DNA of 64,000 nucleotides from Clostridiales bacterium UBA5448 (lineage in GTDB: Bacteria; Bacillota; Clostridia; Oscillospirales; SIG627): contig DIRA01000025.1 in the NCBI GenBank assembly GCA_002427425.1, positions 921-64,920 of the forward strand, read 5' to 3'. The notes beneath the pieces were generated by a model. That model saw nothing but the letters and a program-made list of their open reading frames with translations. It ran no database searches and was not told the origin of the DNA. Of this stretch, positions 1 to 64,000 are shown one piece after another (within the stretch, counting starts at the first letter, position 1; the number at the start of each line of letters is the position of its first letter). Position numbers and translations under genes: made by a program.

Positions 1-134
1 CTATCCGCAAATATTTTACCGATCATCCCGATCATTTCGATCCCCGTCAATACTTGAAGCCTGCCCGCGAAAACATCAAGGCTCTTGTGAAACACAAACT
101 GGTAAATGTACTGGGCTGCAACGGAAAAGCCTAA
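1..134 (+). CDS. fba: 3' end of class II fructose-1,6-bisphosphate aldolase (partial, start off-window)
   Basis: In-frame translation IRKYFTDHPDHFDPRQYLKPARENIKALVKHKLVNVLGCNGKA* resembles the conserved C-terminus of Firmicutes FbaA (FDPRK..GP.R.AIK....G..GKA). Stop TAA at 132-134 is followed by a terminator hairpin. Confidence 0.5.
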   Translation, partial: IRKYFTDHPDHFDPRQYLKPARENIKALVKHKLVNVLGCNGKA

Positions 135-147
135 ACGTAAATGGAAC

Positions 148-175
148 GCGGGCAGCAAAAGCTGCCCGCTTCTTG
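148..175 (+). terminator. Rho-independent terminator after fba
   Basis: Stem GCGGGCAGC (148-156) / GCTGCCCGC (161-169), loop AAAA, then TTCTT. Confidence 0.6.
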
Positions 176-184
176 CCTATTGAA

Positions 185-682
185 TTACGTGGACGGCCAT
201 GCTTTTCTGATCCCGTTCATGGCAATGCCTGTGACTATCCCGCAAGGCAGGGATAAGGTGCACAAAATAGGCAAATAATATAAAAAAGAACTGCCGAAAA
301 ACAGGATGGATACCATTCCCTGCCCCAAATTAAAGGCAAGGGAAGATAATACCGAAACGCTAATCAGGGAAAAATGTTTTTCTGGTAATTTTAAAGCAAA
401 ATAGGTTACGAATAGAGAAACAATACAGCCGGTGAGGGAAAATGCCAGAGATACCGCATTTCCCATGATAAGAAACAAGATGAAAACACGCAACAGACCT
501 ACGATGAAGGCGGGCCAAAATCCCAGATATACCATACAAACCGTGACCACGATGTTGGCCAATCCCAATTTCACGCCGGGAAACGCACGCATCAAGGATA
601 CGGAGAAAAATCTCTCCGCCCAAGACAAAATCAGCGCCGTGGAAAGAAGGATACCGCAAAGGGTAAGTGTTTTTATTTTCAT
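185..682 (-). CDS. Gx transporter family membrane protein (heptaprenyl diphosphate synthase component I-like)
   Basis: Polytopic hydrophobic protein starting MKIKTLTLCGILLSTALILSWAERFF. I trimmed the ORF to Met52, which gives an ATGA overlap with the upstream NusG-II gene. This gene pairing is typical in Clostridia. Confidence 0.65.
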   Translation of the reverse strand: MKIKTLTLCGILLSTALILSWAERFFSVSLMRAFPGVKLGLANIVVTVCMVYLGFWPAFIVGLLRVFILFLIMGNAVSLAFSLTGCIVSLFVTYFALKLPEKHFSLISVSVLSSLAFNLGQGMVSILFFGSSFLYYLPILCTLSLPCGIVTGIAMNGIRKAWPST

Positions 683-1044
683 GGACACATTCCTCCCGCC
701 ACAGCATCCACGGGGAACGTTCCGTTGATGCGGACGATCACCTTCTGGGGCAAGCATATGATGCTGCGCCCTGCTTGAGAAATGCGGCCTGCTGCTTTGC
801 ACAGCCCGTCGGGACATCCTGTATCCATCACGCAAACCTGTTTATCTTCAATTTTCACGGTCAAATCCACCCCATTCACCGAATATACCGTATCCTGATT
901 TAAGGGAAGGGAATCGACCACTTCATTGCCTACGATGATTTCCACATATAAAGCCTCATTTTTCTTCTGACCATAAAGAAAAAAGCATAAAACGCCGACC
1001 AGAAGAATAGAAAAGGCCATGACAATATAGTCGCCTTTTTTCAT
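679..1044 (-). CDS. NusG domain II-containing protein
   Basis: 121 aa with an N-terminal TM helix, then YVEIIVGNEVVDSLPL..VKIEDKQVCVMDTGCPDGLCK..ICLPQKVIV, the typical NusG_II/DUF1312-like pattern. Confidence 0.65.
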   Translation of the reverse strand: MKKGDYIVMAFSILLVGVLCFFLYGQKKNEALYVEIIVGNEVVDSLPLNQDTVYSVNGVDLTVKIEDKQVCVMDTGCPDGLCKAAGRISQAGRSIICLPQKVIVRINGTFPVDAVAGGMCP

Positions 1045-1119
1045 TTATTTCAACTCCAGCGTTATTATATCACAATCGCAAGACCGGAGCAAGGGTTTTA
1101 TTCCGGTTAAGGAGCCGCC

Positions 1120-1989
1120 ATGACAAATCCCAACCCTGTCAAAAAAGTAATTGCCGTACACGATCTTTCCGGATACGGTCGTTGTTCTCTTTCTGTGATA
1201 CTTCCCGTTCTTGCCGCAATGGGTGTACAGCCCATTTCACTTCCCACCGCCCTGTTATCCACACATACCGGCGGATATACAGATTTTACATTTTTAGATC
1301 TGACGAGTCAGATCGAACCCATCTATCAGCACTGGCTTACCTTAAATAGTGATTTTCACGCGATATACAGTGGTTTTTTAGCCCATGCAGCCCAAGTGCA
1401 ATTGGTGGAAAACCTCATAGAAGCGTATCAAAATAAAACAAAAATCATACTCGTAGACCCCGTTATGGGTGATGATGGTGTGTTATACGCCACCTGTGAT
1501 GAACCGCTACTCCAAGAGATGAAACGACTCATCGGAAAAGCCACGATCATTACGCCCAATATCACCGAAGCCGTCTTTCTGCTGGGGAAACCTTACAAGG
1601 AATATTTTAATCCATCGGAAGTTAAGAATATGCTGTACGCCTTAGCAGAAATGGGTCCCAAACAGGTAGTGATTACGGGATTTAAAAACAAAAATAATAT
1701 TCATACCGGTTATCTGGATACCGCAACGGGAGAGGTCAACATACTGACCCAGGAAAAAGTCAATAAAGGCTATCCGGGCACCGGAGATGTCTTTGCCTCT
1801 ATTTTGTTGGGCCATCTTTTGAAACCGGATCCTTTGGATCAATCTGTACATTCTGCCGCCGATTTTGTGCGATATGCCATACAGTATTCTGCCCAATACG
1901 ATTATCCCGAACGGGAAGGAATCTTGCTGGAGCCATTACTCTATAAATTAACAGATAGGATGAAAGACGTATGTACGACAAAAAATTAA
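1120..1989 (+). CDS. pdxK: Pyridoxal/pyridoxamine kinase
   Basis: AAGGAG RBS 6 nt upstream. Ribokinase-like PdxK pattern: VIAVHDLSGYGRCSL, VDPVMGDDG, GTGDVFAS. Confidence 0.8.
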   Translation: MTNPNPVKKVIAVHDLSGYGRCSLSVILPVLAAMGVQPISLPTALLSTHTGGYTDFTFLDLTSQIEPIYQHWLTLNSDFHAIYSGFLAHAAQVQLVENLIEAYQNKTKIILVDPVMGDDGVLYATCDEPLLQEMKRLIGKATIITPNITEAVFLLGKPYKEYFNPSEVKNMLYALAEMGPKQVVITGFKNKNNIHTGYLDTATGEVNILTQEKVNKGYPGTGDVFASILLGHLLKPDPLDQSVHSAADFVRYAIQYSAQYDYPEREGILLEPLLYKLTDRMKDVCTTKN

Positions 1990-2492
1990 AAATCATTTGT
2001 ATCGCTTCAGTTCTCACCGCCCTGATTGTTGTTTTCACCATGCTGTTTCCCATTCCCATTCCGGGTGCCGGATTTGTATTTTTGGGTGACTTTTTCATTT
2101 ATATTGCCGCTGTTTTACTGCCTATGCCCTATGCCATGGCGACCGCTGCATTGGGCGGCGTGTTGTCGGATATTTTATTATCCTATACGATCTATGCCCC
2201 TTTTACCTTCGTGATCAAACCTCTTTTAGTTTTGTGTTTCACCAGTAAAAAACATGCCGTGCTATGCAAACGTAATATGATTGCACCTATTTTTGCCGCC
2301 ATCATTACCATGGGCGGGTATTTCCTTGCCGACTGGATTTTGTTTGGAGAAATCGGCGGGTTCGCTCAGGCTTTTACTTCTCTCCCCTTCAATGCTCTGC
2401 AGGCAGGCATATCCGGTGTTGCTCTCATTATCACGGGCTTTTTACTGGATAAAATAAAAATAAAATCCATACTACGTATCAATAAGAGGTAA
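1971..2492 (+). CDS. ECF transporter S (substrate-capture) component, possibly vitamin B6 specific
   Basis: 173 aa, about 6 TM, small S-component architecture. It overlaps the pdxK 3' end by 19 nt, which implies co-expression. Confidence 0.6.
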   Translation: MYDKKLKIICIASVLTALIVVFTMLFPIPIPGAGFVFLGDFFIYIAAVLLPMPYAMATAALGGVLSDILLSYTIYAPFTFVIKPLLVLCFTSKKHAVLCKRNMIAPIFAAIITMGGYFLADWILFGEIGGFAQAFTSLPFNALQAGISGVALIITGFLLDKIKIKSILRINKR

Positions 2493-2494
2493 CC

Positions 2495-3007
2495 ATGCTA
2501 CGAAAGCTTATCCCGGATTGTTATGTCAAAACCGTAACCTACTACAGTGCCGATTTTTTTCGATCCCGGGGTATTCGCGGGGTTTTGTTTGATATTGACA
2601 ATACATTAGAACCCTATGCCAATCCCACCCCATCCGAGAAAACGCGGCAATATTTGCAATCCCTAACCGATGCGGGCATTCAATACGGCTTTGTATCCAA
2701 CAACCATCAAAAACGGGTTGAATTGTTCAATGAACAGCTGACTGCTTTTGCTTGCTGGAAATCCGGTAAACCTTCCGGTAAAGCCTTGGAAAAGGCGAGG
2801 ATTCATTTCGGACTGCCAAAAAAAAACATGGCTTTGATCGGCGATCAGCTTCTGACCGATGTTTGGGCAGCCAAGAGATATGGTATTTTGGCTCTTTTGG
2901 TGGTCCCTTGTTGTAAAAAAGAAGCTTTTTATATCAAGCTTAAACGGATCATAGAAAAGCCTATTTTGCTGTACTATAAAGTGAAATACGGAGGAATCGC
3001 AGAATGA
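2495..3007 (+). CDS. YqeG-family HAD-IIIA phosphatase
   Basis: VLFDIDNTL motif I, FVSNN motif II, GDQLLTDV motif IV. Confidence 0.8.
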   Translation: MLRKLIPDCYVKTVTYYSADFFRSRGIRGVLFDIDNTLEPYANPTPSEKTRQYLQSLTDAGIQYGFVSNNHQKRVELFNEQLTAFACWKSGKPSGKALEKARIHFGLPKKNMALIGDQLLTDVWAAKRYGILALLVVPCCKKEAFYIKLKRIIEKPILLYYKVKYGGIAE

Positions 3008-3858
3008 AGGAAGCCATATTCGGACCGGCGGGAAATGCAGAGGAGTTCTATGCAGACGGGAATAAGTCCTCCTATCAGGCACCTGCCTGGCTGGCTGCCT
3101 ACGGTCTGAATGCGTATGAGTACCAATGCGGCAAAGGGGTATTGATCTCGGAAGCCATGTGCAAAACCATTGGGGAAGAAGCTAAAAAACATGAAATTAC
3201 CCTGTCCCTCCATGCGCCCTATTTCATTTCCTTATCCAGTGTTGAGCCGGAAAAACGCAGGAAAAGTGTGCACTATATTCTCCAAAGTCTTCGGGCAGCC
3301 CATGCTATGGGCGCCACGTTGATTGTGGTACATACAGGTAGCGCCGGTAAAATACCCAGAGAAAAAGCTATGAAATTGGCGGCGGATACGATATATCTTG
3401 CTTTAAACGCATCGGCAAAAGAAGGATTTTCCCCCATCACCATCGGACTGGAAACCATGGGCAAAATCAATCAATTGGGTACGCTGAACGAAGTGCTTCA
3501 ATTGTGTCAAATCGACACGTCCCTTCGTCCCGTGGTGGATTTCGGTCATTTGAATGCTAGAGGTTTGGGTGCCATCAAAACCGAAGAAGACTATGAAAAG
3601 ATTTTTGACACCATTGCAACCACACTTTCCGCTGAACAGGCGCAAAAGCTTCATGTGCATTTTTCTAAAATTGAATATTCTAAAGGCGGCGAATCCAAGC
3701 ACCTCACCTTTGAAAGCGACCTTTTCGGTCCCTCGCCGGAACAGTTTTCCGCTGTTATCGCGCGCCATCAACTTACGCCTACCGTCATATGTGAATCGGC
3801 AGGAACCATGGCAAAAGACGCCAAATACCTGCAAAACATATACAGGAGTCTACTATGA
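3004..3858 (+). CDS. Xylose-isomerase-like TIM barrel / AP endonuclease family 2 protein (endonuclease IV-like)
   Basis: LSLHAPYFISL, LIVVHTGS, DFGHLNA and VHFSKIEY match the metal-ligand pattern of Nfo-like TIM barrels. 4-nt overlaps with both neighbouring genes. Confidence 0.55.
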   Translation: MKEAIFGPAGNAEEFYADGNKSSYQAPAWLAAYGLNAYEYQCGKGVLISEAMCKTIGEEAKKHEITLSLHAPYFISLSSVEPEKRRKSVHYILQSLRAAHAMGATLIVVHTGSAGKIPREKAMKLAADTIYLALNASAKEGFSPITIGLETMGKINQLGTLNEVLQLCQIDTSLRPVVDFGHLNARGLGAIKTEEDYEKIFDTIATTLSAEQAQKLHVHFSKIEYSKGGESKHLTFESDLFGPSPEQFSAVIARHQLTPTVICESAGTMAKDAKYLQNIYRSLL

Positions 3859-4937
3859 ATAACCTGGAGAGATTCAGAAAACAATACCCCTTGGAGCTTG
3901 ACGAAGCGGTTCTCATCACCTCGGATATCAATCGCAGTTACCTCACCGGCTTCCGGTCAAGTGCCGGTTTGCTTGTTATTTTTAAAAACAGCGCCTACTT
4001 CTTTTTAGATTTCAGATATATGGAAATGGCACAAATTGCCCGGAATAAGGGTATGATCCCCACTGAAATTTCCATTATTCCCATTAAAAACGGCCCCTAC
4101 CAAAATGTGGGCGTGTTGTTTCAGGAAAAAGGCATCAGACGGTATCAGTTCGAAGACTATTCCGTTTCCTATAAAAAAGCCCTGGATATGAAATCTATGT
4201 TTCCCACTCTGGAGCAAAATTGCTTGGGCAATGCGGTAGAGAATTTGAGAAAAGTAAAATCTCAAAAAGAACTGAACAAAATTATCCAAGCCCAAAAAAT
4301 CACCGATGAAGCCTTTTCGTATATTCTGGGCATCATTTCCCCCCGAATGACCGAACGTGAATTGGCTTTGGAACTGGACTTTCACGTTTTAAAACTAGGT
4401 GCCGAAGCCATGGCATTTGAAACCATCGTGGTTTCCGGCCAAAACTCTGCTCTCCCTCACGGCAGGCCGCAAGACAACCCATTGACCCCAAACGGATTTA
4501 TCACCATCGATTTCGGCGCACAACTGGATGGATATTGTTCTGATATGACCCGGACTGTATCGCTGGGAAAAGCCGATGAACCCATGAAAAAAGTATATTC
4601 CACGGTTTTGGATGCTCAAAATGCCGCTTTTTCTGTCATCAAAGGCGGCGTGGCGGGAAACGTGGTGGACGATGCTGCCAGAAGGGTGATCAACAAGGCC
4701 GGCTATGAAGGCTGTTTTGGTCATTCCTTGGGACATTCTCTGGGAATGCTGGTCCATGAAAGCCCCAATTTTGCTCCCACGTATAATACCCCCATCAACA
4801 CAGGTGCCGTCATGAGCGTAGAGCCCGGCATTTATCTCAATCAAACCTACGGGGTTCGTATTGAAGATATCGTATACGTGACAGCCGATGGATTTATCAA
4901 TCTCACCCAATCTCCAAAAAACTTACTGGAATTATAA
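3855..4937 (+). CDS. pepP: Xaa-Pro aminopeptidase (M24 family)
   Basis: Creatinase-like N-terminal domain plus M24 core with DFGA..DGYCSDMTRT, HSLGHSLG, VEPGIY, RIED metal ligands. It sits upstream of efp, as in many Firmicutes. Confidence 0.85.
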   Translation: MNNLERFRKQYPLELDEAVLITSDINRSYLTGFRSSAGLLVIFKNSAYFFLDFRYMEMAQIARNKGMIPTEISIIPIKNGPYQNVGVLFQEKGIRRYQFEDYSVSYKKALDMKSMFPTLEQNCLGNAVENLRKVKSQKELNKIIQAQKITDEAFSYILGIISPRMTERELALELDFHVLKLGAEAMAFETIVVSGQNSALPHGRPQDNPLTPNGFITIDFGAQLDGYCSDMTRTVSLGKADEPMKKVYSTVLDAQNAAFSVIKGGVAGNVVDDAARRVINKAGYEGCFGHSLGHSLGMLVHESPNFAPTYNTPINTGAVMSVEPGIYLNQTYGVRIEDIVYVTADGFINLTQSPKNLLEL

Positions 4938-4967
4938 CAAAATATGTATATTTATTTATATTTTCTA

Positions 4968-4996
4968 TTGAATTTATCTGTATATTGTGTTATAGT
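4968..4996 (+). promoter_or_regulatory. Candidate sigma-A promoter for efp
   Basis: TTGAAT (4968-4973), 17-nt spacer, TATAGT (4991-4996). Confidence 0.45.
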
Positions 4997-5040
4997 AACG
5001 GAAGGATATGTGCATAAATTGCTAATTATTGGAGGTATAT

Positions 5041-5598
5041 ATGATTTCAGCAGGTGATTTCAGAAATGGTATAACATTTGAGATGGACGGGAACGTCATG
5101 CAGATCATCGAATTTCAGCATGTAAAACCCGGTAAAGGAGCCGCTTTTGTCCGTACGAAATTGAGAAACGTCATTACGGGTTCTGTGGTTGAAAAAACAT
5201 TTAACCCTACAGATAAATATCCCTCCGCAATCATTGAACGAAAGGATATGCAGTACTTGTATCATGATGGCAACCTATATTTTTTTATGGATATGGAATC
5301 CTATGATCAAGTTCCCATCAGCCAGGACAAATTGGATGATAACTTCATATTTGTCAAAGAAAACATGATGGTTCGTATTTGCTCTTATAAAGGAAATGTA
5401 TTTGCCGTGGAACCTCCCATGTTTGTCGAACTGGCAGTGACCGAGACCGAGCCCGGTTTCAAGGGCGATACCGCCACCGGCGCTTCCAAACCCTGCAAGC
5501 TGGAAACCGGCGCACAAATCAAAGTACCCTTGTTCATAAACGAAGGCGATATTTTAAAAATTGATACCCGAACAGGCCAGTACCTCGAAAGAGTATAA
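5041..5598 (+). CDS. efp: Elongation factor P
   Basis: [37 protein letters not shown] 5 nt upstream of ATG 5041. Confidence 0.95.
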
Positions 5599-5615
5599 AA
5601 CAAATAAAGGAGGAT

Positions 5616-5945
5616 ATGAGTATGACCATTGGTGAAAAAGTAGCCCATCTGAAAGGTCTTATGGAAGGATTAAACATTGGTGAAGCTACACCTGAAGCAA
5701 AAACTCTTGCCAAAATCGCTGATATCTTAGAAGACATGGCCCTTGCAATCGAAGATTTGGATGATGAATGTGCTTCTCTGAACGAATATCTTGAACAGAT
5801 CGATGAAGATCTTGGTAGAGCGGAAGAAGAAATTTACGGCGATTGGGAAGACGATTGCTGTGACTGTGATGATGAATGTGATGATGAATGCTGCTGCGAT
5901 TGTGGCTGCGAAGATGATTCCGACATCGTCGAAGAAGAGAAGTAA
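5616..5945 (+). CDS. CD1247 N-terminal domain-like protein with a Cys/Asp/Glu-only C-terminal tail
   Basis: Helical acidic N-terminal part (GEKVAHLKGLMEGL..ILEDMALAIEDLDDE) as in the efp-linked CD1247 family. AAGGAGGA RBS; the start may be ATG 5622. Confidence 0.6.
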   Translation: MSMTIGEKVAHLKGLMEGLNIGEATPEAKTLAKIADILEDMALAIEDLDDECASLNEYLEQIDEDLGRAEEEIYGDWEDDCCDCDDECDDECCCDCGCEDDSDIVEEEK

Positions 5946-5960
5946 GAATTATCAGCCTAT

Positions 5961-6000
5961 AAAAAAACGACCATTTTTTAAATGGTCATTTTTTTATTTT
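5961..6000. terminator. Bidirectional rho-independent terminator
   Basis: A-run, stem GACCATTT (5969-5976) / AAATGGTC (5980-5987), then T-run. It lies between convergent genes. Confidence 0.65.
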
Positions 6001-6643
6001 ACTGCTTCTTTGCGCCATACTCAATCATCGCCTGATATAATTTCAAGTTGTCATTGTATGTGCTTTTGCTTGGTACATTTCGAATACAGATTAACGTCGA
6101 GCCGGGCAAGGCATTGAATCCGTCTGTTTGAGAAACATTCAAATCTTTCAGACGAATGGCACAATCGTCATATGCGTTGTCAGGAACATATCCCAACGTA
6201 TCTTCAAAAGGAACCACTTTATTAGTTTCACGCAAAATGTTATATAAGAACCCATCAACCAAAAGTATGATTGAATCCCCTGCTGCAATTTCCAATTGAA
6301 AACGCTCCATGGTTTCAGCATGTTTGGCAGCATTCAATGCCTCATTGCTTGCATACATTTCGGTGGGTGCCAATTGAAGTGAGATGAAATTCATGGCCAA
6401 TTGCCCGTCCCCATTATAATCATCGATCAATGAAAATACAGTTGTTTCCATTTCCTCTATTTCCGTTTTGCTGATCAAGTCATAGCCTGCGTACATCAGA
6501 TGTACATCCGGTTCCACTTTATTGAACAATTGAACGGTACAAATGATGATAACCATCAAAATAAATCCGACAACCAAGGTGACTGTCTTGTAATGATACC
6601 AATAATTATCCAGCCATTGGCGGAAAGTCATTTTTTCCGGCAT
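5999..6643 (-). CDS. Hypothetical membrane-anchored protein
   Basis: 214 aa with a single N-terminal TM (VTLVVGFILMVIIICTV), then a soluble domain. No family recognised. Confidence 0.55.
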   Translation of the reverse strand: MPEKMTFRQWLDNYWYHYKTVTLVVGFILMVIIICTVQLFNKVEPDVHLMYAGYDLISKTEIEEMETTVFSLIDDYNGDGQLAMNFISLQLAPTEMYASNEALNAAKHAETMERFQLEIAAGDSIILLVDGFLYNILRETNKVVPFEDTLGYVPDNAYDDCAIRLKDLNVSQTDGFNALPGSTLICIRNVPSKSTYNDNLKLYQAMIEYGAKKQ

Positions 6644-6656
6644 ATCATTCCCCTAC

Positions 6657-8198
<1,542 letters not shown>

Positions 8199-8678
8199 TT
8201 ACAGAATTTCCAATACTTTCAGCTTTAATTTACCTTTGAGTGTTTCACAGGTGGTTTCCTGTCCCAATCCCAATCCCAACAGAGCTTTGCCGATGGGGGA
8301 TTCGTTGCTGATTTTATTTTCCAAAGGAGCAGCTTCCGTTGTACCCACGATGATGTATTCATGTATCGTGACGGTTCCTTCGGGGGTGGTTTTTTCAATT
8401 TTCACTTTATGTCCCAAAGAAACACTATTGTCATTGGAAGGAGAAGCAATGATCTGAATGTGATTCAACATTTCTTCCAATTCAAAAATTCTTGACTGGA
8501 CTTTCCCTTGTTCATTCTTAGCTTCTTCATATTCGCTGTTTTCGGATAAATCCCCAAAGGCTTTAGCTTGGGCAAGCATTTCGTTGACTTCCGGACGGCG
8601 TTTCAACTTCAAGTAATCCAGCTCATCTTTAATAGCTTGAAGACCTTCCTGTGTAACCATTGTAACTTTTGTAGGCAT
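8199..8678 (-). CDS. greA: Transcription elongation factor GreA
   Basis: AKAFGDLSENSEYEEAKNEQ coiled-coil tip motif plus a C-terminal FKBP-like domain. Confidence 0.95.
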   Translation of the reverse strand: MPTKVTMVTQEGLQAIKDELDYLKLKRRPEVNEMLAQAKAFGDLSENSEYEEAKNEQGKVQSRIFELEEMLNHIQIIASPSNDNSVSLGHKVKIEKTTPEGTVTIHEYIIVGTTEAAPLENKISNESPIGKALLGLGLGQETTCETLKGKLKLKVLEIL

Positions 8679-8710
8679 AATGGTATCTCCTGTATCAATT
8701 TATTTCAATA

Positions 8711-9928
8711 TTAAGGTTTCTTCACATAGTTCAAAGGATTGACGGCAGTCCCATTGGAATATACCGTAAAGTGTAAATGCATGCCGGTGGAACGACCGGT
8801 TGTTCCCACCTTGCCGATCTGTTCGCCCAGCTTCACCTTATCCCCTACCTTTACGGAATAGGAGGTTAAATGAGCATAGAGGGTGGAAATGGTTTTTCCG
8901 TTGCTGGTACCGTGTTCAATAATCACACAGTTGCCGAACCCACCGTAGTATTTGGCAAGAATCACCTTACCTGCCGATGCGGCATATACCGGGGGTGTGC
9001 TTCCGTATGTAGCAATATCAATACCGTTATGATATTCAGTTGACCCGGTAAAGGGATCGGATCGGTAACCAAAGGAAGAACTGATATAGCAAGAGGCTGT
9101 TTTCAACGGCCAGATCATATCGCCACTGAACAATACCTTTTCTTTTTCTTTGATCTGTTTATTCAAGGATACCAGCATGGCGGAAATTTCAGCATTGGTT
9201 CTTTCTTCTTCCGCCTGTAGTTCTTTGAGCTTTTCTTTGTCCGCTTCCGCTTCGAAAATCAAAGAGGTGGCGTTGGCAATCCGGACTTCACAGACGGCAG
9301 CCAAAATGACTTGTTCCCGGTAGGAAGATTTATATTCATTCAGTACCGCTTCCGTTTCGGATTTTTTCACTTCTAAATCCGCAATATCATTGGTAATGCT
9401 TTGAATCAACTCATAATCGTAATCCAAAATATCCGTGGTATTGGTGGTTCTGGAAACAAATTCGGAAAAGTCTTTGGATGACAATGCATACGACAGTTTT
9501 TCCATGGTGCTGTAGGTTTGCGAAATCTTCATCAATGCAAGAAATGCCATCGTTCCGCTTTCAATCCTGGATTCCAACGTATCGATTTGGGTTTCATACT
9601 CACCCAGCAAATCGCCGTAAATTAAAATCAGATCCTTATAAATATTGATTTCTGACTGAATGGCCAAATATTCATCGTCCATCTTTTGCTTTTGAACCAA
9701 TATAGAACTGGTTTGTTTGTCCAATTTTGATAACTCAGAAGCAATGCGATCAAGCTCACCTTTCACATTTTTTAATTGATTTTCTTTAGATTTCTTTTCG
9801 GAAATGAGCTGATTGTAGCTTTTTTCAGCACGGACGACTGGACAGGATACCGAAAAAACAGATATACAAGATGATACAATCAAAAGAAAAGCGAATGCGA
9901 AATGAAATACTCTCTTCATTCGTTTCAT
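8711..9928 (-). CDS. M23 family peptidoglycan DD-metalloendopeptidase with coiled-coil N-terminus (EnvC-like)
   Basis: Signal/TM, long coiled coil, then HNGIDIA..HLHF M23 motifs. It lies directly downstream of ftsEX. Confidence 0.85.
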   Translation of the reverse strand: MKRMKRVFHFAFAFLLIVSSCISVFSVSCPVVRAEKSYNQLISEKKSKENQLKNVKGELDRIASELSKLDKQTSSILVQKQKMDDEYLAIQSEINIYKDLILIYGDLLGEYETQIDTLESRIESGTMAFLALMKISQTYSTMEKLSYALSSKDFSEFVSRTTNTTDILDYDYELIQSITNDIADLEVKKSETEAVLNEYKSSYREQVILAAVCEVRIANATSLIFEAEADKEKLKELQAEEERTNAEISAMLVSLNKQIKEKEKVLFSGDMIWPLKTASCYISSSFGYRSDPFTGSTEYHNGIDIATYGSTPPVYAASAGKVILAKYYGGFGNCVIIEHGTSNGKTISTLYAHLTSYSVKVGDKVKLGEQIGKVGTTGRSTGMHLHFTVYSNGTAVNPLNYVKKP

Positions 9929-9950
9929 TCTTTCACCTCTTCTATATTAT

Positions 9951-10892
9951 TTAGGTTTTCTTGAAATTTCTCAACGAGAACAGGCTTCCCGCGACTCCGG
10001 TAAAAATGCCGATGATGGCGAACCCCAGAGCAACTTCCCACCAAACTTGGGGGAAATTGATGACCGTTACAAAGGAGCCGAGTCCGGGTAACATAGTCCA
10101 AACGTATTGATACAAATAAAATTGGACGCCATATGCCAGCAACGCCGAAAACAGGCCGATGAACAATCCTTCCAATACATAGGGAACACAAACGAAAAAC
10201 GATGTAGCCCCTACATACCGCATGATGAAAATTTCTTCGCGACGGGAATATATGGATACCTTAATGGTATTGATGATCACAAATAAAGCAACCACAAACA
10301 ACAAAAGCATTAAGGCAGAACACACAAATGAAATGATATTTCTGAGTCCGTCAATTTGCTGGGATACTTCCGAGTTGTCCTTAATATCTACAAAGTAGGG
10401 CCCCAAATCGCCGGAAGACAGCCGGATGACGATGCTGTTGGCAGCCGATGTATCTTTATACGAAAGAATAAAATACGCTTTCAAAGGATTTACATTCCCC
10501 AGCATGGTTTCAATGCTTTTCATTTCATCCTCGCTGATGGAAGGATTTTCTCTGTATTCATCCAGCTGTTTTTGAAGTGCCTCTTGTTTTGATATATAGG
10601 AAACCGTATTGATTCCCAATGACTGAATTGTTTGCAATTCTTCAATCTTGTGCTGCAGATCGGAAATATCCCCTTCCGTGGCATCTTCTTTGATAAAAGC
10701 TACAATTTTATTGTAATCCTTTAACCCTTCCAGGTTGTGATTAATATTGAGGGTCAATAAATAGAAATTACCGACTACGAGCAAACAGCAGAACAATGCA
10801 AACACCGAAGCGATGGTCATAACGCTGTTCCGAATAATACCCCAAAAAGCCAGTTTCAAAAAATATGAAACGCTATATACTTTCATCTTCAT
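9951..10892 (-). CDS. ftsX: Cell division permease-like protein FtsX
   Basis: TM1, large extracellular loop, then three C-terminal TMs. It follows ftsE with a 3-nt gap. Confidence 0.85.
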   Translation of the reverse strand: MKMKVYSVSYFLKLAFWGIIRNSVMTIASVFALFCCLLVVGNFYLLTLNINHNLEGLKDYNKIVAFIKEDATEGDISDLQHKIEELQTIQSLGINTVSYISKQEALQKQLDEYRENPSISEDEMKSIETMLGNVNPLKAYFILSYKDTSAANSIVIRLSSGDLGPYFVDIKDNSEVSQQIDGLRNIISFVCSALMLLLFVVALFVIINTIKVSIYSRREEIFIMRYVGATSFFVCVPYVLEGLFIGLFSALLAYGVQFYLYQYVWTMLPGLGSFVTVINFPQVWWEVALGFAIIGIFTGVAGSLFSLRNFKKT

Positions 10893-10895
10893 GGC

Positions 10896-11579
10896 TTATA
10901 CCTCGTCAAACATGCCGCCGACGCGGTCAGCCGAAATCACACCGTCCGTCAGGACAACCACGCGCTTGTTATAATAGTCAACAATATCCCGGTTATGGGT
11001 AATCACAAGGACGGTCTTTCCCAATTGATGGATCTTTAATAACAGTTCCATCATTTCCACCGTCATCAACGGGTCGATGTTCCCCGTAGGTTCGTCCGCA
11101 ATGATGATTTCTGGATTGTTTACCAATGCGCGGGCGATGGCAACACGCTGCTTTTGACCGCCCGAAAGTTGATGAGGAAATGAATATGCTTTTTCTTCTA
11201 AATTAACCAGCTTCAAAAAGCGCATGACCCTTTTTTTTATGACACGGGTCGGTTCCCCCACCACACGCATGGCAAAAGCAACATTATCAAATACAGTCAT
11301 TTTCGGTAATAACCTGAAATCCTGAAATACAATGCCAATGGTACGGCGCAAATAGGGTATCTGCCGCTTTTTTATTTTTTCCAATTTATAGTTTCCCACA
11401 GTTAAAGAACCGGAGGTGATATCTTCTTCACATAACAATATTTTGGTGAGAGTCGTTTTACCGGAACCCGAGGCTCCCACAATGAATACAAATTCGCCCT
11501 CATCAATTTTCAAATCCACATTGTTGAGGGCTTTTGTATGATTGGGATAAACTTTTGTCACCTGATTCAGCTCAATCAT
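10896..11579 (-). CDS. ftsE: Cell division ATP-binding protein FtsE
   Basis: Walker A GASGSGKTT, signature LSGGQKQR, Walker B IIIADEPTG. Confidence 0.9.
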   Translation of the reverse strand: MIELNQVTKVYPNHTKALNNVDLKIDEGEFVFIVGASGSGKTTLTKILLCEEDITSGSLTVGNYKLEKIKKRQIPYLRRTIGIVFQDFRLLPKMTVFDNVAFAMRVVGEPTRVIKKRVMRFLKLVNLEEKAYSFPHQLSGGQKQRVAIARALVNNPEIIIADEPTGNIDPLMTVEMMELLLKIHQLGKTVLVITHNRDIVDYYNKRVVVLTDGVISADRVGGMFDEV

Positions 11580-11597
11580 TTTTATGCCTTCCCGGAA

Positions 11598-12683
11598 TTA
11601 ATACTTTGCGGGTCTGGATGAAAGATATTTCTTCACCATCAGCGCGACTTTAAACGTAATTGCGTGCTCAAACTCACGCAGATCCAAACCGGTGAGCTTT
11701 CTGATTTTTTCCAGTCTGTACACCAGGGTGTTTCTATGGACAAAAAGCTTGCGGGAAGTTTCGGAAACGTTCAAGTTGTTTTCAAAGAAGCATTGGATGG
11801 TAATCAAGGTTTCCCGATCCAAAGCCTCGATAGATCCTTTTTTGAACACCTCATGCAAAAACATTTCGCATAAAGTGGTAGGCAATTGGTAAATCAATCG
11901 GCCAATCCCTAAATTTTCGTAATTGATCACGCTTTTTTCGATTTCAAAAACCTTACCCACTTCAATGGCGACCTGGGCTTCTTTATAGGAACGAGCCAAA
12001 TCCTTGATGGCTTCCACAGCGGTGCCGATGCCAATAACCACTTTCAGGTAAAATTCCGCATTGAGGGTATCCACGATGGTTTTTGCCATATTTTCCAATT
12101 CTTTGGCTTCCACGTTCGTTTTGAATTCACGGACAAGAACCACATCATTTTCTCCAACACCGACCACATAATCTTTGTTTTTGTCAGGAAACATGTTCTG
12201 AATAATATCCAAAGGAACCGTATCCCCTTTTTCCATGAAGCGAATCAGGAATACAACCCTCGGAATATTATTGGAAATACGAAATTCCTTGGATTTCACA
12301 TAAATATCGCTGGGAAGAATGTTATCCAAAATAATATTTTTAATCAAAATCACCATGTCATACTTTTCATCGTACAACGATTTCATACTGGAAAGAGACG
12401 CAGACAAAATGAGTGACAAATGTTTAGAAATTTCATCCGTTCCCTGTACAAAAACAATATATTCGACCTTTCCATGGGTGGAAAACGGTTTGTATGTCAT
12501 ATCATTTAAGTAAAAAGAATCAGAAGTAAAAACCAACTCTTCCTTCACCATGGGGTTGTTTTCACCCATTCTGGCAGAGTCACTGCAAGCAATCACCGTT
12601 GCATTATCATCCATAACACCGATCGTTCGGTCTAAGGAATCTTTCATTTTGACAATAAAACCTTGAAACAATTTATTAGACAT
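11598..12683 (-). CDS. CdaR/PucR family transcriptional regulator
   Basis: C-terminal PucR-type HTH (NLNVSETSRKLFVHRNTLVYRLEKI). Start set at ATG 12683, preceded by GGAGGA. Confidence 0.8.
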   Translation of the reverse strand: MSNKLFQGFIVKMKDSLDRTIGVMDDNATVIACSDSARMGENNPMVKEELVFTSDSFYLNDMTYKPFSTHGKVEYIVFVQGTDEISKHLSLILSASLSSMKSLYDEKYDMVILIKNIILDNILPSDIYVKSKEFRISNNIPRVVFLIRFMEKGDTVPLDIIQNMFPDKNKDYVVGVGENDVVLVREFKTNVEAKELENMAKTIVDTLNAEFYLKVVIGIGTAVEAIKDLARSYKEAQVAIEVGKVFEIEKSVINYENLGIGRLIYQLPTTLCEMFLHEVFKKGSIEALDRETLITIQCFFENNLNVSETSRKLFVHRNTLVYRLEKIRKLTGLDLREFEHAITFKVALMVKKYLSSRPAKY

Positions 12684-12843
12684 ATGATAGGAATCCTCCG
12701 ATACTTTGGTTGATTTATACAAACATTTTAGTTTATTATATCTAATATTTGAAAATATTTCAAGTACTTATAGAAAAATTCACAAAATATTAGACACGAA
12801 AATGAATCGACTTGTTATTTGTATGAAAACTCAACCATTAACT

Positions 12844-13599
12844 TCATAATATTTTTTCGTACAACACCATAGATAGCACCGCAAGTGCGGCGGTTTCCGT
12901 TCTAAGAATCAATTTTCCAAGGGTAACCGTGGGAATGCCTGCGTTTTGCGCCAGAAACACTTCACCACAGGAAAGACCGCCTTCCGGACCGATGAAAAAA
13001 CCGATCTTCTCGGCATCACACCCGATGACTTCCCGAATCGACCGTTTGTTTTCCCCCTCAAAACAAATAAAAGAGGCTGGCATTGCTTCTAACCGTACAA
13101 TCATATCACGAAAAGAAATGCAATCCGATACCTTGGGAATGCTGCTGCGACCGCTTTGCTTGGCAGCTTCTATGGCAACTCTCTGCCAACGTTCTATCTT
13201 TTTTTTGAGGTTTTTTTCATCCGGCGTGCTGACGCATCGTTCGCACAGAACCGGCACCACCTCATGCACGCCGAGTTCGACGGCATGCCGGATGACACTG
13301 TCCATTTTATCCCCTTTAATCAGGGCTTGAAATAACACGATCTGATAGGATAGCTCTGTTTGCTCTTCCTTTTTTTCCGCCACTTCCAAAACAATGCTCT
13401 CCCCGCCCGGCGTGGTTTTTACAGTGCGTATATGACAAATGTATTGATGCTGCGCCATATCACAAACCAACACCCGATCTCCTTCTTTCATGCGAAGAAC
13501 CCGGGCAATGTGATGGGCGTCGCTTCCATCCAGCGTAAATATTGTGCCCTGCCCGGAAAAAGAGGAGGAAACGGCGTTGGATATAAAAAACCTCCTCAT
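12844..13599 (-). CDS. rsmE: 16S rRNA (uracil1498-N3)-methyltransferase
   Basis: PUA-like N-terminus plus SPOUT C-terminus (FFIGPEGGLS..LGKLILRTETAAL). Confidence 0.9.
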   Translation of the reverse strand: MRRFFISNAVSSSFSGQGTIFTLDGSDAHHIARVLRMKEGDRVLVCDMAQHQYICHIRTVKTTPGGESIVLEVAEKKEEQTELSYQIVLFQALIKGDKMDSVIRHAVELGVHEVVPVLCERCVSTPDEKNLKKKIERWQRVAIEAAKQSGRSSIPKVSDCISFRDMIVRLEAMPASFICFEGENKRSIREVIGCDAEKIGFFIGPEGGLSCGEVFLAQNAGIPTVTLGKLILRTETAALAVLSMVLYEKIL

Positions 13600-15041
13600 T
13601 CGGATAGCTCCTTAACCCGTAAATAAATGAAGAAAATGATCATCGCATACATAACAAAAGGCAATGACAGCAACAGGGGATGAAACGTGTATACCCCGAT
13701 AAACAAAGATAATACGACCAACATGATGTATGCCATGATAACCAGCTTTTTGTTTTCCCGGCTTTTCAGCTCGGACTTTACCGCTTCCCTTAGACATATA
13801 TCCGCTTTCTCATGCAAAACAGCTGCGTTCAGCTTCAAACCTTCGGTATAAAACGGCGTAAGAGATAACACCAGATTATTAGGATTCTTTTTCATGGCGA
13901 TCAAACGCAAGGGGGATTCCTGAGAAGACATACATTTTGCATCCCATCCTTTTTTGACCGCCAATTCACATCCGGTTTCCAGGGTACCCAATTTTACGAT
14001 ATGATCCAAAATCATGGATGTCGGATATGTAGATAATTGCTCTATTTGTTCGACGTTGGAAATATAACCGTTCATCATTTGCTGCTTGATTGTTTCCAGA
14101 CGAATCAAAATGAAAATCGGCACCACCCATTGACTCATGGATACTATGCCCAGAACCAATAAAAAAGGCAACAAATGCTCCATGGAAATGAAGCCAAAAA
14201 TTTGCAAGCCGGTGACGGTCGCGGCCAATACTGTAAAGGCACAGGAAATTAAAAAAGAAAGTGTACCGTATGGATTGGCAGTCATCACCTGGGAAAACAA
14301 GGTCCTGATCCGCTCTTTGTAGGCAACATAATAGGAAGCTGAGGGCAGCCGTACCACTTCCACCATTACATCCCCGGAAACCACCCTGAACCCTTGTGCC
14401 AATCCATCACCGACCCCGTAGGATCGAGATGAATCCAAACCATACATCCCGTGGCTGCACAAGCAGGACCCCTGTAAAATCCTGCCGTCTGCAGGGATGA
14501 ATTCCCCTGTGGACAACAGAATGCAGTCGCCAATGCTCAATTTTCCCCCTTCATTTTGTTTTACAAAACGTTGGGCAACCGTGGGAATGGGGGGAAATAA
14601 AAAATCATTCCGGGTAGCCATTACAATAAAAACAACAGAATCTAAAATATGATAAGCCAAAAGTAAAATAACGACATGGTTTTTATAACCGGAAAAAATC
14701 AAAAGAGTAATAAATATCAGCAAAAACAACCAATGGAAATCGGTTTTCTTTTTCTTGAGTTCTCTGCGAACAGAAAAGATCACAGGTGAAAAAAGGACAA
14801 GAAACAACAAGGTATACACCCCGTTTTGAACGGCAAATGCATCCCGCGTCACATACACACCAAAAAACAAGGAGCCAATAAACAGAAAATACGACAATTT
14901 AGATAAAAGAAAAAAAGCGGTATTTTTGGCATATGAAAAAACAGTACAGCTGTTCAGGAAAAACGACAGATTAACCCCATCTTCATATGAAGTGGAGATC
15001 TTAATACGTCCAAAAAACTCGTCCTGCACTGTCCTGTTCAT
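13596..15041 (-). CDS. Polytopic membrane protein with a P-type-ATPase actuator-like segment but no recognisable catalytic motifs
   Basis: GDCILLSTGEFIPADGRILQG resembles the A-domain of P-type ATPases. No TGES, DKTGT or GDGxND is seen. ATG 15041 avoids overlap with recR; an alternative TTG start lies at 15086. 4-nt overlap with rsmE. Confidence 0.55.
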   Translation of the reverse strand: MNRTVQDEFFGRIKISTSYEDGVNLSFFLNSCTVFSYAKNTAFFLLSKLSYFLFIGSLFFGVYVTRDAFAVQNGVYTLLFLVLFSPVIFSVRRELKKKKTDFHWLFLLIFITLLIFSGYKNHVVILLLAYHILDSVVFIVMATRNDFLFPPIPTVAQRFVKQNEGGKLSIGDCILLSTGEFIPADGRILQGSCLCSHGMYGLDSSRSYGVGDGLAQGFRVVSGDVMVEVVRLPSASYYVAYKERIRTLFSQVMTANPYGTLSFLISCAFTVLAATVTGLQIFGFISMEHLLPFLLVLGIVSMSQWVVPIFILIRLETIKQQMMNGYISNVEQIEQLSTYPTSMILDHIVKLGTLETGCELAVKKGWDAKCMSSQESPLRLIAMKKNPNNLVLSLTPFYTEGLKLNAAVLHEKADICLREAVKSELKSRENKKLVIMAYIMLVVLSLFIGVYTFHPLLLSLPFVMYAMIIFFIYLRVKELSE

Positions 15042-15063
15042 TTTTGCCACACAAACTCCGAAA

Positions 15064-15660
15064 TCAAATTTTCCTTCTGCCTTCAATGGCGCGGAACAAC
15101 GTCATGTCATCCGCATATTGCAGTTCACCGCCCACGGGAATGCCATATGCCAGCCGTGTGGTCAACACATCCATGGGCTTAATCAATTTCGCTATATATA
15201 AAGCCGTAGCTTCTCCTTCGACGCTGGGATTGGTGGCAAGAATCACTTCTTTCACCTTGCCGTCCAAGCGTCTGAGCAGTTCACGTACCAGCAAACGGTC
15301 GGGACCGATGCCGTCCGTGGGAGAAATCAAACCACCCAAAACATGATATAACCCGTGATATTCCCGCATTTTTTCCAATGCAGCCACATCACGGGAATCT
15401 TCTACCACACAAAGAATACTTTGATCCCGATGTGAATCCAAACAAACGGAGCATACGTCGCCTTCACAAATATCCCCGCAGATTTTACAACGGGAAATAT
15501 GGGCTTTTGCAGCTATAATGGCATCAGCAAAGGCCTGGGCATCTTCCGACGGCATATCCAATACCGCAAAGGTCATACGTTTTGCAGATTTGATTCCTAC
15601 ACCGGGGAGCCGTCTAAACTGCTCAACCAGGCGATCAAAGGGAGGTAACGATTTAGTCAT
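15064..15660 (-). CDS. recR: Recombination protein RecR
   Basis: HhH, C4 zinc finger (CKICGDICEGDVCSVC), Toprim (ILCVVEDSRDV). Confidence 0.95.
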   Translation of the reverse strand: MTKSLPPFDRLVEQFRRLPGVGIKSAKRMTFAVLDMPSEDAQAFADAIIAAKAHISRCKICGDICEGDVCSVCLDSHRDQSILCVVEDSRDVAALEKMREYHGLYHVLGGLISPTDGIGPDRLLVRELLRRLDGKVKEVILATNPSVEGEATALYIAKLIKPMDVLTTRLAYGIPVGGELQYADDMTLFRAIEGRRKI

Positions 15661-15661
15661 A

Positions 15662-16009
15662 TCAGAATAAACCGGGCATATTCAACGCACCGGTGATGCT
15701 TTCCATTTCATTTTTATTGGTATCTTCGATCCGTTTGATGCCTTCATTGAAAGCGGCGATGAGAATATCCTGAAGGGTTTCGGGATCATCGGGATCAATG
15801 ACATCCGGTTGAATATGCAAAGAAACGACCTCCTTGGTGCCCTTCATTTTCAAAGTCACCATGCCGCCGCCGGCTTTGATTTCATATTCACGGTTGTTCA
15901 GGTCTTCCTGCAGTGCCGCCATGTCCTCCTGCATTTTCTGCGCCTGTTTCAACATGGAGTTCATGTTTTCGGGTCCTTTTCCCATTCCTTTGGGTAATCT
16001 TGCTTTCAT
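15662..16009 (-). CDS. ybaB: Nucleoid-associated protein YbaB/EbfC
   Basis: 115 aa; MLKQAQKMQEDM..GGMVTLKMKG; canonical dnaX-ybaB-recR order. Confidence 0.9.
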   Translation of the reverse strand: MKARLPKGMGKGPENMNSMLKQAQKMQEDMAALQEDLNNREYEIKAGGGMVTLKMKGTKEVVSLHIQPDVIDPDDPETLQDILIAAFNEGIKRIEDTNKNEMESITGALNMPGLF

Positions 16010-16027
16010 ACGCGTATTCCTTTCGAT

Positions 16028-17545
16028 TCATTCAAGTAAAGTATCCAGATCATTCTTTCGAGCCGTCTGTGAAGTGTTTATAAATACAATATCCGTCAGA
16101 TTCGGTTGCCATGATTTCGCCAAATCAAATATCAGAGTTTTGTAGGGATCCTGTTCCAGAATACTCATCGTAAAGGATTCACACGCCACTTCCAAGCGAT
16201 TGTTGGATTCATAAAAATTGGTACTTTTTAAAAAAGTGGATACGATGGGATTTTCCGATAATTTTTGAAGCAAGGCAACCCGATGGGTAAAGGGCCTTCG
16301 TTCTGTATTCCCGCCGCTTTCTACCGTCGCCACCTTTTTTGGGGAAGGTTCAGATCCTTTGATAGGGACAGGCTTGCTCACGGTTTGAACTTGCGCCGCT
16401 TTCACGCTGCTGCTTTCCAAAGCGGCAATCCTGGACAGCAAAGCAGCCGGGGAATCCATCAGCGTCTCATCGCAGAACCGGATGAGCATGGCTTCCAGGG
16501 AAGCACGCTTGGCACTGCCCAAATAGTCGTATTTATACAGCAAATCCTGGGCAGTTTGCATCATATATTGAATGTGTTCTCCTTTTAGCTTGCCTGCCAA
16601 CCGGAGAATGTCATCGGTTTCTGATTCGTAACAATCCAAATAGCCCTTAGGATCGGACACAGAACGGGCAATCATCAAGTCCCGCAAGGCTTTGATCAAA
16701 TCGAGTAAAAAAGTTTTCAAATCTCCCCGCGTGGTGTAAATACGATCAAAGGAATCGATGACCCCTGCCATGTTTTTATCGGCAATTTGCTCCAATGCGG
16801 ACAACATAATTTGCCTGTCGGGCAAACCCAATATGACGGGCACGGCTTTCGCATCCAATGGCCCGGTATGTCCGATAAAACTTTCCAACAAGGTCAAGGC
16901 ATCCCGCATGGCACCATCGGAGGAGCGGGCAATGACCATCGCCCCATCACGGAGCAAAGGAATGTTTTCCGCCCGTGCCACTTCCATCACCCGATCGGCA
17001 ATGACTTCCGGTTTGATACGCTGAAAATCAAAACGCTGACAGCGGGACAATACCGTGGGAGGAATTTTATGCACCTCGGTGGTGGCCAATATGAACAATA
17101 CATGAGAAGGCGGTTCTTCCAAAGTTTTTAAAATAGCATTGAATGCGCTGATGGAAAGCATATGTACTTCATCGATGATGTACACCCGTTTTTTTACCTG
17201 GCTGGGCAAATAAAGGAGTTTATCACACAAGGTACGGATATCCCCTACGCCGTTATTGCTGGCAGCATCCATTTCCACCACATCCAGAATGGTGCCGTCG
17301 TCTATACCAAGACAGGACGAACATCCGTTACAGGGATTTCCGTTCTCCAGATGTTCACAGTTAACGGCTTTGGCGAGAATTTTTGCACAGGTGGTTTTGC
17401 CTGTTCCCCTTGTTCCGCAAAATAAATACGCGTGGGATAGCTTGTCTTCCATCAATTGCTGACGAAGCACAGCGGTCATATGTTCGCGTCCATATACATC
17501 ATCAAAGACTTTCGGACGCCATTTGCGGTACAATGCCTGATACAT
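16028..17545 (-). CDS. dnaX: DNA polymerase III subunit gamma/tau
   Basis: YRKWRP, Walker A GTRGTGKTT, zinc module CNGCSSC, DEVHMLS, SRCQRFDF. Confidence 0.95.
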   Translation of the reverse strand: MYQALYRKWRPKVFDDVYGREHMTAVLRQQLMEDKLSHAYLFCGTRGTGKTTCAKILAKAVNCEHLENGNPCNGCSSCLGIDDGTILDVVEMDAASNNGVGDIRTLCDKLLYLPSQVKKRVYIIDEVHMLSISAFNAILKTLEEPPSHVLFILATTEVHKIPPTVLSRCQRFDFQRIKPEVIADRVMEVARAENIPLLRDGAMVIARSSDGAMRDALTLLESFIGHTGPLDAKAVPVILGLPDRQIMLSALEQIADKNMAGVIDSFDRIYTTRGDLKTFLLDLIKALRDLMIARSVSDPKGYLDCYESETDDILRLAGKLKGEHIQYMMQTAQDLLYKYDYLGSAKRASLEAMLIRFCDETLMDSPAALLSRIAALESSSVKAAQVQTVSKPVPIKGSEPSPKKVATVESGGNTERRPFTHRVALLQKLSENPIVSTFLKSTNFYESNNRLEVACESFTMSILEQDPYKTLIFDLAKSWQPNLTDIVFINTSQTARKNDLDTLLE

Positions 17546-17614
17546 GGTTGCTCTCCTTCGGTAAAGATAATCGTAGGGGAAAAATATCCAAATTTACAAT
17601 GACAGGATACAAAG

Positions 17615-17888
17615 AAAGACTGTGCCCTGGCTTCGAATACGCACTCAGGCGCGCTTTCCGCTGTTCCGGCTCAGAACAGGCTGACCTGCGGCACATGAAG
17701 ATAACCACTTAATGCTGCTTGGTTCCCCATCTGACATGGTTCACGGTTCTTCATTGCACAGGACCCATTCATCAACACCGGTTCAGCGGCGCTGCCGCCC
17801 AACTGCGACCCTCAAGCGAGGTATTCTCCCCTGCTATAGCGGATTGCAGGTTCAAGGCACCGCTGGCTCCCCGGATAGCACAGTCTTC
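17615..17888 (-). ncRNA. ffs: Signal recognition particle RNA, long Bacillus/Clostridium type with Alu domain
   Basis: The reverse complement reads GACUGUGCUAUCCGGGGAGCCAGCGGUGCCUUGAACCUGCAAUCCGCUAUAGCAGGG...GAACCAUGUCAGAUGGGGAACCAAGCAGCAUUAAGUG...CAUGUGCCGCAGGUCAGCC...GGGCACAGUC. This tracks the B. subtilis scRNA as I recall it, both in the 5' Alu block and the domain IV block. The 5' GACUGUGC pairs with the 3' GCACAGUC. The position immediately upstream of dnaX is conserved. Ends are approximate, within about 5 nt. Confidence 0.85.
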
Positions 17889-17910
17889 TTTTGTATCCCA
17901 TCAAAACGTA

Positions 17911-18342
17911 TTACAGTATTTTATCGTACATTTCAATCCTTTCTTTGTGCCGTCCCCCCTCAAAAGAAGTACACAGAAAGAGACGGGTCAGTTCCCATGC
18001 TTTTTCCACCGACAGCACCCGGCCGCCCAAACAAAGAATGTTTGCATTGTTATGGGCACGAGACATTTTCACGGAAAAGGAATCGCAGGCAAGCATGGCG
18101 CGAATACCGGAACGTTTATTGGCACTCATCATCATACCCACGCCGGTTCCACAGAATAATAAGCCGAAATCGGCATTTTTATTCATTACTTCCTTGCACA
18201 CCGCTGCAGAAAACGCAGGATAATGGCAGGCGTTTCCGTCACATCCCAAATCCACACAGGTGTAACCGTTCTCCGTTAATAATTTTGTTATAGTTTGCGC
18301 CAGATCATATCCGGCGTGATCGGTTCCAATGGCGATTGTCAT
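17911..18342 (-). CDS. rpiB: Ribose-5-phosphate isomerase B
   Basis: IAIGTDHAG, CGTGVGMMMSANK, RpiB/LacAB family, 143 aa. Confidence 0.9.
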   Translation of the reverse strand: MTIAIGTDHAGYDLAQTITKLLTENGYTCVDLGCDGNACHYPAFSAAVCKEVMNKNADFGLLFCGTGVGMMMSANKRSGIRAMLACDSFSVKMSRAHNNANILCLGGRVLSVEKAWELTRLFLCTSFEGGRHKERIEMYDKIL

Positions 18343-18357
18343 GAATACTCCTTATTT

Positions 18358-20433
18358 TTACGACTTTCCTACTGTAATTTGAAACAAATTGAAATTGCGA
18401 ATAAAATAAAATTGCCCGTTTTTCCCCATACGCATATCCCAACCGCAAGACGATTTCAAGCAGTTTAAGGTTAAATCACGCCAGGGAATGGCATAAAAAC
18501 TTTGGTTTTCCCGGCAATTCATATATAAAACATCTTTGGTCACGCAAAGAGAAACAGCATCTTTTTTTCCGGCAGATACAACGGACAATTCCTGGGCTTG
18601 GACAAAAGCGTTCTTTTCCAAGCTGAATTGGAACAAGTGATAGGCACTGCCGATACCCCACAAATCGCCATCCGGTCCCAGAACCATCGCTTTCACCCCA
18701 TGGATGGATTTATGAATATCCCCCATATAGGTATAGCGATCGTTGGCAATGGTACAGGCTACCAATTGGGCGGAGGAAGCACCGTCATTAGCGGTTGTGG
18801 CACAATAGACCACACCGTCGGCATAAGCCATGGCGGTCACAGAATGATCGGAAACCAAATCAAATTTCACATGATAGTCCAAAGTGGTCAAATCGATGAT
18901 ACACAAGGCGCCGGTGGTATAGTCTTCAGCCGGAGATGTGGCAACCAATATAATGTTTTCTTTCTCCACGGCGAGCATGGACAACGTTCCGCTCTGGGGA
19001 AACACGGAAGAAGAAATGGTACATACAGGCGAGGGATTGGATGCGGTGGAATTGGTCATGTTCCATTCTTTGGAACGGTCATATGCCAACACCTGAACTC
19101 CGTTGGACACATTTCTGGTATAAAACACATACCGCTCTGTGGCACAAACATCGTCCACGGCAGGAAGTCCGGGCAACTCAACCAGCGTATCTGCTCCGGG
19201 ATCGTAATAACCGGCCCCGCAGGACGAGCTTCCGGCATATAGGATGCCGTCTTTATCCATATCAATGCAAGAAAGAAGCGAAGCAGTTCCTTCCAATTCA
19301 ACGGTCATGTGGCTGACGGTTTTTTTATCGATGTTATACACAATCATGGCACCGTTGGATCCATCCAGCCCAATAAGGCAGAGTCCATCATTTAAATCAA
19401 AAAAGTCCCAGTTAATTACAAAAGACCAAACCGACAATCCGGAAACGGGATGAAAGGTATCGTTGACAAGATTATATTGACAAATTTTTCGATTATGATC
19501 TACAAAATAAAAATATTTTCCATCCGGTGAAACAGGAGAAATGCTCCGCACCGTACAGGGAATCTCGGTCATTCTTTCTCCTGTGGACGAATTGATTACG
19601 TTGATCACTCGTCCGGAGGTGGGATTGAGAAGAATGAGTTGATTTTGTCCCTGGGTCTGACAAACCAGGCGATTTCCAATGATGTTGATATCAAAAATAG
19701 TATTGGTCAGCTTTTTATAGGCATTTGGCAAAATATCTTCCGGCGCCCTGTCCAATGAAGTATATCGATAAATACAGGTTTTGGATTTATCATCTCTGCT
19801 GAGCACGTAGTAATTTCCGTTTGCCGGATTATATGCCGTAGCATATTGAGCAATAGCCGTCGCTTTCGGTACGGCATACCGTTTGAGTTGATTGGACTTG
19901 GGTGAATATACAAAAAACTGATCATTTCCCACAAGGCCACAAATCAAGTTTCCCCCTTTATCTTCAGACATGGCAACCAGATTTTGTTCCATCTGCGCCA
20001 CGAGGGTAAATTCTCCGGTTTTCACCTGATACCGATACAAGGCAGGTGTTTTAAATGCCGTCAAGTAAATGTCGCCGGAAGAATGGGCAAATACTTCATA
20101 CACCGACAAACTGGTGGACAATTTATACGATTGAATCAATGTACCGCTCACCGGATCCACGATCTGAAACGACGCATAGGAATCACCGTTGATACCGCAG
20201 TACAAACGGGGATTGCCATCCTGATCATATCCGCCGATACACATGTTTGCCTGGATGGAATAGGTCATATTGCCGATTTCCGTCATGGTTACAGATCGAT
20301 GCAATGAGGTATCCTCCTCATCGTTGTTCAACGGCGTCTCATCATCCGGTTGAGACCCGCCGCACCCCATGAGGCTCAGAAGGGCAATGATGCATATGAC
20401 GGAAAACAGTTTTTTCAATACATCCATCCCCAT
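18358..20433 (-). CDS. Large lipoprotein with many beta-propeller-like blade repeats
   Basis: Lipobox LSLMGC|GG after an N-terminal hydrophobic helix. About a dozen recurring ~45-aa units end in aromatic-rich strands (DGKYFYFVD.., DGILYAGSS.., DGVVYCATT.., NGQFYFIRN..). Confidence 0.6.
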   Translation of the reverse strand: MGMDVLKKLFSVICIIALLSLMGCGGSQPDDETPLNNDEEDTSLHRSVTMTEIGNMTYSIQANMCIGGYDQDGNPRLYCGINGDSYASFQIVDPVSGTLIQSYKLSTSLSVYEVFAHSSGDIYLTAFKTPALYRYQVKTGEFTLVAQMEQNLVAMSEDKGGNLICGLVGNDQFFVYSPKSNQLKRYAVPKATAIAQYATAYNPANGNYYVLSRDDKSKTCIYRYTSLDRAPEDILPNAYKKLTNTIFDINIIGNRLVCQTQGQNQLILLNPTSGRVINVINSSTGERMTEIPCTVRSISPVSPDGKYFYFVDHNRKICQYNLVNDTFHPVSGLSVWSFVINWDFFDLNDGLCLIGLDGSNGAMIVYNIDKKTVSHMTVELEGTASLLSCIDMDKDGILYAGSSSCGAGYYDPGADTLVELPGLPAVDDVCATERYVFYTRNVSNGVQVLAYDRSKEWNMTNSTASNPSPVCTISSSVFPQSGTLSMLAVEKENIILVATSPAEDYTTGALCIIDLTTLDYHVKFDLVSDHSVTAMAYADGVVYCATTANDGASSAQLVACTIANDRYTYMGDIHKSIHGVKAMVLGPDGDLWGIGSAYHLFQFSLEKNAFVQAQELSVVSAGKKDAVSLCVTKDVLYMNCRENQSFYAIPWRDLTLNCLKSSCGWDMRMGKNGQFYFIRNFNLFQITVGKS

Positions 20434-20448
20434 TACACATCTCCTTTT

Positions 20449-21744
20449 TTATCTGGAAGCGTTCAAAGCCTGTTCAAGATCCTCAATAATATCCGAGGCG
20501 CTTTCAATTCCTACGGATAGTCTTATCAACTCCGGCGTAATACCACAGTCGGACAACTGTTCATCGGTCAGCTGTCGGTGGGTGGTGGAAGCAGGGTGCA
20601 ACACGCTGGTACGGGCATCCGCCACATGTACCACAATGGCAGCCAGTTTCAAAGCATCCATCCATTGCGCCGCCCGTTCCCGTCCGCCGGCAACGCCAAA
20701 AGAAACGACCCCGGAAGCACCGATAAACACGCCTTGCTCATTTTTTAAATATTTCTTTGCCAAGGGATAATCAGGATCGCTGCTAAGACCGGGATAGTGT
20801 ACAAAGCAGACATCACCACCCAATTTGCTCTGCAAATAACGAGAAACCTCCATGGCATTTTGGCAATGGCGTTCCATTCTTAAATGGAGCGTTTCTAATC
20901 CCAGATTCAATAAAAATGCATTATATGGTCCGGGAACGGCACCAAAATCACGGAGTAGCATGGTACGTGCTTTGGCAATGTAAGCCGCATTTCCGAATTG
21001 TTCAGAATAAACAACACCGTGATACGAAGCATTGGGCTGGGAAAATTCCGGGAATACCGACCAGTCAAAATTTCCGCCATCCACAATCACGCCGCCTATG
21101 GCACAGGCATGGCCGTCCATATATTTCGAGGTAGAATGAATGACCACATTGGCGCCGTGTTCAAATGGCCTGCACAAATACGGGGTGGCAAAGGTATTGT
21201 CAATCACCAAGGGAATCCCGTGGCGATGAGCCAGGTTGGCGTATCGTTCAATATCAAAAATCCGAAGCACGGGATTGGCAATGGTCTCACCGAACAACAA
21301 ACGGGTGTGACTATCGATTTTGCTTTCCACCTCCGCGTCAGTCTCGGAAAGCAGAAAATATCGCACTTCAATACCCATCCGTTCCAATTGCACCGACATC
21401 AAATTGATGGTACCGCCATAAATGACAGAGGAAGCAAGAAAATTATCGCCCGCTTTGCATACATTTAATATCGCCATCAAAGAAGCCGCCTGACCGGATG
21501 CGGTTAGCATGGCACCACTGCCCCCTTCAAGGACAGCGATTTTTTCTTCCACAGCCGCGAAGGTAGGATTGGAAATGCGGGTATACATGTGTCCGTCTAC
21601 CTTCAAATCGAACAAGTCGCCAACATGGCTGCTGGAATCATATTTGAACGTAGTGGACTGATAAATAGGCAATACTCTGGGTTGACCGTTGGAAGGACGA
21701 TATCCTTCCTGTACACATTGCGTACCGATCCTATATTTTTTCAT
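20449..21744 (-). CDS. metY: O-acetylhomoserine aminocarboxypropyltransferase / sulfhydrylase (PLP-dependent)
   Basis: Cys/Met metabolism PLP family; HSTSKYMDGH contains the PLP lysine; 431 aa. Confidence 0.9.
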   Translation of the reverse strand: MKKYRIGTQCVQEGYRPSNGQPRVLPIYQSTTFKYDSSSHVGDLFDLKVDGHMYTRISNPTFAAVEEKIAVLEGGSGAMLTASGQAASLMAILNVCKAGDNFLASSVIYGGTINLMSVQLERMGIEVRYFLLSETDAEVESKIDSHTRLLFGETIANPVLRIFDIERYANLAHRHGIPLVIDNTFATPYLCRPFEHGANVVIHSTSKYMDGHACAIGGVIVDGGNFDWSVFPEFSQPNASYHGVVYSEQFGNAAYIAKARTMLLRDFGAVPGPYNAFLLNLGLETLHLRMERHCQNAMEVSRYLQSKLGGDVCFVHYPGLSSDPDYPLAKKYLKNEQGVFIGASGVVSFGVAGGRERAAQWMDALKLAAIVVHVADARTSVLHPASTTHRQLTDEQLSDCGITPELIRLSVGIESASDIIEDLEQALNASR

Positions 21745-21799
21745 GCTCTACCAACTTTCCTTTTTCATTCATAAATTATATCACATTGCATCGCGAAAA

Positions 21800-22648
21800 T
21801 CAAGACTGTTTAGAATGAATTTTGCTGCTCTCCGGTACGTACCGCTCAAATATATAAGAATCAAACCAGGCTTTTCCTACACTATTTTCTTTTTCGATGG
21901 AACGAAACGTCCATCCGATGGTGGATACATGAAAAAATTTACGGCAAAAACGAAATCCCCATACATCCACACAGTTCTGATTATACGCCACGTAATCAGG
22001 ACGTCCCAAAAAATTGAACAGCAAATGATTTTGCATGAACCGTCCCAGATAGCTTTTACCGTCTTTTTTGGTAAACTTACTGGACAATTGCCCCCGAATG
22101 ATGTGGGGCGCATTTTTCCGGAACCATCCGGGTATCAAAGGATGGAATGACTGGATGCAGACAGGTCCATGATGATTTTGTATCTGATGCAACGTATCCC
22201 GGCATAAAGAAGGCACATCATTTTGAAATTCTACCTTGATTTCACAGATAATAGGCAGAGTACCCATCAGCCGTAATACATCGGCAAACAAAGGAATGGT
22301 TTCCGTACTGTTGAGCAAAGGGTATTGTTTCAGTTCTTCCCACGTGCATTCTCTCACCTTTTTATCAATGCCGCACATACGTTTCAAGTCGGAATCGTGA
22401 AAAACCACCAAATAATGATCCTGTGTATGCCGCACATCCAATTCAACACCGTATCCCGCTTCCGCCGCGGCTTTGAAGGCCGCCGGGGAGTTTTCAGGAA
22501 TACGCCCACTGCCAGTGTGAAGCCCCCGATGGGCAAATCGGCGACCAAGAAAAGGACGCAAATCCCGCTTTTGATTGGGTTTCATCAGATATAAAACCAA
22601 CAGAATACACACCGCAATTAAAGCGAAAAAGATATACAGTACAATCAT
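21800..22648 (-). CDS. Glycerophosphodiester phosphodiesterase family protein, membrane anchored
   Basis: N-terminal TM, then FAHRGLH..PENS..ELDV..FHD GDPD motifs. Confidence 0.8.
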   Translation of the reverse strand: MIVLYIFFALIAVCILLVLYLMKPNQKRDLRPFLGRRFAHRGLHTGSGRIPENSPAAFKAAAEAGYGVELDVRHTQDHYLVVFHDSDLKRMCGIDKKVRECTWEELKQYPLLNSTETIPLFADVLRLMGTLPIICEIKVEFQNDVPSLCRDTLHQIQNHHGPVCIQSFHPLIPGWFRKNAPHIIRGQLSSKFTKKDGKSYLGRFMQNHLLFNFLGRPDYVAYNQNCVDVWGFRFCRKFFHVSTIGWTFRSIEKENSVGKAWFDSYIFERYVPESSKIHSKQS

Positions 22649-22651
22649 GGC

Positions 22652-23938
22652 TTATCTCCTGCTCGGCACATAATCACCATGTTTGACAAACAGCATGGTG
22701 ATGAATGCCAGTACGGAAAATACCGTGGCATAGGGAAACAAAACGCGATATCCCAACTGTAAAGTATCGATCAAAAAAGCAGACAACAAGGGGGTTACCA
22801 CTTGGGCAGCCATGGAAAAAGCATAATAGTAGCCGGTATATTTTCCCACATCTCCGGAGGAACTCATTTCAACCACCATAGGATAGGAATTCACATTGAT
22901 GGCAGCCCATCCCACCCCCACCATTCCAAAAATGACATACATCAACGCGGAGGGTTTCAGAACAAAAATAGCGACGATATAACAGACAGTCAAAAGCGAA
23001 ACACCCGATAAAATGGTCTTCTTCCGTCCCAATTTACTCGACAAAAATCCCAGAGGCACAAAGCTGATGATCGCCACAATGGTCGCCACGGTCAAATATC
23101 CGGAAGAAGCCCCCAAATCCACTTTCCAGATATCATAGCAGTAACGGGAAAAAGCGGTGGATACCGCATTGTAGGCCATAAACCAGAAAAAAACAGACAA
23201 CAAAATAAACACGAGGCTTTTTAACACCGGTTTTGACAATGTGTTGCCTTTCCCCACAGAGGTGGTGGTGCTTTCCACTTCGCTTTTGGCCACTTCGTCC
23301 CGGGTCAAAGCTACAATCTTTTTTTCTTTGATGGTCAGTACAAAAATCAAAACAGCCACCAGCATAAATGCAGCAATGAAAAAAAAGATGGTTTTAAAAT
23401 CCTGATTTTCAGAATAAACGCTTTCCCCCCGTTCATTCTTTTCACTACGCAGCAAAATTGACATCATGATGGTGGCGTAAATACCGCCGATGTAGCCAAT
23501 CAAATTGATGATGGCATTTGCTTTGCTCCGCAGGGGTTTGGGAGTAACGTCCGGCATAAATGCCACCGCGGGAGAACGATATGTACTCATCACAAACAGC
23601 AATCCAACCAAGCAAATAAAAAACGCAATGAAATTCACCCGCTCCTGAAGAAAAGCCAGAATCACCAATAATATCACGGCACAAATAGTACCGCAAAAAA
23701 TATAAGGCGTTCTTTTTCCGAAGGATGTTTTTGTCTTGTCGGACAAAGCACCGAAGAAAGGAAGCATGAACAAGGCAAATACATTGTCAATAGACATAAT
23801 GGCGTTTGTCCAAAATGTATTCAGTTTAAAAACATGCTCCAGCAAAAAGGGAATGACCTGGTCATAGAATCCCCAGAAAGAGAGAATGGACATAAAGGCG
23901 AATCCTATGAAAATCGTACGCCGCGTGTTGAGTTTCAT
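22652..23938 (-). CDS. MFS transporter
   Basis: 12-TM pattern starting MKLNTRRTIFIGFAF. The ORF is trimmed to Met91 (ATG 23938) because the longer form overlaps sdaAA. Confidence 0.8.
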   Translation of the reverse strand: MKLNTRRTIFIGFAFMSILSFWGFYDQVIPFLLEHVFKLNTFWTNAIMSIDNVFALFMLPFFGALSDKTKTSFGKRTPYIFCGTICAVILLVILAFLQERVNFIAFFICLVGLLFVMSTYRSPAVAFMPDVTPKPLRSKANAIINLIGYIGGIYATIMMSILLRSEKNERGESVYSENQDFKTIFFFIAAFMLVAVLIFVLTIKEKKIVALTRDEVAKSEVESTTTSVGKGNTLSKPVLKSLVFILLSVFFWFMAYNAVSTAFSRYCYDIWKVDLGASSGYLTVATIVAIISFVPLGFLSSKLGRKKTILSGVSLLTVCYIVAIFVLKPSALMYVIFGMVGVGWAAINVNSYPMVVEMSSSGDVGKYTGYYYAFSMAAQVVTPLLSAFLIDTLQLGYRVLFPYATVFSVLAFITMLFVKHGDYVPSRR

Positions 23939-23955
23939 ATCACACAATCCTTTCG

Positions 23956-24831
23956 TCAATGAGAACCAAACAGTTCTTTTTTTATTTTTCTGCCTGTCGG
24001 TGTAACGGCTAAGCCGCCCAATGCCGTTTCTTTCAATTGCATGGGAAGCATCTTTCCTACTTTCAACATAGCATCCAGCACTTCGTCGTGGGGGATGGGC
24101 AGTTCCATCCCTCCCAAAGCAAGATCCGCGCTTAACAAGGCATTGACCGCCCCCGAAGCGTTCCGCTGGGCACAAGGGATTTGAACCAGACCTGCCACAG
24201 GATCGCATATTAAGCCCATGATATTAACAATGGCAATGGAAAATCCATCCAGCGCACAACGAGGAGAACCACCGGACAATTGCACGGCTGCCGCCGCTGC
24301 CATCGCTGCCGCCACGCCGCATTCCAGCTGACAGCCACCTTCCGCCCCGGAAACCGAAGCGTTCCGAATCACCACAGAGCCAAGCCCCGATGCGGTAATC
24401 AAAGCATCCAAGGCATCCTTTTCGCTCTTATCCAATTCTTCCGTCAGAGAAATGACCACGGAGGGTAAAATGCCGCAGGAACCGGCGGTAGGGGCGGCGC
24501 AAATTCGGCTCATGGAAGCGTTGGCTTCACTGCCGGACAAAGCTCTTGCCATGGTCACATTGATAAAACGACCACAAATACCGCCCTTTTCAACCGCATA
24601 TTCAAAATGACGGTAGGCATTCCCCTCGATCAATGATCCTTTGGTTTGCAGCTTTTTCTGCAGAGCTTTTAACCCGGCATTCTGCATCACCCCATACCGC
24701 ACTTTCACTTCATTATAAATTTCTTGTCCGGATTTACCCGTCAATTGCATTTCGTTTTCCAAAATGATCTCATACAAAGGTACCTGTTTGCTTTCACACA
24801 AGGAAAGCAATTCTGCAAAATTATGATACAT
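23956..24831 (-). CDS. sdaAA: L-serine ammonia-lyase (Fe-S dependent), alpha subunit
   Basis: ICAAPTAGSCGILP, GAEGGCQLECG cluster-ligand motifs. Confidence 0.9.
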   Translation of the reverse strand: MYHNFAELLSLCESKQVPLYEIILENEMQLTGKSGQEIYNEVKVRYGVMQNAGLKALQKKLQTKGSLIEGNAYRHFEYAVEKGGICGRFINVTMARALSGSEANASMSRICAAPTAGSCGILPSVVISLTEELDKSEKDALDALITASGLGSVVIRNASVSGAEGGCQLECGVAAAMAAAAAVQLSGGSPRCALDGFSIAIVNIMGLICDPVAGLVQIPCAQRNASGAVNALLSADLALGGMELPIPHDEVLDAMLKVGKMLPMQLKETALGGLAVTPTGRKIKKELFGSH

Positions 24832-24843
24832 ATCATACCATCC

Positions 24844-25509
24844 TTATTTTTCGTTGATGATGCAAACCGAAAGAATATTCTCGATTTGCTTGATTTTTTC
24901 ATAAATTTCATTCGAGATAAACCCATCGGTTTCGATGATGCAGCAGGCAATGCCGCCCCGGCCGTCCCGGCTTAATTTCAAATTGGCTATATTCACATCA
25001 AAATCGGCAAAAATTTTAGACACACGGCTGACCATGCCTTGGATGTCTTTCTGGAAAATTAGTACTGTAGGAGAAAGAACGGAAAACTCTGCGACAAACC
25101 CGTCTACCCGATTGATAGTGATGATGCCGCCGCCAATGGAGGCGCCGATGATGGTACGGGAATGCCCATCGGGAAACAAAAATGTCATTTGCACGGAATT
25201 TTCATGCATATCATCCAATTCAGTTTCATAAAACGAAAAGGATAGTTTTCTCTCTTTTGCCAAATCAAAGGAAAGAGCTAGGTGCTCATCGTCTTCCCGC
25301 AAGCCCAGCGCACCGGCTACCAAGGCTTTGTCGGTACCATGGCCCAAATAGGTTTTTGCAAAAGAACCGTGCAAACCGAAAGAAACCGATGTATATCCTT
25401 TTCCGGCAATGATGCCGGCAATGCGGGATAGTCTGGCTGCCCCCGCCGTGTGGGAACTGGAAGGACCGATCATCACGGGTCCTAAGGATTCAAAAATGCT
25501 AATATTCAT
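24844..25509 (-). CDS. sdaAB: L-serine ammonia-lyase (Fe-S dependent), beta subunit
   Basis: GPVMIGPSSSHTAG N-terminus plus a C-terminal ACT-like domain. Confidence 0.9.
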   Translation of the reverse strand: MNISIFESLGPVMIGPSSSHTAGAARLSRIAGIIAGKGYTSVSFGLHGSFAKTYLGHGTDKALVAGALGLREDDEHLALSFDLAKERKLSFSFYETELDDMHENSVQMTFLFPDGHSRTIIGASIGGGIITINRVDGFVAEFSVLSPTVLIFQKDIQGMVSRVSKIFADFDVNIANLKLSRDGRGGIACCIIETDGFISNEIYEKIKQIENILSVCIINEK

Positions 25510-25596
25510 ATTTCCATAATCCTTTTTCTTTTATCTATACTCTTTACTTTTCCTATATTCTGCCATATAATTAAAAAAAAATCAATGAGGCATTTT

Positions 25597-26181
25597 ATGT
25601 ATCAAAAAATTTTGGAATTATACAACGGCATTCCTACACTGGAATCTTCCCGGCTCACCTTAAGACGGATGCTTGCAAAAGATTATTTAGATATGTACGA
25701 GTATGCAAGCAATCCCATCGTTTCCCAATATCTTTTATGGAATCCCCATGACAGCCCCTCATTTACAAAAAAATACTTAAAGCAGATGCAGCGGGAATAT
25801 GAAGCGGGCCATTTCTACGATTGGGCATTGGAACGTAAATCAGATGGAAAAATGATCGGCACCTGCGGGTTTACTGTGTTTTCGGAGCGGCACAACTTTG
25901 TAGAATTGGGATATGTACTCAATCCATCCTGCTGGAATATGGGATATACCACTGAAGCAGTATCCCGTGTCATAGCATTTTCTTTTGAAGAGTTGGACGT
26001 GGAGCGGATAGAAGCTCGCCATATGGACGGCAACTGGGCATCGGGCAAAGTGATGATGAAATGCGGTATGCAAAAAGAAGGTGTTCTGCGAAACGCGGTA
26101 CGGAAAAATGATTTCTATAAAACGGTGTACCTATATTCCATTCTTAAAGAACATTATTTTCATGTCGACGAAACAACCTGA
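25597..26181 (+). CDS. GNAT family N-acetyltransferase (RimJ/RimL-like)
   Basis: LTLRRM..W.LE.K..GKMIGTCGF..GY.L....WN.GYTTEA pattern. Start chosen at ATG 25597 after GAGG. Confidence 0.8.
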   Translation: MYQKILELYNGIPTLESSRLTLRRMLAKDYLDMYEYASNPIVSQYLLWNPHDSPSFTKKYLKQMQREYEAGHFYDWALERKSDGKMIGTCGFTVFSERHNFVELGYVLNPSCWNMGYTTEAVSRVIAFSFEELDVERIEARHMDGNWASGKVMMKCGMQKEGVLRNAVRKNDFYKTVYLYSILKEHYFHVDETT

Positions 26182-26190
26182 ATCAGTACA

Positions 26191-26222
26191 CAAAAAAGAG
26201 GCCAGTTTTGACCTCTTTTTAT
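26191..26222. terminator. Weak bidirectional terminator
   Basis: AAAAAAGAGGCC..GACCTCTTTTTA with one mismatch in a short stem, between convergent genes. Confidence 0.4.
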
Positions 26223-26974
26223 TTGGCTTTGAAAAAACGATGCCCTTCCATTTCAAATAAAAACTTCAAATCGTTTTCAAACCAATTGGCTGAGGATTGT
26301 TTAGCACGGGCAGGTGCATAAAAATAAACAGCTCCCTTGGAAATATCCTGGGCATTTCCGTTTAAAACGGAATAGACGGCCTGAATGGTATCATCGGTGG
26401 GCATATACTTCGGCTGATAATAATTGGATATAGTAGAAAACTGGTTTTTGCTGTGTAGCACGGCATACACCGTACTGGGAAATTTTCCGGAACGAACACG
26501 GTTTACGATCACCCAGGTGATAATCTGCTTGTGCTCGTAGGATAACCCGCGGGCTTCTCGTTCCACAACAAAGCAAATCATATCAAATTCCTGTTCGCTT
26601 AAGGAAATGATAAACACTCCTTCCATGCTTTCATCCAAATAGGGTTGGTTTACATCCCACTCTTCTTCGGGACTGTTTATTTGTACTTGTGTCAATGCTT
26701 CGTCATTCCGTAAATAGGTGGAATATACTTTAGAAATTTTTTCTTCCGTTACAGACACTGGCTGAGATACGGCAACGTCATCACCCGTCTTCAATGGAAA
26801 ATCACTGTCAACAGAACCTTTTGACGTTTCCGCCGGCAAAGATAAATAACTGCTTAAATAAATGGAAGCGGGTGCGCAAACGATCACAAACACAAGTACA
26901 GCAGAAACCAAGCCAAGCCAAAATGCACGGCCGGTTTGCGTGCGATAAAAATCGCTTCTGATCAATCCTTTCAT
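26219..26974 (-). CDS. Cell wall hydrolase (SleB-like Hydrolase_2 domain), membrane anchored
   Basis: N-terminal TM. The C-terminus has EARG..VIVNRV.S..FP.TV..V......QFS motifs of spore-cortex-lytic-type hydrolases. Confidence 0.7.
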   Translation of the reverse strand: MKGLIRSDFYRTQTGRAFWLGLVSAVLVFVIVCAPASIYLSSYLSLPAETSKGSVDSDFPLKTGDDVAVSQPVSVTEEKISKVYSTYLRNDEALTQVQINSPEEEWDVNQPYLDESMEGVFIISLSEQEFDMICFVVEREARGLSYEHKQIITWVIVNRVRSGKFPSTVYAVLHSKNQFSTISNYYQPKYMPTDDTIQAVYSVLNGNAQDISKGAVYFYAPARAKQSSANWFENDLKFLFEMEGHRFFKAK

Positions 26975-27237
26975 AATAGTCCTTTCTTGTCAGCATCACT
27001 ACGTTTACTCCCTACATATGTATCAGGGTCAATATATATATATTGTATAAATAGCAAAACAATGACAATTAATTTGTTTGCGCGTAAAGCGTGTTTATCA
27101 TTATAGCAAAGTTTATTTGAAAAGAAAAGACTATTTACTTGTTCATAACACCAATTTTTTCCATGTTTTTTTGTATTTTTTGTATATTTTAGTATAAAAT
27201 GCTAACAATAAGATTACAAAAACAAGGAGGATGCATT

Positions 27238-27420
27238 ATGAACAACACAATGAGAACAGTGGCAAAGAGCACCATCATCGGTCTGGCGGTTGCAGGAATC
27301 GCGGCGGGAAGCGTAGTTATGTTGAAGCGGGACAAAAAGCCACACATGAAACAAAGCGCAAACAAAGCTTTGAAAGCTGCCGGCAATTTCATCGATCAGC
27401 TGACACAATTAACCGATTGA
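27238..27420 (+). CDS. Small single-TM protein (60 aa)
   Basis: AAGGAGG RBS 7 nt before ATG 27238; TM STIIGLAVAGIAAGSVVML; followed by a hairpin. Confidence 0.45.
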   Translation: MNNTMRTVAKSTIIGLAVAGIAAGSVVMLKRDKKPHMKQSANKALKAAGNFIDQLTQLTD

Positions 27421-27423
27421 CCG

Positions 27424-27460
27424 ACCGACGCCTAGTGCGTCGGTTACATATTTATTTGTC
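27424..27460 (+). terminator. Candidate terminator
   Basis: Stem ACCGACGC / GCGTCGGT with a 5-nt loop, then an interrupted T-tract. Confidence 0.45.
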
Positions 27461-27483
27461 CATGTTTTTGATCAAATCCTCTA

Positions 27484-27512
27484 TTGACATTCCTAAAATC
27501 CTTTGCTAAAAT
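27484..27512 (+). promoter_or_regulatory. Candidate sigma-A promoter
   Basis: TTGACA (27484-27489), 17 nt, TAAAAT (27507-27512), upstream of the oxidoreductase gene. Confidence 0.5.
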
Positions 27513-27545
27513 ACAATAAAACTATGTGAAAAAGGGGATAAAATC

Positions 27546-28619
27546 ATGATCAAATTAGCGATTTCCGGTCTTGGCCGTATGGGTATGATGCATTTGAGCA
27601 TCTATGAAAAACTGGTTGAAGAAGGTTACCCTCTGCAAATCGTGGCTATATGTGATGTAGATGCATATAAATTGGAAGGAAAATCCACAGCGATCACCAA
27701 TTTAGTGAACAGTGCCTCAGAAAACAAATTGAGCGAATATAAACACTATTCATCTCTCACCGAAATGCTGGATCATGAAGAACTGGATGTGGTGGATATT
27801 GTCATGCCCACGCATCTTCATGCACACGCTTCCATCGAAGTGTTAAACCGAGGAATTCACTGTTTCTGCGAAAAACCCATGGCAACCACCGTGGAAGATT
27901 GCCAAAAAATGATTGATGCGGCAAAACGCGCAGGCAAAAATCTGATGATCGGTCATTGTCTCCACTTCTGGCCCGAATATGTTTACTTAAACGACTGTGT
28001 GAAAAACGAAACGTTTGGAAAAGTCAACGGCGGCTATTTCTGGAGAGGCGGGGATCAGGATCATGTGAAAAACCCTTCCTGGAACAACTGGATTTTAAAA
28101 CGGGAGTGTGGCGGCGGCGCCATTTTTGATCAGCATGTTCATGATGTGGAAGTCATCAACTGGATTTTCGGCAAACCTCGGGCCGTCAGTACATTGGGTA
28201 AAAGCAATGCCACACAAACCTATCTGGGAATGATGGAAGACGATCACAAAACCTACAACATCGTGAATACCAATTATATATATGAAGAAGCAACAGTCAT
28301 CACCGCCCTGGATGATACCTCCTATATCGGTTACCCCTTCGGATACGGCTTCAGAGTCAATCTGGACAGTGCCACCATCGCATATGAAAATAGTGAGTTG
28401 ATGGTGTACCGGGCAAACCAAAAACCCTTTCAACCCGACTTGTCGGTATACGGTTCCTCAAATGCATACTACAACGAATTCAAATACTATCTGGATTGCG
28501 TGAAAGCCGGCGTTGCTCCTGATAAAATACCCAACTGTGGCAGCAAAAACGCCATTCATATGACCCTGTGCGAAATTGAATCCGCCGACCATAACGGTAA
28601 AATCGTTTTCTGCTCATAA
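27546..28619 (+). CDS. Gfo/Idh/MocA family oxidoreductase
   Basis: Rossmann N-terminus (KLAISGLGRMG), EKP motif (FCEKPMA), C-terminal alpha/beta domain. Confidence 0.85.
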   Translation: MIKLAISGLGRMGMMHLSIYEKLVEEGYPLQIVAICDVDAYKLEGKSTAITNLVNSASENKLSEYKHYSSLTEMLDHEELDVVDIVMPTHLHAHASIEVLNRGIHCFCEKPMATTVEDCQKMIDAAKRAGKNLMIGHCLHFWPEYVYLNDCVKNETFGKVNGGYFWRGGDQDHVKNPSWNNWILKRECGGGAIFDQHVHDVEVINWIFGKPRAVSTLGKSNATQTYLGMMEDDHKTYNIVNTNYIYEEATVITALDDTSYIGYPFGYGFRVNLDSATIAYENSELMVYRANQKPFQPDLSVYGSSNAYYNEFKYYLDCVKAGVAPDKIPNCGSKNAIHMTLCEIESADHNGKIVFCS

Positions 28620-28627
28620 AAACTATG

Positions 28628-28660
28628 TACGCACAAGCCTCAGGCTTGTGCGTATTTTTT
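28628..28660. terminator. Bidirectional rho-independent terminator
   Basis: 12-bp stem TACGCACAAGCC / GGCTTGTGCGTA, loop TCA, then a T6 run. Confidence 0.75.
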
Positions 28661-28922
28661 AACCCTGGGAAAATTGCTGTTTGATTTGATTGACTTTATC
28701 CTGCGGAGCGGATTCCACGGAATACCAACCTCTTTTGCTGATACTGGAAAACACATCATGCTGAATGGTGTGTTCCTCATTTAATATGCTCATAAAGAGA
28801 TTTTTCACTTCATTGCCCGCACATTCATTGGCATAGTTGTTGTAATCTCCGGTGATGGCTTTTTGACTGTGGAGCAAGTCCGTAGCCATTTCCCTGTCGC
28901 CAAAAGTAGAATTTACACTCAA
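28659..28922 (-). CDS. Spore coat protein, CotF family
   Basis: DREMATDLLHSQKAITGDYNNYANEC..LNEEH: Coat_F-like helical pattern. Confidence 0.7.
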   Translation of the reverse strand: MSVNSTFGDREMATDLLHSQKAITGDYNNYANECAGNEVKNLFMSILNEEHTIQHDVFSSISKRGWYSVESAPQDKVNQIKQQFSQG

Positions 28923-28937
28923 TGTTTCATTCCTCCT

Positions 28938-29123
28938 TTAAGATAACATTGCATACAGTTTGTCAAAATGCTGGGTATGCTTCGACGCAACTTGTTCATA
29001 CTTGGATTTGAGTTCCGGATCCTGCGTCTTTTGCGCATAAGAACGATATTTTGCAACCAATACCTTTTCGGAAGCCAACTGATCCGTAATCGCTCCTAAT
29101 TCTTTCGTCGTTAGATTTGCCAT
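28938..29123 (-). CDS. Small CotF-associated spore coat-like protein
   Basis: 61 aa; TTKELGAITDQLASEKVLVAKYRSYA resembles the N-terminal CotF-like helix pair. GGAGG RBS; co-oriented with the CotF gene. Confidence 0.5.
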   Translation of the reverse strand: MANLTTKELGAITDQLASEKVLVAKYRSYAQKTQDPELKSKYEQVASKHTQHFDKLYAMLS

Positions 29124-29221
29124 AAAACTACCTCCTTGTTAGAATCTATTTTGAGTATTTACATTCTTTTCTTTTTTATACAATCAATCAAAATTTTATC
29201 CAAAATTTGCATGTTTTTCTC

Positions 29222-29250
29222 TTGACACTGTGAATATAGTGTGTTACTAT
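29222..29250 (+). promoter_or_regulatory. Candidate sigma-A promoter of the DeoR/2-oxoacid dehydrogenase operon
   Basis: TTGACA (29222-29227), 17 nt, TACTAT (29245-29250). Confidence 0.5.
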
Positions 29251-29260
29251 ATAACAAGAG

Positions 29261-29275
29261 TGTTACGCTGTAACA
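29261..29275. promoter_or_regulatory. Candidate operator palindrome
   Basis: TGTTAC-GCT-GTAACA lies just downstream of the -10. A further GTGTTAC copy overlaps the -10 at 29241-29247. Confidence 0.4.
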
Positions 29276-29308
29276 TTTTCTGTGAAACTTATACAAAGGA
29301 GAATTGAA

Positions 29309-30082
29309 ATGAATCAAAAGCGACGAGAGGTATTGCAAGTCCATCTCCATTCCAAGCCCTTCACCTCCTATAAAGAACTTGAAATTCTGTTTCCCGAAGT
29401 ATCCGGCATGACCATAAGACGCGACATAGATTATTTTGAATCCATCGGTGAAGTCATCAAGGTTCGCTGCGGGGCGCGCAGCATGAAGTACATCACCACT
29501 TCATTTGAGGCGCCTTTTGTCCATCGGGCTTCACAGAACATCCGTTCCAAGCGGAAAATTGCCAAATACGCTGCCAACATGGTAGAAGCCGGCCGCTCCG
29601 TATTCATTGATTCGGGTACCACGGCACTGGAACTGGCAGCATTTTTGCCGGATGAGCGGCTGAACATCACCACCACCAGTCCTTCCGTAGCCCTTTCTTT
29701 GATGGATCACAGAAAGAGCATGGTGCATTTGGTGGGCGGATTGCTGCATCCCGAAAGTCTCTCCGTGTCCGGCTTGCCTGCCCTGTCCTATATCCAGGAA
29801 ATCAACATTGACATCGCATTGTTATCGCCTTCCGGATTTTCCTTAAAAGACGGGTTTACCTGTGGAAACTACGGGGAATGCGAATTAAAACGGCTGATCG
29901 TATCTAAAGCAAGAAAAGTCATCATTATCACTGACATCAACAAATACGACCGTTCTCTCCCCTATACATTTTGTCAACTTGACAATGTACATGATTTGGT
30001 AGTAGAATCTCCCCTGCCGGAAGAGTTTCTCAAAATAGCCCTGGAGAAAGGTACCAACGTGCATATTGCCGATACAATATAA
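29309..30082 (+). CDS. DeoR/GlpR family transcriptional regulator
   Basis: N-terminal wHTH (RREVLQV..SYKELEILFPEVSGMTIRRDIDYFE) plus a DeoR C-terminal sensor domain. AAGGAG RBS before ATG 29309. Confidence 0.85.
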   Translation: MNQKRREVLQVHLHSKPFTSYKELEILFPEVSGMTIRRDIDYFESIGEVIKVRCGARSMKYITTSFEAPFVHRASQNIRSKRKIAKYAANMVEAGRSVFIDSGTTALELAAFLPDERLNITTTSPSVALSLMDHRKSMVHLVGGLLHPESLSVSGLPALSYIQEINIDIALLSPSGFSLKDGFTCGNYGECELKRLIVSKARKVIIITDINKYDRSLPYTFCQLDNVHDLVVESPLPEEFLKIALEKGTNVHIADTI

Positions 30083-30099
30083 TTTTTTGGAGGTAGAAT

Positions 30100-31356
30100 A
30101 TGGCCACTGCAATCATTATGCCCCGCCAAGGGCAAAGCGTCGAAAGCTGCTTGATCACCACATGGGTAAAAAAAGAGGGTGATCCTGTCAAAAACGGTGA
30201 CGTGCTGTTTTCTTACGAGACAGACAAATCTTCCTTTGATGAAACATCCACCGTGGAAGGAACACTGCTGAAAATATGCAAGGAAGAAGGAGAAGATGTT
30301 CCCTGTCTGGAAGTTACCTGCGTGATAGGCACTCCCGGTGAAGATATATCGGCACTTCTGCCTTCTTCTGATGTCTCGCAGGATGCCCCCAAAGAAGATA
30401 CCACCCGGGCAGCTCCTATAACCATGGCTCCTGTTCAGGCAGCAGCCACCGCCGCCGGCCCCTCCGACAAAATTTCTCCCAGAGCCAAACAGCTCTCTGA
30501 AAAAACAGGTGCCCTTTTGAGCGCCGCCGTACCCACCGGGCCCGACGGCAGAATCATCGAACGGGATGTACAGGCAGTTTTGGACCGCGGCTTTGTATCC
30601 ACAAACGAAGAAGCTCCTGCCACCGCCGCTCCGATTTCGCCGGTGGCGCCTTCCACCACCGATTATATGGAAGAACCTCTGCCCCATATCCGCAAGGTCA
30701 TCGCCAAGGCCATGCATGCTTCCTTAAGCGAAATGGCGCAATTGACTCTCAACGCGTCATTTGATGCCACCCAGATCCGGAATATGCGCAATGACATCAA
30801 AGCCAACGGCGAAAAGTTGGGTTTGAATAACATCACCCTCAACGATATGATTCTCTTTGCGGTTGCCCGTACCCTGCCCGCATTCCGTGGGTTGAATGCC
30901 CATTATATTGACAACAAAACCATGCGGTACTTCCAACATGTGAATCTGGGCATCGCCGTGGATACAGAGCGCGGACTGCTGGTTCCCACCCTGTTCGGCG
31001 CCAACACCATGTCTCTGTATGCCTTGTCCAACGCTGCAAAAATTCTTATCACCGAAGCACAGAAAGGCACCATTTCCCCTGACATGCTCAAAGGTGGCAC
31101 CTTCACGGTAACCAACCTGGGTTCTTTAGGGGTGGAAAGCTTCACTCCGGTGATTAACCCACCTCAGACCGGCATTCTGGGCGTAAATACCATTGTTCGC
31201 CGTATCAAAGAAGTAGATGGAAAAGATGTGTCCTATCCTGCCATGGGATTGTCCCTGACCTTTGACCACCGTGCATTGGACGGCGCACCTGCGGCCAAAT
31301 TCCTGAAAGCCTTGTGTCTCAATCTGGAAAACTTCCAGTCCTTGTTGATGAAATAA
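30100..31356 (+). CDS. 2-oxoacid dehydrogenase E2 (dihydrolipoamide acyltransferase)
   Basis: Lipoyl domain with ETDKS lipoyl-lysine motif, Ala/Pro linker, peripheral-subunit-binding domain (SPRAKQLSEKTG), catalytic DHRALDG. Confidence 0.9.
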   Translation: MATAIIMPRQGQSVESCLITTWVKKEGDPVKNGDVLFSYETDKSSFDETSTVEGTLLKICKEEGEDVPCLEVTCVIGTPGEDISALLPSSDVSQDAPKEDTTRAAPITMAPVQAAATAAGPSDKISPRAKQLSEKTGALLSAAVPTGPDGRIIERDVQAVLDRGFVSTNEEAPATAAPISPVAPSTTDYMEEPLPHIRKVIAKAMHASLSEMAQLTLNASFDATQIRNMRNDIKANGEKLGLNNITLNDMILFAVARTLPAFRGLNAHYIDNKTMRYFQHVNLGIAVDTERGLLVPTLFGANTMSLYALSNAAKILITEAQKGTISPDMLKGGTFTVTNLGSLGVESFTPVINPPQTGILGVNTIVRRIKEVDGKDVSYPAMGLSLTFDHRALDGAPAAKFLKALCLNLENFQSLLMK

Positions 31357-31371
31357 GAAAGGATTACCGAC

Positions 31372-32730
31372 ATGTATGATATCATTGTCCTGGGCGGCGG
31401 TCCTGCCGGATATAATGCGGCGGAACGCGCTTCCCACGGAGGATTGAAAACACTGCTCATCGAAGAAAGAATTCTGGGCGGCGTTTGCTTGAATGAGGGA
31501 TGTATCCCCACCAAATCCTTGTTGTATTCCGCTAAAATTTTTGATTATTCCAAACACGCTGACCAATACGGCGTCAGCTTTTCAGATGCCAAAATCGATC
31601 ATGCAGCGGTGGTCAAACGTAAAAACAAGGTTGTAAAGACCTTGGTGTCCGGCGTTACGTATAAAATGAAAAGTGCTCATGTCACCGTGGTGAACGCCTC
31701 GGCTCAAATCACCGGAAAAACCTCCGACGGCTTTACGGTAAAAGCGGGGGATGAAACCTATGGGGGCAAAAAGCTTTTAATTTGTACCGGTTCCTCGCCG
31801 GTACTCCCCCCCATTAATGGCTTGAACGATTCCCTGCACTCCGGTTTTGCCCTGACCAATCGGGAAATTCTTGACCTGACTGCCATTCCCAAAAAGTTGG
31901 TAGTGGTAGGCGGCGGTGTCATCGGTTTGGAAATGGCGAGCTATTTCAACAGCGTCGGCAGTGAAGTCACCGTCATTGAAATGCTGGATCATATCGCCGG
32001 TCCCACCGATAGCCAGATTTCCTCTATGCTTCAAAAGGACTATGCAAAACGGGGCGTTCGCTTTATTCTCAACGCCAAAGTCATCTCCATCAAAAACGGT
32101 GGCGTTTCTTTTGAAAAAGACGGCAATGCCGATTCCGTAGCTGCCGACCATGTGCTGGTTTCCATCGGCAGGCGGGCCCGTACCATCGGTATCGGCCTCG
32201 AATCCATCGGCGTGATGGTAGAACGGGGTGCCGTGGTCACCGACGAATATTGCCGCACCAATATCCCTGATGTATATGCCGCGGGCGACGTAAACGGCAA
32301 GTCCATGCTGGCCCATACCGCATACCGGGAAGGGGAAGTGGCAGTGAACAATATGTTGGGGAACAAGGACAGTGTAGATTACAACGCCATCCCTTCCGTT
32401 ATTTACACCAATCCCGAAGTAGCTGCCGTTGGCGAAACCGAAGAAACTGCCAAACAAAAAGGGTTGGATGTAAGCATCAAGACAGCGCCTCTTCGCCTCT
32501 CCGGACGGTACATTGCCGAAAATGAAGGCGGCAACGGTATAATGAAAATCATTGTTGATTACAAACGGAACCGTCTACTTGGCATCCACATGATCGGTTC
32601 CTACGCCTCAGAAATCATATACGGCGCCGCCATGATGATCGGACGGGAAATGCGCATCGATGATATCAAAAAGCTCGTCTTCCCCCATCCCTCCGTATCC
32701 GAAGTGCTCCGTGAAATGATGTTCCTGTAA
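31372..32730 (+). CDS. lpdA: Dihydrolipoyl dehydrogenase (E3)
   Basis: GGGPAGY FAD motif, redox disulfide [16 protein letters not shown] motif [12 protein letters not shown]-terminal HPS.SE. Confidence 0.9.
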
Positions 32731-32786
32731 ACAACCCATCATTTGATACAATAAAGTTAGATACTATTAAGAAAGAAGGACCTGTC

Positions 32787-35261
32787 ATGCCTAAGAGTCA
32801 ATTTATCAATCCCAAGGATATCAGAAAACCCGGATTTATTCATTTTGATGATATTCCTGTTCACCAGTATTCATTATCCATTGAAGACGAAAAGAAAATC
32901 TATACAGAAAAAGAACTGTTACAGGTTTTCAGGGATATGGCCATCATCCGGGAATTCGAAACACTCCTCAACGAAATAAAAACCAAATCCGTTTACAACG
33001 GCGTGGAATACAACAACCCCGGTCCCGCTCACCTGTCCCTAGGTCAGGAAGCTTCCGCTGTGGGTGAAGCTTTTCATCTCGATACCCATGACTTTATTTT
33101 TGGTTCTCACCGCAGCCATGGTGAAATCCTGGCAAAAGGTTTGTCTGCCATTGAAAAGCTCTCGAGTGAAGAACTGTATGACATCATGAAAGATTTCCTG
33201 GACGGCACCATTTTAAACGTGGTGGAAGGCAAAGAGGAAGTCAAAGGCGATGTGAAAGATTTGGCAATTGATTTCTTGCTCTATGGCGCATTGGCGGAAA
33301 TTTTTGCCCGTACCACCGGCTTCAACAAGGGTCTGGGCGGTTCGATGCATGCCTTCTTTATCCCCTTCGGCATTTTTCCCAACAACGCCATCGTGGGCGG
33401 CAGCGGCACCATCGCCATGGGGGCGGCTTTGTACAAACGTTCCAACCGCAAGCCCGGTATTGTCGTGGCAAACATTGGTGACGGTTCGCTGGGGCGCGGT
33501 CCCGTGTGGGAAGCACTTTGCATGAGTACCATGGATCAGATCAAAAAACTCTGGGATAGGGATCTGGGCGGCGGTCTGCCATTGATGTTCAACGTATTCA
33601 ACAACTTCTACGGCATGGGCGGTCAGACCTACGGCGAGACCATGGGTTACGAATTTGCTGCCAGAATCGGTGCCGGCGTGACCGGAAATCAGATGCTCTC
33701 CGAACGTGTGGACGGTTACAACCCCTTGGCAGTAGCCGAAGCCTACAAGCGTAAAAAAGCCCAATTGCTTCAAGGGGAAGGTCCCGCTTTGCTGGATGTA
33801 ATGACCTATCGTGTATCCGGTCATTCTCCATCCGACTCCTCTACCTACAGAACCCAGGAAGAAATCGATGCCTGGAAAAACGAAGATCCCATCCTGGCAT
33901 TTGGTAACAAACTGATTGCCGGCGGTCTTGCCACTGAAGAAAGCCTGGCGGCGATGCAAGAGAGCATCCGCAATCGTTTAACCAAAATCATCCGTCTGGC
34001 GATCGACGATACCCTCTCTCCCCGCATGGATCTAGATACACAACCCAACGCCATTGCAAACTTGATGTTCTCTCATAAAAAAGTCGAGAAAATGGAAGAT
34101 CGTGCCCCCGACGTGCTTATTTCCAAAGAAGAAAATCCCCGGGTGAAATCTTTGGCAACCAAAGTTCGGTTTGCGTGGGACGAACATGGAAAACCCGTTC
34201 CCAAAGCCAAAACTTTTGGACTGCGGGATGGTATCTTTGAAGCCATTTTAGATAAATTTTATGAAGATCCCACCCTCATTGCATACGGTGAAGATAATCG
34301 TGACTGGGGCGGTGCCTTTGCGGTCTACCGCGGTTTGACGGAAGCATTGCCTTACCATCGTTTCTTCAACTCTCCGATTTCCGAAGCGGCGATCGTGGGT
34401 TCCGCCGTCGGATATGCCATGTGCGGCGGCCGTGCCATCGTGGAATTGATGTATGCCGACTTCATCGGCTGCGCCGGAGATGAAATTTTCAACCAGCTGT
34501 CCAAATGGCAATCCATGTCCGCCGGTATTTTGAAGATGCCCGTCGTCGTCCGTGTTTCCGTCGGATCCAAATACGGCGCCCAGCATTCTCAGGACTGGAC
34601 AGCACTCACCGCACACATTCCCGGCTTGAAAGTGGTATTCCCGGCGACACCATACGATGCCAAAGGCCTCATGTGTACCGCATTGAATGGGACCGATCCT
34701 GTCATCTTCTTTGAATCTCAGCGTATATACGACAAGGGTGAACAGTTCCACGAAGGTGGCGTTCCTACCGATTCCTATGAATTGGCCATCGGCGAACCCG
34801 ATATAAAAGTCGCCGGTTCCGATGTGACCATTCTTTCTATTGGCGCCGTGCTGTACAGAGCCCTGGAAGCCGCTAAAATTCTGAAAGAAAAATATAACCT
34901 GACCGCTGAGGTCATTGATGCTCGTTCACTGGTTCCTTTCAACTACGAAAAAGTGGTGGAATCCGTGAAAAAAACAGGCCGCATCATCATCGTAGGCGAT
35001 GCTTGTGAACGGAACTCGATTATGAGAGATATGGCTTCCAATATCACCGAAATGTGCTTTGATTACCTGGATGGTCCTCCCGTGGTGGTAGGTTCCCGCA
35101 ACTGGATCACCCCTGCGTATGAACTGGAAAAGCACTTCTTCCCCCAGCCTTCCTGGATTTTGGATGCCATTCACGAGAAAATCCTTCCCCTGCCTGGTCA
35201 TGTGACCACCGCCAATTTTACCAACTTGGAAAAAATTGAACGCGCCAAGAAAGGTATCTGA
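32787..35261 (+). CDS. Fused E1 alpha/beta TPP-dependent 2-oxoacid dehydrogenase component
   Basis: 824 aa. The N-terminal half has the TPP-binding IGDGS..G...E motif of E1-alpha. The C-terminal half has the transketolase-like pyrimidine-binding and C-terminal domains of E1-beta ([12 protein letters not shown].., [12 protein letters not shown]). Confidence 0.85.
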
Positions 35262-35264
35262 CGC

Positions 35265-36239
35265 ATGAAATTATTGCTTCCGAATACAACCGATCCGTAT
35301 TTCAATCTGGCTCTTGAAGATTATCTTTTGTTGCACACGGATGATGATATCTGTATGCTCTGGCAAAACAAGCCGGTGGTAGTCATCGGGAAAAACCAGA
35401 ACGTGTACGCCGAAGTGGATCTGGAGTATACAAAGGAACAAGATATAGTTGTCGCCCGCCGCGCAAGCGGCGGCGGCGCTGTTTATCATGATCTTGGAAA
35501 CATTAATTACACATTCATCACCCAACGCAATGCTTCCAATACTTTAAACTTTGAAGCCTTTTCAACACCCATGTTAGAGGCACTTCGTTCTCTGGGTATC
35601 CCTTGTGAGATTTCGGGTCGAAACGATCTGGTGAGTTTGGGACAGAAGTTTTCCGGTTCCGCACAGCGTACCACCCAAAATCGCATTTTGCATCACGGCA
35701 CTTTACTGTATAACAGCGATCTTTCAGTATTGTCCCGGGTATTAACCCCCTCTAAAGCCAAACTGGAATCCAAAGCGGTCAAATCAGTCCGCAGTCGTGT
35801 GGTCAATCTAAAAGAACGTCTTCCTGCCACTATGACATTGGATGCCTTGATTGCCTATCTTGCCTCTTATATGGAACATGCCTTGTCCGCTACCCCCTCC
35901 CCCGTTTCCGTTGAGGCTGTCCTTGCCTCCGCAGAATACGTACTACACAATTCCTGGGAATACAATTTCGGACAAAAAGAAACCTATGCAATAGAAAAGG
36001 AGTTGTACACTGCTTGCGGTCTGGTACAAATCGGGTATAATGCCAAAGAGGGTATAATTGAAAAAATCTCCATTCGGGGCGACTTTTTCGGAACCGAACC
36101 GGTAGAAAAACTGGAAAAGGAACTCACCGGTACTGCCTTATCTCCTGCAGCCTTACAGCAAAAACTGAAAACCATTCGGCTTTTTGACTATTTTCGGGGT
36201 ATAACAGAAGAAGAGTTCCTCTCATTGGTGTTGTTTTAA
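35265..36239 (+). CDS. lplA: Lipoate--protein ligase
   Basis: RR.SGGGAVYHDLGN and GSAQR motifs; starts 3 nt after E1. Confidence 0.85.
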   Translation: MKLLLPNTTDPYFNLALEDYLLLHTDDDICMLWQNKPVVVIGKNQNVYAEVDLEYTKEQDIVVARRASGGGAVYHDLGNINYTFITQRNASNTLNFEAFSTPMLEALRSLGIPCEISGRNDLVSLGQKFSGSAQRTTQNRILHHGTLLYNSDLSVLSRVLTPSKAKLESKAVKSVRSRVVNLKERLPATMTLDALIAYLASYMEHALSATPSPVSVEAVLASAEYVLHNSWEYNFGQKETYAIEKELYTACGLVQIGYNAKEGIIEKISIRGDFFGTEPVEKLEKELTGTALSPAALQQKLKTIRLFDYFRGITEEEFLSLVLF

Positions 36240-36259
36240 ATCAATTTTATCATTTTCGC

Positions 36260-36288
36260 TTTACAAGCCATCACTTTTCATGTAAAAT
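36260..36288 (+). promoter_or_regulatory. Candidate sigma-A promoter
   Basis: TTTACA (36260-36265), 17 nt, TAAAAT (36283-36288). Confidence 0.45.
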
Positions 36289-36318
36289 AGCCATACTACG
36301 TTCTCGGAGGGGATCCTA

Positions 36319-36615
36319 ATGAATCCAAAAATTCAGGATGAGCATACTGACCAGTTGATGAAAGCCATTCTTACTTTAAAGACAGCGGAAGAATGCTATA
36401 ATTTTTTTGAAGATTTGTGTACCGTGTCCGAACTCATCGGCATGTCCAGACGTTTATATGCAGCCCGGTTACTTAAGAACAACGAAAACTACACGGAAAT
36501 TTGCCAAAAAAGCGGTCTCTCTTCCGCCACGGTCAGCCGTGTCAGCCGCGCCTTGAAATATGGCACCGATGGTTACAACACAATTCTGGAGCGCCTGGAA
36601 AACGAGGAAGCATAA
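36319..36615 (+). CDS. YerC/YecD family TrpR-like protein
   Basis: 98 aa; FFEDLCT..E...MS.R...A.LL..ATVSRV typical of the YerC family. Confidence 0.8.
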   Translation: MNPKIQDEHTDQLMKAILTLKTAEECYNFFEDLCTVSELIGMSRRLYAARLLKNNENYTEICQKSGLSSATVSRVSRALKYGTDGYNTILERLENEEA

Positions 36616-37371
36616 ATGAGTGCCTATTCCGCGCTGGCCGCCTGTTATGATATCATGAACGGCGATGCAGCTTATGAACAATATCTTTCTCTGCTCCTCT
36701 CCTACCTGCCCAAAGGTAACAACACAACCGTGTTGGATGTAGGCTGTGGAACAGGAGATTTGGCCATAATGCTGGCAAATTGTGGGTTCAAGACCTTTGC
36801 ACTGGATTTGTCTCTGGATATGCTGACCGTAGCCGCCAAAAAAGTGGAAAAAGCGAAGAAAAAACCTTTTTTTATCCAGCAGGATATGCGGGAAATGAAA
36901 GTACCCTCTCCTGTGAATTTAATTTACAGCATTTATGACAGTATGAATTATTTGAACAACAACGCAGAACTGGTGCATACTTTCACCCGCATCTATGATT
37001 CTCTGCAAGAGAAAGGGAAATTTGTTTTTGATTTAAATTCCCGTCACCGCTACGAAGACGTATACAAAGACAATACTTTTATCATGGAAGATGTGGGTGT
37101 ATTTTTATCCTGGGAAAACAATTACAATCCCAAAACCCACTACTGTGATTTTTATTTGCATATTTTTTTGGAAACACCTTCAGGATCCGGTCAATACCGC
37201 CGTTCTTTTGAAACCCAACGACAGCGGTATTTTCCCCTGCAAACGGTGAAAAAGTGTTTAAAACAAGCCGGTTTCCAAAACATCGGTGTATATGCCGATC
37301 TGGAGCTAACGCCCCTTACAAAAGAAAATGAGCTGTTTTGCGACAAATATTACTTCATCGCAGACAAATGA
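36616..37371 (+). CDS. Class I SAM-dependent methyltransferase
   Basis: Motif I VLDVGCGTGDLA; directly abuts the yerC stop. Confidence 0.8.
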   Translation: MSAYSALAACYDIMNGDAAYEQYLSLLLSYLPKGNNTTVLDVGCGTGDLAIMLANCGFKTFALDLSLDMLTVAAKKVEKAKKKPFFIQQDMREMKVPSPVNLIYSIYDSMNYLNNNAELVHTFTRIYDSLQEKGKFVFDLNSRHRYEDVYKDNTFIMEDVGVFLSWENNYNPKTHYCDFYLHIFLETPSGSGQYRRSFETQRQRYFPLQTVKKCLKQAGFQNIGVYADLELTPLTKENELFCDKYYFIADK

Positions 37372-37383
37372 GAGGTTGATTCT

Positions 37384-38310
37384 ATGCCAATTTGTATTCC
37401 CAATCAGTTGCCGGCAAGAGAAATCTTGGAACGCGAAAATATATTCATCATGAATGAGATACGGGCTTCCCATCAGGATATCCGTCCTCTGCGGATTGCC
37501 ATTCTCAATCTGATGCCCACCAAAATCGTCACCGAAACCCAGTTGCTACGCCTCTTATCGAACACGCCGCTACAGCTGGAAATCACCCTGCTGCAAACAG
37601 CGACCCATGTGTCGAAAAACACTTCCAGTGAACATCTCAATACCTTTTATCGGGATTATGATGAAGTCAAAAACGAAAAATTTGACGGTCTGATCGTCAC
37701 CGGCGCTCCCGTAGAAAATCTGGATTTTGAAGAAGTGGACTATTGGGAAGAACTGTGTGGCATCATGGACTGGGCCAGAACCAACGTTCACTGCTCCTTG
37801 TATATCTGCTGGGGCGCACAAGCCGCTCTATATCATAAATACGGCATTCCCAAATATCCCTTGGACAAAAAAATGTTCGGCGTATTTGAACACGATGTGT
37901 TACATCCTTCCCACGAACTGGTACGGGGGTTCGACGAAGTGTTTTGGGCACCTCACTCCAGACACTCCCAAGTCAAGGAAGAAGATATACATACCTGCAA
38001 AAAATTGGAAATCCTGGTCAAATCCAAGGAAGCAGGGGTATTTCTGATAGCATCCAAAAGCCGCAGAAGCTTCTTCATCACCGGACATATTGAATATGAC
38101 TATAATACCCTGGCTTTGGAATACGAACGAGATGTTTGCAGGGGTCTGTCCATTGAAGTACCCAAGTATTATTTTCCCAACGACGATCCCAAAAACCGCC
38201 CCGTTAACACCTGGCGCGGACATGCCCATTTGATGTTTGCCAACTGGCTGAACTACTTTGTCTATCAGGAAACTCCTTATGATATCAACAAGATTTTGCC
38301 CTCAGAATAG
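37384..38310 (+). CDS. metA: Homoserine O-acyltransferase MetA (acetyl- or succinyl-transferase)
   Basis: [17 protein letters not shown], catalytic-Cys region [17 protein letters not shown]. Confidence 0.9.
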
Positions 38311-38402
38311 ACGTTCATTCTATCCAAAATTCAATGGAATTTGTTCTGCATGCTTGAAAAAGTTTCAATACGATAATCGATTTTAATTCCTTACAATCTG
38401 AT

Positions 38403-38440
38403 ACCCACTGAGAAAATATTTTCTCGGTGGGTGTTTTGTT
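38403..38440 (+). terminator. Rho-independent terminator after metA
   Basis: Long stem ACCCACTGAGAAAA / TTTTCTCGGTGGGT, followed by GTTTTGTT. Confidence 0.75.
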
Positions 38441-38479
38441 ATGAATGAAAATTGCTCTTCCAAAACAGACCTGTTTTGA

Positions 38480-38508
38480 TTGACATTTTGATAGGTATCC
38501 TGTATAGT
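38480..38508 (+). promoter_or_regulatory. Candidate sigma-A promoter of the ABC transporter genes
   Basis: TTGACA (38480-38485), 17 nt, TATAGT (38503-38508). Confidence 0.55.
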
Positions 38509-38585
38509 AAATATAATTCCATCCAACATTTGGAATTTTTTTACCAAACACAGTTAAGTCTACATGAAAAGGCAGGTGGCGCGCT

Positions 38586-39296
38586 TTGACTACACAGCAA
38601 AACAATATGATTGATTGCAATGGTCTCACAAAATCCTATGGAAAAATGCCCGTATTGTTTAACCTGGACTTACATTTGCCGGCGGGTAAAATTATCGGTC
38701 TTTTGGGCCCAAACGGCTCGGGTAAAACCACCTTTATCAAATTAGCAGCAGGTCTGTTAAAACCCACATCCGGAACAATACGTATCCATAACCAGGAAAT
38801 CGGTCCCGAAACCAAAGCCATAGTTTCCTATTTGCCGGAACGTCCTTATTTCGATAAGATGATGACCCCAATGGACATGATGGACTTTTTTGTAGATTTT
38901 TATTCGGATTTTGACCGTAATCGGGCAGAAACCATGATAAAGAATCTACAAATTGATCCGACTTCTAAAATGAAACATCTCTCCAAAGGTAACAAAGAAA
39001 AGGTTCAGCTTATATTGGTTATGAGCCGGAGAGCTAAATTATATTTGCTGGACGAACCCATCGCCGGCGTAGACCCCGCTGCCAGAGATTACATTTTGCG
39101 TACGATCATCAGCAATTATGATCCGAGTGCAACGGTCATAATTTCCACCCATTTGCTTTATGATGTGGAAAACACCCTGGATGAGTTTATTTTCCTTTCC
39201 AACGGCAAGATCTTACTGTATGATTCAGTGAAATCCGCAAAAGAAAAGCACGGCGTTGGTTTAGACGAATTGTTCAGGAGGGTATACGGATGGTAA
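38586..39296 (+). CDS. ABC transporter ATP-binding protein
   Basis: Walker A GPNGSGKTT, signature LSKGNKEK (degenerate), Walker B LYLLDEP. TTG start after AGGTGG. Confidence 0.85.
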   Translation: MTTQQNNMIDCNGLTKSYGKMPVLFNLDLHLPAGKIIGLLGPNGSGKTTFIKLAAGLLKPTSGTIRIHNQEIGPETKAIVSYLPERPYFDKMMTPMDMMDFFVDFYSDFDRNRAETMIKNLQIDPTSKMKHLSKGNKEKVQLILVMSRRAKLYLLDEPIAGVDPAARDYILRTIISNYDPSATVIISTHLLYDVENTLDEFIFLSNGKILLYDSVKSAKEKHGVGLDELFRRVYGW

Positions 39297-40114
39297 AAAA
39301 ACTTTTAAAATATGATTTTCGCAGTGTTTCGCGCCTCGTGTTCCCTTTCACCTTGGCAGTGTTTGCCGCCTCCCTGTTGGGAACAGTTGCTTTAAAAACC
39401 ATGATTTTGATTACAGATGATGGCTTTCAGCCACCATGGCCTGCTGTTGTTTCTATCATCATCGGTGGCATTTGTGTCATTTTGATCATAGCTACTGGCT
39501 TGGCTATCATTGCTTTTTCCACGGGAACCGTTATCATGTCCTATGCCCGGTATTATACCAACTGTTTTACCGATGAAGGGTATTTGACTTTTACGCTTCC
39601 TGTGAAAACCTCCACCCATCTTCATGCCAAAATAATCAATACCTTTCTTTGGTTTTTATACTCCGGTTTCATCTCTGTTTTTTGTGTATTTTTTATTTTG
39701 TCTTTTGGTACATCGTCTGCATTTTTTAACACGGAAATTTATAAAACCATACTTGACATATTGAAAAGTGTGTTTTTCGAAGATCTACATCTTTACATCA
39801 TAGAATATCTCTTTTTGGGATTATTGGGTGTTCTGTATAACATCGTGCTCATTTTTGCTTGTATCACAATCGGTTCTATCGTTGCCAAAAAGCAAAAAGT
39901 GTTGGCAGCCATCGGCATTTATTATGGAACCAATCTCATTTTAAGTATTCCTATGAATATTTTCTCCGTTTTCATCTTGATGCTAAATGAAAACAATCCT
40001 GCATTTATCCCCCACGCATATTGCATCTTGTACTCCATTTTATTTATTGTACTGGGTTTGGTTGCATATTTTTTCTGTCGTCACTTGTTGCAGAATAAAT
40101 TGAACTTGGCATAG
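39290..40114 (+). CDS. Putative ABC-associated polytopic membrane protein (permease)
   Basis: 274 aa, about 6 TM; overlaps the ATPase gene by 7 nt. No family recognised. Confidence 0.55.
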   Translation: MVKKLLKYDFRSVSRLVFPFTLAVFAASLLGTVALKTMILITDDGFQPPWPAVVSIIIGGICVILIIATGLAIIAFSTGTVIMSYARYYTNCFTDEGYLTFTLPVKTSTHLHAKIINTFLWFLYSGFISVFCVFFILSFGTSSAFFNTEIYKTILDILKSVFFEDLHLYIIEYLFLGLLGVLYNIVLIFACITIGSIVAKKQKVLAAIGIYYGTNLILSIPMNIFSVFILMLNENNPAFIPHAYCILYSILFIVLGLVAYFFCRHLLQNKLNLA

Positions 40115-40160
40115 GGAGGTAAAGGGTTTTAAAAAATATTTCATCCTGTTATCTTCCCTC

Positions 40161-40421
40161 TTGGTGGTCTGTATGATCGCTTTTGCAGTTTTGTCGAATG
40201 TTCAACTCAAACAATTTGAAAACATCCACTATACCGAAGGATCCGTCGTCATGATTGAGGAAATCAGCTATCAGTATTATCCTGATTTATATGAGTACCC
40301 ATGGTGTATTGTCAATGAATCAGATGAAAAGATAGCCAATTGGATCGTCGAAAAAAACGGCGAGAACGTAAAATACGGTATTTACACGTTGATGGGGGAT
40401 AGATGCAGGGCCTTTTGTTAA
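40161..40421 (+). CDS. Hypothetical small protein with N-terminal hydrophobic segment
   Basis: ORF only, with TTG start and no clear RBS. It is in the same frame as the next ORF but separated from it by three stops. Confidence 0.3.
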   Translation: MVVCMIAFAVLSNVQLKQFENIHYTEGSVVMIEEISYQYYPDLYEYPWCIVNESDEKIANWIVEKNGENVKYGIYTLMGDRCRAFC

Positions 40422-40511
40422 ATCAATATCCGATCGAATCAAATATCCTATTGAAAAATAATCACCGGATGATTCAATGCTCAAAACGGTTTTGGATGTA
40501 TCATACAGAAA

Positions 40512-41231
40512 ATGACAGTCAGTGAATACAGGATATTTTCGTCCGATGAAATACAAACCATCTTGAATCCGGCGGTCTTATCAGAGTACCTTCAATTTAT
40601 CAACACTGCTGAAAACATCACAATTTCGACAGAAAAGTATTATCAATTAGATGTTCTTGCAGGAAAATATGAAGTTTGCGCCGATGATGTAGTTGCATGC
40701 ACTTGTCCATGCGGCGGCATATATAGCGCAGATAATGAAAACGAAACCATTTTTTGTTCTGTCTACGGTACGATAGCGGAAGATATATCAGAAGAAGACG
40801 ATAACCCCTTTCTTGAAACCGGTAATACCCAAAATTATTTTTATCTTGCCAATGATTCTCACTATAAAGTTACAACATGGGGAGATTTGGAAAAATTTAA
40901 TCCCCAGAAAAATGATGAGCCCGGAACGATCATCCCCACAGGAACCATTTTCTATTATAAGGGAGAATACTATTTATTCAGAGATCAACAATATTTAACC
41001 AAAAGCACAAACTTGCCGGCATATGTCGCACACTATGGCGTTCAAATTAAATATTTTTCTTTCACATTACCAACCACCGCCTTACAACCCGGCGATGTAA
41101 AACTTGAAAACCAAAAATCCTATGTGTTTTTCCCTTATTCTCGCTACTGGAATGATTACCTGGAACCAACCCTTTGGTATCAATTGTCCTTCAACCCCAT
41201 AACAAAATATGAAAAGACCCGCAGAATATAA
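40512..41231 (+). CDS. Hypothetical protein (239 aa)
   Basis: An ORF with ordinary composition (aromatic-rich C-terminal half, CxCxC stretch VACTCPCGG). No family recognised. Confidence 0.4.
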   Translation: MTVSEYRIFSSDEIQTILNPAVLSEYLQFINTAENITISTEKYYQLDVLAGKYEVCADDVVACTCPCGGIYSADNENETIFCSVYGTIAEDISEEDDNPFLETGNTQNYFYLANDSHYKVTTWGDLEKFNPQKNDEPGTIIPTGTIFYYKGEYYLFRDQQYLTKSTNLPAYVAHYGVQIKYFSFTLPTTALQPGDVKLENQKSYVFFPYSRYWNDYLEPTLWYQLSFNPITKYEKTRRI

Positions 41232-41291
41232 TCAACGGGATAGATTGATTCATCCCCATTGCGATTTTTTTATTTTTGCCTGTTTTTGTTG

Positions 41292-41320
41292 TTGACAATT
41301 GTTGAAGAAAATGCTAATAT
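41292..41320 (+). promoter_or_regulatory. Candidate sigma-A promoter of the major pilin gene
   Basis: TTGACA (41292-41297), 17 nt, TAATAT (41315-41320). This would give a ~140-nt AT-rich leader. Confidence 0.4.
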
Positions 41321-41463
41321 AGTATTAAAGTTATTATTTGGTAATATTATCAAATTTTATTCATATTTTTTTGATTGTATTGAGCATTTTGAATGTATTA
41401 TAAAAAAATGCTCGTTGCAATAAATAAAAAAATTAATACAGAAAGGAATAAAAAAGGGTTATT

Positions 41464-41904
41464 ATGAAAAAACTGGAATCACTCAAAAAATCCGAAAAAG
41501 GTTTTACCCTCGTTGAAATCATCGTTGTCCTTGTCATCATTGCCATTCTCGCAGCCATTACCATCCCCACGTTGATTGGTTATATCAACAATGCAAACGA
41601 AAAACAGATTTTGTCTGAAGCAAGATCCGTATTGGTTGCCGCACAAGCCCAGGCAATTGCCGAATTCAGCGCAGACGGATCCATCGACGCAGGCGATATC
41701 ACCGCCGCCAAGCTCAATAAATGGATCGGTGAAGATCTTTGCGTTGATACAGGAACCGAAACAGATAACGGCTATTTCTTGATTACTCCCTCTACCGACG
41801 GAAAAGTAACCAGCCTTATTTTCACCAATAACGGTTATACCGCTACTTACAAGAATGAATCTTGGTCCACAGCAAAGGTATCTGCAGAAGGTTCAGCAGG
41901 TTAA
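41464..41904 (+). CDS. pilA: Type IV major pilin (prepilin-type N-terminal cleavage/methylation domain)
   Basis: Leader MKKLESLKKSEKG|FTLVEIIVVLVIIAILAAI with G-1, F+1, E+5. Confidence 0.85.
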   Translation: MKKLESLKKSEKGFTLVEIIVVLVIIAILAAITIPTLIGYINNANEKQILSEARSVLVAAQAQAIAEFSADGSIDAGDITAAKLNKWIGEDLCVDTGTETDNGYFLITPSTDGKVTSLIFTNNGYTATYKNESWSTAKVSAEGSAG

Positions 41905-41947
41905 TGATTCTTCGCATTTCCATGTATTAAATGCATAAGGTCAAATG

Positions 41948-41975
41948 CCCCCTTAAATTGAATAAGGGGGTATTT
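41948..41975 (+). terminator. Rho-independent terminator/attenuator after pilA
   Basis: Stem CCCCCTTA / TAAGGGGG, 7-nt loop, then TATTT. Confidence 0.6.
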
Positions 41976-42083
41976 GGTCTAATATCACTATGTTCATATT
42001 GAATGTGTTCGTGTAGTAAAATATCAATGTGATACCCAAAAGCAACACCTGCAAAACGTCCAAATAATCGAAGGAAAAACTCC

Positions 42084-42851
42084 ATGCTTTATTTTGTATA
42101 TTTTTGTTTGTATTTTCTTGTATTTTTCTTCGGATGCTGTGTTGGCAGTTTTCTGAATGTTCTGATTTATCGAATACCCAAACGTATTCCCTTTTGGAAA
42201 GGCCGCTCCTATTGCCCTGCCTGTGACGCTGTCATCAAACCCTATGATCTTATTCCCCTGTTCAGCTACTTTTTCCTCCGCGGAAAGTGTAGAAATTGCA
42301 ATCATAAAATTTCCAATCGCTATCCGCTTGTTGAGTCACTCACAGGCTTGATAGCTTTATTCATTTTTAGGGAATATGATTTATCTATAGAATTCATCCT
42401 TTGTTTTATATTTTCTGCTTTATTAATCACCATTGCATTGATTGATATCGATACGCTGACAATATCGAATGAATTGGTGATATCCCTGCTCATCCCCACG
42501 GCTGTATCCCTGGTCATCCATCCCGACTGGTTGTCAAGAGCAATCGGTTTTTTCGCAGTCAGCCTACCGATGCTGATATTGACTTTGATTATTCCCGAAA
42601 GTTTCGGCGGAGGAGATATCAAACTGATTGCGATCTGCGGTTTGATGCTCGGCTATCAAAACATTCTGCTGGCGGGTTTTATTGCACTTCTACTGGGAGG
42701 AGCCTATGGCGTCATCCTTTTGATTAAAAGCAAAGATAATCGTAAAAAGCATTTTGCATTCGGACCGTTTTTGTGCGTGGGGATTCTGACAGCCATGCTC
42801 TATGGAGAGTGGATTATCAACCAATATCTGCAATTATTCCATTTGAATTGA
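42084..42851 (+). CDS. pilD: Prepilin peptidase (A24 family)
   Basis: N-terminal zinc motif CPACDA..CRNC. Two catalytic Asp regions (LIDIDT.., FGGGDIKL). Confidence 0.9.
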   Translation: MLYFVYFCLYFLVFFFGCCVGSFLNVLIYRIPKRIPFWKGRSYCPACDAVIKPYDLIPLFSYFFLRGKCRNCNHKISNRYPLVESLTGLIALFIFREYDLSIEFILCFIFSALLITIALIDIDTLTISNELVISLLIPTAVSLVIHPDWLSRAIGFFAVSLPMLILTLIIPESFGGGDIKLIAICGLMLGYQNILLAGFIALLLGGAYGVILLIKSKDNRKKHFAFGPFLCVGILTAMLYGEWIINQYLQLFHLN

Positions 42852-42881
42852 AATCAATCGGATAGAAAGGGAGGGGTTCAT

Positions 42882-44069
42882 TTGCCTGTTTATAAATACG
42901 TTGCCAAGGACATGAACGGAAAAACGATCAGTGGTACCATGAAGGCAGAAACCGACACTTCTTTGGTAACAGAACTTTCCCAAAAACAGTTATTTTTGAT
43001 CAGCTCCACCGAAGTGGTTATCGAATCCAAAACGGGAAAATTTACTTTTAAAGAACTGGCTCGCTTTTCCCGGGAAGCAGGGACCATGTTGGCTGCCGGC
43101 GTTACTCTTTCCCGGGTGATGGAAATCATTTTAAGCAGAAATATTGAACCCAAAGAGAAAAAAATATATACGGATATTTTACAAGCATTAAAAGGCGGGT
43201 CCTCTTTTTCGGATGCATTAAAAGCCCAGACAAATGTTTTTCCCGATTTATTTATCAATATGATCATGGCAGGTGAAGCCAGCGGACAACTTGATAAAAC
43301 CATTTTAAAAATGGCAAGCTATTATGAAAGCGAAAGTCGCATGAGAGGAAAAATTAAAAGCGCCATGACCTATCCCATTTTCTTACTCAGCTTGACCGTG
43401 TTGGTCGTGATTTGTCTCTTTGCTTTCGTGCTGCCAAAATTCTTTACCATGTTTAAAGGTGCTGCCCTTCCTCTTCCAACTCGAATTGTGATTGCAATCA
43501 GCAATTTCATCACGGGATACTGGTATATTTTATTGGTCATGGTCATTCTTTTGGTAATGCTCCTCAAATATATGCTGCGGCAATACAGCGTCCAGATTTC
43601 TTTGGATAAAGCCTTATTGAATTTCCCCAAAATCGGACGTTTGTTTCGCATTGTATATACTGCCCGATTTGCTAGAACATTGAGTGCGCTATATCTCAGC
43701 GGTCTACCTTTGGTAAATTGTTTGCAGGTAGGATACAATACAATCGGCAATAAGTACATTATCTCTCAGTTTACTGATGTCATCAACCAAGTGAAAAGCG
43801 GTAAAAACCTATCCACTGCCATTGCACAGCTGGATGGATTCGACACCATTTTATCCTCTTATATCATCATTGGGGAAGAGAGCGGACGTTTGAGCGAAAT
43901 GTTGAATTCGGTGGCTGATTCATTGGATTACGAATCAGAATCCGCTATTCAGCGACTCATATCATTGCTTGAACCGCTGATGATTGTGATCATGGCGTTG
44001 GTTGTTGGTTCTATTATGATCTCTGTCATGATGCCAATATTCTCGCTCTATCAGAATATGGAAGCATAA
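42882..44069 (+). CDS. pilC: Type II secretion system F family platform protein (PilC)
   Basis: Two GspF repeats (MIMAGEASGQLD.., IIIGEESGRLSE..). TTG start after GGGAGGGG. Confidence 0.9.
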   Translation: MPVYKYVAKDMNGKTISGTMKAETDTSLVTELSQKQLFLISSTEVVIESKTGKFTFKELARFSREAGTMLAAGVTLSRVMEIILSRNIEPKEKKIYTDILQALKGGSSFSDALKAQTNVFPDLFINMIMAGEASGQLDKTILKMASYYESESRMRGKIKSAMTYPIFLLSLTVLVVICLFAFVLPKFFTMFKGAALPLPTRIVIAISNFITGYWYILLVMVILLVMLLKYMLRQYSVQISLDKALLNFPKIGRLFRIVYTARFARTLSALYLSGLPLVNCLQVGYNTIGNKYIISQFTDVINQVKSGKNLSTAIAQLDGFDTILSSYIIIGEESGRLSEMLNSVADSLDYESESAIQRLISLLEPLMIVIMALVVGSIMISVMMPIFSLYQNMEA

Positions 44070-44088
44070 TCTTACAGGAGATGAAACA

Positions 44089-44991
44089 TTGAGTTACTCC
44101 GTTTATATTTCAACCGACAATCTTGTCATCGTAAAAGGAAAATCCAATCAAAAACGGATTGTTGTGCAGTCTTATTCCCTCCTTCCGCTGCCGGAGGGTG
44201 CCGTCATCAACGGCATGGTCATCAACGAGGAAATAGTCAGAGAAAAATTGATACAAGCCCGTTCCGAAGGGATTCTCCCCAGAAAAAATGTTCGACTTGT
44301 TTTCGACCGCAGTTCAATATTGATAAAAATGCTCCGGGTACCCGAGATGAGCCATCTGCAAGTTTTAAACTTTTTAGAAAACACATTTTCGACTGCCTCC
44401 AACGTACGGGAAAAACTGCTGTATGATTATACTTTAATTGAAATGGAAAAAACAAAAGGCGAAGGTAATCTGATTCTGGGTACAGCCATTGAAAAATCAT
44501 TCATTGAAGAATATATTCGTTTATTTTCCGGTGCGGGTATCAAGTTAAGCAGTATCAGCATTGCCCTGAACAGCATTATTCAATATCAAAAAACCTTTAA
44601 TCCCGGCAGACGCAAAACCTATATCTTGCTTTTCATCACCGGGGAAAATGTTTTTTTAGTTATGTTTTGCAATGGTTATTACAATATCTCCAACCGCTAT
44701 CGTCTGAATAGTAAAAAAGGTTCGCCCCAATCTCTGATGGAGTTGAATCATATTTTATCCTCCATCATTCAGTTTAATAAAGCGCAAAAAGAAAACCTGG
44801 ATATAGAGTATGTAGCCATATCCGGGCTCCAAAATAACGAAAATTATTATTATGGAGAACTATCCACTTTGTTAAATATAAAAGTCATCCCTTTAACGGC
44901 AGGGCCGGAATTGGTCATGTCCCGTGAACTCACAGAGAACATGGACAATATGATGAATAATTTTATCGCTATCGCCAATTTGATCGAATGA
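44089..44991 (+). CDS. pilM: Pilus assembly protein PilM-like (actin-like fold)
   Basis: 300 aa; position and N-terminal pattern (LPLPEGAVINGMVINEE) resemble PilM. TTG start after AGGAG. Confidence 0.65.
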   Translation: MSYSVYISTDNLVIVKGKSNQKRIVVQSYSLLPLPEGAVINGMVINEEIVREKLIQARSEGILPRKNVRLVFDRSSILIKMLRVPEMSHLQVLNFLENTFSTASNVREKLLYDYTLIEMEKTKGEGNLILGTAIEKSFIEEYIRLFSGAGIKLSSISIALNSIIQYQKTFNPGRRKTYILLFITGENVFLVMFCNGYYNISNRYRLNSKKGSPQSLMELNHILSSIIQFNKAQKENLDIEYVAISGLQNNENYYYGELSTLLNIKVIPLTAGPELVMSRELTENMDNMMNNFIAIANLIE

Positions 44992-45016
44992 ATGAAAACA
45001 CGTGAGAGTCGAAAAA

Positions 45017-45601
45017 ATGGGATCTAAACAAAAAAACTTAAATTATTATACTGCATATAAGATCGATTCTAAAAGAAGAATCGATAGAAGCATATTATTT
45101 GGCCTGTTGTTTTTGATTCTGATTATTCTGTTTTTTCTTTTGCTGTATTTCTACCTGGAATATCAAAGTGTACAGTTAAAAAATGATTTGGATACCATCA
45201 ATGCCTATATCAACGATGAAAACAACAAATCATATAACGAGGCAATCATTGCGGAAAATAAACTGACTATTGAATTAATTCCCCAAAGTAATTATTTGAA
45301 ATCAATCAAGGGGTTCTTACTCTCTTCTTCTGTACTGAACGCCGAGGATTTTACAACGTTTATGAATTGTTGCGGCAGCGATATTACAATCAATAAATTG
45401 TCTTACAGTCAGAATGAAAGAACCCTATCCTTAGATGCCACCACCACATCTACCTCAGCTATCGCCTATTATATTCAGCGTCTGAAAAACTGCGGCCTGT
45501 TTTACGACATTGATTATCGAGGTTTCAAACAAAATACATCCAAAGAACTTTATAGTTTCACTCTGACTTGTATCTTCAATACAGGTGATGCCAATGAATA
45601 A
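45017..45601 (+). CDS. pilN: PilN-like bitopic pilus assembly protein
   Basis: Short cytoplasmic N-terminus, one TM (ILFGLLFLILIILFFLLLYFY), coiled coil. Called mainly from its position after pilM. Confidence 0.5.
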   Translation: MGSKQKNLNYYTAYKIDSKRRIDRSILFGLLFLILIILFFLLLYFYLEYQSVQLKNDLDTINAYINDENNKSYNEAIIAENKLTIELIPQSNYLKSIKGFLLSSSVLNAEDFTTFMNCCGSDITINKLSYSQNERTLSLDATTTSTSAIAYYIQRLKNCGLFYDIDYRGFKQNTSKELYSFTLTCIFNTGDANE

Positions 45602-46229
45602 CTTATCAAAACGAGAAAAATTTCTATTGTTGCTGTTGGCGTTGGTTGCGATTGCCTATGTTGGCATGTCTTTTTTCATTCAACCGAAAATCGACGCCAT
45701 CAAAGCGATCGAATCTCAAATTGAAGAAGCCAAAGTAACACAAACAAGCATGAAAGCTAAACTGCTCAGTCTAGAAAACACCGAAATTACGATATCTAAA
45801 ATGACGGATGAAATCGAATCATATACAAAGGAATATTATGCATCCATATCAAAGAATGAAATAGGAACCCTGATTTTAAATGTGTTGGCAAACCAGAACC
45901 TCGTTCCGATAAGTCTGGTCATTACAGAGCCAAAAGAGGTTATCCTTCCTACATCCGATAGCAACAACGTCGGAAAAAAATCATCCAAAGAATCAAAAAA
46001 GGATACATCCATTTTCACGGTATTGCCCGTTAAAAAAAGCGTTGTGCTGGTGCAGGTAAAAGGTTCCATCACACAATTAAACCGCATATTGCAAGAACTC
46101 GAATCACTCCATTCCCATTCCATTCGCATTTCTTCCTTTTATATCGACGGAGATACAACCGATCCAAACCAACCGTTAACCATGTCCATCGACTTTGAGG
46201 TATTTATTTATGATAAGACGAAGGAATGA
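45585..46229 (+). CDS. pilO: PilO-like bitopic pilus assembly protein
   Basis: N-terminal TM, then a coiled coil (IDAIKAIESQIEEAKVTQ). Position-based call. Confidence 0.45.
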   Translation: MMPMNNLSKREKFLLLLLALVAIAYVGMSFFIQPKIDAIKAIESQIEEAKVTQTSMKAKLLSLENTEITISKMTDEIESYTKEYYASISKNEIGTLILNVLANQNLVPISLVITEPKEVILPTSDSNNVGKKSSKESKKDTSIFTVLPVKKSVVLVQVKGSITQLNRILQELESLHSHSIRISSFYIDGDTTDPNQPLTMSIDFEVFIYDKTKE

Positions 46230-47091
46230 TCGCGGTTCCGTATTGGTATGGGGAATTGTCATTTTTTCTGTTTTAACGGTAATCATCAGCGTTGTACTTA
46301 CCATGGCATATTCCGCCTATCACCGGAGCGTGGATCATAATAACAAACAACAAGCCTATTTCACAGCGCGTTCTGTGGTGAGCACCCTTGCATCCGAAAT
46401 CAAAAATGGGACCGCAACCGGCGCAGCCATGCTCAATCAACTTTCCCAAACGGGCGATAAAGTGGAACTGCAAAATGTTTATTTTTCTCCCGAAGAGGAA
46501 AATACAGGAACCGTCACCGCTTATTTGGAAATAATGGATACAGATAAATTAAAAATCTCTGCCACCGTGACCGTATCCGGACAATCCAAAACAGTCAGCG
46601 TGGTTTTATCAAATAATGACCCCAACTCTTTTCCGTTCAGCCTATATTTCCCCGGCTTATACATATCCTATTCCGTCACCACAGTTTCCGGAGAATACCA
46701 AATCAACAACGACATCTCAAATGATATATATGCATTGGATAGCTCCAGCGTCATATTTTTAAACGATGCCGATTATGACGGAAATATATATGCCATTGCT
46801 CATTCCGTTATCAGTATTTCCAACGGATCCAAATTTAGCGGTATCATATATGCAGAGCCAAACGCATCTTTCGTCATCCTGAAAAAACTTCACAATTATT
46901 TTCTTGGGACTGTCTATGTTCCCGATGGTGGGGTGATCAAAGTGAACGATATCGATTACACCATCACCAAAGGACCAAACAATACAGTCAACATTTCTCC
47001 GAGCGAAATGGATCCAAATTTTGCGTGTCGCATCAAAATTTATTCCCAATCCCACAGCAGCGTCTCCTGGGGGTATGCTAAATATGAATAA
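46195..47091 (+). CDS. PilX-like/non-canonical pilin-like protein
   Basis: N-terminus NDRGSVLVWGIVIFSVLTVIISVVL is pilin-like but lacks Glu+5. 298 aa. Confidence 0.45.
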   Translation: MRYLFMIRRRNDRGSVLVWGIVIFSVLTVIISVVLTMAYSAYHRSVDHNNKQQAYFTARSVVSTLASEIKNGTATGAAMLNQLSQTGDKVELQNVYFSPEEENTGTVTAYLEIMDTDKLKISATVTVSGQSKTVSVVLSNNDPNSFPFSLYFPGLYISYSVTTVSGEYQINNDISNDIYALDSSSVIFLNDADYDGNIYAIAHSVISISNGSKFSGIIYAEPNASFVILKKLHNYFLGTVYVPDGGVIKVNDIDYTITKGPNNTVNISPSEMDPNFACRIKIYSQSHSSVSWGYAKYE

Positions 47092-47440
47092 ACACAATAT
47101 ACGTGCAATCAAGATAAATAACATAGGCGGGTATACATTGACGGAAGCTCTCGTAGGAGGCGTTCTGATTGCTATCTGTGCCCTGATTCTGGTCAGCGGC
47201 TTTTTAACGGCATATTCCTTTCTTGCCAAGAGCACCTTACTCAAGGATAAAGGCATGCTGGCATCCTCCGTCATCGAGGGGGCAACCAATACCGAATTGG
47301 AAACCAACAGCATATCCGATGTCAACCTGTATTTTACCATTGGCGAAGCACAATATGCTTCCGCGGGAAGTTTTTTCATCGTATATGATCCGGGTTTAAA
47401 CGTAAGATTCACCGAATTTATTTCAAATTTACATGAGTAA
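47084..47440 (+). CDS. Minor pilin (prepilin-type N-terminus)
   Basis: NIGG|YTLTEALVGGVLIAI with Glu+5. Start ATG 47084 overlaps the upstream stop. Confidence 0.65.
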   Translation: MNKHNIRAIKINNIGGYTLTEALVGGVLIAICALILVSGFLTAYSFLAKSTLLKDKGMLASSVIEGATNTELETNSISDVNLYFTIGEAQYASAGSFFIVYDPGLNVRFTEFISNLHE

Positions 47441-47465
47441 TCTATATAAAAGGTCGGAAACGGTC

Positions 47466-47915
47466 ATGAAAAATAATAAAGGAGTAACCTTAACTGAACT
47501 GATTGTAACGATGGCGGTGGTATCCATCCTTTTGGCTACAATCGGTACAATTCTGTTCACTTCATATTATTCCTATTATGGTATCACCCAGATGAACGAA
47601 GACAAAATGATCGGCGATATTTTATATGATTATGTCACGGAACAAGTGGCAAGGGCATCCTCATTGGAAATCCTGCATACTGATCATATTGTAATCAATG
47701 ATACAACTACTTTGATGATATCCAACGGGGTTCTATGTAACAATGGACAAAACATTTATTCAGATGCGTTTTATAACAATACCACCGTGTGCATGACGGT
47801 GGAACCATACAATTTACATGCCGTAGATATTCATTTTTATGTATATCGCAATGGGGAGAAAACCTATCATGTAGGATCCGTAATCAAGTTGCTAAATTAT
47901 CAATTTCCTGCATAA
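47466..47915 (+). CDS. Minor pilin (prepilin-type N-terminus)
   Basis: MKNNKG|VTLTELIVTMAVVSILL with Glu+5. Confidence 0.7.
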   Translation: MKNNKGVTLTELIVTMAVVSILLATIGTILFTSYYSYYGITQMNEDKMIGDILYDYVTEQVARASSLEILHTDHIVINDTTTLMISNGVLCNNGQNIYSDAFYNNTTVCMTVEPYNLHAVDIHFYVYRNGEKTYHVGSVIKLLNYQFPA

Positions 47916-47945
47916 AATAAAATAGTTAAAAAAGAGAGATTTTTT

Positions 47946-49610
47946 GTGAAAAACATTCCTTTTGGGGAAGTCTTGCGAGAGCTGGGTTATATCACCGAAG
48001 AACAGCTCCAACAAGCATTAAAAGAACAAGCTAAGGACAAAACCCAACGACTTGGGACCATTATTTTGCAGCTCGGTTTTATCACCGAGCAACAGTTGCT
48101 TGAAGCACTGGGACAAAGGCTCAATATTCCCTTGATCAACATTGAGACCTATCCTGTTTCTCTGGCTGCGGTCATCAAAATACCCAGACAGTTAGCGCAG
48201 AAATATAAACTGATTGCGATCGGTGAAAAAAACGGTGTTTTGATTCTTGCTGTCAATGATCCGCTGGATTTGTATGCCATAGAAGATATCCGGCAAGTCA
48301 CAAATTTACCCATTGAAATCAAGATATCAAAATTAAATTCCATTGAACATGCCATTGAGTATTATTATTCTGAAGTTGAAACAAGCCAGGCTGTCAAGAA
48401 AATAGAAACAGAAATTGCAGCAACGGTTTCAAAAGCCAATATCCAAGAAGACGAGGATATTGATACCCCCGTGGTCAAGTTTCTGAACTCGTTGCTGTTG
48501 AGAGGCTATTTTGCTCATGTCAGTGATATTCATATCGAAATATACGAAGATAAAACCGTCATCCGAAACAGAATTGATGGTATGATCGTTGATTATACAA
48601 CCATGTCCTCTGCCATGCACGCCTCTTTGATTGTCAGACTCAAAATCATGTCCAATATGGATATTGCTGAAAAACGATTGCCACAAGACGGTCATTTTAA
48701 AACAAACATTGGGGATGTTGAGATCAACGCCCGTGTTTCCGTGATCCCAACCGTATATGGCGAAAAGGCGGTTATACGTTTTTTATATACGAATACAACC
48801 ATTGACCATTCCGAAATGTTCGGTATGTCGGAGGATAACTATCTCAAGCTTGTCAAGATTTTGGGTAATCCTCATGGTATTATTTACATCACCGGGCCTA
48901 CGGGAAGCGGAAAAACGACTACTTTATATATGGTATTGGAACGGCTTCTGAAAAAAAATGCCAATATATCCACCATTGAAGATCCGGTGGAACGTGTTAT
49001 CAATAGAATCAACCAGATGCAAGTCAATAACGTTTCCGGCCTCACCTTCAGTACCGGATTGAGAGCCCTGCTCAGACAAGACCCGGACATCATCATGGTA
49101 GGCGAAACACGTGATGCTGAAACCGCATCCATCTCGGTACGCGCCTCCATAACAGGCCACCTTGTGCTTTCAACCTTGCATACCAACGATGCCGTATCCT
49201 CGATTGCGCGTTTGGTTGATATGGACGTCCCCCCTTATATGATTGCAAGCTCATTGGTGGGGGTTGTTGCGCAACGTCTGGTTCGTAAAGTTTGTCCTCA
49301 ATGCGGATACGAATATGATCCGGAATCAACCGAGAAGGAAATTATGGGCATTGATCTGGAAAAGGTTCGTAGAGGCAAAGGATGCGATTTTTGTCTTCAG
49401 ACAGGATATAAAGGAAGAGTGGCCATCCATGAAGTTTTGGATATTGATAAGAATATCCGCCGCATGATTACCCAAAACGCGATGATGGATGATATATATG
49501 ATTACGCTATCCATGAACAAGGTGTCACTACCTTAAAAGACAGCGTTCTTCAACTGGTCAAAGACGGGATTACCACCGTGGATGAAATGTCCGCCATCAC
49601 CTATAGTTAA
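47946..49610 (+). CDS. pilB: GspE/PulE family pilus assembly ATPase (PilB)
   Basis: N-terminal MshEN/GSPII-like domain, Walker A GPTGSGKTT, Asp box, Walker B IIMVGETRD, His box LSTLHTND, tetracysteine CPQC..CDFC. Confidence 0.9.
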   Translation: MKNIPFGEVLRELGYITEEQLQQALKEQAKDKTQRLGTIILQLGFITEQQLLEALGQRLNIPLINIETYPVSLAAVIKIPRQLAQKYKLIAIGEKNGVLILAVNDPLDLYAIEDIRQVTNLPIEIKISKLNSIEHAIEYYYSEVETSQAVKKIETEIAATVSKANIQEDEDIDTPVVKFLNSLLLRGYFAHVSDIHIEIYEDKTVIRNRIDGMIVDYTTMSSAMHASLIVRLKIMSNMDIAEKRLPQDGHFKTNIGDVEINARVSVIPTVYGEKAVIRFLYTNTTIDHSEMFGMSEDNYLKLVKILGNPHGIIYITGPTGSGKTTTLYMVLERLLKKNANISTIEDPVERVINRINQMQVNNVSGLTFSTGLRALLRQDPDIIMVGETRDAETASISVRASITGHLVLSTLHTNDAVSSIARLVDMDVPPYMIASSLVGVVAQRLVRKVCPQCGYEYDPESTEKEIMGIDLEKVRRGKGCDFCLQTGYKGRVAIHEVLDIDKNIRRMITQNAMMDDIYDYAIHEQGVTTLKDSVLQLVKDGITTVDEMSAITYS

Positions 49611-49744
49611 ATGGGTTGGATCTTGATTTCCTCTTTTTGCAAAAACCCATCGGTATCTTTTCCGAAGATTTTTGTCTTACAGAGAGGAAAACTGATCAAA
49701 TCATTGAAAAACAACCGATAATTATGATAAAAGGACTGTTCAAT

Positions 49745-50365
49745 ATGGTACAGAAAATATGCTATGTTGTTGGTGCAGGTGATTTTTTCGGCAATAAAAT
49801 CAATAAAACTGTTGGAGATTATGTGATCGCCGTTGACGGCGGATATCAGTATTTACAGAAATCGGCTGTTGAAATCGATATGGTCGTTGGAGATTTTGAC
49901 TCTTTGAAAGAAAAGCCGGTTCACGCAAATATGGTTGTGTTACAAAAAGAAAAAGACGACACGGATATGTTGGCAGCACTTAAAATCGGAATCATAAAAG
50001 GGTATAAACGTTTTTTTATTTATGGTGGTACAGGCGGACGCATCGCACATACCTTTGCTAATTTTCAATGCCTTGCTTTCCTCTCACAAAACCACGCACA
50101 GGGGTTTTTATTTGATAAACATTGTGTCATAACCGCCATAACAAACAAAAGCATTGTCTTTGATAGTACGCACAAAGGATATATTTCTGTGCTTTCCCAT
50201 TCTGATAAAGCGTATGGCGTTACGATCAAAAACTTAAAGTACGAGCTTGACAATATCACAGTATTAAGCACGTATCCGATTGGTGTAAGCAATCAATTTA
50301 TTGGAAAAGACAGCATAATTTCTGTTGAGGACGGAACGCTGATTGTCATTTACGAACAAATGTGA
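49745..50365 (+). CDS. Thiamine diphosphokinase
   Basis: GDFDS and KDDTD motifs. Trimmed to ATG 49745 (MVQKICYVVGAGDF). Confidence 0.85.
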   Translation: MVQKICYVVGAGDFFGNKINKTVGDYVIAVDGGYQYLQKSAVEIDMVVGDFDSLKEKPVHANMVVLQKEKDDTDMLAALKIGIIKGYKRFFIYGGTGGRIAHTFANFQCLAFLSQNHAQGFLFDKHCVITAITNKSIVFDSTHKGYISVLSHSDKAYGVTIKNLKYELDNITVLSTYPIGVSNQFIGKDSIISVEDGTLIVIYEQM

Positions 50366-50459
50366 AGAATATGACATGAAATAGGATTGTGAAACAACAC
50401 TCTGTTTATTTGAAAATAAAGTATTTGGGTATGCTGAGAAAAATGCGTGGTGTTACTTT

Positions 50460-50938
50460 GTGTGTTTTTCTGTGCTTGTGTTTTGTGTCGCACTTACAGT
50501 GCCGCCGCAGATTAATACACTTGAGGATATTGCCCGTTGGTATATGCATAGGTTTGAAGCATTGTTAGATATGGATTTGCCCTTCCATAAAATTGGCATA
50601 GCTCACCTGACCGTTCCCTTGATATCAAGCAAGTGGAATGAATCTCACTTGCGGGTTTTGAATTTGTTTTCTGACCAAAGCTTTGAAAAAGTTTTTTTCA
50701 AAGCAGCTGAAAAGGGTATTGGCATTAAATTAAATTTTGATTCTTTTGGTTTATGAGGGCAAGGATTTGGAAGACGAGCTGCACCCCTATCGCATTGCTA
50801 AGACATAGAACTGCCGCTTTTATTTCGGATCTGATGCACACGGAGCTGAAAGGTTTAAAAATCAATGAAATTTTTTTGAATATCAGCGCCCTGCTTGCAC
50901 TAAAGAAAGAAGACATTTTTGATTTAGCCAAAAGCTGA
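50460..50938 (+). pseudogene. Decayed PHP-family (HisJ-like) phosphoesterase
   Basis: Homology runs through three frames. Frame 0 reads ..KGIGIKLNFDSFGL*. The +1 frame reads YEGKDLEDELHPYRIAKT(TAG)NCRFYFGSDAH. The +2 frame reads TELKGLKINEIF..KEDIFDLAKS*. The N-terminal half of the family is absent. Confidence 0.6.
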
Positions 50939-51011
50939 CTTGAAAATACGGCATGAATTTTATGGGGAAAGTACCGCTGTTTCTACTGAGTAGAACATCT
51001 CACCGCTTAAT

Positions 51012-51058
51012 AAAATAGTGCTAACACATCATTTGAGTGCAAGCACTATTTTTCTTCT
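51012..51058. terminator. Candidate bidirectional terminator
   Basis: Stem AAATAGTGCT / AGCACTATTT with a large loop, followed by TTTCTTCT. It lies between convergent genes. Confidence 0.4.
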
Positions 51059-51105
51059 ATTCTATCAAGTTATTTTGTGGTTGTATCCATAACGATCAAT
51101 CATTT

Positions 51106-52179
51106 TTATGCCGTTGTACTACAGGAGCCATCTCGAGCTTTCACTCCATGATTAGATGCCGATTGGCAACCCATGCTTTTCTTATTGTCAGACCCTTGGT
51201 TTCCTTCGTTATTACAATCTTTGTCAGAGTCATTTTTACCGTTGTTTGCTTTACCGTTGGATCCTTTGTTGGAAGCATTGTTTTCGTTGTTTGCTTTACC
51301 GTTGGATCCTTTGTTTGAGTTATCGTTGCCGTTATTTGCTTTACCGTTGGATCCTTTGTTTGCATCAAAGCCTTCGTTTGTTTCAGAATCGGAATCATCC
51401 TCTTTGGGATTTTGTTCTCGATTCTGTTTTTCTTCCCCTTTATTTCTTGCTTGCTCCCTATTTTGTTTGGTTTGAGCCATAATATCTTTGACAGATTTAT
51501 TGAGCCATTCATTGATATCAATGCTTTCAGGATCATCAGCGCTTGCTTTTAATTTTTCAACCAAATTCAGTTTTCCCGGTGTTACTCCCAATTCTCTTGC
51601 TTGTTCAACTCTTTTTTTACCAATCGCTTCCGCATTGATAGATGCTTTACAATTGTTTTGTTCGCATGATTCGTTGGCTGTTTCCTCCAGATTCTCCGCC
51701 AATTCTTGGGCTTTTTCCATATCATCACCTGACGTTGATATGACAATTCCTGCCCCATCGGCATCCAGATAGCCTTTGCGTGCAATTTCATCGACCGTGG
51801 ACGAAATAGCATTCTGAATGTTTTTATGCTTCAGATTGTCAAGTTCTATTTCATCAATAATTTCTGAACCATCGTCATTCACACCGGTTGCCGAAAGAAC
51901 TCTGTCAAACATATTAACAGCGTATTCGATGGAAGGGTTAACATCGAGACTTACATAAGTAGTCGGTGTATAATAGGCCGCTACGCCACCACTGATTAAC
52001 AATACCAAACAAGCTGCCGCAGCAAAAGATGCTAACTTTTTAAAATTGAATTGCTTTTTCATACTCATTTTAACCTCCTGCCCTAATTCGTAGTTTTGGT
52101 TTTTTACCTTAACGATGCAACCGTCATCAGAAAGCAAAACAGCCGTATTGCCGCGAATTTCTACGATAACCGCTTTCAT
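51106..52179 (-). CDS. Anti-sigma-I factor RsgI-like protein with low-complexity C-terminal tail
   Basis: RsgI N-terminal domain (MKAVIVEIRGNTAVLLSDDGCIVKVKN), one TM, and an extracellular SLDVNPSIEYAVNMFDRVLSATGVNDDG module. The tail is Asn/Gly/Lys/Asp-rich with three 15-aa repeats. Confidence 0.75.
   Translation of the reverse strand: MKAVIVEIRGNTAVLLSDDGCIVKVKNQNYELGQEVKMSMKKQFNFKKLASFAAAACLVLLISGGVAAYYTPTTYVSLDVNPSIEYAVNMFDRVLSATGVNDDGSEIIDEIELDNLKHKNIQNAISSTVDEIARKGYLDADGAGIVISTSGDDMEKAQELAENLEETANESCEQNNCKASINAEAIGKKRVEQARELGVTPGKLNLVEKLKASADDPESIDINEWLNKSVKDIMAQTKQNREQARNKGEEKQNREQNPKEDDSDSETNEGFDANKGSNGKANNGNDNSNKGSNGKANNENNASNKGSNGKANNGKNDSDKDCNNEGNQGSDNKKSMGCQSASNHGVKARDGSCSTTA
51245..51360. 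repeat. 45-bp coding tandem repeat (about 2.6 copies)
   Basis: TTTGCTTTACCGTTGGATCCTTTGTT recurs at 51245, 51290 and 51335. It encodes NKGSNGKANN(G/E)(N/K)(D/N)(N/A/D)S units on the minus strand. Confidence 0.85.
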
Positions 52180-52180
52180 A

Positions 52181-52897
52181 TTACTTTTCTTCCTTTCTAA
52201 TGAATGTTACATATTCGGCTAAAAAGGGATACTCTCCGGACAGTATCTCTATCGCCGCTATTATATATCTACGATGATGTTCGATTAATTTTCTGGGTAG
52301 GCCCGTTTTTTTTTGAATTTTTTTTATCGGCATTTGTTTTGCTTCCTTCATTATCCGCATTATTTCTTGGTTTTCAAGGATATGTAATATAACTTTTTTG
52401 CATGCTTCCTTTGTTTTTTTGGATTTAGGAGAACAGGAAGCAAGATCGTAAAATGTAAATCCATATTCATTGATAACAGGAGTAATGGCTTCAATTTCAT
52501 CTCGAATAGAATGATTGTCTTGATATATCAATTGTTTCGCTACCGAAATTTTAATGGCTATATCAGCTTCCTCTTCATTGGATTCACATTCAAATAGACT
52601 TGGATCGACAAGGTATTCCGGCTTGTACTTTTGTTCCGATCTGTAATAGTCAATCAGCCTGTTTTTTATGATGGTTTGGGCATAATGCAAAAAGCCTCCT
52701 TTGCTTTTCGCATACGTCTTGACGGCATCTGAAAAAGCAATCAATGCAATGGACCACTCATCATCATTTTTAGATATATATTTTTTTGATGTTTTTGAGG
52801 CAGATCTCAAAATAAACTGGCTTTGGCTTTCAATCAATTCTGAAAGCAAATGATTGTCATTCGCCGCATGTAAAGCTAACTCATCAATATATTCCAA
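52181..52897 (-). CDS. sigI: RNA polymerase sigma factor SigI-like
   Basis: 238 aa; region 2 (DDEWSIALIAFSDAVKTY..FLHYAQTIIKNRLIDYYR) and a C-terminal HTH (IQKKTGLPRKLIEHHRRYI). 1-nt gap to the anti-sigma gene. TTG start. Confidence 0.8.
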   Translation of the reverse strand: MEYIDELALHAANDNHLLSELIESQSQFILRSASKTSKKYISKNDDEWSIALIAFSDAVKTYAKSKGGFLHYAQTIIKNRLIDYYRSEQKYKPEYLVDPSLFECESNEEEADIAIKISVAKQLIYQDNHSIRDEIEAITPVINEYGFTFYDLASCSPKSKKTKEACKKVILHILENQEIMRIMKEAKQMPIKKIQKKTGLPRKLIEHHRRYIIAAIEILSGEYPFLAEYVTFIRKEEK

Positions 52898-53159
52898 TGT
52901 GCTATCCCCATTCCAAATTCATTACCTATCCTCATTATACAACATTTTTCTTATTATTCATACTCATACTATCAATTATATTGGTAATATGCAACATGAA
53001 CCGTAAGCTGCGTGTTTCTTGCATATGTTTTTGATCTCATTTTCTTACTTGCATCCTCCTACCTCCGTATTAGTTTCCCTTCTTTCATGTGTTATTTTTA
53101 CGCCTCTGTAGGTCGCCGCTTGTTGCAATATGTACCCTATATTCTCAAGCAGATCGCTT

Positions 53160-53468
53160 CTATCTCAAATAAACACGACCTCTCTCTTTTGCCGCACCCA
53201 TGCCAATCAGCAAAATATCCACTGTCCACCAATAAACGAGGAATGAAAGGCTGAACAAAAATAGAATAACAAAGTTTGGCGCCATTGTCTCAAGCGCAGT
53301 TCCGATTGCGGAAAACATGGATATTGTCCAACAAGTCAGCAACAGCTTCAAAAAACCTCGAAGCCAATATTTCATAACAAAGCGATCCGCCCCACACCAT
53401 CCAAAAAAACCGAAAGCAGAAAAACGGTTTTCCTTTTTTTCGATCCCTTTGAAAGCGGCTGGTAGCAT
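53160..53468 (-). CDS. TM2 domain-like membrane protein (possibly the 3' part of a frameshifted gene)
   Basis: FSAFGFFGWCGADRFVMKYWLRGFLKLLL resembles the TM2 domain. It overlaps the next ORF in another frame across a homopolymer run. Confidence 0.5.
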   Translation of the reverse strand: MLPAAFKGIEKKENRFSAFGFFGWCGADRFVMKYWLRGFLKLLLTCWTISMFSAIGTALETMAPNFVILFLFSLSFLVYWWTVDILLIGMGAAKERGRVYLR

Positions 53469-53584
53469 TGTTCAAAATCAATCAGTTGTTTGCGAGTGAT
53501 AAGGAAAATCAATCCCGCAAGCAGGCCGATGCCAAGCGCCAGAGTTAAAACAAATTCGCCTTCATTTTCTGTCGTTGTTACCAT
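53372..53584 (-). CDS. Small membrane ORF, possibly the 5' part of the TM2 gene
   Basis: 70 aa with TM LTLALGIGLLAGLIFLI. Its reading frame differs by one from ORF 53160-53468. A T7 run lies at 53434-53440 in the overlap. Confidence 0.3.
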   Translation of the reverse strand: MVTTTENEGEFVLTLALGIGLLAGLIFLITRKQLIDFEQCYQPLSKGSKKRKTVFLLSVFLDGVGRIALL

Positions 53585-53627
53585 ATGTCGACCGGTATAG
53601 ATACCGTTAATCCAAGCGTCGTAAGTT

Positions 53628-53810
53628 TTACCAACTCCAGTAAGGTTGGCCGCCTACATTTACAATCTGCGAGAGCGCCACGGCAACGATCTGTTCGCCC
53701 GTGCCGGTAATGCCGTAGAGCACCGCCGTCCAAAGTGAGTTGTTCTCATCGGCAAGAAGCTCCGCAAGCTGCTCCCGCTGGTCTGCGTTGAAGCCGTACT
53801 GCTTTAACAT
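53628..53810 (-). pseudogene. Internal fragment of a conjugative-element cell wall hydrolase (NlpC/P60- or CHAP-type, Tn916 Orf14-like)
   Basis: MLKQYGFNADQREQLAELLADENNSLWTAVLYGI..IVAVALSQIVNVGGQPYWSW*. As I recall, this matches the linker and the first strand of the hydrolase domain in ICE-encoded hydrolases. It is cut off on both sides by stops. Confidence 0.55.
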
Positions 53811-54033
53811 CGTCCTGCCGGTATGCCCGTTTTAGGCCGTTACGCAGTTTATTCCGTTTTGCGGTATGTATCTCTTTATATCTCCACGCTTCTCTTCATG
53901 GCTTTTTACTGAGTTTGATAACATTTATACAACAATCCGGGCTTTTGTCACGCTTTTAAGAGAAGCAGGAACGGCTCGACGAGAGGTGTGTTATCAAGAA
54001 GAGTGTGATAACATTTGCCCTGAAACGACAAAA

Positions 54034-54072
54034 GGGGGCTATCGCAAAATGAAAAATTTTGCGACAGCCCCC
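54034..54072. terminator. Strong hairpin, possible bidirectional terminator
   Basis: GGGGGCTATCGCAAAAT / ATTTTGCGACAGCCCCC (one mismatch). T-rich flank on the minus strand (CTTTTGTCGTTT). Confidence 0.5.
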
Positions 54073-54094
54073 GCCCCTTTTGCTCAACAGGATA

Positions 54095-54127
54095 GAAAAA
54101 ACCGCGTAAACACTGGGTATACGCGGG
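54095..54127 (-). terminator. Rho-independent terminator of the defence operon
   Basis: On the minus strand: CCGCGTA-loop-TACGCGG followed by TTTTTT. It is the first such structure after the last ORF. Confidence 0.6.
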
Positions 54128-54225
54128 AATTTTCTGGCAAATGCTGATAATTTTGATACAGGGTGCAGTTTTTCGGCGGAAAAGTTCTGCGCGGGTATAA
54201 ATCGTTCTGCGCAAGTATAACGGAT

Positions 54226-54771
54226 TTATTCTATAACACTATATTTCTGGAATAAATTGCTAAAGAACTGCTTCAAGTTGTTGAGCACTTTTTGCTTTGC
54301 ATCTCCACCATCGCTTGTTCCAATAAACTCATATCCGCCAAATCTGTAAACGTCATAACCACATAGGCTCATTTCACGGTGTACTTTTACCATTTCACTA
54401 TAGAGCTTAGGAGAAGCCCTATCACCGTCAGCATAATGCTGTTTTCCATCGATTTCTATAACAACTCTATTTCTATGTGAAATAATCATCAGAAAATCCA
54501 TCTTCTGATGCTCAAATAGTTTATAGCCACGCTCTTTTTGAGTTTGTGGATCATAATAAAGATAAACCTGTGGTATTAGCGCAGGTAAATCTACACCCAA
54601 TTCGCCTTTCAATTCATAGTAAGCCTGTAATAGCCATGTTTCAGGACCGCTTTTCTCACCGTTTGCTTTAAAACTTGTATCTAAGCAGTCACATAACCTG
54701 CTAATGAACGCATTTTCTTGATTACTATCTATTGCATTTTCTGAAGCATACCATTCTACTAAATTATCCAA
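54226..54771 (-). CDS. DUF559/Vsr-like (PD-(D/E)xK-fold) protein coupled to mcrC
   Basis: ..KMDFLMIISHRNRVVIEIDGKQHY..REMSLCGYDVYRFGGYEF follows the DF..(n)..E.DG..H..(n)..GY.V.RF pattern of DUF559/Vsr-like endonuclease domains. The TTG start directly abuts the mcrC stop. Confidence 0.55.
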   Translation of the reverse strand: MDNLVEWYASENAIDSNQENAFISRLCDCLDTSFKANGEKSGPETWLLQAYYELKGELGVDLPALIPQVYLYYDPQTQKERGYKLFEHQKMDFLMIISHRNRVVIEIDGKQHYADGDRASPKLYSEMVKVHREMSLCGYDVYRFGGYEFIGTSDGGDAKQKVLNNLKQFFSNLFQKYSVIE

Positions 54772-55836
54772 TTACACGACTACGGCGCTGAAGTGTTCTT
54801 CTGCTATGGCATTGAGTTGTACTGCAATGCTCTTAAAATCACAGCTCAGATCCAGTGTTTTGACACTAATCTTATTTCCACTCATTTGGTAAACGCCATC
54901 AGGTTGTATTGTTTCGTCTGTTCGCGCATATAAGAGCATTCCAGAGACCTCATGCGGTTTATCGCCAAACTGTGTGTCCTTGTTTTTTACATAGGTAAAA
55001 ATTTGATACAGATTGTTTGAATGCAAAGTATGTGCATCAAATTGAACCTGCGTGGTGTGCGTGTAATACTTCGCGTCTATGATGAGAACCTTCTCTCCGT
55101 GCGCCAGAGTAATGTCGCTTTGCATAACGGGCAGCATCGTTCCGACCCCGTCATCCAGCGCCCACGGAATTTGCGACGCGCTTACATTCAGCATTGGATA
55201 CTCTTTGATGTAGTATTCGAGTATGAATTTCTCGTACAGGCGGCTCATTCTTTGCTCATCTACGAACGACGCCAATTTGTGCTCACCTTGCTCCGTGGTC
55301 AGGAGCATACCCTCAATGATGAACTGGCACAGGCTTATCAACATCCGATAGGTCTGATTGTTGCGCTGAAAGCGGATGGCCGACCACTTTATGCTCGTAA
55401 GGTCGATGGTGTCCACATTGGCAAAAAACAGCATCCTTTTCTTGAGCTCGTCTTTATATTCGGCTTTTACATCCTTTTGACGCAACAGTAGCATGACGGT
55501 TGTTTTCAGGATCTGGTTAAGAAAGTTGTTCTCGGACAGCTCATCATACTCGCAGGTCAGCACACGCTCTCTGGCGATCCTATTTTTGATAGTTCCGGGC
55601 ATATCAATTTTTCCGCGAACCACCGCAAGCTCTTCGGTGCGGTTTAGATATTCGCGGTAGATACCCTGCTTTAACTGCTGCCCTATACCTTTGGAAAGGA
55701 TAGCCGCAAAGAGGTCGTGCATATTATCAAACTCTTCTGTAGCCACTTCCTCAAAATTCGACTGGTTCAGCGTCGTAAAAGCGTAAGACAGCATATAGTA
55801 AATATTTTTTATGAATATGCTCTTATCCTTTATCAT
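54772..55836 (-). CDS. mcrC: McrBC restriction system nuclease subunit McrC
   Basis: Typical N-terminus (IKNIYYMLSYAF..FEEV..F.NMHDLFA..L) and C-terminal PD-(D/E)xK (VLIIDAKYY). Start ATG 55836 overlaps the mcrB stop (ATGA). Confidence 0.85.
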   Translation of the reverse strand: MIKDKSIFIKNIYYMLSYAFTTLNQSNFEEVATEEFDNMHDLFAAILSKGIGQQLKQGIYREYLNRTEELAVVRGKIDMPGTIKNRIARERVLTCEYDELSENNFLNQILKTTVMLLLRQKDVKAEYKDELKKRMLFFANVDTIDLTSIKWSAIRFQRNNQTYRMLISLCQFIIEGMLLTTEQGEHKLASFVDEQRMSRLYEKFILEYYIKEYPMLNVSASQIPWALDDGVGTMLPVMQSDITLAHGEKVLIIDAKYYTHTTQVQFDAHTLHSNNLYQIFTYVKNKDTQFGDKPHEVSGMLLYARTDETIQPDGVYQMSGNKISVKTLDLSCDFKSIAVQLNAIAEEHFSAVVV

Positions 55837-58229
55837 TGGAACACACCATGCAGGATGTTCTCCCATCTTTGGAGCTTGGCACTGTCATCAAACCAATACT
55901 CACTCAGCATGGGGAGTATGTCATAATCTACGATAGAGCGCAGCCATTCGTCGGTACAGGCCGTTTGACCACAGAAATAGCTGTGACCAATGCAGAATCC
56001 CTTTCCCAGCGATCTGTCAAGAGTTATCTCCTTGTTGAGTTCAATAATCTTTGCAATCAGCTCGTTTAGTGTTTCGTTATTCAGGGATTTCTGGTATTTC
56101 ATAAAGCCTTCCGAGTCAAATCCGGGTTCAACCTCGAAGAAGCTAAAACGGCGACGCAGAGCGTAATCTATCATCGCAAGGCTACGGTCGGCGGTGTTCA
56201 TCATGCCGATATTATACAAGTTTTTGGGGACAGAAAACGAGAGCCCGTTGTATGCCAATGTCGCCTTTGTACCTCGATAGTCACGCTCTATCAGCATGAG
56301 TAACTCTCCGAATATCTTGCTCATATTGCCGCGATTGATTTCGTCGATAATAAAGAAATAATCCTTATCCGGCTGGTTTGCGGCCTTTTGGCAGAAACGG
56401 TAGAATATTCCTGATTTTAGTTCAAATCCGTCATTTACAGGCTTGTACCCCATCATAAAGTCCTCATAGGAGTAGTTTTGATGGAACTGTACAAATTCAA
56501 TCCGGCTCTCATCCTTTTCGCCCATGATGGAATACGCAAGGCGTTTAGCAGCAAATGTTTTTCCAACACCCGGAGCGCCCTGCAGGATGATGTTTTTCTT
56601 GTTCTGCAGGACGGAAACCAGCATATCATATCGGCTCTCACTCATATACACTTCGTCAAGGAAATCCGCTTTGCCATACTTTTCTGCGGAGTCTTCGGTG
56701 GAAACGGGGTTTTCATCACGGATAATGTCGATTATAAAATCGTATTCGCCCTTTGTCAGCTTGAATAAGCTGCCTTGCGGATTGCTGAAATATTCCATCC
56801 GTTCAAGCTCGGAGCAGCTTTTAAGCGTCAGGTAATCAATCGGCGAAGTGAGTCCTTCGACCTTTTCAAAGAAGATTTTTTCACCGTCCTGCTCGGCGCT
56901 TATCCTGCCGATAGCCACAATCTGTTTAACAGGGTTGGACTCATAACCGATTATCATATCTCCGGCTTTTGCATCCAAGAAATTCTGGAATATTCTACGC
57001 TTATTTCCGTTGTCGTTGTAAAGCGTGTACGATTGAACTTCACCAACTGCGATGTCTGCGAAGCTCCAGATTTTCGGATTGGCATTCAACCACCAGTAAC
57101 CGTGCTCCTCTTCACCGGGAGCAGATGCCACATAAAGTTCCACCTGACTGAGGTCAACTTTATCAAGCGCGGCGGAGAGCTCATCGCGCAACTTCCATGT
57201 ATAACTGCCATCATCTTCTTTTCCTGCATTGCGACCGAGATACAGAATAGGCCACCAGCGTGAGCTTTCGGTGTCACGTTCCATTACGGGGCAGCCCGTT
57301 TTCTCCGCTACACGCCGCGCCAATGACGAGGATCCGCTATTGTAGAAGTTTTTCGTTTCGCCGTATTTGATTGCAAGCTGGGTGCAGGTGGCCTGCCCGC
57401 CATAGTCTTTCATTCGCTTCATGATTTCGAGACTGCCGGTAGTAAACACTTCGGAGTCTCCGAGAAGCTGTATCCACTCATCTGTAGAGATTTCAGGCGA
57501 ATAATCCGCCGGGAACCAATCCTCGGTATTTGCCGGTTCTTTATCCTTCTGTGAGAAATAGCGGCTGATATAAAAGCCAACATCAATCGTAAGTGTCCTC
57601 AGTTCAGGATCAGGATAACAGGAGTCCGTCAATTGGGATTTAAGTAGACCTGTGAGACTATTGTCGTTTTTGAGTTCCTCGCACATATCATCGTACAGAG
57701 CATAAAAATTCCGTAGATTATCTGTGTAGGCACCCTTTTTGAAACGATAGTCACTGCCAAGCTCATCAGCGACGGCTTTAACTTCGCCGTATTTGTAAAT
57801 GTAATATTTGTCGGGAAAGCGCAGCCAAAGATAAGTGCTGACGGCATTTTCATACTGATAATGCTGTCCCGCACCATTCCCGTACTTTTCAAGCAATAAA
57901 GAGGATTTGTCTTTAAACTCAAGGATTCTGGTAACGACGTCGTTGCTCTCATCAAACAAGGCGATAAACATTGCCCGCACTTCTTCAGGGGCTGTCTTTG
58001 CAAAGCCCTCGATCATCTTTGCCGGGAAGTTATTCATGGACGCAAGCAGGTTATATGTCTTTGACAGGGAGCGGGTTAGCATACCGGCAAAATCCGTCGC
58101 ATTCACATCCCAGTTATCTTGGAAAACCTTTACTGCTTCCCATTTGTATTGTTCGTTTCCCCACTGTGTAGAAACAAAATCCTGCTTGTACTTTGCGAGT
58201 GCTTCCTGCAAACGGAATTTGTCAAACAT
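55833..58229 (-). CDS. mcrB: McrB-family GTPase with extended N-terminus including an EVE/PUA-like domain
   Basis: The C-terminal AAA+ has LQGAPGVGKTF, FHQNYSYEDF, FFIIDEINRGNMSKIFGEL. Residues ~370-500 (YWWLNANPKIWSF..GDMIIGYES.P.KQIVAIG..) look like an EVE domain. About 360 further N-terminal residues are unassigned. Confidence 0.85.
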   Translation of the reverse strand: MFDKFRLQEALAKYKQDFVSTQWGNEQYKWEAVKVFQDNWDVNATDFAGMLTRSLSKTYNLLASMNNFPAKMIEGFAKTAPEEVRAMFIALFDESNDVVTRILEFKDKSSLLLEKYGNGAGQHYQYENAVSTYLWLRFPDKYYIYKYGEVKAVADELGSDYRFKKGAYTDNLRNFYALYDDMCEELKNDNSLTGLLKSQLTDSCYPDPELRTLTIDVGFYISRYFSQKDKEPANTEDWFPADYSPEISTDEWIQLLGDSEVFTTGSLEIMKRMKDYGGQATCTQLAIKYGETKNFYNSGSSSLARRVAEKTGCPVMERDTESSRWWPILYLGRNAGKEDDGSYTWKLRDELSAALDKVDLSQVELYVASAPGEEEHGYWWLNANPKIWSFADIAVGEVQSYTLYNDNGNKRRIFQNFLDAKAGDMIIGYESNPVKQIVAIGRISAEQDGEKIFFEKVEGLTSPIDYLTLKSCSELERMEYFSNPQGSLFKLTKGEYDFIIDIIRDENPVSTEDSAEKYGKADFLDEVYMSESRYDMLVSVLQNKKNIILQGAPGVGKTFAAKRLAYSIMGEKDESRIEFVQFHQNYSYEDFMMGYKPVNDGFELKSGIFYRFCQKAANQPDKDYFFIIDEINRGNMSKIFGELLMLIERDYRGTKATLAYNGLSFSVPKNLYNIGMMNTADRSLAMIDYALRRRFSFFEVEPGFDSEGFMKYQKSLNNETLNELIAKIIELNKEITLDRSLGKGFCIGHSYFCGQTACTDEWLRSIVDYDILPMLSEYWFDDSAKLQRWENILHGVFQ

Positions 58230-58240
58230 GGTATCCCTCC

Positions 58241-61207
58241 TTATGCATTGCGCAGGCTCTTGTATATTTCATCAGTGAAATTTCCAAGCACCTGTCGCTT
58301 TATCTCGTTGCTGCTGAGAAGCAGAGAGAAGAAGTCCTGATTTTGTGATAGCCCTTCGATAAGGGCATCGTCTATATCGTCAAAATAAGAGAATTCAAAA
58401 TCTTTGACGGTGTTATTTTTCGCGCTTGTTTTCAGCTTTTCAGATTTCAACAGTAAGTCCCTGATCTGAAGCATGGCTTTGACCGCCACATCGTTATCAT
58501 AGGATTTTCCTGTCCGGCTGTTGATTTCCGCTATGATTTGGGACAGGCGCTCCTCCTTGGCTTCCGTCAAGCCGAAGCTTTCGGCGGTGGCGAGCTTTAC
58601 AACCGGCGAAGCGACCAGTTTGGGGTTTGCGACCTCATCGCCCTTTTTCTGCACAAAATTTGTAGCTTTGATTTTTCCATCAAGGTTATATCCGCCGCCC
58701 GGATGCTTAATATTGATGTATGCAAGCAGATAAGTCATAAAGTTGTATTTCTTATGCAAATCCACATCTTCAAAGCAGGACACCTGCAGCATGAACTCAT
58801 AGAAGCGCACGAAATGGCGCATCAGGGCAACAATTTCCTGCTGCTTCGCTATGTCATAATTTTCAATGAGGTTCTTTGCCTTTTTGAAATAGAATGTCAG
58901 TTTCTGCTTATCCTTGGATGAAATTTTGTCCTTGTAGAGCAGCTCGTTGGCTTTTTCAATATCGTCCGGGTCAAGAACGGTATATGCGTCGGTTTTTGCC
59001 TCAAGGTCATAAATAGCAGTCGGGGTGACGGAATTTGCAAGGAGTGTCGTTGTATAATACGGAGCGAACGCGTCCTGAATATCCTTGTAGTCATTCACAA
59101 AATCCAGCACAAAGGTCTTTTTCTCAAATGGCGGGCAAATACGGTTCAGGCGCGACAGCGTTTGCACTGCCGATACGCCTTTTAGCTTTTTCAGCACATA
59201 CATGGCGCACAGCTTTGGCTGGTCGAAGCCTGTCTGATACTTATTGGCAACCAGAAGAACCTGATAATCGTCGGTGTCAAAAGCCTTTGTCAGCTTGTCC
59301 TCGGAGAAGCCGTTCATGGAGGCTTCGGTGTATTCCGTGTCATCGTCCGGGAGCTTTACTTTGCCCGAAAAGGCTACAAGAGCGCGAATGTCGGAGTATC
59401 CCTTTTTCGTAATATAGTCCTCAAATGCTTGACGGTACTTTACTGCGCCCTGCCGGGATGCAGTGATGACCATAGCCTTTGCCATACCGCCCAGCTCTGT
59501 CATAACAGAGGTGCGGAAGTGCTCGACAATTACCTCTATCCGCTGCGCGATATTTGTTTCGTGCAGTTCCACGAAACGGGCAATTTGCCGTTTGGCATCC
59601 GTTGTCTTGCAGCGGGGATCGTCTTCAATTTCCTTATTTATCTGATAGAAGGTCTCATAGCGGGTGTAGTTTTGCAGCACATCCAGAATGAAGCCTTCTT
59701 CGATTGCCTGTTTCATGGAGTAAACATGGAAAGCAGCACGCTGTCCCTTTGTGTTCAGACGCCCGAATAGCTGAATCGTTGTTGGCTTCGGCGTGGCAGT
59801 AAACGCGAACATGGATACATTCGCTTGCTTGCCGTTGCGTTTGATTTCGTCAGTGATCATGTCCTCAACATCGGCAATATCCTGATCACCGGCTCCGAGG
59901 GACTGCGTAACAGCGGCCATATCTTTTCCGGCAGTGGAGGAGTGCGCCTCGTCAATGATTACGGCAAAGCGCTTATTCTTCAATCCAGCGACATTGTCCA
60001 CGATATACGGGAACTTTTGAATCGTGGTAGCAATGATTTTTGTATTGCCGTTCAGGGCAATTGCCAAGTCCGCCGAATTGCACTTATCATCCATAACGCG
60101 GATGAGCCCCGCCTTGTGCTCCATACCCATAATGGCTTGTTGAAGCTGGCGGTCAACCACCACGCGGTCAGTGACGATGATAATGTTGTCAAAGATGATT
60201 CTGTTGTCGGCATCGTGCAGCGATGTCAGCCGGTGCGCCAACCATGCGATGGAGTTCGTTTTGCCGGAACCGGCGCTGTGCTGAATCAGGTAATTTTGCG
60301 CTGTGCGATTTTCTTCTACATCCGCCAGCAGTTTACGAATGACATCGAGCTGGTGATAGCGCGGGAAAATAAGGTTCTCCGACTTTTTGATTTTGCCGGT
60401 AACCTCGTCCTCTTTTTCCTTCGTTTCGATAAAAATGAATTTGCTGATAAGGTCGAGAACGGTGTCCTTCGTCAGAATATCCTCCCACATATAAGACACG
60501 CTGTATTTGTCCTTAAAGGTGGGATTGCCCGCTCCGGCATTGACGCCTTCGCCGTTGCCGATATTAAACGGCAGGAAAAAAGTAGAATTGCCGTTTAGCT
60601 TTGTGGTCATATAGACCTCTTCCAAGTCCATCGCAAAATTCACCAGACAGCCCGCTTTGAAAAGGAATAGGCGGGTCTTCGGATTGCGATCAACGCGGAA
60701 CTGATAAATGGCATCCTGATAGGACTGACCGGCGGCGTTACACTTAAGTTCAAAGCTCATGATGGCAAGCCCGTTCAGGAAAATCACGAGGTCGATGCAC
60801 TCTTCGTCGCTTGCCCAAACCTCCTCCATAACAGAGAAGATGTTTTTATTGTATTTCTCCAGCAGCTCCTTGTTAAAGGTCGTTGCCGGCTTGGTGTACA
60901 TCAGCTCCAGCTTCATGCTGGAGATCTCAATGCCGTGTTTCAACACATCAAGCAGACTGCCGCGAGCTTTCGTTTCCTCGGCGTTGATAAAGCTGACGAT
61001 GGTGTCTTCCAAATCGTCCTTGTATATTTTGCGGAGGGCAGCCATCGCTTCGGGCTGCGTGTCGTTGAGAAAGCGGAACAGCAGCTCACGGTCTACGGCA
61101 AAAAAGCGGTCATAGCTGGTGGCTTTGCGGATGGTATAGCCGTTGTCCTGCTCCAACCGTTCCATGATGAAATGCTGATATTCTTTTTCAGATAGAATGT
61201 CATTCAT
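58241..61207 (-). CDS. hsdR: Type I restriction endonuclease subunit R
   Basis: N-terminal nuclease domain, SF2 helicase motifs (HSAGSGKTNS, VIIDEAHSS, FTATP, QTGFDQP), long helical C-terminus. 988 aa. Confidence 0.9.
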   Translation of the reverse strand: MNDILSEKEYQHFIMERLEQDNGYTIRKATSYDRFFAVDRELLFRFLNDTQPEAMAALRKIYKDDLEDTIVSFINAEETKARGSLLDVLKHGIEISSMKLELMYTKPATTFNKELLEKYNKNIFSVMEEVWASDEECIDLVIFLNGLAIMSFELKCNAAGQSYQDAIYQFRVDRNPKTRLFLFKAGCLVNFAMDLEEVYMTTKLNGNSTFFLPFNIGNGEGVNAGAGNPTFKDKYSVSYMWEDILTKDTVLDLISKFIFIETKEKEDEVTGKIKKSENLIFPRYHQLDVIRKLLADVEENRTAQNYLIQHSAGSGKTNSIAWLAHRLTSLHDADNRIIFDNIIIVTDRVVVDRQLQQAIMGMEHKAGLIRVMDDKCNSADLAIALNGNTKIIATTIQKFPYIVDNVAGLKNKRFAVIIDEAHSSTAGKDMAAVTQSLGAGDQDIADVEDMITDEIKRNGKQANVSMFAFTATPKPTTIQLFGRLNTKGQRAAFHVYSMKQAIEEGFILDVLQNYTRYETFYQINKEIEDDPRCKTTDAKRQIARFVELHETNIAQRIEVIVEHFRTSVMTELGGMAKAMVITASRQGAVKYRQAFEDYITKKGYSDIRALVAFSGKVKLPDDDTEYTEASMNGFSEDKLTKAFDTDDYQVLLVANKYQTGFDQPKLCAMYVLKKLKGVSAVQTLSRLNRICPPFEKKTFVLDFVNDYKDIQDAFAPYYTTTLLANSVTPTAIYDLEAKTDAYTVLDPDDIEKANELLYKDKISSKDKQKLTFYFKKAKNLIENYDIAKQQEIVALMRHFVRFYEFMLQVSCFEDVDLHKKYNFMTYLLAYINIKHPGGGYNLDGKIKATNFVQKKGDEVANPKLVASPVVKLATAESFGLTEAKEERLSQIIAEINSRTGKSYDNDVAVKAMLQIRDLLLKSEKLKTSAKNNTVKDFEFSYFDDIDDALIEGLSQNQDFFSLLLSSNEIKRQVLGNFTDEIYKSLRNA

Positions 61208-62472
61208 GAAATCGGCACCTCCTTTTTCCCTGTGACATACTCAAAGATGAGTGATTTTTTATATTCGTCAAGTGTTGCAAGCTGCGACTGCTTGTCCGAG
61301 ATTACAGCATTGATCTCGTTGGACTTTTTATCAAGATAATCGGCAATTTCATTCTGCTCATCAACAGGCGGATAAGGGACATATGTGTTACCAAAATCCG
61401 CAAACGCAATATTTTTACCATCTCTAAGCGTCATTGTATACGAATTCATCTTTTCAATAAATCCGCTTTCCTTAAAGAGATACTTGTAATACCCATCTGC
61501 GATTTCAACAATTGCATGGAAGACCTGATAAGCAGGTGAAACGACACCTTCATATTCGGAATATTCAAAACCACCTTGAAAACTTCTGAGGCTAATGCAA
61601 TAGTCGCCTTTATGAATTGTTTTCAGGAGTGCCAAATCAGCTTTTTCATTCAATTTAACTGCGCTCATACCAGACAGCTCTTCATATTGAGCTTGTGGGA
61701 TAACTCCATATTTTTGAGTAGGAGAGAGTAACTGCAATTCTATATAATTTCCTCGTTGATTTCGTTGCACAAATAGGTACTTTCCTTTTTGTGTATTCCA
61801 AGAAGTAGGAATCTTTCCAATCCATTCTATCCCGCTGTCCTTCATATCAGTATCGGGGTTCAGCCCCTTCGTGACTGCTTCTGTAATAACGGAACGCTTA
61901 TACTGCTCCAGCGTATCAATTTGCGATTGAATATCAGCGGTCAGCGCATCAATCTCGTCGCATTTTTTATTGAGAAATGCAGATATGTCTTGCTGTTCTG
62001 TCAATGGCGGCACAACTGTAGGAACGGCTCCAAGCTGATCTTCTGTAAGTGAATGTCTTAGATTCTTAGCCAAATGCAAAAGAGTTTTGTCCATATCGAG
62101 CATTGTATAATAATAGCAATAGTATGATGCATCTGTATTTGCTGTTAATACGAACTGACTGTATGCAGGACTTGTTACTCCTTCCTTCTTAATTAAGCCC
62201 ACACATCGGGGGGTAACATCAATGTCAAACAAGCACATTAAAAGGTTCCCGGCGCATATGCGCTGATAACCATCAAAGGAAGTTGGCATTTTCCCTCCGG
62301 CATCTAAATCTCTAACAATAACCCCCTTCATTGTTAGGGACAGAATGTCTTCGCCATTATAAATCGGGCAAATTTCTTTTACCTTATGCATAAGGTATTT
62401 GTTAGGCATAACTTCCCAGTTTGCTGGTATGCTCTTTACCCACTCAATTCCGCTATCTTTCATCTCACGCAT
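61204..62472 (-). CDS. hsdS: Type I restriction-modification specificity subunit S
   Basis: Two target-recognition domains, each preceded by MKDSGIEW(V/I)..IP..W and followed by conserved coiled-coil repeats (QIDTLEQYKRSVITEAVTKG / QLATLDEYKKSLIFEYVTGK). Confidence 0.9.
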   Translation of the reverse strand: MREMKDSGIEWVKSIPANWEVMPNKYLMHKVKEICPIYNGEDILSLTMKGVIVRDLDAGGKMPTSFDGYQRICAGNLLMCLFDIDVTPRCVGLIKKEGVTSPAYSQFVLTANTDASYYCYYYTMLDMDKTLLHLAKNLRHSLTEDQLGAVPTVVPPLTEQQDISAFLNKKCDEIDALTADIQSQIDTLEQYKRSVITEAVTKGLNPDTDMKDSGIEWIGKIPTSWNTQKGKYLFVQRNQRGNYIELQLLSPTQKYGVIPQAQYEELSGMSAVKLNEKADLALLKTIHKGDYCISLRSFQGGFEYSEYEGVVSPAYQVFHAIVEIADGYYKYLFKESGFIEKMNSYTMTLRDGKNIAFADFGNTYVPYPPVDEQNEIADYLDKKSNEINAVISDKQSQLATLDEYKKSLIFEYVTGKKEVPIS

Positions 62473-62851
62473 CAGCGGGCACCTCCGTTTGGGGCTTCTT
62501 TTTGTGGCTACGGATGAAAAGCGTCACTGCCGCCACGATTCCGGCAACTGCCGCGACTCCACCCAGAATGCACAACACCATAACCCAGTTTGCAGTAAGC
62601 CATTTAACAGCAACAATCACGCCATAGGTGACTGCCCACAGTGCGATAAACAGCACAGCACGAATCAGCCAGTGCATGAAGGTGCCGCTTGTCCTACCGC
62701 CAATGGCACCGCTGCGATACAGATCGCCCACACAACTGTACGCGATACTGACAGCCACAGCTCCGATGACCGTCAAAATCAAATACTCCCAATACCACTC
62801 AATGGGCAATCCAAGAGGGTCTGTCAGTATGCCAAATAAAAATTTGAACAT
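62465..62851 (-). CDS. Uncharacterised 128-aa four-TM membrane protein embedded between hsdM and hsdS
   Basis: AAGGGGGA RBS 7 nt before ATG 62851. Four hydrophobic helices and a basic C-terminal tail (RSHKKKPQTE). Its stop overlaps the hsdS start by 8 nt. Confidence 0.7.
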   Translation of the reverse strand: MFKFLFGILTDPLGLPIEWYWEYLILTVIGAVAVSIAYSCVGDLYRSGAIGGRTSGTFMHWLIRAVLFIALWAVTYGVIVAVKWLTANWVMVLCILGGVAAVAGIVAAVTLFIRSHKKKPQTEVPADA

Positions 62852-62866
62852 TCATTTTCCCCCTTG

Positions 62867-64000
62867 TTATTCAAATAGTTTCGCCACACGCTCGCTGACC
62901 GAAAGCTCCAGCTCTGTAAAACGGGCTTCCAACTCCTCGCTGGGCGTGGGTTGTTGATATTTGTAGAAATAGCGTGTGAATGGGATCTCTGCACCGGTCT
63001 TGATGACCGGCTTTTTTGCGCCGAGATTTTCCTCAAAGAACGCAGCAGCGTCAGGGATATGAGGCAGCACCTCTCGCGCCATATAGGTGTCGATATCTTC
63101 TTCAAATTTGACGATTTCGGTGTCCTTCGTCTCCTTGTCGTAGATGATATTGCCCTTTTTGTCGTGCTGTACCTTGGCGCTTTTATCCATAGCGGACAGC
63201 CCGTCGGCGATCTTGTCGATGAGCTTTTTGTCGGCGGTCGCACCAGCAAGCGCTTTTGTCAATACCGGCAGAAACTCTTTGTCCGTAAGATAGACTTTTT
63301 CGGATATAGCCGCTTCCAAAGCGGCGACCACGGCGTCAAACACCGGCTTATTGTTCTGATAATTTTCCAGCTTCTTTGCGTCCTTGCCGGTGAGCTCCTC
63401 GGCATTTTCAAGTTCCTCAACCTTTGCCTCATCGTAGAGCGAGAAGAGGGAGCCTTTTGAGAGCATGGCCTGAATGCGCTCCTCCGTGATGGCATAGCTG
63501 CGCTGGAGGGGCTGCATTACCGCATATTCACGGTAAATGAACTCCTCATTCATATAGATTTTACAAACCTCGTTTTCTTCAAAATCTGCATACAGCTTCG
63601 TAATGGTGCTGCGGTCTTCCGGGGCAATTTCGTTTTTCTTGTTGCCCAGTGCCTTGCGGAGTTTGTGGTATATCTGCGAAGCGTCGATGAGCTGAATCTT
63701 GCCTTTGCGCTCGGCGCGTTTATTCTTAGAAAGTACCCAGATATAGGTGGCAATTCCGGTGTTGTAGAACAGGTCTGTCGGCATGGCAATGATCGCTTCA
63801 ATCAAATCGCTTTCCAGCAGCCAGCGACGGATCTGGCTCTCACCGGACGCCGTGCCGCCGGAGAACAGCGGACTGCCATTCTCAATGATGGCGCAGCGAC
63901 CTAAATTGTCATCCAGCTTGTTAATAGCGGACTGCAAAAACAGCATCTGCATATCGCCGGAACCGGGCAGCCCGGCACCCCAACGACCGTCAGAGCCTTT
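62867..64000 (-). CDS. hsdM: Type I restriction-modification N6-adenine DNA methyltransferase subunit M (partial, 5' end off-window)
   Basis: The frame is open to the window edge. It has the post-catalytic HsdM region (GSPLFSGGTASGESQIRRWLLE.DLIEAIIAMP..LFYNTGIATYIWVL) and a long helical C-terminal extension. Confidence 0.9.
   Translation of the reverse strand, partial: KGSDGRWGAGLPGSGDMQMLFLQSAINKLDDNLGRCAIIENGSPLFSGGTASGESQIRRWLLESDLIEAIIAMPTDLFYNTGIATYIWVLSKNKRAERKGKIQLIDASQIYHKLRKALGNKKNEIAPEDRSTITKLYADFEENEVCKIYMNEEFIYREYAVMQPLQRSYAITEERIQAMLSKGSLFSLYDEAKVEELENAEELTGKDAKKLENYQNNKPVFDAVVAALEAAISEKVYLTDKEFLPVLTKALAGATADKKLIDKIADGLSAMDKSAKVQHDKKGNIIYDKETKDTEIVKFEEDIDTYMAREVLPHIPDAAAFFEENLGAKKPVIKTGAEIPFTRYFYKYQQPTPSEELEARFTELELSVSERVAKLFE

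Follow-up and report, generated by a model that had tools for sequence, protein, structure and literature searches.

In Type I restriction-modification (R-M), HsdM2S1 carries out N6-adenine methylation of the host's own bipartite target sites, and HsdR2M2S1 translocates and cuts DNA without that mark; in McrBC systems, McrB reads modified bases, assembles into GTPase rings and activates the PD-(D/E)xK nuclease McrC on modified DNA. Given these activities, a pair of the two covers unmodified invaders as well as those that evade Type I restriction by hypermodifying their DNA. For McrBC of the E. coli type, frequent linkage to Type I R-M, in what look like single operons, has been described (Bell et al. 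2024, eLife, PMC11090510). In Vibrio cholerae, a five-gene operon of VPI-2 holds a Type I R-M system with the embedded Type IV system TgvAB; it is experimentally active, and the authors see its two systems as complementing each other in covering modified and unmodified phages (PMC11411939). Among EVE defence architectures, the commonest is fusion of the domain to the N-terminal side of the McrB GTPase; such fusions abound in Firmicutes and frequently have extra domains (Bell et al. 2020, PMC7641849). Restriction-linked ORFs (rlo genes) are found inside Type I loci, for example RloF of Campylobacter jejuni (cited in PMC11411939).

The window analysed here (64,000 nt of contig DIRA01000025.1, Clostridiales bacterium UBA5448; all positions are those of the window) ends in seven minus-strand ORFs, all in the same direction (54226-64000). 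This block is a further example of the already described Type I-McrBC pairing, not a new system; the novelty that the original prediction implied for joint Type I and Type IV expression was overstated, since PMC11090510 and PMC11411939 precede it. We consider 54226-64000 to be, quite probably, part of a composite restriction operon that is horizontally mobile, hsdM-mem128-hsdS-hsdR-mcrB-mcrC, of which it makes up the 3' 9.8 kb; the operon is predicted to form a single transcription unit. The features of the block and its left flank are as follows.

62867..64000, minus strand: hsdM, C-terminal 376 codons (Pfam N6_Mtase, E=5e-27; PADLOC MTase_I, E=3e-114).
62465..62851, minus strand: mem128, small membrane protein of 128 aa with ~3 TM segments, in the hsdM/hsdS slot.
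61204..62472, minus strand: hsdS, two target-recognition domains (PADLOC Specificity_I, full length, E=3e-72 to 2e-85; Pfam Methylase_S).
58241..61207, minus strand: hsdR, restriction/translocase subunit (Pfam HSDR_N, ResIII, SWI2_SNF2, T1R_D3-like; TIGR00348, E=4e-56).
58230..58240, minus strand: hsdR-mcrB spacer GGAGGGATACC (Shine-Dalgarno sequence), the 11 nt between the hsdR TAA and the mcrB ATG (58229), read directly.
55833..58229, minus strand: mcrB (Pfam EVE and AAA_5; NCBIfam McrB, E=7e-93 over residues 513-795).
54772..55836, minus strand: mcrC, nuclease subunit, 354 aa from the ATGA start (NCBIfam PRK09736, 398.7 bits, cutoff 338; Pfam McrBC, E=8e-41).
54226..54771, minus strand: orf181, predicted 5'-truncated remnant (residues ~118-298) of an AbiJ_NTD3 + DUF559-like nuclease gene (homology, GC3).
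54184..54220, no strand assigned: two 17-nt direct repeats (GTTCTGCGC..GTATAA), just 3' of orf181, part of the resident gene's flank.
54095..54127, minus strand: first intrinsic-terminator-like hairpin, then U6 (dG -11.8 kcal/mol, z -5.0).
54034..54072, minus strand: second, strong terminator hairpin, 17-bp stem, then UUUUGU (dG -31.7 kcal/mol, z -8.2).

All ORFs and junctions, checked at base level, match the original description of co-directional genes with almost no room between them; neighbouring ORFs overlap by 4-8 nt or are separated by spacers of 0-15 nt. The hsdM TAA (62867-62869) is followed by 15 nt (CAAGGGGGAAAATGA) and the mem128 ATG; mem128 shares 8 nt (ATGCGTGA) with hsdS; hsdS/hsdR and mcrB/mcrC overlap as ATGA (61204-61207 and 55833-55836, respectively); the mcrC TAA directly abuts the orf181 TTG (54771). 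A point absent from the earlier description is that orf181 is in the same frame as mcrC, with a single TAA between them. mcrC could also be read in frame from an ATG at 55866; by homology the ATGA start is the correct one, since the alignment to the McrC model begins at residue 12 and mcrC of relatives begins at the mcrB stop.

The identities first given to the ORFs (hsdM, hsdS, hsdR, EVE-mcrB, mcrC) hold by Pfam, PADLOC and NCBIfam profile matches. The hsdM start lies beyond the window; the full gene on the same contig (L084) encodes 700 aa with HsdM_N, and NPPF and the motif-I-like QACGTGG are present in it, beyond the window. The match to the pattern D.[AG].G.G is DQACGTG (residue 156 of the truncated L084 sequence). 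Several PADLOC Specificity_I models cover HsdS residues 2-419, full-length; its identity to relatives is only 32-58% (66% in L068, where the match is partial). HsdM and HsdS of a Type I R-M system are present by domain, motif and full-length profile matches, and HsdR has the N-terminal PD-(D/E)xK nuclease and the SF2 helicase motifs (HSDR_N, ResIII, SWI2_SNF2; GSGKT, DEAH, TAT and D134..ELK, matching D..ELK, all found).

McrB is composed of a helical N-domain (aa 1-225), a winged-helix-like domain (aa 245-357), EVE (aa 378-501) and an AAA+ GTPase (aa 513-798). The GTPase, with Walker A/B and NxxD signature, is recognised by AAA_5, a match to the PRK11331 region and the motifs GAPGVGKT, DEINR and NTAD; over the whole protein, PRK11331 scores 311.7, short of the equivalog cutoff (637), owing to a different N-terminal region. 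The EVE profile match (Pfam 26.7 bits, cutoff 23, residues 378-501) puts a predicted modified-base reader on the N-terminal side of McrB. The first 377 residues have no Pfam match, and the N-terminus has no PHROGs match; a PDB sequence search with residues 1-523 gave nothing meaningful. For the AF2 model of aa 1-377 (pLDDT 81), Foldseek against PDB gave no significant match, with winged-helix regulators only (E about 0.7, second subdomain). McrC has the McrB-activating N-domain and the PD-(D/E)xK nuclease (PRK09736 above equivalog cutoff; D..IIDAK found), and its C-terminus is intact compared with relatives.

The block shares with the operons of Bell et al. 2024 (PMC11090510) an E. coli-type McrB GTPase and McrC behind a co-directional Type I system; that paper gives them one sentence and defers the details, whereas the M-S-R-B-C order, the 11-20-nt junction, the hsdR scars and the accessory slots are documented here. 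In McrB of this block, the helical N-terminal domain, the winged-helix-like domain and the EVE reader replace the E. coli DUF3578-type domain; compared with the EVE-McrB fusions of PMC7641849, it adds 377 N-terminal residues without Pfam or PDB match. The V. cholerae VPI-2 operon (PMC11411939) likewise joins modification-dependent and Type I systems; TgvAB, however, is GmrSD-related, not McrBC, and sits between hsd genes, not after hsdR. The immigration control region of E. coli K-12 (hsdR-hsdMS-symE/symR-mcrBC), correctly described in the original prediction as hsdRMS next to mcrBC in separate units, is alike in that McrBC follows Type I on one strand and in its mcrB/mcrC overlap. It differs in the order R-M-S, in gaps of 200, 228 and 162 nt between the co-directional units, in having symE/symR in between, and in the other DNA-reading domain of its McrB.

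For comparison, 80 related McrB loci were used, with 76 evaluable species-level relatives for the hsdR-mcrB junction. An HsdR of the same family ends 11-20 nt before mcrB in 19 of the 76; the same hsdR is nearby or partial in two more, and in 11 only an hsdR 3' scar of 48-390 nt is left, ending 12-21 nt before mcrB (any trace of this HsdR family, 32/76 loci). Another Type I HsdR family is found in at least 5/76 loci. About 39/76 are without any detected HsdR trace, so McrBC evidently works without the Type I part there. The layout of stop, 11-20 nt with Shine-Dalgarno sequence and ATG is kept in 19 species and also 3' of the hsdR scars; HsdR of these 19 other species is 81-89% identical. Since hsdR scars persist where the Type I part has been lost, this comparison of gene order shows a Type I-McrBC coupling that would be ancestral for a large McrBC clade.

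Judging from the same loci, the conserved core is hsdM-hsdS-hsdR-mcrB-mcrC. The seven-gene unit proposed originally does not stand: orf181 is a truncated neighbour gene, absent downstream of mcrC in 80/80 relatives, and mem128 is optional (3/80 loci, all three complete cassettes). The comparison shows insertion slots in the cassette, at hsdM/hsdS (mem128 here) and at hsdS/hsdR (empty here; filled in relatives by TIR, 102-152-aa or 327-aa guest ORFs). The guest ORFs of relatives had no Pfam match, and a 133-aa guest ORF had no PHROGs match. As guests between hsd genes, these ORFs and mem128 resemble rlo genes; mem128 differs in being a small membrane protein without described family. An AAA_13 ATPase gene lies upstream of hsdM in 11/16 evaluable complete cassettes, with a small HTH_17 gene ahead of AAA_13 in 10.

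That two independent systems came to lie together by chance in a defence island, order and spacing being meaningless, is hardly credible. Defence genes do generally cluster, and McrBC of this clade is also found behind other genes; the synteny survey called for in the original prediction, however, found the same family pair, order and tight junction in at least 19 other species and scars in 11 more, and the divergence of both halves is correlated (HsdR-McrB, Mantel r=0.62, p=5e-4; McrB-McrC, Mantel r=0.89). The HsdR-McrB correlation is only moderate, so the two halves also recombine independently. Another reading, unlikely in our judgement, gives mcrBC its own promoter inside the hsdR 3' part, with the tight spacing due to cassette compaction only. 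The units of E. coli K-12 are indeed separate, weak sigma-70-like minus-strand matches lie inside hsdR (e.g. 58524..58496, 9/12), and McrBC persists in the 11 loci with 48-390 nt of hsdR, where some upstream signal is needed. Against this, the scars go down to 48-51 nt, too short for a conserved promoter at a fixed place; the 11-20-nt spacing is conserved; promoter-like matches in the block are at chance level, no more than in shuffles (23 vs 16.9 +/- 3.9); and the last 30-80 codons of hsdR are without excess synonymous conservation. There, synonymous-codon identity (0.44-0.455) is no different from the mean of the gene (0.452 +/- 0.029); no conserved signal is therefore embedded, and we rejected a promoter or regulatory element within the hsdR 3' end on this ground. 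The best internal promoter match, in mcrB (56759..56731, 11/12), was rejected as it is not kept in relatives. A hairpin just before the hsdR stop (z -3.7 in the window) is not conserved (consensus energy -0.23), and no conserved RNA structure was found at the hsdR-mcrB junction. No minus-strand terminator with a good T-tract was found inside the block. Signals for separate expression at the hsdR/mcrB junction, whether promoter or terminator, were thus sought and none found, as originally expected, and the packing of Type I and EVE-McrBC as a single apparent operon is upheld by the tight junctions, the common direction, the missing internal signals and the conserved arrangement; co-expression is predicted. 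The block may contain a weak or non-sigma-70 internal promoter.

A third reading makes orf181 a true seventh member, a DUF559/Vsr-like nuclease aiding McrBC by TAA-TTG termination-reinitiation or by readthrough into an McrC fusion. It would account for the abutment with mcrC in the same frame, for the intact nuclease core motifs with their confident AF2 model (pLDDT 87), for the mcrC-orf181 arrangement in more than one sample (L084, L085), and for a 182-aa version, 87% identical, that closes a different defence cluster (L087). The L087 breakpoint differs, however; none of the 80 relatives carries orf181 3' of mcrC; the TTG start has no Shine-Dalgarno sequence; GC3 steps at the mcrC stop from 0.55 to a host-like 0.30; and the conserved middle segment, KNxIFAA..GLxW, is missing, including the near-invariant G and W. 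No McrC fusions were found, and McrC-DUF559 readthrough was rejected, the homologues listed all being <=317 aa. We regard membership of orf181 as very unlikely. As homology indicates, a resident AbiJ_NTD3 + DUF559-like gene of ~300 aa lost its 5' end to the cassette, which took its place, and orf181 is what remains, the 3' 60%: its identity to the C-terminal part of the 298-aa P0002 is 92%, the homology to the intact resident gene begins immediately past the mcrC TAA, the alignment begins downstream of GLxW, and of the full AbiJ_NTD3 + DUF559-like architecture the C-terminal core alone is present. Absence in the 80 relatives, host-like GC3 and homology starting right past the mcrC stop place orf181 outside the cassette; they show the cassette end to be the mcrC stop codon. 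Pfam DUF559 scores 16.7 bits for orf181, under the cutoff of 20.6 (some homologues carry PF04480); its best Foldseek matches are PD-(D/E)xK nucleases, weak (E >= 0.03), and it has no PHROGs match. With an intact nuclease core and 92% identity to the intact homologue, orf181 may have residual function.

Horizontal transfer is much better supported by the comparative data than by composition: the same cassette, with HsdR 81-89% identical, is found in Lachnospiraceae, Oscillospiraceae, Erysipelotrichaceae and a Spirochaetales MAG. The original view of an acquired defence island stands on this spread, composition being weaker support. The block was said to be GC-richer than the DNA to its left: this is so for the immediate left (0.46 in the block, 0.40 in 36-54 kb), not for the window as a whole (0.447 in 1-36 kb). 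Only hsdM and hsdR are above the host GC3 range; hsdS GC3 is 0.38. No tRNA marking an integration site was found in the window. Judging from the mcrC-orf181 junction, such cassettes would land in resident defence genes, whose 5' end they replace.

In the composite operon favoured here, all six genes would be read from one promoter upstream of hsdM, beyond the window, with stop/start overlaps and short Shine-Dalgarno spacers coupling translation; the resident gene's own terminators would now end the cassette transcript, past the truncated orf181. The McrB EVE domain is expected to read modified bases, most likely modified cytosines, and would have to ignore HsdM-made methylation, as self-compatibility requires. 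The block reveals no new principle; it exemplifies, in clean and intact form, a widespread gut-Bacillota cassette with modification-blocked and modification-dependent restriction in one apparent operon and with defined accessory-gene slots (mem128, TIR, others). The cassette can be used to test the value of co-expressing both arms, the reading by the McrB N-terminus and the role of mem128.

Homologues of mem128 form 238 clusters (126-132 aa), always located between a 700-aa hsdM and hsdS; dN/dS is about 0.1, and LTDPLGLPIEWYWEY is invariant. No match was found in Pfam, NCBIfam, PADLOC or PHROGs. On these data mem128 is a real gene under purifying selection, and a recurrent optional accessory. 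The number of clusters, the strict hsdM/hsdS position and the purifying selection also led us to a tentative and rather doubtful proposal, that this Type I R-M family has in mem128 a dedicated small membrane subunit, acting as membrane tether or abortive-infection effector. As a tether, mem128 would anchor the restriction complex, and via the operon also the McrBC arm, where foreign DNA enters at the membrane; alternatively, it would be a membrane-damaging abortive-infection effector, freed upon inhibition of the Type I complex. Either role, if true, would make this a functionally integrated three-layer system, beyond two co-expressed enzymes.

In the left flank, the terminator first placed at 54095-54127 is a real hairpin, and a much stronger one follows further on (54072-54034); apart from these two, both 3' of the seven ORFs, no terminator is convincing. 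The conjugative-element gene fragment said to border the block is a less certain matter: a 60-aa flank ORF (53628-53810) is 68% identical to the N-terminus of an annotated CHAP-domain protein, which is compatible with a fragment of a conjugative-element hydrolase and no proof of it. The 60-, 70- and 88-aa flank ORFs had no Pfam match; the 52.9-54.2 kb flank, searched against plasmids by blastn, matched over 175 nt only, in unannotated Subdoligranulum records. The flank with the 17-nt direct repeats is common to L086 (three copies) and L087.

The seven minus-strand, same-direction ORFs proposed for 54226-64000 were recovered by ORF reading of the window, and base-by-base reading of their junctions reproduced each one as originally predicted.

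Junctions of the block. mem128, 128-aa small membrane protein ORF; orf181, 181-aa nuclease-fold ORF.
hsdM/mem128, minus strand: hsdM TAA, then 15 nt including AAGGGGGA, then ATG
mem128/hsdS, minus strand: overlap of 8 nt, ATGCGTGA
hsdS/hsdR, minus strand: ATGA
hsdR/mcrB, minus strand: hsdR TAA, GGAGGGATACC, mcrB ATG
mcrB/mcrC, minus strand: ATGA
mcrC/orf181, 54771-54774, minus strand: mcrC TAA, TTG immediately after

The original prediction had missed that a single TAA alone separates mcrC from orf181 and that both lie in the same reading frame. Profile searches agreed with the gene identities assigned to HsdM (C-terminal 376 codons), HsdS, HsdR, McrB (EVE and AAA_5 domains) and McrC (score above the NCBIfam equivalog cutoff), and a motif check found all catalytic motifs of the block's enzymes intact. 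The mcrC frame is open from 55866 as well; the predicted ATGA start holds because residue 12 is where the alignment to the McrC model begins and because mcrC of the relatives starts at the mcrB stop.

Relatives were collected with the McrB protein, one genome per species, giving 80 loci (McrB 66-94% identical) in which the window's seven proteins were mapped, the junctions read and hsdR 3' DNA searched for; counts upstream of mcrB rest on the 76 loci with sufficient upstream DNA.

State of hsdR upstream of mcrB.
19/76 loci: the window's HsdR family at 81-89% identity, end 11-20 nt ahead of mcrB, Shine-Dalgarno (SD) sequence in the spacer
1/76 loci (L061): same hsdR family, intact, apart from mcrB
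1/76 loci (L007): same hsdR family, partial, gap of ~350 nt
11/76 loci: hsdR 3' scar only, 48-390 nt, ending 12-21 nt before mcrB
At least 5/76 loci: Type I HsdR of another family

A junction with the window's HsdR family, present or past, was thus found in 32/76 loci (42%), one scar (L027) carrying an in-frame stop; the hosts are Lachnospiraceae, Oscillospiraceae, Erysipelotrichaceae and a Spirochaetales MAG. The pairwise distances of HsdR track those of McrB (Mantel r=0.62, p=5e-4), and those of McrB track those of McrC (r=0.89). Together, the shared junctions, the hsdR scars and the correlated divergence argue that the Type I-McrBC junction is an old, inherited trait of this McrB clade, lost repeatedly through deletions with breaks inside hsdR. 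The original observation is confirmed and its interpretation partly supported: the tight Type I-McrBC order recurs in relatives, but the unit consists of five core genes (hsdM-hsdS-hsdR-mcrB-mcrC, the cassette) and one accessory, not of seven genes.

The accessory, mem128, gave no match in four profile libraries. Its family comprises 238 clusters of 126-132 aa, and one member has entries in 2779 assembly-index blocks; the proteins have ~3 hydrophobic segments and a basic tail, and the motif LTDPLGLPIEWYWEY is invariant among them. In every context read, mem128 lies between a 700-aa hsdM and hsdS, hsdS is followed by a guest gene (TIR or a 327-aa ORF), and hsdR by mcrB at a tight junction or by a SIR2_2 gene past a gap of ~300 nt. 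This constant context, a dN/dS of ~0.1 and presence in only 3/80 species-level loci (L016, L018, L020; each a complete cassette) make it a real but optional accessory.

The slot between hsdS and hsdR is empty in the window and holds tightly packed 102-152-aa ORFs or a TIR protein in relatives. A 120-133-aa family starting MKVEY/MKAEY, with overlapping stops and starts and no Pfam or PHROG match, occupies it in L003, L005, L016, L018, L021, L022, L024 and L041; the TIR protein is found in L020 and L089-L095, the 327-aa ORF in L096 and L097. The position after hsdR is an exchangeable partner slot. In L094-L097, a 69-aa HTH_3 gene precedes the same hsdM-mem-hsdS-guest-hsdR cassette, and a 1015-aa SIR2_2 gene ~300 nt on replaces mcrBC. 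Upstream of hsdM, 16 evaluable complete cassettes of relatives were read (L003, L016, L018, L020, L021, L023, L024, L036, L049, L051, L068, L089-L093). In 11 of them an AAA_13 ATPase gene (758 aa, Pfam E=6e-127; partial in L023, at the contig start) immediately precedes hsdM, itself preceded in 10 of the 11 by an HTH_17 gene (66 aa; the exception is L023); the window ends short of this position. PF13166 (AAA_13) presumably includes the PrrC/RloC-type anticodon nucleases linked to Type I loci.

At the other end, the case for orf181 as a member of the unit falls away, as it is 5'-truncated, lies beyond a GC3 step at mcrC and is found downstream of mcrC in 0/80 relatives, whose sequences part from one another directly past the mcrC stop. 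Its homologues are mostly 290-317 aa and carry AbiJ_NTD3 or another domain at the N-terminus, followed by a middle segment that is strongly conserved and by a DUF559-like core. orf181 lacks the middle segment and corresponds to residues ~118-298 of P0002, an intact 298-aa homologue (92% identical), the DNA match to the intact gene starting at most ~10 bases past the mcrC TAA. GC3 drops from 0.55 in mcrC to 0.30 in orf181, near the 0.32 and 0.35 of the neighbouring sigma/RsgI genes. An 87%-identical copy with another truncation point (L087, about 5699-6776) follows a defence cluster of another kind (SNF2, an HsdR other than the window's, a HamA fragment), and the window, L086 and L087 have the gene's downstream DNA in common. 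orf181 is thus what is left of a resident gene that had its 5' end replaced on the cassette's arrival; the TAA-TTG abutment is a junction and the terminators are those of the resident gene. Readthrough from mcrC into orf181 was considered for the lone TAA and rejected in favour of a recombination junction, because no McrC-DUF559 fusion occurs among the homologues listed (longest 317 aa). The nuclease core of orf181 is intact, its fold matching weakly toward PD-(D/E)xK nucleases; its start codon is TTG and no SD precedes it, which makes expression doubtful. Landing or breakage within defence islands seems to happen repeatedly at the AbiJ_NTD3/DUF559-like gene. L088 (123-1276) has the gene split in two, as overlapping ORFs of 200 and 183 aa. 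Directly past the gene's stop lie 17-nt direct repeats (GTTCTGCGC..GTATAA; two copies at 54184-54220 in the window, three at about 3203-3290 in L086); relatives carry other short repeats, CCTTTTAAT and AACGAT, immediately past mcrC. Such repeats may be recombination or protein-binding sites.

The predicted terminator at 54127-54095 was recovered (-11.8 kcal/mol, z -5, then U6), with a second, far stronger hairpin downstream (54072-54034; -31.7 kcal/mol, z -8.2). Within the block, a search of the minus strand gave no hairpin followed by a good T-tract, and promoter-like matches were no more than shuffles give; the best (11/12; 56759..56731, inside mcrB) is not conserved in relatives. In the last 30-80 codons of hsdR, synonymous-codon identity (0.44-0.455) is the same as the average of the whole gene (0.452, s.d. 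0.029, 30-codon windows), and no conserved RNA structure was found at the hsdR/mcrB junction. Sequence analysis of this junction thus supports neither an mcrBC promoter nor a terminator, in line with the original prediction. The genes are intact, their packing is operon-like and their linkage is conserved; we infer co-transcription as a single transcript, with translational coupling.

In these families, HsdM2S1 places the mark on host sites, and DNA without it is restricted by HsdR2M2S1; EVE-McrB rings with McrC restrict DNA bearing modified bases. If expressed jointly, both restriction arms would be gained by a recipient at once and would together cover phages evading Type I restriction through hypermodification; complementary target ranges and an EVE domain blind to the HsdM mark are likewise inferred. 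E. coli-type McrBC is often linked to Type I R-M in apparent single operons (Bell et al. 2024, PMC11090510). In E. coli K-12 the two have the same direction, yet form separate units with symE/symR in between. In V. cholerae VPI-2 a Type IV system embedded in a Type I operon was active in tests and read as complementary (PMC11411939). The pairing is already described and the block is a well-resolved further example; added here are the mem128 family, the architecture of slots, the conserved hsdR/mcrB junction along with its scars, and how the cassette landed in a resident defence gene.

The block had been described as GC-richer than the DNA to its left and as looking acquired; its GC is 0.46, vs 0.40 for 36-54 kb and 0.447 for 1-36 kb. 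GC3 of hsdM (0.64) and hsdR (0.61) is at the top of the window, that of mcrB (0.53) and mcrC (0.55) near the top of the host range (0.42-0.58, ORFs of at least 250 aa), and the sharp step falls at mcrC/orf181. The case for transfer is modest from composition and strong from the comparison of relatives. The main compositional outlier is the AT-rich sigma/RsgI stretch, not the defence block: at 51106-52897, a sigma-70-family/RsgI-like anti-sigma pair has GC3 of 0.32 and 0.35 vs 0.42-0.58 in the rest of the window. Between 53.0 and 54.2 kb lie what look like decayed remnants (53160-53468, 102-aa ORF with a TM2 domain; 53628-53810, 60-aa ORF with 68% identity to the N-terminal part of a protein annotated with a CHAP domain); farther left are chromosomal genes (the sigma/RsgI pair, thiamine pyrophosphokinase, type IV pilus genes). 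No tRNA was found in the 64-kb window.

The 377 McrB residues N-terminal of EVE have a confident predicted fold (pLDDT 81), modelled as all-helical in 1-225, with no PDB likeness found, and as a helix plus beta-hairpin domain in 245-357, with weak likeness to winged-helix regulators in the PDB comparison; extra domains are frequent in EVE-McrB proteins (Bell et al. 2020, PMC7641849). An internal in-frame Met529 (56643-56645; motif EVYM(S/T)E) just N-terminal of the AAA+ domain is kept in 29/31 relatives alignable there (Ile in the other two); in E. coli mcrB, an internal start gives the short McrB-S (annotated NC_000913; PMC12707154). hsdS (61204-62472) has a GC3 of 0.38 vs 0.61-0.64 in hsdM/hsdR and is 32-58% identical to hsdS of cassettes otherwise 81-89% identical (L068: 66%, partial match), which fits a swap of the specificity gene or of its recognition domains.

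Follow-up and report, generated by a model that had tools for sequence, protein, structure and literature searches.

A small membrane-protein gene between hsdM and hsdS of Type I restriction-modification operons, an optional cassette and candidate guarded effector

Why should a Type I restriction-modification (R-M) operon carry a gene for a small membrane protein between the genes of its two methyltransferase subunits? The question is raised by a 128-codon open reading frame (ORF) in the window, that is, the whole stretch of 64,000 nucleotides that was analysed. No barrier to DNA entry is more common than Type I R-M, which phages and plasmids overcome by means of inhibitors that mimic DNA. To our knowledge, only two back-ups wired into Type I components are known, PrrC and the recent RonA of Enterobacteria. 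An earlier note on this DNA had proposed that the ORF might encode a membrane-depolarising effector guarded by the R-M complex, or else a superinfection-exclusion factor.

An optional gene at the hsdM-hsdS junction

The features of the locus are the following.

62465..62851, minus strand: gene of the 128-residue membrane protein, family unnamed (ORF with ATG start, 351 clusters, dN/dS, AlphaFold2)
62858..62865, minus strand: Shine-Dalgarno sequence AAGGGGGA of this gene, between the hsdM stop and the ATG (sequence itself)
62480..62486, minus strand: hsdS Shine-Dalgarno sequence GGAGGTG, within the 3' end of the 128-codon ORF (comparison of junctions at loci with and without the gene)
62867..64000, minus strand: hsdM, C-terminal part of at least 361 codons, continuing past the window end (Pfam N6_Mtase, 8e-26; PADLOC MTase_I, 5e-108)
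61204..62472, minus strand: hsdS, 422 residues (PADLOC Specificity_I, 2e-85; Pfam Methylase_S)
58241..61207, minus strand: hsdR, 988 residues (HSDR_N, ResIII, SWI2_SNF2, T1R_D3-like; PADLOC REase_I)
55833-58229, minus strand: McrB-like protein with EVE and AAA_5 domains, part of an adjacent Type IV system
54772-55866, minus strand: McrC of the same Type IV system, which overall spans 54772..58229

By their Pfam and PADLOC domains, hsdM, hsdS and hsdR are all there in the same orientation and form a Type I R-M operon. Full-length relatives of the truncated hsdM encode 700 residues with HsdM_N and N6_Mtase domains. On the coding strand, the hsdM TAA (62869-62867) is followed by C-AAGGGGGA-AAATGA and the ATG of the small gene, which places the Shine-Dalgarno site at 62865-62858 and leaves a gap of 15 nt. 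At the other end, the TGA (62467-62465) is reached past the hsdS ATG (62472-62470), the two ORFs overlapping by 8 nt (ATGCGTGA). The sequence thus bears out what the earlier note had read from it: an ORF between hsdM and hsdS, with its own Shine-Dalgarno sequence and a stop overlapping the hsdS start.

The ribosome-binding site and the start codon of hsdS are carried by the last codons of the small gene. With this arrangement and a Shine-Dalgarno sequence of its own, the 128-residue protein should therefore be made together with HsdM and HsdS. The hsdS Shine-Dalgarno sequence is read in the small ORF as the codons ACG-GAG-GTG, which produces a seemingly conserved T-E-V tail; since these codons are the hsdS Shine-Dalgarno sequence, the tail was rejected as a functional motif of the protein.

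The ORF is a real gene under purifying selection and not a chance reading frame, as indicated by its 351 homologous clusters at 50% identity, a dN/dS of about 0.13 and an AlphaFold model with a pLDDT of 95. In pairwise comparisons, dN/dS was 0.13-0.15 for the whole gene; it was lower over residues 1-82 (0.10-0.12) and higher in the third transmembrane helix (TM3; 0.55).

About 190 neighbourhoods of family members were inspected. Placement at the hsdM-hsdS junction, with stop and start codons that overlap or adjoin, was found at all 14 metagenome places, at 6 of 7 IMG/VR loci, and at 21 of the 34 genome loci with readable context (35 were returned; the genome loci were collected with the intermediate alignment A3). 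A relative with 35% identity likewise lies at this junction, and the placement occurs with HsdM proteins of two size classes. The recurrence of homologues between hsdM and hsdS, which the earlier note had proposed to tabulate, thus extends down to 35% identity. Divergence of the membrane protein correlates with that of HsdM (Pearson 0.65). At two loci (L026 and L139) an extra gene is inserted upstream of the membrane-protein gene, yet the coupling to hsdS is kept.

Of the operons that encode the 80 closest relatives of HsdM (80-89% identity), 15 contain the membrane-protein gene and 65 do not. In the latter, the hsdM stop is followed after 12 nt by the hsdS ATG. Operons with and without the gene are interleaved in the HsdM tree, and the indel is clean, its limits being the two Shine-Dalgarno sequences. 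The gene is therefore accessory and dispensable for R-M, and does not encode a subunit of the enzyme; with 65 of the 80 closest operons devoid of it, a role as obligate subunit or membrane anchor was rejected. In the window, this optional cassette fits exactly between hsdM and hsdS of a complete Type I operon. Columns of the HsdM alignment that separate the gene-present from the gene-absent state with 88-93% accuracy could be found, the best ones all lying in the last 30 or so, beside the junction; judging from this location, these residues look like a linkage effect and not an interaction surface.

The next junction of the operon differs. The hsdS-hsdR slot is hypervariable in relatives, where it houses TIR, DUF4238, FRG, DUF5677, HATPase_c_3 and unknown genes. 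In the window this slot is empty, as the hsdS stop and the hsdR start overlap by 4 nt. As a practical rule for annotation, operons of this kind have two separate cargo slots in which candidate defence genes may lie, one between hsdM and hsdS and one between hsdS and hsdR.

A large family of predicted three-helix membrane proteins

A search of a database clustered at 90% identity returned 238 homologues at E<=0.01, and an exhaustive HMM search returned 351 clusters at 50% identity (E<=1e-3), nearly all 110-140 residues long. A word-indexed search with the family alignment A2 gave only close relatives among the matches listed. One member is present on at least 1000 contigs, and those inspected come from human-gut metagenomes. 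The family is large, unnamed and centred on gut Clostridia; given its size, the earlier description of the gene as an orphan was too strong.

The remark that no named family is recognisable still holds, as the 128-residue protein has no family match in Pfam, NCBIfam, PHROG or PADLOC, and no family recurred consistently when 89 diverse relatives were scanned singly with Pfam and PADLOC. Neither the protein nor the 89 relatives matched the phage-defence candidate (PDC) models of PADLOC-DB v2.0.0 (5027 models). Weak matches of the protein were to NEMP (0.013), DUF4481 (0.018), RTasSLATT (0.01) and holins (0.3-0.8). The SLATT match was a lone PADLOC one (E = 0.01, 13.6 bits), with none in Pfam and no counterpart at E<=0.01 in any of the 89 relatives. 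The best holin matches reached only E = 0.3 (PHROG) and 0.82 (Pfam), and Phage_holin_3_6 was weakly matched by 3 of the 89 members. Both leads were dropped as noise of transmembrane composition. No known family of effectors, holins, SLATT or RexB proteins was found to be homologous by profile or Foldseek searches. With Foldseek, both the first model (pLDDT 71) and the improved one (pLDDT 95) returned nothing below E = 0.3 from the PDB and BFVD, and a profile search of PDB sequences gave only urea-transporter noise (E>6). No earlier description of a membrane protein encoded between hsdM and hsdS was found in the literature searched.

The AlphaFold2 model, built from an 89-sequence alignment, has a pLDDT of 94.8 and a pTM of 0.71. 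It consists of three long helices (residues 19-47, 53-87 and 89-116) preceded by an N-terminal helix (residues 2-10) which, with 9 residues, is too short to span the bilayer. Three transmembrane helices and a short N-terminal one thus replace the four hydrophobic helices counted in the earlier note. The segments are distributed along the gene as follows.

62786..62851, minus strand: residues 1-22, short helix 2-10 and the most conserved motif of the family, TDPLGLPIEWYWEY (family alignments A1 and A2)
62726..62785, minus strand: residues 23-42, hydrophobic core of TM1 (AlphaFold2 helix 19-47)
62672..62725, minus strand: residues 43-60, conserved loop (G..Y..G.I.G...GS..H), predicted to be cytoplasmic (family alignments)
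62606..62671, minus strand: residues 61-82, hydrophobic core of TM2 (AlphaFold2 helix 53-87)
62513..62587, minus strand: residues 89-113, TM3, Gly/Ala-rich and weakly conserved (AlphaFold2 helix 89-116; dN/dS 0.55)

Fold and topology are confident predictions: the N-terminus would lie outside, and the C-terminus inside with a basic cytoplasmic tail. Over the 89 sequences, residues 1-22 are acidic (mean D+E of 3.0 versus K+R of 0.9), and by prediction this segment lies outside the cytoplasm or at the membrane interface. The tail that follows TM3 (RSHKKK) is basic, with a mean K+R of 3.7 in the C-terminal tails of the same sequences. The loop motif continues as W.IR (W61 and R64) into the first turn of TM2. 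G42, H60, W61 and R64 are each kept in at least 90% of the family, and strong constraint is exerted on GS..HW.IR, in the predicted cytoplasmic loop, as on residues 1-82 in general.

More distant relatives are found in other defence or mobile contexts, usually directly after the gene of a DNA-binding protein. Neighbours that adjoin or overlap these members include an HTH-NUDIX protein, a 246-residue HTH protein, a 61-residue RHH-like protein, and HIRAN with WYL; others are Mrr with WYL, nSTAND NTPases, and an IetAS-like system with Thoeris. Three relatives (L042, L142 and L146) are without obvious DNA-binding partner. All but two of the annotatable contexts are Type I R-M operons, defence islands or integrative elements. 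The exceptions are a very distant relative (27% identity, without the family motif) among housekeeping genes, and another distant relative followed by housekeeping-type genes. In the wider family, an association with defence islands and with DNA-binding neighbours is seen, and the scatter of homologues over non-defence contexts, which the earlier note had named as an argument against its idea, is not what was found.

Possible functions of the cassette

The gene is most likely an extra layer of anti-phage defence. How it would do so is less certain, and the preferred explanation, a membrane effector guarded by the R-M complex, is put forward tentatively. The protein would be made with HsdM and HsdS and would sit in the inner membrane, where it would be restrained by the HsdM2S1 complex, or signalled from it. 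Hijacking of HsdM2S1, for instance by DNA-mimic anti-restriction proteins, would release it, and the freed protein would then arrest growth or depolarise the membrane. It would be a functional analogue, not a homologue, of RonA in Ronin and of PrrC in EcoprrI. The membrane-protein gene is intact at loci where hsdS is split (L018 and L040) or hsdM is frameshifted (L026), all of them metagenome-assembled genomes or metagenome contigs in which assembly errors are possible. This counts mildly against the guarded effector, as it is unexpected if HsdMS is the sole antidote. For PLGLPIEWYWEY, the segment with the highest conservation, an outward-facing or interfacial location is predicted, which fits a function at the level of the envelope as well as it fits the guard.

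An independent envelope-level defence, that is, superinfection exclusion or a block of DNA injection, is less probable. The protein would then act at the membrane on the incoming phage or on a host entry factor, and would ride the R-M operon for co-expression and co-transfer. In its favour, the most conserved region of the protein is the acidic N-terminal one (PLGLPIEWYWEY), with its predicted outside or interfacial location, and the gene is intact beside a broken hsdS or hsdM. The occurrence of the family outside R-M operons, beside diverse unrelated defence genes, is in agreement, and so is the free gain and loss of the gene in near-identical operons, in every combination with hsdS-hsdR passengers. 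Embedded systems that work independently are also on record, such as TgvAB (PMC11411939). Against such a function, the family is absent from plasmid collections and almost absent from phage collections, where the single match was an unannotated 9-kb metagenomic 'phage' record. Classical exclusion genes (Sie systems) are typically prophage-borne. Moreover, the very specific, coupled position directly before hsdS is shared by operons of two HsdM classes and by relatives with as little as 35% identity, which is hard to reconcile with hitch-hiking since the same operons possess a passenger slot between hsdS and hsdR.

A role as non-toxic tether at the membrane, or as regulator, is rather unlikely; the protein would then recruit or sequester its DNA-binding neighbour (HsdM2S1 here; HTH, WYL, Mrr or HIRAN proteins elsewhere). 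Restriction would thereby be placed at the site of DNA entry, or restriction and methylation would be modulated, for example during establishment in a new host. Co-translation with HsdM and HsdS, the usual presence of a DNA-binding protein as immediate neighbour across the family, the conservation of the predicted cytoplasmic loop, and the tolerance of a broken hsdS or hsdM would all suit a tether. However, the absence of the gene from 65 of the 80 closest operons indicates that R-M does not need it, and the partners are structurally unrelated, so that one surface would have to bind very different proteins, with a predicted cytoplasm-exposed part of about 17 loop residues and a variable tail. 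A non-defence membrane function (transport accessory, stress or envelope) or a selfish passenger at a permissive junction would match the lack of a recognisable functional domain and the two distant relatives with housekeeping or housekeeping-type neighbours, but is improbable given that all other annotatable contexts are R-M operons, defence islands or integrative elements, that specific motifs are under strong purifying selection, and that the position inside the operon is conserved, whereas a neutral insertion would be lost fast by the Shine-Dalgarno-flanked deletion that is seen.

The guarded effector can be tested directly, as natural controls are available, namely almost identical operons that differ in the presence of the cassette and in the passenger of the hsdS-hsdR slot. 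A broader proposal, which is more doubtful, is that the protein is the founding member of a large undescribed family of membrane 'dead-man switches', wired into complete Type I enzymes and elsewhere into other DNA-binding defence proteins, which would depolarise the membrane once their DNA-binding partner is blocked by DNA-mimic anti-restriction proteins of phages. If true, Ronin-like immunity against anti-restriction arose independently in Firmicutes, within nuclease-competent R-M systems and not in decoys only. The guard principle would then hold in a new phylum and in systems that are complete and nuclease-competent, through a family that is unrelated to PrrC and RonA, abundant in gut Clostridia, and co-translated between both methyltransferase subunits, the most intimate place that the operon offers.

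Comparison with known systems

Class I holins have three transmembrane helices, an N-out/C-in topology and a basic C-terminal tail, and RexB of the phage lambda RexAB system is a membrane effector whose partner RexA is a cytoplasmic DNA-responsive sensor. The 128-residue protein resembles both by architecture only, as a small polytopic inner-membrane protein, and the holins also by its predicted helices, orientation and tail (AlphaFold2 model and charges of 89 sequences). Unlike these, its gene belongs to no lysis cassette or prophage immunity region, its neighbours being R-M genes. The dual-start motif is absent from the gene.

Genes embedded in Type I R-M operons are often defence genes (bioRxiv 10.1101/2024.01.29.577857; PMC11411939). 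'Guilt-by-embedding' was applied by Payne et al. to Type I R-M, BREX and DISARM, several members being proven defensive (bioRxiv 10.1101/2024.01.29.577857), and TgvAB of V. cholerae acts independently of the Type I system that hosts it (PMC11411939). The present gene too is an optional one nested in a multi-gene defence operon. It differs in that it occupies the junction within the methyltransferase, between hsdM and hsdS, with translational coupling; in that its product is a bare membrane protein devoid of enzymatic domain; and in that its family has no match in the 5027 PADLOC v2.0.0 models, PDC included.

The precedent invoked in the earlier note was PrrC. In EcoprrI, PrrC is an accessory abortive-infection anticodon nuclease that the R-M proteins keep silent and that a phage anti-restriction peptide activates. 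Like the gene described here, prrC is an accessory gene embedded in a Type I R-M operon. The positions are not equivalent as had been supposed, since the gene order of the prr locus is prrA-prrB-prrC-prrD, with PrrC between hsdS and hsdR; this is the separate slot that is hypervariable in relatives and empty in the window. PrrC is also a soluble ABC-ATPase-like nuclease, in contrast to the small membrane protein between hsdM and hsdS. A nuclease of the PrrC type was rejected, as Pfam, NCBIfam and PADLOC reveal no ABC-ATPase-like or nuclease domain in a protein of 128 residues that are almost all in membrane helices.

Ronin, from E. coli ECOR55, consists of RonA, HsdS and HsdM and was described by Silas et al. 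(bioRxiv 10.1101/2023.04.06.535777). RonA (61 residues, one transmembrane helix) is toxic alone, is neutralised by HsdMS and is triggered by Ocr, ArdA and Aop1; the system is linked to composite Type I/IV R-M or BREX (bioRxiv 10.1101/2023.04.06.535777). Homology was rejected, as hhalign of RonA from E. coli D5 (NZ_CP010145 3907005-3907190) against the family alignment A2 gave a probability of 0.17% with 1 aligned column. The protein here has 128 residues and three transmembrane helices instead of 61 and one. Ronin is a 'masterless' methyltransferase decoy without hsdR, whereas a full hsdR directly follows hsdS in the window and in relatives, and the HsdS of Ronin is half-size (200 residues) while that of the window is full-size. 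The gene orders are ronA-hsdS-hsdM and hsdM-X-hsdS-hsdR, respectively, and the hosts are Enterobacteria for Ronin and Clostridia for the 128-residue family. The toxicity and triggers of RonA are experimental, while the protein described here is known from its sequence and a model.

The likenesses are nevertheless closer than those with PrrC. In both cases a small membrane-protein gene is tightly linked to hsdS and hsdM and lies immediately upstream of hsdS, 16 nt away in E. coli D5 and overlapping it by 8 nt here. A Type IV system adjoins both, McrBC in the window. The proposed logic would also be the same, an effector held by HsdMS and released by anti-restriction proteins, which for the 128-residue protein is a proposal only. 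RonA, which the earlier note did not cite, is a direct experimental precedent for the idea of a small membrane effector guarded by R-M proteins, and a better one than PrrC for the gene at this junction.

Gene, protein and family

The gene X, encoding a small membrane protein, is set in the following order at the hsdM-hsdS (M-S) junction.

Genes of the island in the window
hsdM: incomplete, cut by the end of the window; N6_Mtase 8e-26, PADLOC MTase_I 5e-108
62465-62851, minus strand: X, ATG start, 128 aa
61204-62472: hsdS, directly downstream of X
58241-61207: hsdR, overlapping hsdS by 4 nt
54772-58229, minus strand: Type IV system directly after hsdR, McrB-like protein (798 aa, EVE and AAA_5 domains) and McrC (364 aa)

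Read along the coding strand, hsdM ends in TAA (62869-62867); C-AAGGGGGA-AAATGA and the ATG of X come next. X therefore has its own Shine-Dalgarno sequence in a 15-nt gap. The TGA of X overlaps the ATG of hsdS by 8 nt, as ATGCGTGA. Both features had been described in an earlier note and are confirmed. The flanking hsdM, hsdS and hsdR and the EVE-containing McrB-like/McrC pair beyond make this a composite Type I/Type IV island, in which X is the one additional gene at the M-S junction. Such composites are seen again in relatives (loci L001-L005, L131 and L135), and linkage to composite Type I/IV systems is likewise reported for Ronin (bioRxiv 10.1101/2023.04.06.535777). McrC is followed by a 181-aa ORF (54226-54771), the sole match of which is a weak one to DUF559. 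Outside the island, 51106-53468 and 47946-49610 contain ordinary chromosomal genes (TM2-domain protein, sigma-70 family factor with RsgI-like anti-sigma factor, T2SSE/MshEN secretion ATPase, thiamin pyrophosphokinase). No tRNA was found within the 64-kb window, and its G+C profile shows nothing unusual.

Several results establish X as a genuine coding gene. Word-indexed searching gave 238 homologues (E<=0.01), of which the 120 listed show 63-89% identity, measure 126-132 aa and lack Pfam domains. One of the homologous proteins, P0066, occurs on at least 1000 contigs, those inspected being human-gut metagenome assemblies, under the sole name 'hypothetical protein [Coprococcus sp.]'. When 1.84 billion representative proteins were searched exhaustively with a profile, 351 clusters (50% identity) emerged at E<=1e-3 and 182 at E<=1e-10, nearly all of 110-140 aa. 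Among 14 distinct close alleles, pairwise dN/dS is 0.13-0.15, with values of 0.10-0.12 for residues 1-82 and 0.55 for the third helix. Across 89 relatives of 21-65% identity, L15, A33, G42, H60, W61 and R64 are conserved in at least 90%, within the pattern PLGLP...IG..A...AY..VG..Y..G.I.G...GS..HW.IR...F...WA. As the earlier note had anticipated, no family of Pfam, NCBIfam, PHROG or PADLOC fits X or its relatives; the family has no name and no relation to known effectors. The plasmid collection contains no member of it, and phage records hardly any.

AlphaFold2 gave a pLDDT of 71 with 26 close sequences, and of 94.8 (pTM 0.71) with the 89-sequence alignment, with helices at 2-10, 19-47, 53-87 and 89-116. 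In this model X consists of three membrane-spanning helices and a short N-terminal helix, instead of the four transmembrane helices initially counted. The predicted topology is N-out/C-in with the 43-60 loop inside, which is supported by family-wide charge counts: acidic residues prevail in the N-terminal segment (D+E 3.0 vs K+R 0.9), basic ones in the C-terminal tail (K+R 3.7), and the conserved Arg belongs to the stretch from loop 1 into the first part of TM2. Searches of PDB and BFVD with both models found no structural match (best E = 0.35), and a PDB sequence profile search was empty.

Recurrence and accessory status at the M-S junction

For two close homologues, the order hsdM (700 aa)-X-hsdS with overlapping ends was found in 14 of the 14 places read, spanning at least three different flanking contexts. 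Among 35 genome loci, mostly from Clostridia (including Ruminococcus flavefaciens ATCC 19208, Roseburia amylophila, Bovifimicola, Oscillospiraceae and Acutalibacteraceae), the context was readable in 34 and the same order was present in 21; the arrangement genuinely recurs. These 21 include a second HsdM class (~580 aa), whose X copies are 46-56% identical to that of the window. A relative of 35% identity is still arranged as hsdM-X-hsdS-HATPase_c_3-hsdR, and divergence of HsdM and X is correlated (Pearson 0.65). Where an extra gene is inserted at the junction (L026, L139), X remains coupled to hsdS; L032 has passengers on both sides of X.

The other M-S passengers (L026:6184-7008, L032:5668-6450, L032:6908-7627, L139:3-482) include two kinds of unknown protein, both lacking Pfam matches. 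The first measures 260-274 aa and is shared by two loci at 70% identity. The second, of ~239 aa, follows X in one locus and precedes it in a different one. The gut variant met most often has, directly upstream of hsdM, a gene for a 758-aa AAA_13 ATPase, itself preceded by an HTH_17 gene (L001-L008:3527-5803); AAA_13 is presumably the P-loop family that includes PrrC/RloC-type ATPase domains.

X is an accessory gene, dispensable for restriction or modification. In the best 80 metagenome loci matched to the C-terminus of the window HsdM (80-89% identical), X is present in 15 and absent from 65, in which 12 nt (for example GGCGGTGATGAT) separate the hsdM stop from the hsdS ATG. Loci with and without X are interleaved in a neighbour-joining tree of HsdM, and their junctions differ by a clean indel. 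X is therefore not a subunit needed for either activity. Its presence or absence combines in every way with the hsdS-hsdR passengers (TIR, 327-aa unknown, none). The junction without X resembles a fusion of the ribosome-binding sites of X and hsdS. The last codons of X, ACG-GAG-GTG (T-E-V), constitute the hsdS Shine-Dalgarno GGAGGTG (window 62480-62486; junctions L001, L009, L015, L096). A C-terminal protein motif was thus rejected, the conservation of TEV in close members being an RNA-level constraint from the overlapping translation signal.

Cargo slots, wider family and function

In relatives (L001-L014, L015-L041, L148), the cargo at the hsdS-hsdR junction is hypervariable. This slot may be taken by a TIR protein (252 aa), a 327-aa unknown, DUF4238, FRG with a small membrane protein, DUF5677, HATPase_c_3, a Zn-ribbon protein (322 aa) or assorted membrane proteins (several N-terminal-TM or multi-TM unknowns), or it may be empty, as in the window (61204-61207). 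Several slot proteins have no Pfam match and are defence candidates themselves. The slot of X is separate and far more constant in content. The prr locus is ordered prrA-prrB-prrC-prrD, with PrrC in the hsdS-hsdR slot; the earlier placing of X in a position equivalent to that of PrrC is therefore inaccurate.

Relatives of ~24-48% identity occur outside the M-S junction, mostly in defence or mobile contexts.

Contexts of X relatives outside the junction (L, locus; P, protein)
L021, L025: HTH-NUDIX, X, AlbA_2/HATPase_c_4, nSTAND NTPase
L042: IetAS-like AAA + S8 protease, X, ThsB-TIR + ThsA-Macro
L035-38, L028: Xre-M78-HIRAN, X, WYL-WCX-GNAT
L045-47: phase-variable hsdS/integrase array, X, Mrr, WYL
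P0225: 246-aa HTH protein, 4-nt overlap with X
P0204: 61-aa RHH-like protein, overlapping X
L043, L136: HTH-like 366-aa protein, X
P0145: AbiH fragment, X, DUF5655, on an integrase element
P0250: X convergent with nSTAND3 NTPase

A recurring theme is a DNA-binding-protein gene directly upstream, tightly paired and often overlapping. The expectation of defence rather than unrelated contexts mostly holds; one relative of 27% identity, lacking the HW.IR motif, lies among housekeeping genes. In L042:3598-8983, X stands between an AAA ATPase/subtilase S8 pair (IetAS-like) and a Thoeris-like pair; the strain, R. flavefaciens ATCC 19208, is cultured and genetically accessible.

Reasoning from anatomy and context, the leading though tentative reading is that X would be a membrane effector guarded by the R-M complex. 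The ranking of this and the other readings weighs the place of X in the operon, its coupling, its optional presence, the conserved loop predicted to be cytoplasmic and the pairings of distant members, which resemble toxin-antitoxin pairs. Next in rank, X might be an independent envelope-level exclusion factor, a reading favoured by its conserved, predicted outward-facing N-terminal motif and its retention at loci with broken hsdS or hsdM. That X tethers DNA-binding defence proteins to the membrane, or regulates them there, appears doubtful, and a non-defence role is the least likely. Split hsdS (2-3 ORFs) or frameshifted hsdM occurs with and without X (L018, L040, L026, L059, L085, L127); pseudogenisation, phase variation or assembly error could be the cause, and these loci bear on whether X is toxic without HsdMS. 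Natural operon pairs with and without X make the guarded-effector hypothesis immediately testable.

Type I operons are documented to harbour embedded genes that encode defence systems (PMC11411939; 10.1101/2024.01.29.577857). Some of these work without depending on their host system, examples being TgvAB (PMC11411939) and 'guilt-by-embedding' candidates (10.1101/2024.01.29.577857). The X family itself is nameless, and an accessory gene so embedded is of an already known kind. In the Ronin system, RonA is a 61-aa protein with a single TM, its gene being linked to hsdS-hsdM in a locus that lacks hsdR. On its own RonA is lethal, and HsdMS neutralises it; Ocr, ArdA and Aop1 trigger it, and it causes growth arrest without lysis (bioRxiv 10.1101/2023.04.06.535777). 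E. coli D5 (NZ_CP010145; L147:5006-7284) has the order ronA-hsdS-hsdM: 16 nt separate ronA from the hsdS downstream of it, which is half-size (200 aa) and overlaps hsdM (493 aa); the locus adjoins tRNA-Leu and a truncated Arm-type integrase. Homology of RonA and X was rejected (hhalign probability 0.17%). Although the proteins are unrelated, both genes lie directly upstream of hsdS, and Ronin is a direct precedent for the proposed guarding of X, stronger than PrrC.
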